A stretch of 32,000 nucleotides of DNA from Promethearchaeota archaeon (GTDB lineage Archaea; Asgardarchaeota; Lokiarchaeia; Sigyniarchaeales; SOKP01), in the NCBI GenBank assembly GCA_030606485.1, contig JAUWGH010000001.1, positions 810,001 through 842,000 on the forward strand, written 5' to 3'. This document shows, one piece after another, positions 1 through 32,000 of this stretch; position 1 is the stretch's first letter, and each line of letters begins with the position of its first letter. The notes under the pieces are model-generated. The model was given only the letters and a program-made list of their open reading frames with translations, did not search any database and was not told where the DNA came from. The translations under genes were made by a program, and so were the position numbers.

Positions 1-17
1 GAAATAAAATACTAAAA

Positions 18-608
18 TCAAGATCTTAATTTAAAGAAAATAAATAAACCTATCCCAACAATTGCAACAATTATCCCAATAAGTGGGGTTAATATAAGTG
101 TGCGAAAAAAATAGGAATCATATTGAGATGGATCTTGATGCCAATAGAAATATACTTCTAGATCATTTCCTTCAAACCAAATTGTACAATAATCTGGGTA
201 ATAATCTCCATTATAGAGCATAATTTCATATGCTCTACCTCCCCCTAACTCATATGTTATAAAACCAATTACACCATTTCTCTCCTTATGACAATAACAG
301 ATATTTAAAACATCTCCAGTCCCCAGATATTCTAATAGAAAAACAGAAAAGAGTGATTCATTACCATAGTTCGTAAGTCATATATTTACAGAATCATTTT
401 GATGGTGTTTTATGATTTTATAGTAAGTGAAATCCCAATCTTCAGTCACCCAAGTATAATAACATGTATCACTAGTATCGTCCGAGATCTTTATAGGAGG
501 GTAGAAAAATGCGTTATAATCTTGAAAAGTAAAGGCTTCAACATAAACAATAAAAGATGGGAGTAGAGGAAAAATTAATAGTGAAATTAAAAGGATATTT
601 CATTTCAT
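18..608 (-). pseudogene. Secreted/membrane-anchored protein (196 codons) interrupted by two in-frame TGA codons (600-602 and 378-380)
   Basis: Manual translation from ATG at 608: MK*NILLISLLIFPLLPSFIVYVEA (signal-peptide-like)...QNDSVNI*LTNYGNES...LILTPLIGIIVAIVGIGLFIFFKLRS (C-terminal TM plus basic tail). One frame, no frameshift. The ORF track shows only the last 67 aa. Confidence 0.65.
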
Positions 609-682
609 TAAATTATTTTTTGTATTTTAGATTTATAATTTATACTATATTTTTTAGGATGAATTTTTCATTATATAATATA

Positions 683-1630
683 ATGACAGTTATTATTCCA
701 AAAAAAGCATATTTAACAATTGTTGCAGCCGCAGTTAGATTTGCTAATGCACGAATACCAAAAGATGATTGGTTGGAAGCTAGTGGCGTGTTAATTGGTA
801 AGAATGTTGGTGATGATGTGGTAATTTCAGCAGCGCATCCTATTATGCACCAAGAATTAGACAAAAATGCTGTGATGGATCAATACAAATGGAAAGATGA
901 AGATTATGAGGCACTCTCTATAATTGATGATGAGGCTTTTTCAAGAGGAGAATTCACCGTTGGATGGTATCATAGTCACCCCGGTTTTAAAGTAATGATG
1001 TCTCATATCGATATTAGAACAACATTGAGTTATCAAACAAATAATCCATTAGCTATTTCACTAGTGTTTAATCATATGAGATTAATAAAACAAATTGAAT
1101 TGCCTGATAAAAAAGGAGACCCAGATATTCCTTTAGAAAATGATCCAGGTTTTAAGATTTTTCGATTAGATGATGTAAGTGGAATTGAAGCAAGTTATCA
1201 TCCTACCGATTATAAAATAGAAGGATATGAGAGTATGACGCAATTAATTCAAACAACTCAAGCTTTTATTATCGATGTAACAAATCTACTCCCTAAAGAA
1301 GGTCTAATAGAGACGTATCAGAATCAAGTGAATAAATCAATAGAGGAATTAAATTCTCAATTAATTGGAACAGAAGAATATCTCAAAACACTTGCAAGAG
1401 AGGGAGCAACTTCGAGGATTCCAGAAGTCCTATTGAATCAAACTAGGGATATAAATAAATTTGTTGAAAGAGCAAATAAAAAAATTGAAAAAATGAAAGA
1501 AATTTTAGATTACTTAGAGTATAAAGAAAGAAATATAATTATACATCAAGCTTTAGAAGTAATTAGTCTGTGGGAACAAAAAGTAGAAAATTTAGAAACT
1601 GACTTACGTGCAATATCTCAGAAATTTTAA
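683..1630 (+). CDS. MPN+/JAMM metalloprotease, Rpn11/CSN5-like, with C-terminal helical/coiled-coil extension
   Basis: Complete JAMM motif: E (WLEASG) and GWYHSHPGFKVMMSHID (HxH-x7-S-x2-D). Start moved from 557 to ATG 683 (MTVIIPKK; 659 also possible) because the extension is AT-rich and overlaps the divergent gene starting at 608. Confidence 0.9.
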   Translation: MTVIIPKKAYLTIVAAAVRFANARIPKDDWLEASGVLIGKNVGDDVVISAAHPIMHQELDKNAVMDQYKWKDEDYEALSIIDDEAFSRGEFTVGWYHSHPGFKVMMSHIDIRTTLSYQTNNPLAISLVFNHMRLIKQIELPDKKGDPDIPLENDPGFKIFRLDDVSGIEASYHPTDYKIEGYESMTQLIQTTQAFIIDVTNLLPKEGLIETYQNQVNKSIEELNSQLIGTEEYLKTLAREGATSRIPEVLLNQTRDINKFVERANKKIEKMKEILDYLEYKERNIIIHQALEVISLWEQKVENLETDLRAISQKF

Positions 1631-1695
1631 TAAATTAAACATATATTCGTGTTCTATCTCAACTCTTTCAAGGATTATTTGTATCAAAAATTTAA

Positions 1696-1717
1696 TAAAT
1701 TATCTTGGGATAATTTA
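1696..1717. promoter_or_regulatory. Perfect inverted repeat TAAATTATC-ttgg-GATAATTTA, candidate operator or hairpin
   Basis: 9-bp arms with a 4-nt spacer in the 133-bp gap between the JAMM stop and the AAA/VWA start. Function is not shown by the sequence. Confidence 0.35.
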
Positions 1718-1763
1718 CTTAATTTAGAAGTTTTTAGACAATTATATAGCTGATTTTGACCGG

Positions 1764-3965
1764 ATGAGAAAAATCAATTTTCCTTTTACGGCGATAATTG
1801 GACATGAAAAAATGAAAATTGCATTAATTCTCAACGTTATTGATCTTTTAATTGGAGGTGTTCTTTTATCAGGTCACCGCGGCACAGGAAAATCTACAGC
1901 AGTCCGTTCTCTTATAGATATTATGCCTGAAATAAAAGTTATAAAAGAGTGTTATTTTAATTGTAATCCTGATTCTGATCTTGAAGATTTATGTGAGATG
2001 TGTGTTGAAAAAGTCAAAAAAGGAAACTTTGAAGTGGAAACAAGACGGATGAAACTGGTTAATCTTCCATTAGGCTCTACAGAGGATATGGTCTGTGGAA
2101 GTTTGGACATAGAACGGGTTTTAGCTGAAGGAATAAGAAGTCTTCATGCTGGTTTATTAGCAAAAGCAAATAGAGGGATTTTGTATATAGATGAGGTAAA
2201 TCTTTTACAAGATCATATAGTAGATACGCTATTGGATGCTTCTGCATCAGGTGTAAATATTATTGAAAGAGAAGGAATTTCTGTAATGCATCCTTCAAGA
2301 TTTATTTTAGTTGGTTCAATGAATCCAGATGAGGGAGATTTACGACCCCAGATTGCAGATCGTTTTGGTTTAGAAGTTAAAATTGTAGCACCTTCAGATC
2401 CAAAAGTACGAGCTGAAATTACTAAAAGAGTGATAGATTTTAATGATAATCCTAAGGAATTTATTATACAATACCAAAATGACCAAAACGAATTGAAACA
2501 GAGAATAATTCAAGCCCGGAAGATATTGAAAGATGTTAAAGTTTCAGATCGAATTTTCCAATTTGTATCTGAAGTTGTCAGTGAATTAAGTATTTTTTCA
2601 CAAAGAGCAGATATTTCATTTATTCGATGTGCTCGTGCGAATGCGGCTTTTAATAATAGAACTTATGTTCTAAATGAGGACTTAGAAATTGCTTTAGATC
2701 TTGTTTTTGAGCATAGAATGGAATCAATTGATGCAACTATAACAGCAAAAGAGATAAAGGGTAAAATTATCGATGCCTATGGAAAAATTCAAGAAGCATA
2801 TGAAAACTTAGATATTTATAAACCAAATGAAGAAACTGAAGGTCCTTTAAAATCTACTGATGAACCACAGGAACAATTTAAAAGAAATCCAATAGATAAG
2901 GATAAAATTAATTTACCTGAGACTAAAGAACAAAAACTTCCTCCACCACAAGAAGAGGATAAAAACCATAAATATGACCCTGCAGGTGGTTGGAAAGTTA
3001 AAAGATTGCCATCTAAGGAATCTTATAATAATAGAGAAGATAAAACATTCAATTTACAAAAATTTGCTTATAAATTGGAGGATAAAATAATCTCAATTTT
3101 GAATAATATCAGAAATACTAAAAGAATATCAAATTTTGGCGGTCGAGGCGTAGGAAACCGAACAAGATTTACTTCAAGTAAAAAGGGGCATTATAGTTCT
3201 TTTCGAAGACCACTAGAACATCCTAGAAATATAGCACTAGATGCTTCTATTAGGAGTTATTTAAAAAATTTGACTTATAATCCAACTGAAATTGAATTTC
3301 CATTAAAATTAGATAAAACTGATATAATGGAAAAGGTTTTTGAATTTAAAGCACCTTTAGCTTTGTTCTTTATTTTAGATGCTTCTGCATCAATGTATAG
3401 TGTTTTAAAGCAAATGACAAATATAATAGAGGCACTCCAGAGAGAAGGATATAAGAAAAAGGATAAAATTTGTATTATTATGTTCCGTGGCAAAGATGCG
3501 ATTGTACTTCAAAAACCAACTGTTGCACTAAGAAATGCGCTCAGTAAAATCAAAAATATTAAAGGTAAATCATATACACCCATGGCTTTTGCACTACATA
3601 AATGTTTGGAGATGATAAACATTGAGAAAATGAGAAACCGAAACATTTTTCCTGTCATATTTATTTGTAGCGACTGTGGTGCAAATATTTCTTATACCAA
3701 TCCTGATCTAGTTGCTCAAATTGAATCAGACTATAATTTGATTACTGAAGAATTAAAAGATATTGCAAAAATTATTGCAAAAAGAAAAATAAAAGTTGTA
3801 ATATTAGAACCCAGAAAATCTTGGGCTACAAGAAATTTGGGAATTCATCCATTTTCCGCAGAAGAAATAAAAAAAAATTTTAAACTATACTGTAAAGCAG
3901 ATATTTTTAAATTTAATGAGATTGACCCTACAAAAACTATCCTCAAATTGAAAAGAGTTCTTTAA
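1764..3965 (+). CDS. Magnesium/cobalt chelatase ChlI/ChlD-like AAA+ ATPase fused to a VWA domain
   Basis: N-terminal FPFTAIIG, Walker A GHRGTGKST, Walker B LYIDE, DRFGL arginine-finger region, acidic/Pro-rich linker (LPPPQEED), VWA MIDAS motif LDASAS...T...SD. Confidence 0.9.
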   Translation: MRKINFPFTAIIGHEKMKIALILNVIDLLIGGVLLSGHRGTGKSTAVRSLIDIMPEIKVIKECYFNCNPDSDLEDLCEMCVEKVKKGNFEVETRRMKLVNLPLGSTEDMVCGSLDIERVLAEGIRSLHAGLLAKANRGILYIDEVNLLQDHIVDTLLDASASGVNIIEREGISVMHPSRFILVGSMNPDEGDLRPQIADRFGLEVKIVAPSDPKVRAEITKRVIDFNDNPKEFIIQYQNDQNELKQRIIQARKILKDVKVSDRIFQFVSEVVSELSIFSQRADISFIRCARANAAFNNRTYVLNEDLEIALDLVFEHRMESIDATITAKEIKGKIIDAYGKIQEAYENLDIYKPNEETEGPLKSTDEPQEQFKRNPIDKDKINLPETKEQKLPPPQEEDKNHKYDPAGGWKVKRLPSKESYNNREDKTFNLQKFAYKLEDKIISILNNIRNTKRISNFGGRGVGNRTRFTSSKKGHYSSFRRPLEHPRNIALDASIRSYLKNLTYNPTEIEFPLKLDKTDIMEKVFEFKAPLALFFILDASASMYSVLKQMTNIIEALQREGYKKKDKICIIMFRGKDAIVLQKPTVALRNALSKIKNIKGKSYTPMAFALHKCLEMINIEKMRNRNIFPVIFICSDCGANISYTNPDLVAQIESDYNLITEELKDIAKIIAKRKIKVVILEPRKSWATRNLGIHPFSAEEIKKNFKLYCKADIFKFNEIDPTKTILKLKRVL

Positions 3966-3992
3966 TTAATAATGATTTAAATTTATTTAATA

Positions 3993-5231
3993 ATGGTTAA
4001 GAAAAAAAAAGTTCTTATCTCAGGTTTTAATGCTCGACCTTTATCTAAATCGTTATATAATGCAAATTATGAAGTATATGCTGTAGATTTTTTTGGAGAT
4101 TCAGACCTATTTCCTTATATTAAGGATGCTTTAATTATTACTAAAGAATTGAAAAATAATTTTCAAAAGTTAAAATTAATTTATGGTGATGTTTTAACGG
4201 ATCTAACCCTTCAAATGATTGAAAAACATCCCCATTTGGATTATTTAATAATAGCAAGTGGTTTAGACGATAATATTATAGGTCGAGAAAAAATTTTTAA
4301 TAAAATTAAGAAATTAAATCGTCCAATTCGATATTTAGGTAATAATAATGCCCAAATCATAAAGTCAAGAGATATCTTAAGTATTTATTCCCTATTAGAT
4401 AAAATGGGATATAAAGTTCCTAAAACTTTAGCATTTAACTATGATCTAGTTGATAACAACCTTATAAATTATCCAATTATTCTTAAAAAAAAACAAAGCT
4501 CTGGCGGCTTAAACATTTTTAAAATTAATTCCAAGACTCAATTATTAAATATAATAAAAAAAAATGAAGAATTTGAGAAAGAGTCTGGGAATTGGTTGTT
4601 TCAAGAGTATATAGAGGGAATGGATGTTAGTTGCACTACAATCAGCAATAAAGTTGATGTTAAAATAGTTTCAATAAATGAACAATTAATTGGAAAAGAA
4701 TTCTTAAATGCACCAAGTGAATTTGTATATTGTGGAAACATTGTTCCTGCGGATCTTAATTATTCTCTTCAATATAAAATCTCAGAAATTTCTTTAAAAT
4801 TAGTTAGACATCTTGAATTAATTGGAATAAATGGGTTTGATTTTGTATTAAAAGAAGGATGCCCCTATTTAATGGAAATAAATCCCAGAATCCCAGGTTC
4901 GATAAATGCAGCAGAATTTGCTTTGAATAGAAATTTAATTGATGAACATATTAATTGCTGCTTAAATCCGGATAAAGAAATTATAATTTCAAATCTAGAT
5001 ATTAATACTAATTTTGTCTCAAAATTTATTTATTTCGCTCCAAAATTGATTTCACATCAAAAAATTGAGAAATTAAAACAAATTAAAAATGTGGAAGATG
5101 TCTCTGCGCCAGGTAAAGATATTCAACCATATGAACCATTGTGTTCTATATTATATAAGGCAGAGAATTACTCAAAAGCATATAAAGGGGCATTGAGTAT
5201 AGTAGAATCGATAGAATTATTGATAAAATGA
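3993..5231 (+). CDS. ATP-grasp domain protein (COG2232-like predicted carboligase)
   Basis: N-terminal GFNARPL...AVDFFGDSDL, ILKKKQSSGG, FQEYIEG, GFDF, LMEINPRIPGS are ATP-grasp motifs. Confidence 0.85.
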   Translation: MVKKKKVLISGFNARPLSKSLYNANYEVYAVDFFGDSDLFPYIKDALIITKELKNNFQKLKLIYGDVLTDLTLQMIEKHPHLDYLIIASGLDDNIIGREKIFNKIKKLNRPIRYLGNNNAQIIKSRDILSIYSLLDKMGYKVPKTLAFNYDLVDNNLINYPIILKKKQSSGGLNIFKINSKTQLLNIIKKNEEFEKESGNWLFQEYIEGMDVSCTTISNKVDVKIVSINEQLIGKEFLNAPSEFVYCGNIVPADLNYSLQYKISEISLKLVRHLELIGINGFDFVLKEGCPYLMEINPRIPGSINAAEFALNRNLIDEHINCCLNPDKEIIISNLDINTNFVSKFIYFAPKLISHQKIEKLKQIKNVEDVSAPGKDIQPYEPLCSILYKAENYSKAYKGALSIVESIELLIK

Positions 5232-5239
5232 AAGATCTT

Positions 5240-5977
5240 TTATTTATTTTCCTTGATTATTTCTTTTATTTTAGCAATATATTTACCAATTTGATTTTCT
5301 CTCCTATCTGGAATTGCTACACATAATATTCTATCATCATCAATCTGATGTACTATAATAGAGCCATTATCACTAGTAAGAATTGAATATTCTACGCTCT
5401 TTTTAAATAATACATCTGTAAGATTGAATAAAGCCGATGCAATCGCAGATATCATTGAATCAGGCATAACCGATTGAATCTTTATAGGTAAACCAGATTT
5501 CGTTATTATAGCAATTGAGATTGCTGTTGGAATTGCTCGTTTTATTTCTACAAATATATCTTTTTTAATATATTCCGATGTTTCGATAAAAGCAGAAATT
5601 TTAATTGCAAAATCCATTACTTTTTTCTGATATAAACCGATTCCTTCCAATTCTGTTAATTCTCTATCTAAGATCACAGAAACGTTGATATTTTTAGTTA
5701 AAGCATTTATTAATATTTTATTTTTAGCAACGGTTGTGTGATATTTTACTTTTTGGTTTAACAATTGTTTTGAAATATTTGAAGATAGAAACATTAAACT
5801 ACTTGAAGCAGCAACAATTTCATTTACCGATAATTGGATATCTTTTTTAAATTTATTACTTATTACTTGACCTGTTTCTGTACCTATGCTGATGCCAAGT
5901 ATTGGTGAATTCTCATCCATTTCTTTCAAAATAAGATAGTCAATTTCATCAAGAAATTTTGTCGATTTGTCTTCCAT
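5240..5977 (-). CDS. Tandem roadblock/LC7 (MglB/LAMTOR-like) domain protein
   Basis: Two copies of the helix-strand-strand-helix pattern: ILGISIGTETGQVI...IVAASSSLM and AISIAIITKSGLPI...MISAIASALF...IIVHQIDDDRILCV. Confidence 0.8.
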   Translation of the reverse strand: MEDKSTKFLDEIDYLILKEMDENSPILGISIGTETGQVISNKFKKDIQLSVNEIVAASSSLMFLSSNISKQLLNQKVKYHTTVAKNKILINALTKNINVSVILDRELTELEGIGLYQKKVMDFAIKISAFIETSEYIKKDIFVEIKRAIPTAISIAIITKSGLPIKIQSVMPDSMISAIASALFNLTDVLFKKSVEYSILTSDNGSIIVHQIDDDRILCVAIPDRRENQIGKYIAKIKEIIKENK

Positions 5978-6229
5978 GGTTTTATCATAATAATGGAGTT
6001 ATTTAAATCTTGGTTCTTTTATAGATAAATAATAGGCATTATCGCTGAAATTTCAAAATTACCAGATAATTATAAAGGGTAAAATGTATTTGTAATGCAA
6101 AACTCTAGTGGTATATTAGAAGAAAAAATATTAATTAATGTTTAAATTGAAATACTACAAATTATATTATTATTTTATATTGTAATTATTAATATTAACA
6201 ATTTGAACTTAAGTTTGGGTCAAATAAAG

Positions 6230-7111
6230 ATGAATAATTCTGAAATTGAAGATTTAAAACGCGAACTTGCAGAAAAGGAAAAGGAGCTTGAAGAATTAAG
6301 GAAAACTTTCATAGAATATAAAAATGTAAGTGATTCCCTTTCTGAGCAGATTAAATTAAAAGATAATCAAATCAATACTATCAATACGACTATCACAACC
6401 AAGGATGATTTAATAAAGACTATTCAAGATTCAATTAGATTAAAAGATACTCAGATTGACGCATTGCAAAAAACGGTTGAAACAAAAAATAGAACCATAG
6501 ATGATTTATCTCAGCAATTAGGTTTAACCATTAATGAGAGCGTTTTAAAAGAAAAAGATAAAAAGATTGCAGAATTAGAAAGTGAATTGGGCAAATTAAA
6601 TGAAGAATTGGCTGCAACCGATGATGAAATAGAACAATTAAGTAATGAACTTGAAAAGATGCAATCTAAAGCGAGTAGAACTGGGGGTCCTTTCATCGAT
6701 TTTACAGAGATTGAAATTGATAGTGAAGAAATTATTAAAAAAATGAAAGAAATACTATTAAATGCTTTACATTCAGTTTCAATTTCAACTCCATCAATTT
6801 CAGATCTGCAAGACTTAGACTTATATGAAGTGAAATCATCAGTAAATATGAGGATAAGTTGTTTAATCGATCCCAGTGTCGAAGAGCACATTGACCTTTT
6901 AGAAGAGTTTGAAAGCCTTGATAACATCAATATGAGAAGTTATGAGAGTGAAGATCGATGGCTTATTTTTAGAGATGGAGAGGAATTATTTTTTTGCGCT
7001 GCCGGGACTAAACCTAATAATTATTTAGCTTTTTATACAAAAGATTCTGCTCATATAAAATTGTTTAACAGTTTAATCACGGAAACTTGGCTAAGATCAA
7101 GAAAAGTTTAG
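6230..7111 (+). CDS. Coiled-coil protein with C-terminal TrmB effector-binding/PLD-like domain
   Basis: About 150 aa of Lys/Glu-rich heptads, then IIKKMKEILLNALHSVSI...WLIFRDGEELFF...IKLFNSLITETW, resembling the TrmB C-terminal domain. ATG 6230 preferred over TTG 6203. Confidence 0.75.
   Translation: MNNSEIEDLKRELAEKEKELEELRKTFIEYKNVSDSLSEQIKLKDNQINTINTTITTKDDLIKTIQDSIRLKDTQIDALQKTVETKNRTIDDLSQQLGLTINESVLKEKDKKIAELESELGKLNEELAATDDEIEQLSNELEKMQSKASRTGGPFIDFTEIEIDSEEIIKKMKEILLNALHSVSISTPSISDLQDLDLYEVKSSVNMRISCLIDPSVEEHIDLLEEFESLDNINMRSYESEDRWLIFRDGEELFFCAAGTKPNNYLAFYTKDSAHIKLFNSLITETWLRSRKV
6350..6517 (+). repeat. Four tandem 14-aa coiled-coil repeats ([IV]xxK[DN]xxIxx[IL]xxx)
   Basis: IKLKDNQINTINTT / ITTKDDLIKTIQDS / IRLKDTQIDALQKT / VETKNRTIDDLSQQ. 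Confidence 0.7.
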
Positions 7112-7135
7112 ATTCGAAGTAGTATATATTTCATG

Positions 7136-8074
7136 TTAAATATTTAATAATTCTTTTTTCCATTCTTCAGCTTTTTTCTTTATACTGTTTTTAAATTCAA
7201 CAGTAACTTCTCCTTTTTCTCGATTTATTTTTGAAGCAACCTTTATCATATCAAACAATACTTTATGAAATTTAACAAATGTCTTTAATAAATCAGATGT
7301 TAATTTAATTATTGAGCCTAACTGTTGGTGATTCTCAGATAAATGAATATCTATCATTAAATTATAAAATATATCATCTGAACTTTGTATATTTAAAATT
7401 TTTTCTGGTATTTTCTTTAATGGTTCTTTAATTTTTTTTTTCTGTACCAATTTGGGAGCTAAATCCTTTAGTTCTGATGTCATTTCTTCTAATGTAACTT
7501 CTTGAGGTTTAATTTCTTGTTGTGATTTAGAAGATGTTTCTAATTTGGGTGTTAATTTTGGGATAGGAGTCAAACCTGTATCGACCGCTATTGATTGTTT
7601 TAATTTTGGTACTGGAGTTAAGCTAATATCTAATTCTGGTATACCTTTTGGTGGAGGGGTGGGGGGTGGTTGTTCTCGGGGAAATACACTTGGAGGTTCT
7701 TTTTTCTTTAAATCCTTTTTTGGCATGGCCTTGGGTTTTTCTTCCATCATAGCATCTAATGCATCTAAAACATCAGTTAATTCCTGATCTGGTTTTGAAG
7801 CTTTTTCCTCTTTTACAGTAGGACTAATTTGTGGCATATCTAAAACTTTTTGATTCAATTTTATGATATCTTTTGCTAGACCTGACATACTTTGCTTATA
7901 TTCATCACTCTGAATTTGAATTTCACTAATATTATCTAGAGTTTTTTGAATGGAAGTAATCGATTCATAAATTTCATTAAATTTTGACATTGAAGCTGAT
8001 GTAACATCATTAAATCTATCTGAAAATTTTTTAAGAATTCCTTTTAATGTTTTTATATTATCATTTTCGGACAT
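7136..8074 (-). CDS. Hypothetical protein: N-terminal coiled coil, Pro-rich linker, C-terminal ~75-aa helical domain
   Basis: Long open frame in an AT-rich background. Contains EQPPPTPPPKG and LTP[VI]PKL twice. The C-terminal domain aligns with that of 25003..26415. Confidence 0.8.
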   Translation of the reverse strand: MSENDNIKTLKGILKKFSDRFNDVTSASMSKFNEIYESITSIQKTLDNISEIQIQSDEYKQSMSGLAKDIIKLNQKVLDMPQISPTVKEEKASKPDQELTDVLDALDAMMEEKPKAMPKKDLKKKEPPSVFPREQPPPTPPPKGIPELDISLTPVPKLKQSIAVDTGLTPIPKLTPKLETSSKSQQEIKPQEVTLEEMTSELKDLAPKLVQKKKIKEPLKKIPEKILNIQSSDDIFYNLMIDIHLSENHQQLGSIIKLTSDLLKTFVKFHKVLFDMIKVASKINREKGEVTVEFKNSIKKKAEEWKKELLNI

Positions 8075-8236
8075 AATTTATTTCGCGATTTCTTTATCAT
8101 CTTTACTAATATGTTTGATAAATTATTTATGGATAAATGCAAATTTTCATTGTTCTACAAAAATTTTTTATATTCTATAAATAGATATAATTTGAACTAT
8201 AAAAATTGATCTCAGAGTAATTAATTTGATATAAAA

Positions 8237-8683
8237 ATGAAGCTTGATAGGAATTTTATTGGTTATGAATTTCCATTAAGTGAAATATCTATCACACAAT
8301 GGGAAATTGCTCAATTTGCAAATGCAATTAGAGATTTTAATCCAATTTATTATAATTTAAATGAAGCAAAAAAGCAAGGTTTTAAGGATATTCCATGTCC
8401 GCCTACATTTTATACTAAATTTACATTTTCCGGGGATAAAAATTTTTTTGCTACATTGGGAATTGATTATAAGAAATTATTAGATGGTGGTAGAGAGTAT
8501 AAATATTATTCCCCATGTTTTGCGGGAGATAATATTATATATCAAACCAAAGTACAAAGCATCGATGAAAAAGAAGGTAAAAGAGGTAAAATGGATGTTG
8601 TAATCGCAGTTACAACAGGTAAAAATAAAGAATATAAAGAAAAATTGTGGGACTCAATATGCACATTTATTGTATTTCACTAA
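8237..8683 (+). CDS. MaoC-like hotdog-fold protein (HadA/UPF0336-like non-catalytic partner)
   Basis: EIAQFANAIRDFNPIYYN...IPCPPTF...LLDGGREYKYYSPCFAGD pattern; lacks the hydratase-2 His. Confidence 0.8.
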   Translation: MKLDRNFIGYEFPLSEISITQWEIAQFANAIRDFNPIYYNLNEAKKQGFKDIPCPPTFYTKFTFSGDKNFFATLGIDYKKLLDGGREYKYYSPCFAGDNIIYQTKVQSIDEKEGKRGKMDVVIAVTTGKNKEYKEKLWDSICTFIVFH

Positions 8684-8705
8684 ATTCATTTAGAGGTAAA
8701 AAATA

Positions 8706-9125
8706 TTGATAGATAAATTAAATTTTGAAGAAATTTCGGAAGGTTTAGAACTTCCAGAAGTTAAGAAAGGTCCAATTAATCGGCAACAACTGGTAGATTA
8801 TGCATCAGCATCAGGAGATTACAATAAACTACACTATGATGAAGGTTTCGCAAAACAGACGGGAATCTCTGGGTGTATTGCGCACGGAATGCTTGTAATG
8901 TCAATGGTTGGAAGTTATATATCTGACTGGGCAAAGGAAGGTATTTTTAAAAATTTCAAAATTCGTTTCGTTGGTATGACAAATGAAAATGATACTTTAT
9001 CAATCACAGGAGAAGTTATAAAAAAATATAAAGAAAATGGTGAAAATCTCGTTCAAATTGAAGTCATTAGTAAAACTCAAGATGATAGAATCACCACTAC
9101 GGGCTCTGCAATAATTGCAATATAA
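8706..9125 (+). CDS. MaoC-family (R)-specific enoyl dehydratase (HadB-like)
   Basis: Hydratase-2 motif YASASGDYNKLHYDEGFAK...IAHGM. TTG start preceded by SD-like GAGGT at 8693-8697. Confidence 0.9.
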   Translation: MIDKLNFEEISEGLELPEVKKGPINRQQLVDYASASGDYNKLHYDEGFAKQTGISGCIAHGMLVMSMVGSYISDWAKEGIFKNFKIRFVGMTNENDTLSITGEVIKKYKENGENLVQIEVISKTQDDRITTTGSAIIAI

Positions 9126-9210
9126 GGATAATAAAGAAAAATAGAGATTGGATATAAAATTCAGTGAATTAAAGTCTGAATAGATTCTAAGAAGTATTTT
9201 AACATAGTAT

Positions 9211-9780
9211 TTATGAATGAATCTGTTTTGCTACTTTTAGAATGTTAAGTCCAAGGATTTCTGCTTGCTTAAGACGGTTTTCTTGGTTTAAGATATCACT
9301 CGGCTTGTCAGCTACAGCTGTTACCCCATTTAATTCACCAGGAACGCATATAATTCCACACGAGAGCATCCATGTATAAATGGCATTAATTGTTATTGAT
9401 TGACCTCCACATGTTCCACGACCTACTGCAATGGCTCCACCTACTTTCCCTTCTAAAGGTCTTTCAATATTTACCGCATAGTGTCTATCAAGTATGGAGA
9501 GTAATTGGGAACTAACATTTCGAGAATAAACAGGGCTTGAGATTATAATAGCATTACACCAACGAAATGCATCATAAATGCCTTGCATATCATCATTAAT
9601 AATGCAAATGCCATTTTCCCTACATGAATCACATGCTTTACAAGGGTTTATAGTTAATTTACTTAAAAGAAAAATTTTAACATTCCATCCATTATTTTCA
9701 AAAGGTTTTAGAGCATATCTTAAGAGAATTTCACTATTCCCATCCTTCCTCGGAGTCCCTGATATACCAATAACATTCAT
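9211..9780 (-). CDS. Iron-sulfur flavoprotein (Isf)/flavodoxin-family FMN reductase
   Basis: GISGTPRKDGNS, CKACDSCRENGIC (Cx2Cx2Cx5C), ISSPVY. Confidence 0.9.
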   Translation of the reverse strand: MNVIGISGTPRKDGNSEILLRYALKPFENNGWNVKIFLLSKLTINPCKACDSCRENGICIINDDMQGIYDAFRWCNAIIISSPVYSRNVSSQLLSILDRHYAVNIERPLEGKVGGAIAVGRGTCGGQSITINAIYTWMLSCGIICVPGELNGVTAVADKPSDILNQENRLKQAEILGLNILKVAKQIHS

Positions 9781-9903
9781 TCTTTTTCAAATCAAATGAT
9801 GACTTTATTAATAAATTAATTTATAAATATATATAAAATTTTTAAAAAAATAACTATTTCTTGCAAATTCTTATCACTGAATATTGGATTCACTCAAAAA
9901 AGA

Positions 9904-10746
9904 TTAGCTCAATTCGATTGAAACTTCCTTATCAAATTCTAACATAATTATTTTTATTTCTGGATGATTTTCTTCCATATATTTAAAGAATGGTTTTAAG
10001 TTTACAGTCCAACTAATTGGAGGGTAAAAATCGTCCCAATGTATTGGAATCACAATCTTTGGCTTTAATATATCTATAATAATTCCAGCTTTTTTTGCAA
10101 TGTGTTTCTTACTATTTCCAGCTAAAGGAGCAAGAAAAATATCACAATTTTCATATTTTTCTAATATTTCCGGAAATTTATGCCAAAGGCTACCAAATGA
10201 CACTATTTTTTTATTATTGAAATAAGTACAAAATCCAAAAACCTTTCCTTTTGGAAAACCTTTCCCGTAGGGTAATAAACTTTTTATTTGTTTCAGTACC
10301 TTCCATGAGAATAATTTTGATAATAATGTTCTAGCATCAAACACAATGTGTTCTGATTTTATACTTTCTACAGTAACTTTTTCAGTAATTTTAATTCTTT
10401 CAAAATAATCAATAGGTTTTATATTATTCTTTCCTCTATCGGAAAGAGGGAAAGTATGTTCCTCAATAACCAATCCTCCCGCCCAATTTATCATACTCTT
10501 CTTAGCTGTTTCTGAACAATAAACGGGGATATCTAATGTTTCGGCAAAAAAAGCAGCATCGATAGCATGATCAAAATGTCCATGTGTAATAAAAATCGCG
10601 CTAATATCCTTTATGTCTTCTCTTTTAGTTCTTAATATGGGGGTTGATTGTTCATTTCGATAAAAAAATGGGTCGAAAAGTATATTCGTACCCTCAATAT
10701 CTAAAATAAAACCGGCAGTTCCCAACCAAGTAATTTTTACTATCAT
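9904..10746 (-). CDS. Metallo-beta-lactamase-fold hydrolase (UlaG-like)
   Basis: ITWLGTAGF, LFDPF, THGHFDH, IPIHWDDF. Confidence 0.9.
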   Translation of the reverse strand: MIVKITWLGTAGFILDIEGTNILFDPFFYRNEQSTPILRTKREDIKDISAIFITHGHFDHAIDAAFFAETLDIPVYCSETAKKSMINWAGGLVIEEHTFPLSDRGKNNIKPIDYFERIKITEKVTVESIKSEHIVFDARTLLSKLFSWKVLKQIKSLLPYGKGFPKGKVFGFCTYFNNKKIVSFGSLWHKFPEILEKYENCDIFLAPLAGNSKKHIAKKAGIIIDILKPKIVIPIHWDDFYPPISWTVNLKPFFKYMEENHPEIKIIMLEFDKEVSIELS

Positions 10747-10830
10747 ATACTTTTATTTATTAATTGAAATTTTATTTAATAATAATTTTTTATTTGTTGG
10801 TCCTATAAAGTTTTTATGCAAATATTAAAG

Positions 10831-10860
10831 GAAATTATTTATAACGCATTAAATAATTTC
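10831..10860. repeat. Local hairpin GAAATTATTTA-taacgcat-TAAATAATTTC, containing the left copy (10836-10859) of a long-range inverted repeat
   Basis: 11-bp arms with an 8-nt loop. 10836-10859 matches the reverse complement of 13496-13519 at 23/24 positions (18 bp perfect, 10842-10859 vs 13496-13513). Confidence 0.65.
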
Positions 10861-11422
10861 GCAAAACAGCATAAGGTTTTAATCTCTTGTGATGGTAATT
10901 TAAATTTCCTAATAAATTTTATTAACGCACGCTGAAATTTCTTAAAAGAGCTAAAAAAAGTGTTATGCGACACTTGCTCCCGAACCTTTTAAAAGATAAT
11001 GCTTCAATCCCTAATTTGACACGAGATAAGTTCCTTTGAATTTAACTCAAACCCTCAGCCCTTATTTATATTTCTGAGAAAAATATATCATAATCATTTA
11101 TACTTTGATAATCGTCTAAACTTAGTGATATCCACGACTATTCCATAAATTTCTAGATAAATTAAATTTTATCTTTGGATAATATGAAACTTGAATTGAT
11201 CTGTATTTTATTAATAATTTCATAATCAGATAATATAATTTGAGAAATTGATCAAATTAGAGGTAAAAAACATCTCATTTTTATCAAATAAATACAAAAT
11301 TCGGTGGATAATAGAGAAGAAAATTAAAAATAAACACAATGTTAATTTGACAAAAATATATAAATGAAAAAAAAGGATATATTTAAAGACCTAATGAAAA
11401 TTTTTTATGGGAGTAATAATCC

Positions 11423-13156
11423 ATGAAACGAAGTAAATTTAAATTAGCTTTATTGATCTCTTTGTCCATCTTTTTTGGTGGCTTCACAGCTATTTATCTC
11501 TATAATAACATCAATTTGTTAAAGGATCATGTTGTCGAAGATTTAGAGAGCTTTTCAGAAGAATTAAAAATTTCTGCTTGGAATTGGACCACGACCGAGG
11601 TGGTCTCCACGGAAAGTACTGATTATTCCCAGGGTCCAACAATAGCAGTGGACGGTTCCAGAAACGTGCACATTGCATGGACTGAAGGGACGAAAAATGG
11701 CGGTTCGGGAACGGATGTAGATATATTTTATAAGCGCTGGAACCCAACCACGGCGACCTGGACCACGACCGAAGTGGTCTCCACGGAAGGTACTGGTGAT
11801 TCTTGGTATCCAACAATAGCAGTGGACGGTTCCGGTAACGTGCACATTGCGTGGTTTGGTGATGCGAATTATGGCGGTTCGGGAAGTGATAATGACATAT
11901 TTTATAAGCGCTGGAACGTGGCCACGGCGACTTGGACCACGATCGAGGTGATCTCCACGGAAAGCACTGATTATTCTCGGGATCCAACAATAGCAGTGGA
12001 CGGTTCCGGAAACGTGCACATTGCGTGGAAAGATTGGACGAATTATAACGGTTCGGGAACGGATGGGGATATATTTTATAAGCGCTGGAATGCGACCACG
12101 GCAGCCTGGACCACGATCGAGGTGGTCTCCACGGAAAGCACCGTTAATTCTTGGTGTCCAACAATAGCAGCGGACGGTTCCAGAAACGTGCATATTGCAT
12201 GGACTGAAGGGACGAAAAATGGCGGTTCGGGAACGGATCAAGGTATATTTTATAAGCGCTGGAACGCAACCACGGCGACCTGGACCACAAGCGAGGAGGT
12301 CTCCACAGAAAGCACTAATTATTCTTGTGTTCAAACATTAGCAACGGATGGTTCCGGAAACGTGCACATTGCGTGGAATGATGTTCCTACGGGTCATGGC
12401 GGTTCGGAATTGGCTTGGGATATATTTTATAAGCGTTGGAACGCAACCACGGCGACCTGGACCACAAGCGAGGAGGTCTCCACTGGTCGTTCTTTTTATC
12501 CAACAATAGCAGTGGACGGTTCCGGAAACCTGCACATTGCGTGGTATGATCAGACGAATTATGGCGGTTCGGGAACTGATCTTGATATATTTTATAAGCG
12601 CTGGAATGCGACCACGGCGACCTGGACCACAAGCGAGGAGGTCTCCACGGAAAGCACTGATAATTCTTATGATCCAACAATAGCAGCGGACGGTTCCGGA
12701 AACGTGCACATTGCGTGGTATGATTATACGAATTATAGCGGTTCGGGAGGGGATTGGGATATATTTTATAAAAAAAATCCATTTATGATTATAAATAATG
12801 GAGATGCGAGTACTAATTCTGCCTTAGTGACTCTCACGCTCTCGGCTGATGGAGCAGAAGAAATGTGCTTTAAAAATGGAACTACTGATGCTTGGACTGA
12901 TTGGGAACCTTATACTACAGCAAAACAGTTATATCTAGAAGGCTCCATAAATAATACGGAATATTCAATCTGTGTTAAGTTTCAAAATGCAGCAGGAGAA
13001 ACTTCGCCAGTTTGTGATAGCATTCTGTATTTAGCTGAAGAAGGACCTCCCTTTGCAAATATCATTGCTATTATCGCAGCAATTGCAGGTGGAGGATTAG
13101 CTGTTTCTATAACAACAATATTATTAATTCGAAAACGTCGGAGAAAAGTACAATAA
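11423..13156 (+). CDS. Membrane-anchored surface protein: N-terminal signal/TM, seven ~58-aa repeats (predicted 7-blade beta-propeller, BNR/sialidase-like), Ig-like domain, C-terminal TM
   Basis: Repeats WTTxExVSTE...PTIAxDGSxNVHIAW...GSGxDxDIFYKRW; then IINNGDASTNSALVTLTLSA...WTDWEPY (Ig-like); hydrophobic IIAIIAAIAGGGLAVSITTILLI followed by RKRRRK. Confidence 0.9.
   Translation: MKRSKFKLALLISLSIFFGGFTAIYLYNNINLLKDHVVEDLESFSEELKISAWNWTTTEVVSTESTDYSQGPTIAVDGSRNVHIAWTEGTKNGGSGTDVDIFYKRWNPTTATWTTTEVVSTEGTGDSWYPTIAVDGSGNVHIAWFGDANYGGSGSDNDIFYKRWNVATATWTTIEVISTESTDYSRDPTIAVDGSGNVHIAWKDWTNYNGSGTDGDIFYKRWNATTAAWTTIEVVSTESTVNSWCPTIAADGSRNVHIAWTEGTKNGGSGTDQGIFYKRWNATTATWTTSEEVSTESTNYSCVQTLATDGSGNVHIAWNDVPTGHGGSELAWDIFYKRWNATTATWTTSEEVSTGRSFYPTIAVDGSGNLHIAWYDQTNYGGSGTDLDIFYKRWNATTATWTTSEEVSTESTDNSYDPTIAADGSGNVHIAWYDYTNYSGSGGDWDIFYKKNPFMIINNGDASTNSALVTLTLSADGAEEMCFKNGTTDAWTDWEPYTTAKQLYLEGSINNTEYSICVKFQNAAGETSPVCDSILYLAEEGPPFANIIAIIAAIAGGGLAVSITTILLIRKRRRKVQ
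11585..12775 (+). repeat. Seven intragenic tandem repeats of ~174 bp
   Basis: Units start at 11585, 11759, 11933, 12107, 12281, 12458 and 12623 (lengths 174, 174, 174, 174, 177, 165, then a 153-bp partial). Unit 1 has 90/174 G+C by my count. Confidence 0.95.
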
Positions 13157-13160
13157 TTAA

Positions 13161-13182
13161 ATTTTTCTCTTTTTTTTCTTTT
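13161..13182 (+). terminator. Oligo-T tract, probable archaeal-type terminator
   Basis: ATTTTTCTCTTTTTTTTCTTTT immediately after the stop of 11423..13156. Confidence 0.5.
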
Positions 13183-13495
13183 AAATGATTCTATTCCTAA
13201 TTCACAATAAAAATGGGGTAGATAAGAAGAATTCAAAAAAATTCTACCTCTTTTTTGAAGCCATCTAGTTTTTGTTATTTCATTATGTAAATTAACTCCA
13301 AAAATGTTTAATTTTGAATATAATCGATTTGTGGTCATATATATCTTCATTGTTTGAGAACCGATCGTTTTTCTTTTTAATATACTGAAATGAAAATTGA
13401 ATTGAAAGTAAAATTCATTTTTTAATTTTACAATGTACCTATCATAAATTATACCTCATATGAGAGGAAATCTATGGTTAAAACTAAATATATTA

Positions 13496-13519
13496 AAATT
13501 ATTTAATGCGTTAAAAATA
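13496..13519. repeat. Right copy of the long-range inverted repeat (AAATTATTTAATGCGTTAAAAATA)
   Basis: Reverse complement matches 10836-10859 at 23/24 positions. Confidence 0.65.
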
Positions 13520-13552
13520 TAATAAAATGAATTTTTTAAACAAGGTAATTTT

Positions 13553-15043
13553 ATGAAAAAAGATGTTATTATTGTTGGAGCGGGAATCGGTGGATTGAGT
13601 TGTGCTGCTTTACTAGCCCATGGAGGGCATAAAGTCGTCGTCTTAGAAAAAAATTCTTACATTGGCGGTGCTTGTAGTTCTTATAAAAAACAAGGATATA
13701 GTTTTGACCGAGCTGTTCATTTATTTACTGCAGGATTAAACGGCCCATACGGCGTAATTTTGAAAAGATTGGGGATAGATAATTTAAAGTTTATAAAAGA
13801 AATCAATACCAGAACAGCAATGAAAATATATAAGAGAGAAGGCTATTTTCCATTCGATTTGAATATTAATCAAATATTCAAATTAATAAAACCACAAGGT
13901 GTTAAAAAGAAAGGTAGCGCTGCTACGAAAGGAACTGGAGCTAAATTAGTAATGGGGGGGTTAAAAGGAATGGGATTTTCTTCTCAGACATTTAAAGGTT
14001 TGACGAGCGTGATGACAAATATCCTAACTATGAGTAAAAAAAGATTAAACAAATTATATGACGAGCAATTAACAGTTACGCAGTACCTAAATCAATTCAC
14101 CGAAGATACTTTCATTCACGGTATTTTTGCCTTCCTCTTAGCAGGGATGTTTTCAATCTCGCCAAGAAAAGCAAGTGCTGCAGAATTTATCCATTGCTTC
14201 AAAGCAGAAATGACTTCAAAAGAAGGTTATCAGTATCCAATTACTGGAGGTGCTCAAGCCATCCCGAACGCAATTGCGGAAGGGATCATAAAATATGGCG
14301 GAGAAATTCGCACGAACTCCCCCGTTGATAAAATTGTAATTAAGAACGACAAGGTTCAAGGTGTTATGGTAGGTGATGATTTAATTAAAGCACCAATAGT
14401 CGTAAGTAATCTGACCCTTAAAATATCGGTTCTCAATTTAATTGGACGAGATTATTTCGATAAAAAGTATTTAGAAAAAATAGAGAGCCTAAGACCGTCT
14501 TTATCTTCGATGACGTTTAAACTTGCATTAAAAGAACCTCTAATTAAGGATTGGGGTTTCATAAACTTATATCACCCTACGTTAAACGATTGGAAAGGAA
14601 AATATGGCCCTGGTGCCCCAAAATCGAACGGATTTTTTGGACCCGTCCTTTCTAATATAGACTCGAGCTTAGCTCCTCCTGGCTGTCAAACCGTAATCTT
14701 TGGAACCGTTGTTCCATCAAAAGTTGCTAATTGGAATAAATGGCAAGAGGTCTACTACGCCGATCTATTAGAATTCTACCCAGACTTAGAAAAAAAACTC
14801 AATTTCATGGATGTGTCGTTCCCAAAAGATATCGCGGAAGCTACTGGAAAGCCAGCAGGGCCAGTAGAAGGCTTAGCACTCACACCTGCTCAAACTGGTA
14901 AAAATAAACCATCTTCTGTACTACCTATCGAGGGGTTATATGTAGTTGGAGACACTGCAGGAACGGACGCTCACGGAATTGGGACGCAGTTAGCGGCTGA
15001 TTCGGGTATAAAATGCGCTGATTTAATTCTACATCGTTCTTAA
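13553..15043 (+). CDS. FAD-dependent oxidoreductase, phytoene dehydrogenase (CrtI/COG1233)-like
   Basis: IIVGAGIGGL, LEKNSYIGG, YPITGGAQAI, C-terminal GLYVVGD. Has a Gly/Lys-rich insert near aa 115-140. Confidence 0.85.
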   Translation: MKKDVIIVGAGIGGLSCAALLAHGGHKVVVLEKNSYIGGACSSYKKQGYSFDRAVHLFTAGLNGPYGVILKRLGIDNLKFIKEINTRTAMKIYKREGYFPFDLNINQIFKLIKPQGVKKKGSAATKGTGAKLVMGGLKGMGFSSQTFKGLTSVMTNILTMSKKRLNKLYDEQLTVTQYLNQFTEDTFIHGIFAFLLAGMFSISPRKASAAEFIHCFKAEMTSKEGYQYPITGGAQAIPNAIAEGIIKYGGEIRTNSPVDKIVIKNDKVQGVMVGDDLIKAPIVVSNLTLKISVLNLIGRDYFDKKYLEKIESLRPSLSSMTFKLALKEPLIKDWGFINLYHPTLNDWKGKYGPGAPKSNGFFGPVLSNIDSSLAPPGCQTVIFGTVVPSKVANWNKWQEVYYADLLEFYPDLEKKLNFMDVSFPKDIAEATGKPAGPVEGLALTPAQTGKNKPSSVLPIEGLYVVGDTAGTDAHGIGTQLAADSGIKCADLILHRS

Positions 15044-15061
15044 TGTTTTTCCGATTTTATT

Positions 15062-15904
15062 TTAAAAATCAATATATTCTTTTTTTCTTTTTGTGAATCG
15101 AACCAGTTGATTAAGACCAATTTTCTTTAATTCTGATAAAACCTCTTTAAACATATACCCTACTTCAGTTAAAAGATGTGCATCCGAACCTAATAAAATT
15201 GGGATATCTAAATTATACATTTCTCTAATTATATCCCAACTAGGATATTGTTCTTTTACATCCTTTCGAAATCCACTTGTATTTATCTCAATAACCATTT
15301 CATTTCTCTTTATGGATTTTAAGACTTTAATTACTTTCTCAAAAATTCGATCATGATTTTTTGGGAATTTATTAAATTTTTTAGGTAAGTCAAAATGCGC
15401 TACTACATCGAATAAATCTGACTCCACTAAATGAAGTAATTTATCATAATACAGTTCGTAAATAGAATCAATTCCATAAATATTATAGTTTGCGATAAAA
15501 TAGGGATCATCAAAGCACCAAGCACCTAATCTACCTATTAAAACATGACATGCCCCAAAAACAAAATCTAATTTATCCGAAAATTTTTTTAGTGCATTTG
15601 AAATTTCTACTTCTTGTCCTTTCATATAATCAACTTCAATTCCAAGTTTCACAGAAATTTGTTCATTATATTTATCTTTTAATCTCTCTGCTTCATTGAT
15701 ATATTCTGGAAATTCATCCATTGTCATAGCATATTTTTCAATTGGGATGTTTTCAGGTAAGTAATACATTGGAAAATGATCACAAAAACCAATTTCACCC
15801 AATCCAATTTTAATTGCTGCTTTAACGTAATCTTCTAAATTTCCTGCTGCATGTCTACACAGTTGATTGTGAGTGTGATAATCAGAAATATTCCTTAAAT
15901 CCAT
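15062..15904 (-). CDS. hisK: PHP-domain histidinol-phosphatase (HisJ/HisK family)
   Basis: DYHTHNQLCRHA, GFCDHFP, AHFDLPKKF, EINTSG, GSDAH. Confidence 0.85.
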   Translation of the reverse strand: MDLRNISDYHTHNQLCRHAAGNLEDYVKAAIKIGLGEIGFCDHFPMYYLPENIPIEKYAMTMDEFPEYINEAERLKDKYNEQISVKLGIEVDYMKGQEVEISNALKKFSDKLDFVFGACHVLIGRLGAWCFDDPYFIANYNIYGIDSIYELYYDKLLHLVESDLFDVVAHFDLPKKFNKFPKNHDRIFEKVIKVLKSIKRNEMVIEINTSGFRKDVKEQYPSWDIIREMYNLDIPILLGSDAHLLTEVGYMFKEVLSELKKIGLNQLVRFTKRKKEYIDF

Positions 15905-16262
15905 TTTATGATGCCTAAATGATGATTCATAAAAACTCCAAAATTTATTATTTATTTTATAAATTTAAGAAATTAGTTAAATGTTTCAAAAACCTTCAAA
16001 ATAAAAATTAAAAGAACTGAGAACTATTTAAAATATTTTATTATTAATATACATAATGAGTTCTTTTAAGGAAAAAATATTTGATGGCTCATATGAAGTT
16101 GTGGAAATTCAAATAACGAATGAAGGAAAAAAATTTAATTGTACAAAAATTCTCAAGATTTTTTAGAGAATTAATTTAAATAAAAACGATTTTATTTCAA
16201 TACAAATGAATTTAATTATATTTTTCATTTTATTATTTCACTTAAAAAAGTAATTATTCAAA

Positions 16263-18167
16263 ATGACACAATTTGAAATACATTTTCAACCTGATGGAAG
16301 GAGAATTAATGTAGAACAAGGAATTTCGGTTCTTGAAGCAATAAATTTAACCGGGATTGATCTTGTTTCTCTTTGCGGTGGTAAAGGAACATGTGGAAAA
16401 TGCAAAATTATCATTGAAAAGGGGGAAATAAAAGAATCCTTAACAGAAAAAGAGAAAGAATTTTTAACAAAAGATCAGATTGATGAAAATTATCGATTAG
16501 CTTGTCGAATTAGAGTATTTAATAATTTAATAATAAGAATTCCTGAAGCAAGTCGAACTGGAAAACAAAGATTGCAAATTGAAGGGATTAAAGCACCGGT
16601 AAAAGTAGAACCGTTAATAAAAAAATTATTTATACAGCTTAAAAAACCTTCATTAGATGAACCCAAATCAGATATTGATCGTTTAAATGATTATATTCTA
16701 AAAAAATTTGGAATTTCAAAATTAAAATTTAATTTTGATGCATTAAAATCTCTTGGCACGGTAATTCGAGAAGATAATTATAAATTTACCGTGTGCATTT
16801 GGAATAATTCAGAAATTATAACAATAGAACCAGGAGATACTACTGAAAAAATATTTGGTTATTCTGTAGATATAGGAACAACTAAATTAGCTGGTTATCT
16901 CATAGATTTAACTAATGGAGAAGTTTTAGCAGCTGGAGGTTTGATGAACCCACAAATTCGCTTTGGAGAGGATGTAATTTCAAGAATTGCATATAAAGAC
17001 CCTCAACAAATGCATGATGTTGTTATTGAGGGACTCAATGAACTTTTGATTGATTTAACTAACAGAGTTTCAATTGATTTAGAAAATATTTATGAGATGA
17101 CAGCAGTCGGAAATACTTGTATGCATCATCTTTTCCTAAACTTAGATGCAAAGCAATTAGGTTATTCCCCCTATGTCCCGGTTATAAGAAATGGTTTAAG
17201 TGTTAAAAATAATAAAATTGGAATGAATATTAATAGATTCGGAAAAATTTTTACACTTCCCGTTGTAGCAGGCTTTGTAGGTGCTGATACAATCGGCGTG
17301 ATACTAGCCTCTGAAATATATAAGCGTGATGAATTATGTATGGCTTTAGATATAGGTACAAACACTGAAGTAGTTCTTGGTAATAAAGAACGTATTTTAG
17401 CTTGTGCTTGTGCTTCAGGTCCCGCTTTTGAAGGGGCACATATTAAATTTGGTATGCGTGCTGCAAATGGTGCAATTGAAAAAATAAAAATTAATCCTGA
17501 AACATTAGAACCTACTTATTATACAATTGATAATGTCAAACCTCGAGGCATTTGTGGCTCAGCAATTGTTGATATTCCTGCAGAAATGCTAAAAACAAAA
17601 ATAATCGATTTAAGAGGAAAAATAAATAAGAATCTTGAATCCGATAGAATAAGACAAGGTGATAATGGATATGAATATGTACTTGTATGGGGTAGAGATT
17701 CTTTCTCAAAGAGAGATATAACTATAAGTCAAAAAGATATTGGAGAAATAATTTTAGCAAAAGCAGCAATGCATACTGGAACAGAAATATTGATGCAAAA
17801 ATTCGGTGTAAAGGATGATGATATTGATAATTTGTTTATTGCAGGAGCATTTGGGACGCATATTGATATAGAAAATGCAAGGATGATAGGGATTTACCCA
17901 GAGATTTCTCTTGATAAAGTAAAAAGAATAGGAAATGCTGCTGGTACTGGTTCTCGAATGTGTTTAGTTTCAAAAACAATGAGAAAGCTCGCCGAGGAGA
18001 TCTCTAAAAAAATTGAGTATATTGAATTAGCAGTTCATCCTAATTTTCAAAGTATTTTCTTAAATTCTCATTATTTACCTTATGCAGATTTAGCAAGATA
18101 TCCAATAACTAGTGAATTTTTAAAAAAAATAGGAAATTATTCTGAAAAAAAAATTAGAATTTTTTAA
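16263..18167 (+). CDS. ASKHA-family reductive activator of corrinoid proteins (RACo/RamA/AcsV-like) with N-terminal [2Fe-2S] ferredoxin
   Basis: LCGGKGTCGKC...RLAC, VDIGTT, FGEDVISRI, LDIGTN, GPAFEG, GICGS, AGAFG, GNAAG. Confidence 0.92.
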   Translation: MTQFEIHFQPDGRRINVEQGISVLEAINLTGIDLVSLCGGKGTCGKCKIIIEKGEIKESLTEKEKEFLTKDQIDENYRLACRIRVFNNLIIRIPEASRTGKQRLQIEGIKAPVKVEPLIKKLFIQLKKPSLDEPKSDIDRLNDYILKKFGISKLKFNFDALKSLGTVIREDNYKFTVCIWNNSEIITIEPGDTTEKIFGYSVDIGTTKLAGYLIDLTNGEVLAAGGLMNPQIRFGEDVISRIAYKDPQQMHDVVIEGLNELLIDLTNRVSIDLENIYEMTAVGNTCMHHLFLNLDAKQLGYSPYVPVIRNGLSVKNNKIGMNINRFGKIFTLPVVAGFVGADTIGVILASEIYKRDELCMALDIGTNTEVVLGNKERILACACASGPAFEGAHIKFGMRAANGAIEKIKINPETLEPTYYTIDNVKPRGICGSAIVDIPAEMLKTKIIDLRGKINKNLESDRIRQGDNGYEYVLVWGRDSFSKRDITISQKDIGEIILAKAAMHTGTEILMQKFGVKDDDIDNLFIAGAFGTHIDIENARMIGIYPEISLDKVKRIGNAAGTGSRMCLVSKTMRKLAEEISKKIEYIELAVHPNFQSIFLNSHYLPYADLARYPITSEFLKKIGNYSEKKIRIF

Positions 18168-18181
18168 TTTGGTTTAAAATT

Positions 18182-18841
18182 ATGAGAAAAATTATCGATA
18201 ATTTATATCATGTTGGAGATTCTGGTTGTTCCATTTTTATGGTAAACTCAGGAACTGAAGGAGGTTTAATTCTAATAGATTGTGGAATGGACATTGGTTT
18301 AATTCAAAAAACTAAAAATGAGGGATTCAAGCCAAGAAATATAAAGCATTGTTTTTTGACACATTGTCACATTGATCATATTGCAGCATGTAGTGATTTA
18401 TTAGCTATTACACCAGATGTAAAATTTTATGCTCATGAATTAGATGCGGATCCAATAGAAAAAAAAGGCTTTGATAATAAAACTGCAGCTAGCTGGTATG
18501 GTGTGAAATATCAACCAATTAAATTATTTAAGAGAATTAAAGAGGAAGTAGAAGAGTTTTCTATTGGGAATTATATTTTTAAAAGTATACACACTCCTGG
18601 TCATACTCCAGGATCAATTTCTATTTATGTGAAATTGGGAGATAAAGGAGTTCTTTTTGGGCAGGATATTCATGGACCCTTTATGGAAAGTTTTAGTTCG
18701 AATTTAGAGGATTATCAGAAATCTATGCAGAAATTATTGAACTTAAATGCTGATATATTATGTGAAGGGCATTTTGGTGTTTTTGAGTCAGCAGAAAAGG
18801 TGAGAAAATATATTAAAGGTTATATGGAAAGCAATCGATAA
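18182..18841 (+). CDS. Metallo-beta-lactamase-fold hydrolase (glyoxalase II-like)
   Basis: LIDCG, THCHIDH, HTPGHTPGS, LCEGH. Confidence 0.9.
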   Translation: MRKIIDNLYHVGDSGCSIFMVNSGTEGGLILIDCGMDIGLIQKTKNEGFKPRNIKHCFLTHCHIDHIAACSDLLAITPDVKFYAHELDADPIEKKGFDNKTAASWYGVKYQPIKLFKRIKEEVEEFSIGNYIFKSIHTPGHTPGSISIYVKLGDKGVLFGQDIHGPFMESFSSNLEDYQKSMQKLLNLNADILCEGHFGVFESAEKVRKYIKGYMESNR

Positions 18842-18886
18842 TTACTGCGATAATAATTCAAAAAAAGACATAATTATTATGGATTC

Positions 18887-19201
18887 ATGAAGGTTAAATC
18901 AAGAAAAAAAGATAATCTGATAATTGGTATTTCATTTTGGGCAACAGGAATTATTTTTCTAATCCTGTCCTATTTGTGTTTTATCAATGTAATTCAAAAT
19001 TTAAATTTTCAAATTTGTGGAAGTGCATGTGAATATTGGTGGAGCTGGCTCTGGAATTTTCCTCCCCAACCACCTTGCATTTTAATATGTATTCCTCGTA
19101 ATAATTTATATAAGCCGTTTTTTGTAGTTGGGCTCATCTTGATTTTATTTGAACTTCTTAGAGAATTTATAATATTACTTGGGATTAAAATCAAGAAGTG
19201 A
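18887..19201 (+). CDS. Small two-TM membrane protein with a Cys/Trp/Pro-rich loop
   Basis: Two hydrophobic segments flank ICGSACEYWWSWLWNFPPQPPCILICIP. Co-directional, 45 bp after the MBL gene. Confidence 0.65.
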   Translation: MKVKSRKKDNLIIGISFWATGIIFLILSYLCFINVIQNLNFQICGSACEYWWSWLWNFPPQPPCILICIPRNNLYKPFFVVGLILILFELLREFIILLGIKIKK

Positions 19202-20170
19202 TTTATTAAAAATCAAACGTTCTATCCAAGCACTTTGAATTCTTTCGAACATTTTTTTTTCATATTTCAAATTTGAGAGAGCCAGTATTCGAGAAAATAT
19301 TTCAGAAGGAATCAATATTACATTAGATCTATTTCTTTTCTTAATTGACTCATCTAAAGATACCGGTTTTTCTAATTGTAGGATATTAGGCTTAGGATCA
19401 GGATCAGAATAATATTTCTTAAACTTTCGCCAAGCATTATAGTATATATTTCGCGTATCAAAACCTTCCATATTATTTGGTCTACCCAACTTCTTGAGAT
19501 GATCGCGATATTTTCTTTTAATAAACTTAATTCTATTATCTTCAGATTGTATTTCTCTAATTTCTTCATTAAATAATGAATTTTTATTAAATGGGATGAG
19601 ATTACCTGTATGGATCAACATAAATTTTGGTGGATAAATCTGATCTGCTGTAATTTTAGCGGATAATTCTGGATCGCTACTTGCAATTGCGAAATATTTA
19701 ATTAACTGTGCAATTTCAGGTTCTCCCACAACGGTCTTACTAAAATAAGCCTTAAGTTCAATATAACATAAATACTTTCCTTTTGTTAATAGCATATCCG
19801 GAGTATTTTGATTTAAACTAGGTTCAATTTCAATTTTATAACCTAATTTTTCAAAGTAACTAGAAACAATTTGCATAAGACATTCTTCACGCTGTTTCTG
19901 AGCACTTTCAGGATCTTGGCCACCAAGTTCGCAAATTACTTTCCAAATGCTAAGATCGTTTTTTGATTTCCAAGAGTCCTTATTAGATGAAATTAAAGTT
20001 TTAAATACATTATCTTGTTTGTTTTCTTTTTTGTAAAATCTCAATGCAATTTTGTCTTTGACGTACCCCTTTTGATAAGTAAAAATTGTAGGAGTTCGCG
20101 GTTTATTATCCATTTTTAATCGAATTTTCTTTGAAACTGGATGAAACCGCGATGAATCTGATTTACCCAT
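19175..20170 (-). CDS. PD-(D/E)XK nuclease, Mrr-like restriction endonuclease domain
   Basis: E...YFEKLGYKIE...PDMLL...YIELKAY...VVGEPEIAQL. Start moved to ATG 20170 (MGKSDSS) to remove the overlap with the PAP2 gene. Confidence 0.75.
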   Translation of the reverse strand: MGKSDSSRFHPVSKKIRLKMDNKPRTPTIFTYQKGYVKDKIALRFYKKENKQDNVFKTLISSNKDSWKSKNDLSIWKVICELGGQDPESAQKQREECLMQIVSSYFEKLGYKIEIEPSLNQNTPDMLLTKGKYLCYIELKAYFSKTVVGEPEIAQLIKYFAIASSDPELSAKITADQIYPPKFMLIHTGNLIPFNKNSLFNEEIREIQSEDNRIKFIKRKYRDHLKKLGRPNNMEGFDTRNIYYNAWRKFKKYYSDPDPKPNILQLEKPVSLDESIKKRNRSNVILIPSEIFSRILALSNLKYEKKMFERIQSAWIERLIFNKSLLDFNPK

Positions 20171-20231
20171 ATAAAATGTATAATTATTCTTTACCAAAAA
20201 AATTATCGAAAAAAGATGAAAAATAAATATT

Positions 20232-21095
20232 TTAATTGCTTTTGGTAGAGAAATAATATTTTTTATATAAAAAGAGAAATATAACCACAGCCATTCCCGT
20301 TGAGAATAAAGTGTCAGAAGCATAATGGGCTCCTATTACTATTCTACCCAATGCTTCAATAATACCCCAAGCGATAACTAATATTACAGTTAGATATTTA
20401 ATTACTTTATTCTTATCTAAGATTAAAAGAATTAATGGTAATAACATCCATCCCATTGCGCAATGTCCTGAGGGAAATGATTGATTACTAGTATATCCTT
20501 GAGGAATAAACCAGGGAGTGAATTCTGGATAACCTGGAGGTGTTAGATCCCTAAATCTTACCCTTCCCCAGAGGAGTTTGACTATCTGAATTAAAATCAA
20601 AGGATTTATTATAGCTAATAACAGTGTTATTTGTCCAAATTTTATATATGGTTGAAATTTATCTGAGGGGATTTTTTTAAAAACAAAATGTAAAATTAAT
20701 CCTACAACAATTCCGAAAGAAGGGATTAGAAAATATTCATAAATTCCAATATTCATTAGATTTCCTTCTGAGACTAACTCATCAATTATTCTATATAAAA
20801 GTAAAATAATCGCAATTATAATTGTTGCAATGAAGATTATATATTTCCCTTTCCCTGATCTATCAACACTTCCAATAAGAACATATATACTTATAAAAAC
20901 CATTATCCAACCAGGATATTCCCCATAATCTGCAATAAATTTAGCCCAGATTGAATTTTCATCTACAATTCCTATTGAAATCTGGAGATCAGTGAAACCA
21001 AAAATTATAGCCAATATAATCCAGATTAAAATAACTGGGATTACAAGTTTTCTAGCGAAACTATCTTTCCATTCCGATACTTCTTTTTTTTCCAT
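20232..21095 (-). CDS. PAP2-family membrane phosphatase
   Basis: C1 KLLWGRVRF, C2 SFPSGH, C3 GRIVIGAHYASD; multiple TM segments. Confidence 0.92.
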   Translation of the reverse strand: MEKKEVSEWKDSFARKLVIPVILIWIILAIIFGFTDLQISIGIVDENSIWAKFIADYGEYPGWIMVFISIYVLIGSVDRSGKGKYIIFIATIIIAIILLLYRIIDELVSEGNLMNIGIYEYFLIPSFGIVVGLILHFVFKKIPSDKFQPYIKFGQITLLLAIINPLILIQIVKLLWGRVRFRDLTPPGYPEFTPWFIPQGYTSNQSFPSGHCAMGWMLLPLILLILDKNKVIKYLTVILVIAWGIIEALGRIVIGAHYASDTLFSTGMAVVIFLFLYKKYYFSTKSN

Positions 21096-21230
21096 AAATT
21101 ACACATCTTATTTTTTTTTATTAATAATTCACTCTTTTCTAATATAAATTTTTATATACCTATTGCTCGTCCAATTTCTTGACTACTTCACTTTAAAATA
21201 TTAATTTATTGAGGAATTATTGAATAATTT

Positions 21231-22436
21231 TTAAAACAACAATGTTATAATAATTTGATAAATCAAATTTGGATTTTTTTTCAAAATTCGGAATAGGAAT
21301 TTCAAAAAAGTGAAATTTCTTGCTAATTTAAAAATTAAACTCCAAGGAAAATCCATATCTCCATATAAAGAAATTATTTTTTCAATTTTTGTAGTTTTAA
21401 TAATCTTAAACAACTCATCAAAGTCATTTGAATTAAAATTTTCAAAGATAATCCTAATTAAATAATTAATATTTAATTGCTTTCCAATAGTTCGAGCACA
21501 TACTTTCTCATAATTCTTTTTTATAAAATTTTTAGAAAAACAGTTTTCTTTAAAACATTTTATTATACAGGTTGCAGCAATTTTCGAAGCACTTAAAAGC
21601 ATTATAATGCCCCCACCTGTAGTAGCTTTAACTTGACATGCAGAATCTCCCAATAGAAGAATGTTTTCAAATGCTATTTTATTCATCTTACCTATTGGAA
21701 TTATACCTCCTTGTTGAGATATTTTATTTTTTTTTTCAATATTTAACTGGTTTAGAAAAATTTTAAATTTCTTCGAAATATTTCTTGAAGAAGCTAACCC
21801 AATTCGATATATATTATTACCTTCAGGAACTATCCATCCAAGGAGTTCTTTCCATCGATGGTCAAAATATAAATAAACTTTATTTTCATCAAAATTTTCA
21901 TTTATACGAATTTGAATAGCAGAAATAGTGTTGTTTTGAACATCTAATAATTTTCCAACTGTTGACATTGGACCATCACATCCAACTAGAATTTTTGCTG
22001 AAATTATTCTTCTTGCTGTTTCAATCTGAATTAGTTTTTGATTATTTTCTTTAAAATAGTGAAAGTTTTTAAATTTCTCAACGAGAAAATATTCAATATT
22101 TTGTTTGATTTGGTTTTTTTTATAAAATAATCGATCCAATGCAACTCTATCGATAATATATGGCTCCTCATCACCAGATAATTCAATAGATCTACCTGAG
22201 GGACTAAAAATCTTAGCTGTTTTAACTCGATTTAAGATGATCTCTTCAGGAACATCTATCAATTGAGTTAGCTTTTTTGATATAATTCCTGCGCAGGTTA
22301 GCGGCATTCCAATTTCCTTATGTTCTTCGATTACTGCAATATTTAACCCACTTCTTGAAAGCAAATATGCTAAGTAATTTCCTGCTATACTAGCCCCAAT
22401 GATACACACATCATAAATCTTAATTGAATTATTCAT
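21231..22436 (-). CDS. Geranylgeranyl reductase-family FAD oxidoreductase (DGGR-like)
   Basis: IIGASIAG, CAGIIS, DRVALD, VGCDG, GWIVP, GDSACQVKATTGGGI. Confidence 0.88.
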   Translation of the reverse strand: MNNSIKIYDVCIIGASIAGNYLAYLLSRSGLNIAVIEEHKEIGMPLTCAGIISKKLTQLIDVPEEIILNRVKTAKIFSPSGRSIELSGDEEPYIIDRVALDRLFYKKNQIKQNIEYFLVEKFKNFHYFKENNQKLIQIETARRIISAKILVGCDGPMSTVGKLLDVQNNTISAIQIRINENFDENKVYLYFDHRWKELLGWIVPEGNNIYRIGLASSRNISKKFKIFLNQLNIEKKNKISQQGGIIPIGKMNKIAFENILLLGDSACQVKATTGGGIIMLLSASKIAATCIIKCFKENCFSKNFIKKNYEKVCARTIGKQLNINYLIRIIFENFNSNDFDELFKIIKTTKIEKIISLYGDMDFPWSLIFKLARNFTFLKFLFRILKKNPNLIYQIIITLLF

Positions 22437-22521
22437 TTTATACTTTATTTTTACTGCTATCTAAGTAAAAAATTAAGTCTTAATAAAAAATAGTAGATTG
22501 TAAGATAAAAATTCTTAAAAA

Positions 22522-22977
22522 TTATTCCTTTTCGAAAGCTCTTTTTCCCAGATAAATAAATAGTTCTACAATTTCAAATGTAGTCAAAGGCTTTATTAAA
22601 TTAGCCATATTGAGTCGTCCGTCCACTTGCGAAAAATCCGATGTTATTAAATTTTTAATGTCTTCAACATAGTCGTCCATATCTAGAAATAATATTTCAA
22701 TCTTATCTACCCCTGTTAACTCTGAAATTTCTTTATCTAAGTGCTTCTCAATTTCATTCAAAAGACCTAGTTTATAATTTACAGGTAAATCACAATATTT
22801 TATCAATCGATTCATTTCATCTATAACAATTTTCAGCGTTAAATGCCAATCAGCATTTTCTTTATATTGAGGGATTAAAACTTCGGAAATTATCGTTTCA
22901 TAGAGGTTTTTCGGCTCTTTAGCATCAAATTCCAATTCTGTCCCGGTCGATATTTTAACTTTCTTCTTTTCTGACAT
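22522..22977 (-). CDS. Hypothetical protein (151 aa, predicted helical)
   Basis: Unopposed open frame with host-like composition; no motif recognised. Confidence 0.7.
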   Translation of the reverse strand: MSEKKKVKISTGTELEFDAKEPKNLYETIISEVLIPQYKENADWHLTLKIVIDEMNRLIKYCDLPVNYKLGLLNEIEKHLDKEISELTGVDKIEILFLDMDDYVEDIKNLITSDFSQVDGRLNMANLIKPLTTFEIVELFIYLGKRAFEKE

Positions 22978-23128
22978 GATTAATTCTCAATTCTTATATC
23001 TATATATTAAATTAAAACACTGAAATATTAAATTATCTTCTACCTTTTTTTATTTTTAGGATTTTATTAATTGAATATAATAATAATTATATTTTTTATA
23101 AGCTACTAAAAAAAGTTTTGGAAGTATC

Positions 23129-24952
23129 ATGCCGATTTATACTGGTGGAGAAATAATAGTTAAATATTTAATTAAAGAAAGGGTTCCTTATGTAGTAGGA
23201 ATTCCCGGGCACGGAAATCTCGGCCTTGTTGATGCATTTTATAAGAATAGAGATTCCATTAAAGTAATTCAACCCAAGCAAGAAAATTGTGCTGTTCACT
23301 TAGCAGTTGGATATTATAGAGTTACGGGGCAACCATTAGCTGTTTTTACTTCAATTGGTCCTGGAGCTATTAATACGGCAATTGGATTGGCTGACGCATA
23401 TGTCGACTCTATGCCTGTTTTGGTTATAACTGGTGATACTCATGTGCATATGCGGGGTAAAGGAGTACTTCAAGAAATTGAAAGGAAAAGAGATTCAGAT
23501 TTTCCTCGTATATTAGAACCATTGTGTAAGCGAACCTGGCAAGTTGCAAAGGTTAATCAACTCCCAACTATAATGCAACGTGCATTTAATCATATGTTAA
23601 CTGGAAGAAGGGGTCCTGTCCATATCGATTTACCGATGGATGTTCAGTCAAATTCTATTGATTGCGATATTCCAGAACCATTGGAAAGACGATCTATGGG
23701 CAAATTATTAGGAGATCCAGATTTAATAGAAAAATCAATTGACTTAATCAAGACATCAAAACGTCCAGTAATACTACTTGGTGGTGGTGCCGTTATGTCA
23801 GGTGCGTTTAAAGAAATAAAAACTCTTGCAGAAAAAATTGGAGCCGCCGTAATTACAACTATGATGGGTAAGAGTGCATTTCCAAATGACCATCCATTAT
23901 TCGCATGGCATACTGGTTCTAAAGGAACTACTTGTGGATTAGAGTTAAGCTCTAAAGCTGATGTTTTAATAGCAATTGGTTGTAGATTTGCAGATGAAAC
24001 TGCATCATCATATAAAAAAGGCGTTAGTTTTTCCATTCCTCCAACTAAATTAATTCAAATAGATATAGATCCTTCAGAAATCGGAAAGAATTATCCTGTA
24101 TCAGTGGGAATCGTGGGAGATGCTAAAGCGATTTTAAAACAAATATTAGATAAATTAAATGAGCAAAAATTCAAGGTTGACTATAAAAAAACACAGTATT
24201 ATAGTGAAATTCAGTCTTTAAAAGAAAAATGGTTTAGGTTTTTAGATGATTTTAGAGATGATTCAAAAGTTCCTGTAATGATTTCAACCGCTTTAAAAGA
24301 AATTCGAAAATTTTTCAAGAGAGATGCAATAATAGTAACCAGTTCAGGAAATGTACAAGCCCAAATGCTCCAAGAACTCCCATTTTATGAACCTAAAACT
24401 TGTATAACAGCAGGTGGATTTTCGACTATGGGTTATACATTACCAGCTGCAATCGGTGCAAAATTAGGTGTTAATGATTTAGGAAAACCAGAAACAGAAG
24501 TCGTTGGACTCTTAGGAGATGGTGATTTTATGATGAGTATGCAAGAATTATCAACTGTTGCTCAATTAAAACTATCTAATTTCTTCATAATAATCTTTAA
24601 TAACATGGGATGGATTGCAATAAAGGATTTACAACAAGCAGCCTATGGCGAGGAAAGAGCTTGGGCTAATGATTTCTATGATATAGATGGAAAAATTTAT
24701 AGTCCGAATTTTGCGGAGGTAGCGAAAGCATTCGATTGTTATGGTGAGAGGATATCTAAAAGAGAAGAAATAATACCCACGTTAAAAAAAGCTTCAGAAT
24801 CAGGAAAGCCAGCAATAATAGAGATTATGGTAAATCGCGAATTTCCATATTCTGGCTCACCTGCAGTTGGTTGGTGGGACGTACCTAGGCCAACATATCT
24901 TAAAGAACAACGTAGAACATATGAAGAAGAAATTAAAGAAGAAAGATTATAA
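23129..24952 (+). CDS. Thiamine pyrophosphate-dependent enzyme, acetolactate synthase superfamily with IolD-like motifs
   Basis: GIPGHGN, catalytic Glu in KQENCA, TSIGPG, GCRFADE, TPP motif GDGDF...NN, C-terminal GWWDVP. Confidence 0.9.
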   Translation: MPIYTGGEIIVKYLIKERVPYVVGIPGHGNLGLVDAFYKNRDSIKVIQPKQENCAVHLAVGYYRVTGQPLAVFTSIGPGAINTAIGLADAYVDSMPVLVITGDTHVHMRGKGVLQEIERKRDSDFPRILEPLCKRTWQVAKVNQLPTIMQRAFNHMLTGRRGPVHIDLPMDVQSNSIDCDIPEPLERRSMGKLLGDPDLIEKSIDLIKTSKRPVILLGGGAVMSGAFKEIKTLAEKIGAAVITTMMGKSAFPNDHPLFAWHTGSKGTTCGLELSSKADVLIAIGCRFADETASSYKKGVSFSIPPTKLIQIDIDPSEIGKNYPVSVGIVGDAKAILKQILDKLNEQKFKVDYKKTQYYSEIQSLKEKWFRFLDDFRDDSKVPVMISTALKEIRKFFKRDAIIVTSSGNVQAQMLQELPFYEPKTCITAGGFSTMGYTLPAAIGAKLGVNDLGKPETEVVGLLGDGDFMMSMQELSTVAQLKLSNFFIIIFNNMGWIAIKDLQQAAYGEERAWANDFYDIDGKIYSPNFAEVAKAFDCYGERISKREEIIPTLKKASESGKPAIIEIMVNREFPYSGSPAVGWWDVPRPTYLKEQRRTYEEEIKEERL

Positions 24953-25002
24953 ATAATAATTAAATATCGTGTGGTCAACTTCCGCCGTTTATTGGTAATA
25001 TG

Positions 25003-26415
25003 TTATTGATTAATTTTCATATTCTTTTTTCTTTGTATCTCAGAAATCCAATCATCGATTTTTTTTATCAATTCTCGTTTTTCTTTTAGCCCTAACCCTA
25101 GACTTGCTTCCTTACGTTGATAAATATTTGCATATTTGCTCATCTCCCACATATAATCCGATTGCAGTATAATTTTCCTCAGATTATCCCGAGCTAGTTC
25201 AAATGCTTTCCCAATGGATTGCATTTCGAAATTTTCTTCAATAATTTTTTTCAAGTATAAAAGAATTTCCACAATATCACCTTTTGGCGGCTGGGGAAGC
25301 GGCTTACTTTCAACCTCGCGACTTTTCATCAGCCTTAATTCAAATTTTTCCTCTTCTTCTTTAGACTCATTGATTTCGGGTATTTCAATTTTATCTATAT
25401 CGGAAGGTTGCATGAATTCCATATAACGCTTCGTATATTCAGCTGCTAGATCCAACTTTTCCTTAACATTTCTCTTGAATTGATTGGGCCATTCAATAAA
25501 AGAGTCCATACGGCTCTCTGCAGAGAAGAATATTGATTCCTTTAGCATCCTTTTTGGGAGAGTTATATTTCTATCTTTAGGAAGTTGTGGAGTGCTAGGT
25601 ATCAATATTTTTGAAGCATTTTCAAGTATTGAGGATAACAAAATAGGATCATATTCGAGATTGGAATAAATTTTCTTCAAATTTAAGATAATTTCTCTAA
25701 TTTTAAGGATTTCTAAGGGGGAAAAATTTTCTTTTAAGATCTCATCTGCTCCGAAGATGATATCATTTATTCCTGCTCTTGAATTAATATAATTACGTAC
25801 TTTATTTTCATTCATTTTTTTTGATACTAAGATTTTATTGTAAAAATCCCCGTGTGTGCTTAATAGTAAATGACCATCTATATCCAATAGATACGTATCT
25901 GGTTTGCGGATTTCATCCATCATATCCAAAATAATATCCTTATTTGGAATAAATACATTTCTCATTAAAGTTCCCTTAATAAATGTTTTCTGGGTATCAG
26001 ATTTGTTAGATAAATCAATTGGAACTTTAATTACCTCTTCGCCAATAATTACATCGCGATCACTCTCTAATGTAATGTTTTTCGAGGTCGCCATATGATC
26101 GTAAACAAAATCCGATAAAATTAATCCAGTTAGTTGTTTTTTATCTATAATATACTTACCATGTTGAAGTTCAAATTTTGTGTAATAATATCCCAAACCA
26201 AATAGAAAATGAAGCGTTCCATTTTCTATGGTAATTGAACTTTCAATTCCAGTTAAAAAGACTACAAAATCAGAGTGGATTTTCGATATATCTTGACTTA
26301 CATATTTACCCAATGTAGGATAACCTAATAAATCTCCCCAGCTAGGAATAATAAAGAGCATATTATTTGTAATTAACTTATCTTGCATGATTTCACTACG
26401 CGAGTTGGATTCCAT
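25003..26415 (-). CDS. Hypothetical protein (470 aa): unknown N-terminal globular domain, Pro-rich linker, C-terminal helical domain shared with 7136..8074
   Basis: Long open frame; KPLPQPPKG precedes a domain that aligns with the C-terminus of 7136..8074. Confidence 0.8.
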   Translation of the reverse strand: MESNSRSEIMQDKLITNNMLFIIPSWGDLLGYPTLGKYVSQDISKIHSDFVVFLTGIESSITIENGTLHFLFGLGYYYTKFELQHGKYIIDKKQLTGLILSDFVYDHMATSKNITLESDRDVIIGEEVIKVPIDLSNKSDTQKTFIKGTLMRNVFIPNKDIILDMMDEIRKPDTYLLDIDGHLLLSTHGDFYNKILVSKKMNENKVRNYINSRAGINDIIFGADEILKENFSPLEILKIREIILNLKKIYSNLEYDPILLSSILENASKILIPSTPQLPKDRNITLPKRMLKESIFFSAESRMDSFIEWPNQFKRNVKEKLDLAAEYTKRYMEFMQPSDIDKIEIPEINESKEEEEKFELRLMKSREVESKPLPQPPKGDIVEILLYLKKIIEENFEMQSIGKAFELARDNLRKIILQSDYMWEMSKYANIYQRKEASLGLGLKEKRELIKKIDDWISEIQRKKNMKINQ

Positions 26416-26631
26416 TTTTTAATTCAACTTCTTGATTAAAACATTTATTTCAAAAAGTTCAAGTTAAATTATTTTTTAGTGTTTTTAAGCTTTTTAGTTG
26501 CTTTGAAATTGACTTATTATTTTAATCATTAAATTGAGTTTGTACATATCCCAGAGTTAAGTTCTTATCATCTTTTTTTGGTCTTTCTTCTAATTAGAAT
26601 TAAAGATTTATAAGTTAGAAAAATTAAAGTT

Positions 26632-28302
26632 TTAAATTTTATAAATCGCACCGTATTTTGCGGAGGAAACGATTTTAGAATAAATACTTAAATATCCAAT
26701 ATCTATTTTTTGTTTAGGTTGCTTCCATTGACTTAGTCTTTCTTTTATCTCATCATCAGATAGTTTTATTTCCAACTTTCTATTAGGAATATCGATATTT
26801 ATCATATCATTCTCTTGAACGATAGTAATAGGTCCGCCCTCATATGCTTCAGGACATACATGACCTATACACGGACCACGCGTAGCACCAGAATATCTCC
26901 CATCTGTAATCATAGCGACTGAATCTCCTAAGCCCATTCCAACGAGAACGGCGGCTGGAATAGATAACTCTCGCATACCAGGAGAACCTTTCGGACCCTC
27001 ATATCGAATTATTAAAACATCCCCTTTTTCAATCTTTTTAGAAAATAAAGCATCTCTTAAATCTTCTTCGCATTCAAATACTTTGGCTGGACCTTTATGT
27101 TGGAGCATTTCAGGATTTACCGCACTTATTTTTACTACTGCTCCTTCGGGTGCCAAATTTCCTTTTAGTATCGCAATCCCTCCTTCGTTTGCGAGTGGGT
27201 TTTCTAATGGTCTAATAATTTCGTTTTCAATAATTTTTACTTGTTCTAAAGATTCTTTTAATGTTAGATTCAAAATATTTTTTGTATTGAGATTTAATTT
27301 GGGACTCAATTTCTTAATTATTGACATAACACCACCAGCCTTATGAAAATCTGTAATGTTATAATTTGAAGCCGGTTTAAATTTCGCTAAAAGAGGAACT
27401 GATCTGCTTAAGGTTTCAAAATCATCATGAGTTAGTTTCCCTCCAATCTCATGCGATAAAGCACACATATGCAAGATCATATTTGTTGAGCCGCCAAATG
27501 ATAGTGCGACCTTACATGCATTCTTAATTGATTCAGCATTTATTAAATCCCGTGCAATAATCCCATTTTTTATTAAGTCCATTACACACCGACCAGATTT
27601 AATAGCGATCTTAAATTGCTCAGGCTCATTTGCAGTAATCGTAGCAGTTCCAGGTAAAGATAAACCTAACACTTCAATAATACAAGCCATTGTAATGGCA
27701 GTTCCCATCATATTGCATGTACCTGAGGTATAACATGTCTCTTGGGTTATCATATCTAACTGTTTTTTTGTAATTTTTCCAGCACTATACATTCCAATTG
27801 CCTCTTTTATATCACATGTGACGAAAATTTTGCCCTTGAACACCCCCTCTGTAAAAGTTCGAGGTTTCATTACCCCACCCGTTAAAAACACGGTCGGGAT
27901 ATTACATCTTGCAGCAGCCATCAACATCCCAGGAATAATTTTATCACAAGAGCATATCATTACCATTCCATCAAAATTATGAGCTTTTATAACGCATTCA
28001 ACTGAAGAGGCAATAAGTTCTCGAGATGGTAGAATATATTTTGAGAAATTACCGCTGTTGGCAATACCATCACATGGAGCAATTGTATTAATTTCCATTG
28101 GAGTGCCGCCTGCATCTGCAACTCCCATTTTAACATATTTACTAAGTTCTCTTAAATGAATATGACCAGGATTTATTTCAGTCCATGAATTTACTATTGC
28201 AACTCTAGGTTTTTCAAGATCTTCATCTGAATACCCGCATGCATGATATAAAGCTCTCTCATATAGTCTGGAAATATCGGCTTTTTCATTCTCTTTACTC
28301 AT
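26632..28302 (-). CDS. ilvD: IlvD/Edd-family dihydroxy-acid or sugar-acid dehydratase
   Basis: [50 protein letters not shown] 28302 preferred over TTG 28317. Substrate uncertain. Confidence 0.88.
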
Positions 28303-28413
28303 TTTAATCAATTTCAAGAATTTTTTAAATCAAAAAATAATAATTCATAAATATTTTAGAATCATTAAAATTAAAATATTATATAATAATTACAATTACT
28401 TTAAGGTTTTATT

Positions 28414-29538
28414 ATGGAAAGGTTAAAAGTTGGAATTATTGGTTGTGGTATGATTTTTGATTTAAATGTTCTTGGCTATTTGGATAATAATGATGTAGAA
28501 ATTACATGTCTTTGTGATCGAAGGCAACGGAGAATAAAAGAAAAAATAAATAAATTTAACTTAAATTCAAAGATAAAGACTTATACAGATTATAAGAAGA
28601 TGCTTGATTCTGAAAGTATTGATATATTGGAAATCCTTCTGCCTCACAATCTACATTGTGAAGTTACAGTTTATGCTGCCCAAAAAAAGTTAAAGGGCAT
28701 ATGTGTTCAAAAACCAATGGCAACTACTATTTCAGAATGCGATAAAATGATTAAGGCATGTAAAGAAAATAATATAAAATTGAAAGTTTTTGAAAATTTT
28801 ATGTTTTATCCTCCTATTCTTCGAGCAAAAAAATTGTTAAAAGAAGGAATAATCGGAGAATTAAACTCAATTCATATTAAAACCCTAGAAGGTACAAGTG
28901 GAGGATGGGAGATTCCAACTAGTACTTGGAAGTGGAGATTGGATCCAGAAAGTTGTGGAGGAGGATTGGAATGTGGCTCACCCTTTATATTTGATGATGG
29001 TTATCATAAATTTTGGCTTGCATTACATTTAATGGATGAAAAAATAGAGAAGGTCTATAGTTGGATTGATAGACATATAGATATGGATATTCCCGCATAT
29101 GTTATGTGGAAATATCGACCTCCAGAAGATTCAGAATTTATCATGCCACATTACGGGACATTAGAATTTAATTATGCTCAGGAGATGAATCTACCTAGCC
29201 CTTATTACCCAGGGGATGAATTTATTTCAATAGTTGGATCAAAAGGAATAATGTGGATCAATCAAGCAACGTCAGGCGGAAATGTGATGTCTAAATCTGA
29301 AGTTTTTCCACCTATTGTGATATTTCGAGACGGTAAAATTGAAACGATTTCAGATATGGAAAGAGATTGGAAGTATGGGTTTATTAATTCTACCAAGCAT
29401 TTTATTGAAGTTATTAAAAATAATGGAGTTCCTTTATTAACAGGAGAAGAAGGGAAGTATTGCACTCAATTTACCTTAGCCGCATTAAAATCTTCAGTGC
29501 TTGGAAAAGAAATTTGTCCAGATGAAATTACTGAATAA
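28414..29538 (+). CDS. Gfo/Idh/MocA-family NAD(P)-dependent oxidoreductase
   Basis: VGIIGCG, LLPHNLH, CVQKPM (variant of EKP), DDGYH. Confidence 0.92.
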   Translation: MERLKVGIIGCGMIFDLNVLGYLDNNDVEITCLCDRRQRRIKEKINKFNLNSKIKTYTDYKKMLDSESIDILEILLPHNLHCEVTVYAAQKKLKGICVQKPMATTISECDKMIKACKENNIKLKVFENFMFYPPILRAKKLLKEGIIGELNSIHIKTLEGTSGGWEIPTSTWKWRLDPESCGGGLECGSPFIFDDGYHKFWLALHLMDEKIEKVYSWIDRHIDMDIPAYVMWKYRPPEDSEFIMPHYGTLEFNYAQEMNLPSPYYPGDEFISIVGSKGIMWINQATSGGNVMSKSEVFPPIVIFRDGKIETISDMERDWKYGFINSTKHFIEVIKNNGVPLLTGEEGKYCTQFTLAALKSSVLGKEICPDEITE

Positions 29539-29596
29539 ATGTGTAGCAAACTAATTTAAAAAATAAAAATTTTAGAAATTTTTTCGATATTATTTT

Positions 29597-30778
29597 TTAT
29601 TCTAAAGAAAATGGAAAAGTACCACGGACTCTCCATATTGCAATTTCATCAAAACCTAATATTTCAGCTTGCGTCTTCTCTCCATTGCAAATATCCTTTA
29701 ATTTTTGCCATAAAATAGCCGATACATCTTCAATTTTTTTATTTTCTGTTATAATTTTACTGGCATCTACATCAATATTACATCCCATCCAATCACAAGT
29801 TTTTGGGTTTCCACAGATCTTTATAACCGGCGATATTAAGTTCCCCACAGGGCTGCCTCTTCCAGTTGTCATTATTATTACCTGAGCACCTGCAGCTGCC
29901 AATCCCGTCATAGATTCCACATCTAATCCAGGTTCTATCATTAACCATAATCCCTTTCCTTTTGGTTTTTCAGAATAATTTAAGATCCCTTGAATAGGTG
30001 CTTTTCCTGCCTTTGCAATTGTTCCCAACGATTTCTCCTCTATTGTACTTAGACCACCTTGAATATTACCTGGTGTGGGTTGTATTCCTCTGAAATCGAT
30101 GCCTAATTTCATAATATTTTCTAAAAAATTATTCAATGTAGATTGTATTTTCTCTGCAACTTGTTCATTATTCGCACGTTCCATCAATAAATGTTCAGTT
30201 CCGATCCATTCAGTAAATTCTGGAAGTATCGAGGTTCCACCTAATTTAACGATTTTATCTGATATAATTCCAACGGCAGGATTTGCAGTGATCCCTGATA
30301 TCGAGTCAGATCCTCCGCATTCTAAGCCTAAAACTAGATTTGAAAAATCAAACGGCTCTCGTTTAATTTCATTAGCTTCAGCTGTCATTCTTTTACCTAT
30401 TTTTATTCCTTTTTCGATGGCAGCAATTGTTCCGCCTTTTATATCCTGAACATTAAAGAATTCAACTGGTTTCTTGGACCTTTTAATCTGATTTGCTAAT
30501 AATTTGCTTGTAAGATTTTCACAACCTAACCCTACTATTACAACTCCATAAATATTAGGATTACTGGCAAGACCAACTAATGTATTAATAGTATATGTTA
30601 AATCTGGACCAAATTGACCACAACCAAGAGGATGAGTTATTGCTATGGAATTTTCTAATTTGTTTGAAATTTGTTGCGCAACATTATTAACACAAACTAC
30701 AGAAGAAAGAATAGCTACTTTATTGCGAATTCCAACCAAACCTTTTGCCCGTTGATACCCTAAAAATCCATCGCTCAT
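29597..30778 (-). CDS. uxaA: UxaA/GarD-family altronate/galactarate dehydratase, large subunit
   Basis: GYQRAKGLVGIRN, HPLGCGQ, GLGCE, ECGGSD, PTPGNIQGGLSTIEEKSLG, TTGRGSP. Confidence 0.9.
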   Translation of the reverse strand: MSDGFLGYQRAKGLVGIRNKVAILSSVVCVNNVAQQISNKLENSIAITHPLGCGQFGPDLTYTINTLVGLASNPNIYGVVIVGLGCENLTSKLLANQIKRSKKPVEFFNVQDIKGGTIAAIEKGIKIGKRMTAEANEIKREPFDFSNLVLGLECGGSDSISGITANPAVGIISDKIVKLGGTSILPEFTEWIGTEHLLMERANNEQVAEKIQSTLNNFLENIMKLGIDFRGIQPTPGNIQGGLSTIEEKSLGTIAKAGKAPIQGILNYSEKPKGKGLWLMIEPGLDVESMTGLAAAGAQVIIMTTGRGSPVGNLISPVIKICGNPKTCDWMGCNIDVDASKIITENKKIEDVSAILWQKLKDICNGEKTQAEILGFDEIAIWRVRGTFPFSLE

Positions 30779-31053
30779 TATTTTGTCTCCTCTAAATAAT
30801 GACTTTGAATATTATGAAGATGAACCCAATCTCCAGCTTTTATATCTTTAATTGCTATACCGATAATTTCGCCATATTTTATTACTTGATTTCCCTTATT
30901 TATATTTTTTAAAGCAAACTTATGACCAAATGGTATCTCTTGTTTGATTTTAATTAAATTATTGTGTATTTCTAATACCTCATCCTGAAGGATTTTATCT
31001 AGAGATGTAGCGCAATTGTCTTCAATATTTATGATAATGTATTTGTTTTTCAT
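30778..31053 (-). CDS. SAF-domain small subunit of the split UxaA-family dehydratase
   Basis: DNCAT...IPFGHKFAL...VIKYGEIIG...GDWVHLHN. TAATG stop/start overlap with the large subunit at 30776-30780. Confidence 0.92.
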   Translation of the reverse strand: MKNKYIIINIEDNCATSLDKILQDEVLEIHNNLIKIKQEIPFGHKFALKNINKGNQVIKYGEIIGIAIKDIKAGDWVHLHNIQSHYLEETK

Positions 31054-31100
31054 TTTTAATTCAGGAAAAATTTTTTTCTTTTAAAATAGACTAAGAAGTT

Positions 31101-31140
31101 TAAAAAAATAAATTAAGTTAAAAATAAGAAAAAAATAATA
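31101..31140 (-). terminator. T-rich tract on the minus strand downstream of ridA, possible terminator
   Basis: Minus strand reads TATTATTTTTTTCTTATTTTT... starting 10 bp after the ridA stop. Confidence 0.35.
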
Positions 31141-31150
31141 TATATTAAGT

Positions 31151-31528
31151 TTAAATGGTTGCTATTACATCTATTTCAATTAGCATACTTTCTAAGGGCA
31201 AATTTGAAACTTCTATAGTGGTTCTTGCAGGAAATTTTTCATCTACTCCATTTGATTCAAAAAAGCTTTTATAAGCGCTGTTCATACTTTTAAAGTCTCC
31301 CATATTTTTTAAATATACAGTGACTTTAACAATATTTGAAACACTGGCACCTGCTGCCTCTAAAATTGTTTTTATCTTTTCAAAACCAGTAGTTGTTTGT
31401 TCAGTAATATTAGTTGTTCCGGGAGATGCTCCTTGCCCTGATACAAATATCAAATTACCCACCTTTATAGCATGACTATAGGGTCCAACTTTTGGAGTTC
31501 CCGCATCTACAACTTCTTTTTCTACCAT
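31151..31528 (-). CDS. ridA: RidA/YjgF/UK114 enamine/imine deaminase
   Basis: GPYSHA, FVSGQ, VKVTVYL, catalytic Arg in FPARTTIEV, LIEID. ATG 31528 is preceded by SD-like AGTGAT. Confidence 0.92.
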   Translation of the reverse strand: MVEKEVVDAGTPKVGPYSHAIKVGNLIFVSGQGASPGTTNITEQTTTGFEKIKTILEAAGASVSNIVKVTVYLKNMGDFKSMNSAYKSFFESNGVDEKFPARTTIEVSNLPLESMLIEIDVIATI

Positions 31529-31538
31529 TTTTATCACT

Positions 31539-32000
31539 TTAATAATTTTTTCCTCGAGCTGATATTTCCCATTTATCTATTAATTTATCATCCTTTATAA
31601 CATTAAAAAAGTCATATAAATTTACAGTTGGACATACATGACCGGGGATTAGTTCTACCTTTTGACCAATTTCAAAAGAATCATCTTTACCTGCTTTAAA
31701 TTGACCATGCTCTTCAGTCAATAAGGTCATTTTTGATTTAGGATAATCTTTAAAAATGGGTTTTCCATCTACAGTTGAACATGCTTTTGAACCCATATCT
31801 AATGTGAAATTTCTCTTTCCAGTTTGATTATTAATGGTCGCTAAAATAGTAAGAGCGATTTCAAAGTTAGGAACGCATTTGCTCATATGCTCATCAAAAA
31901 AAGGATACGTTCCAGGTTGAATTTCTGTTATACCAGGATATTTTCCCGCAATCATATATGTTCCAGACCCAGATGTAGTTATATATTCAATTTTAAAATC
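31539..32000 (-). CDS. DSD1/D-threonine aldolase-family PLP enzyme (fold type III), 5'-truncated by the window edge
   Basis: Frame is open to base 32000 (DFKIEYITTSGSGTY...). Motifs TEIQPGTYPFFD, LDMGSK, LTEEHG, GHVCPTVNLYD. Confidence 0.88.
   Translation of the reverse strand, partial: DFKIEYITTSGSGTYMIAGKYPGITEIQPGTYPFFDEHMSKCVPNFEIALTILATINNQTGKRNFTLDMGSKACSTVDGKPIFKDYPKSKMTLLTEEHGQFKAGKDDSFEIGQKVELIPGHVCPTVNLYDFFNVIKDDKLIDKWEISARGKNY

Follow-up and report, generated by a model that had tools for sequence, protein, structure and literature searches.

The window, that is, the whole 32,000-nucleotide stretch of DNA analyzed here, comprises an open reading frame on the forward strand (11423-13156) encoding a 577-amino-acid product, organized as (i) a signal/transmembrane segment, (ii) seven SBBP-type propeller blades of ~58 amino acids (11585-12790), (iii) a small β-domain, and (iv) a C-terminal transmembrane anchor (Table 1). 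The repeat array lies inside this reading frame and is recognized by Tandem Repeats Finder as one array at 11585-12771, with a period of 174, 6.9 copies, and 81% matches. The product matches the Pfam SBBP family (PF06739) with 39.1 bits against a cut-off of 20.5, and most homologues carry the same domain. The AF2 model (mean pLDDT 85.3) displays seven four-stranded blades, the β domain and terminal helices, with an N-terminal strand closing blade 7, and its Foldseek matches are 7-bladed propellers, comprising CylK, the Photorhabdus PLL/PHL lectins, sialidases, and an archaeal S-layer propeller. Neither the translation nor the Pfam matches nor the AF2 model shows an NTPase domain. The product is thereby best described as a probable type-I membrane-anchored, extracellular seven-bladed β-propeller of the SBBP family. 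This family is greatly expanded in Asgard archaea; 809 matches at E≤0.001 were recovered among 8000 scored candidates, and by name the homologues belong to Heimdall-, Hod-, Hel-, and Promethearchaeota, in agreement with the archaeal host proposed from the DNA alone.

Two further copies inform the description of the gene, paralogue B and allele E, the latter assembled independently from another sample. The N-terminal segment differs from that of paralogue B by a synonymous difference of just 0.039, and parts of the upstream region recur 5' of family genes in genomes G002 and G003. The C-terminal all-β domain, which has no family match in Pfam or NCBIfam, occurs in one copy here, in five copies in paralogue B, and in two copies in allele F.

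Table 1. Position of the features of the propeller gene and its flanks in the window.
Feature	Position	Strand	Basis and remarks
Left inverted-repeat arm, 24 nt	10836..10859	+	First two bases TA = duplicated target; arm pair 96% complementary
Upstream region (putative promoter/5' leader)	10860..11422	+	AT-rich, conserved; aligns with upstream of paralogue B and allele E
Hydrophobic N-terminal helix (signal/anchor) plus linker, aa 1-54	11423..11584	+	Translation; AF2 helix residues 3-46
Blade unit 1, aa 55-112	11585..11758	+	Codon alignment, AF2 model; first strand closes blade 7 (velcro)
Blade unit 2	11759..11932	+	Codon alignment, AF2 model
Blade unit 3	11933..12106	+	Codon alignment, AF2 model
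Blade unit 4	12107..12280	+	Codon alignment, AF2 model
Blade unit 5, 59 aa	12281..12457	+	One added loop codon; most divergent of the units
Blade unit 6, 55 aa	12458..12622	+	Three first-loop codons missing
Blade unit 7 and linker	12623..12790	+	Linker shortened by 18 nt (6 aa) relative to allele E and paralogues
C-terminal ~90-aa all-β domain	12791..13045	+	AF2 model, sequence comparison
C-terminal transmembrane helix, basic tail RKRRRK, stop codon	13046..13156	+	Translation; AF2 helix residues 543-576
Right inverted-repeat arm	13496..13519	-	Last two bases TA = duplicated target; same arm, same place in L029

The propeller gene is found inside a 2.68-kb unit whose ends are inverted repeats of 24 bp with a duplicated TA; the corresponding site is empty in a sister genome. 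The two arms match in 23 of 24 nt, and the position of the left arm agrees both with the left end of a block shared with another assembly and with the left boundary of the site that is empty in the sister genome (G001), where both flanks are joined with a single TA. Allele E displays both arms and the flanking TA in another genomic context. The inverted repeats, the TA duplication, and the empty site are the hallmarks of a TIR transposable element (IS630/Tc1-mariner-like or a derived MITE). The propeller gene is the sole ORF between the arms, no transposase being encoded there, and a search that covered PF13358 (DDE_3) as transposase family found no copy of it in the genome. The 24-nt arm has 32 matches in genome contigs, most of them chance matches in AT-rich bacteria; seven matches in Asgard/archaeon contigs carry the arm, six of them exactly and one with one mismatch.

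The codon alignment of the seven units discloses the repeat with variation concentrated in few columns that the preliminary description had noticed. The scaffold DNA, announced there as almost invariant, proves less uniform, with a mean blade-blade identity of 82.5% (range 75-91%) and a scaffold pS of 0.157 within the gene. At the protein level, blade identity is 0.70 overall, 0.82 for the scaffold, and 0.12 at eight hot columns, the blades of paralogue B sharing an internal identity of 0.76. The variation is clustered as described, but about eight high-entropy columns (13, 14, 16, 17, 33, 36, 44, and 46) replace the four fixed spots initially counted; the ggc/aac/agc and acc/atc/agc sites are present and correspond to columns 40 and 4, respectively. 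The same hot columns are the most variable ones across 90 family members (3-4 bits entropy), and their residues are dominated by Tyr, Asp, Thr, Gly, Trp, and Asn. As an alternative to a young age of the repeats, constraint acting on synonymous scaffold sites was considered and rejected, since in the comparison with allele E the scaffold pS of 0.058 resembles the leader pS of 0.038. As a side observation, the GC3 of the blades is ~0.5 versus 0.17-0.2 in the neighboring genes; the reading preferred below leaves this high value unexplained, horizontal transfer or GC-biased conversion being possible sources.

The blades carry a signal of recombination. A PHI-like test on 21 blades yields 0.415 versus 0.506 for permuted sites (p=0.0005), with 521 of 1378 site pairs incompatible, and the blades of genes A and B show no positional orthology (0.095 for the same position, 0.099 for other positions). 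Patches of shared sequence are visible in single blades: (i) blades 1 and 4 have an identical second loop but not an identical first loop; (ii) the column-26 AGA/GGA difference between two alleles occurs in parallel in blades 1 and 4; (iii) the first loop of blade 2 in allele E equals that of blade 1; and (iv) the start of blade 7 in the gene carries the blade-5/6 variant. At the same locus in another genome, the flank is 96.4% identical but the gene only ~83%. The tree built on scaffold sites (129 columns) is a star in which the blades of G000 and G001 are intermixed, with no clustering by species, so that the classical proof of concerted evolution is lacking. Taken from such sequence patterns, exchange among blades by gene conversion or unequal recombination appears likely.

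The hot columns evolve faster than the scaffold. Within the gene, scaffold dS is 0.176 and scaffold dN 0.100, whereas hot-column dN reaches 1.12, giving a hot dN/scaffold dS of 6.4; the corresponding ratio is 8.9 in paralogue B and 2.2 and 1.7 in the sister-species genes, the values of 6-9 being rough given the post hoc choice of hot columns and the saturated divergence. The rate comparison over paralogous blades proposed at the outset thus shows an excess in all four genes, with an allele-level value of only 1.4. Selection may accordingly be the cause of the hot-column variation, and the initial suggestion of selection on a binding face receives moderate support from the ratios of 6.4 and 8.9 and from the variability of the same columns in 90 members, the one-face part being deduced from fold topology.

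The most serious alternative, unlikely but deserving of weight, holds that the loops are merely unconstrained: a single blade was recently amplified, the loops drifted neutrally, and the scaffold was kept by purifying selection, with neither diversifying selection nor a particular binding role. It is known that single blades continuously give rise to new propellers by amplification (PMC9218822), and the star-like blade tree agrees with such an origin. The family-wide variability of the same columns is likewise as expected of loops free of structural constraint, and the hot-codon pN/pS against allele E is only 1.4, a value that neutrality could also give. On the other hand, raw hot-column pN exceeds scaffold pS both in the gene (0.58 versus 0.157) and in paralogue B (0.525 versus 0.095); under neutrality, the divergence at synonymous sites could not be exceeded. 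Moreover, the residues at the hot columns are a non-random set, and conversion that homogenizes the scaffold would homogenize neutral loop codons too.

In the AF2 model, hot columns 13, 14, 16, and 17 fall in the loop leading into the innermost strand (strand4-to-strand1), and columns 33, 36, 44, and 46 in the strand2-to-strand3 loop. In a β-meander, the strand4-to-1 and strand2-to-3 loops are located on the same face; judged by strand order and fold topology, all hot columns would therefore belong to loops on one face of the propeller, with NxT/S sequons predicted on the opposite face. This variable face is most likely a candidate ligand-binding surface of an adhesin, a receptor, or a lectin-like protein. 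The explanation we favor, with a probability of about 0.65 that covers jointly the membrane-anchored propeller, the exchange among blades, and the variable face, combines young recombining blades, fast loop codons, and one variable face. Through gene conversion or unequal recombination, sequence would continue to pass between the young blades of the gene itself and between these and the blades of paralogues, and this exchange would leave the DNA of the structural scaffold nearly uniform. In each blade, about eight codons would change at or above the neutral rate and would also be reshuffled by short conversion tracts, and the face of the propeller would be lined with blade-specific residues rich in Tyr, Asp, Trp, Gly, and Asn.

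The lifestyle of Asgard archaea involves a tight physical association with partners and, to our knowledge, little has been established on how they recognize surfaces, partners, or viruses. The membrane-anchored propeller family provides concrete candidate recognition molecules, in which the only residues of strong variability probably line one face. A bolder and doubtful extension is that the Asgard SBBP propellers form a recombination-driven surface-variation system, directed against viruses or serving syntrophic partner recognition, with the blades of paralogues and of the community as a donor pool and with genes moved or swapped as TIR-bounded, TA-duplicating cassettes. If so, short conversion tracts would rewrite the binding face of expressed copies, and the system would be an archaeal counterpart of antigenic variation by segmental gene conversion or of repeat shuffling in fungal NLRs.

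Returning to the favored explanation, the gene is best read as a new archaeal, extracellular case of the known highly repetitive propellers with hypervariable hot spots. Highly repetitive β-propellers with diverse hot-spot residues have been surveyed (Hu et al. 2017, PMC5587647; Pereira and Lupas 2022, PMC9218822), and the blade identity of 0.70 observed here reaches the survey cut-offs of 0.7 and 0.6. The gene shares with them a conserved scaffold, diverse predicted interaction positions, and repeats read as young, but the surveys center on WD40, VCBS, Kelch, and similar families, with SBBP and Asgard unmentioned in PMC9218822, whereas the present propeller is extracellular and membrane-anchored at its C-terminus. 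The WD-repeat domains of the fungal NLR het-d, het-e, and nwd family (Paoletti et al. 2007, PMC1805685; Dyrka et al. 2014, PMC4986451) also display near-identical repeats within and between paralogues, exchange of units, and few fast codons per repeat on the interaction face of the propeller, a location that here would follow from model topology. Unlike these proteins, the archaeal product comprises neither a NACHT/STAND ATPase nor a cytoplasmic location, RIP is not involved, all copies seen have a fixed seven repeats instead of a varying number, and the repeats do not cluster by species. The fungal NLR/bacterial WD40 recipe of young recombining repeats and fast hot-spot codons would thus operate on an archaeal extracellular SBBP propeller. 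Compared to the Photorhabdus PLL/PHL lectins (PDB codes 5c9o and 5mxe), the model shares the fold (Foldseek E ~1e-12 to 1e-13, TM 0.7 by target) and repeated blades, each of which could contribute a site; however, sequence identity is only 10-13%.

The comparison of strains bears on the stability of this arrangement. Allele E shows 94% protein identity, the same seven blades in the same order, and the same odd blade lengths of 59 and 55 aa. The preliminary description had looked to variation within populations at the hot codons; 49 of the 56 are unchanged in allele E at a synonymous pS of 0.06. Amino-acid changes affect 7 of 56 hot codons, compared with 11 of the remaining 341 (odds ratio 4.3, p=0.007), and four of the seven hot-codon changes involve more than one base. 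Matching DNA occurs in 20 listed public runs (cold seep, marine sediment, and subsurface metagenomes), but within the repeat the Logan contigs are 120-350 nt long, many of them matching at two positions, so that hot-codon variants in the metagenomes, such as four alleles at 12551-12553, are indistinguishable from misplaced paralogous blades. No RNA run is among those listed, which speaks neither for nor against expression. One contig joining blade 1 to blade 6 was read as a collapsed repeat in the assembly and not as a variant. These short-read contigs, which break within the repeat, and the fusion of blades 1 and 6 would also suit an array that itself arose as an artefact of assembly, through chimerism or collapse of a repeat in a MAG, and that mixes strains or paralogues. 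Such an artefact is very improbable in view of the agreement with allele E in blade number, order, and lengths, a frame open throughout, and a model that folds as a closed 7-blade propeller.

The codon pattern that first drew attention to the locus concerns columns 13, 14, and 17, where T is the third base of every one of the 21 codons, just as listed; the NNT lock was nevertheless reported selectively, since other hot codons and the paralogue break it. Over 35 blades of four genes, columns 16, 33, 36, and 46 are T-ending in 71 of 139 codons, with many TGG, GGG, CGG, and GAG, the other hot codons showing G, A, or T as third base, and the paralogue displays AAA, GAC, and GAA at the supposedly locked columns. 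The T excess at columns 13, 14, and 17 is real: 98 of 105 codons in the 35 blades end in T while bases 1-2 vary, versus an expectation of 70.8 based on amino acids and codon usage of the host, and Gly is always encoded by GGT (13 codons) and Arg always by CGT (3 codons). For the single gene the probability that all 21 end in T is ~8e-5, a significance overstated by the non-independence of the blades.

This pattern resembles the product of a diversity-generating retroelement (DGR), sharing with such systems NNY-type variable codons in a surface-exposed binding protein, here a putative one, and an enrichment in Tyr, Asp, Asn, and Gly, and a DGRScan screen reports DGRs in Asgard MAGs (PMC7495880). 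The genome searched comprises 3.75 Mb in 13 contigs and is 100% complete by markers. A six-frame PF00078 search disclosed a sole reverse transcriptase, on contig C2 rather than on the contig of the gene, and its domains (RVT_N, RVT_1, and the group II intron maturase GIIM, plus zinc-ribbon and CapR) are group-II-intron-like. A whole-genome DNA search and BLASTN with each blade (word size 7) found no template copy outside the gene and paralogue B, all further matches spanning 16-39 nt with E≥0.01. The locked codons most often start with guanine, not adenine, and the variant types in four metagenomes are mostly transitions with no adenine specificity. DGR targets are defined by a single 3' variable region, whereas the variable sites here are spread over seven tandem units, and over 35 blades when four genes are counted, and the variation is stable between strains. 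With most hot codons kept in two assemblies from different samples, no template, and no suitable reverse transcriptase, the proposal that the NNT codons of every blade are rewritten in trans by a DGR or by some comparable template-directed mutator of adenines is close to refuted.

The third-base T would instead be a by-product, with columns 13, 14, and 17 representing turn positions that prefer amino acids with NNY codons, the T-over-C preference of the AT-rich host adding to it, and synonymous change so far being too little to alter the third base. A caution follows for similar loci: NNY-type hot codons in near-identical repeats can imitate a DGR signature without any retroelement. The residues Glu, Lys, Gln, Trp, and Met make up 11-12% at columns 13, 14, and 17 versus 21-36% at the other hot columns, and GC-rich homologues display C as third base (NNC) at the same three columns.

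Gene A, the propeller gene of the window, encodes (i) an N-terminal hydrophobic helix, (ii) seven repeat units, (iii) an all-beta domain, and (iv) a transmembrane helix plus basic tail at the C-terminus. The repeat belongs to the SBBP family (Pfam PF06739; 39.1 bits versus a cut-off of 20.5). The AlphaFold2 model of the product, built on an input alignment of 90 homologues, displays a mean pLDDT of 85.3 and seven blades of four strands, the first N-terminal strand completing blade 7, and its PDB matches in Foldseek are seven-bladed propellers, including CylK, Photorhabdus lectins, sialidases, and an archaeal S-layer propeller. Among 8000 scored candidates, 809 homologues were recovered at E<=0.001 from metagenomes and MAGs, and those with names derive from Heimdall-, Hod-, Hel- or Promethearchaeota, which identifies the host as an Asgard archaeon; the genome of gene A (G000) comprises 3.75 Mb in 13 contigs, with 29% GC.

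Features and coordinates (window positions unless a contig, locus or alignment column is named)
Feature	Position	Strand	Details
Gene A, ORF	11423-13156	+	577 aa
Seven repeat units (blades)	11585-12790	+	55-59 aa each
Tandem array (Tandem Repeats Finder)	11585-12771		period 174, 6.9 copies, 81% matches
Blade 1, L31-like match	11591-11740		aa 57-106
All-beta domain	between units and C-terminal transmembrane helix		~90 aa
18-nt gap of gene A	12773-12790		6 aa, FISSPL-like
Inverted-repeat unit	10836-13519		2.68 kb
Arms of the unit	10836-10859, 13496-13519		24-nt inverted repeat, 23/24 complementary, TA duplication
Amine-oxidase-like gene	13553-15043		adjoins unit
Paralogue B (same genome)	C10:676222-679086		954 aa; seven blades, five C-terminal domains
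Arm copy upstream of paralogue B	C10:679640-679663
Solo arm copy	C10:98512-98535
Sole G000 reverse transcriptase	C2:276273-278951	-	locus L001, 892-aa fusion
Family member at gene A's locus, GCA_030609505.1	L029:246-2276		676 aa
Facing arms	L035:647-757		~63 nt apart
Strand 1, every blade (model)	columns 15-22
Strand 2, every blade (model)	columns 28-34
Strand 3, every blade (model)	columns 46/47-53
Strand 4 (model)	columns 1-6 of next unit

Two peculiarities concern the gene A product itself. It lacks 18 nt present in allele E, the 94%-identical version from another assembly, and in all paralogues; the gap falls in the linker that joins blade 7 to the C-terminal domain. It leaves the reading frame open, and the model is less confident in this stretch. 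Blade 1 matches Pfam Ribosomal_L31 (29.7 bits versus a gathering score of 27) and, weakly, the NCBIfam L31 models, and JGI labels several homologues 'ribosomal protein L31'; the assignment to this family is almost certainly false and is spreading through annotation.

The codon alignment of the seven units reproduces the codon lists of the preliminary description; its scaffold, described there as almost invariant, proves similar rather than invariant, since inter-blade identity in gene A is 0.82 in the scaffold and 82.5% in DNA (0.70 overall, 0.12 in the hot columns). Across 35 blades, from gene A and three added genes (paralogue B and genes C and D of the same-genus sister genome G001), amino-acid entropy exceeds 2 bits in eight columns: 13, 14, 16, 17, 33, 36, 44, and 46. 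In the model, columns 13-17 form the last part of the strand 4-to-1 loop, and columns 33-46 the strand 2-to-3 loop. An antiparallel meander places both loops on one face, and strand topology thus predicts that the hot codons share one propeller face. The opposite face would hold the DGSGN turn, which is invariant, and the NATTAT loop, with its N-x-T sequon in four gene A units.

The proposal that a diversity-generating retroelement (DGR) mutates the blades does not hold. A six-frame profile search of G000 discloses a single reverse transcriptase, on a contig other than that of gene A and of group-II-intron type (RVT_N, RVT_1, and the maturase domain GIIM, fused to zinc-ribbon and CapR domains), and BLASTN (word size 7) finds no extra blade or template copy in G000 above chance beyond gene A and paralogue B. 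Allele E (protein P0003, locus L021), from a different sample, preserves 49 of the 56 hot codons at a synonymous difference of 0.06, which argues against an active mutator, because such a mutator would randomise them; gene A is not a DGR target. The seven blades of allele E follow the same order as in gene A, and this agreement between independently sampled alleles rules out an assembly chimera. In more detail, the fusion partners of this reverse transcriptase are treble-clef/zinc-ribbon (DUF4379) and SAP domains and CapR-homology domains in repeated copies, an unusual architecture that is possibly of the defence type.

The reported restriction of hot codons to NNT stands at columns 13, 14, and 17, where 98 of 105 codons end in T versus the 70.8 that amino-acid content and host codon usage predict, and breaks down at columns 16, 33, 36, and 46 (71/139, with TGG, GGG, CGG, and GAG common) and in paralogue B, with AAA, GAC, and GAA as exceptions. 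NNY codons cannot specify E, K, Q, W, or M; among 90 family members these residues amount to 11-12% at columns 13, 14, and 17 and 21-36% at the remaining hot columns. The same three columns mostly have C as the third base in GC-rich homologues. The residues preferred at T-ended columns, D, N, G, and S, form the closed set RRT under transitions, and codons one step away from GAT, TAT, and AAT (GGT, CGT, and GTT, for example) would retain the third-base T because synonymous divergence is low, a retention that would account for the T-ending of four-fold codons in 31 of 32 cases. From these measured elements, we infer that the NNT pattern reflects residue preference combined with low synonymous divergence.

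Divergence rates of the blades (Nei-Gojobori counts; post hoc choice of the hot columns and their saturation qualify the ratios)
Gene	Scaffold dS	Scaffold dN	Hot-column dN	Hot dN/scaffold dS
Gene A	0.176	0.100	1.12	6.4
Paralogue B	0.101	0.078	0.905	8.9
Gene C (G001)	0.519	0.133	1.142	2.2
Gene D (G001)	0.545	0.101	0.952	1.7

Between the two species, housekeeping orthologues show dS of 0.19-0.21, and the blades of gene A and paralogue B are therefore of roughly the age of the species split, or younger. Between gene A and allele E, pN/pS at the hot codons is 1.4, a further caveat on the rates, and scaffold pS (0.058 versus 0.038 in the leader) rules out special constraint on scaffold synonymous sites.

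Several observations point to exchange between blades: (i) a PHI-like test supports recombination among them (p=0.0005); (ii) blades of gene A and paralogue B lack positional orthology despite a leader pS of only 0.039; (iii) blades 1 and 4 of gene A have exactly the same second loop and different first loops, and column 26 reads AGA in gene A and GGA in allele E in both blades; (iv) blade 2 of allele E carries the first-loop codons of blade 1; and (v) the start of blade 7 in gene A is the blade-5/6 variant, in a 9-nt patch. A caveat is that the scaffold tree of blades is a star with no clustering by species. Short conversion tracts between blades would be visible at hot codons only, because the scaffolds are alike, and would thus appear as multi-base 'whole-codon' swaps, as in 4 of the 7 hot codons changed between gene A and allele E. 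The family member in L029, which has two C-terminal domains and an anchor like that of paralogue B, is only ~83% DNA-identical to gene A beside a 96.4% identical downstream flank and the same right repeat arm; this sequence comparison indicates that alleles also differ by wholesale replacement through recombination. Whole propeller modules also duplicate in tandem within one protein, since a 1375-aa family member of G001 (C41, locus L016) comprises two full seven-blade propellers with two C-terminal-type domains between them.

This logic is shared with prokaryotic WD40 proteins, whose highly repetitive propellers have diverse residues at hot spots (PMC5587647), and with fungal nwd/het-e genes, which evolve in concert and have, in each repeat, four codons under positive selection on the interaction face (PMC1805685); highly repetitive propellers originate continuously through blade amplification (PMC9218822). 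The hot-codon face predicted from topology agrees with the hot spots on the 'top face' of WD40 propellers. Gene A belongs to a different propeller family (SBBP) and domain of life, and its product differs in being extracellular and membrane-anchored. Gene A is filed with known repetitive hot-spot propellers, not with DGR targets.

Inverted repeats enclose gene A in a 2.68-kb unit. At the empty site in G001 both flanking genes are joined by a single TA, and a metagenome contig (run X2) likewise joins 10835 to 13518, but one side of the junction is covered by 27 nt only. Allele E displays both arms, TA-flanked, in a different context, between unrelated glycosylation genes. No transposase occurs inside the unit and no DDE_3 (PF13358) member was found in G000; the unit looks like a non-autonomous TIR element with a passenger gene. 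Seven other Asgard or unnamed-archaeon contigs contain the 24-nt arm, as an exact copy in six and with a single mismatch in one. The arm copy upstream of paralogue B has no right arm within ~1 kb downstream, and in L035 a degenerate and a perfect arm face each other, like a miniature element.

The blades of gene A, paralogue B, and the G001 genes have a GC3 of ~0.5, with codons such as ACG, GCG, TCG, and CGC, versus 0.15-0.31 in neighbouring genes, a range also given as 0.17-0.2, and the leader and C-terminal domain of gene A are nearer the host in composition; horizontal origin of the blade DNA and GC-biased gene conversion are candidate explanations. The adjoining amine-oxidase-like gene has a GC3 of 0.31, somewhat above its neighbours.
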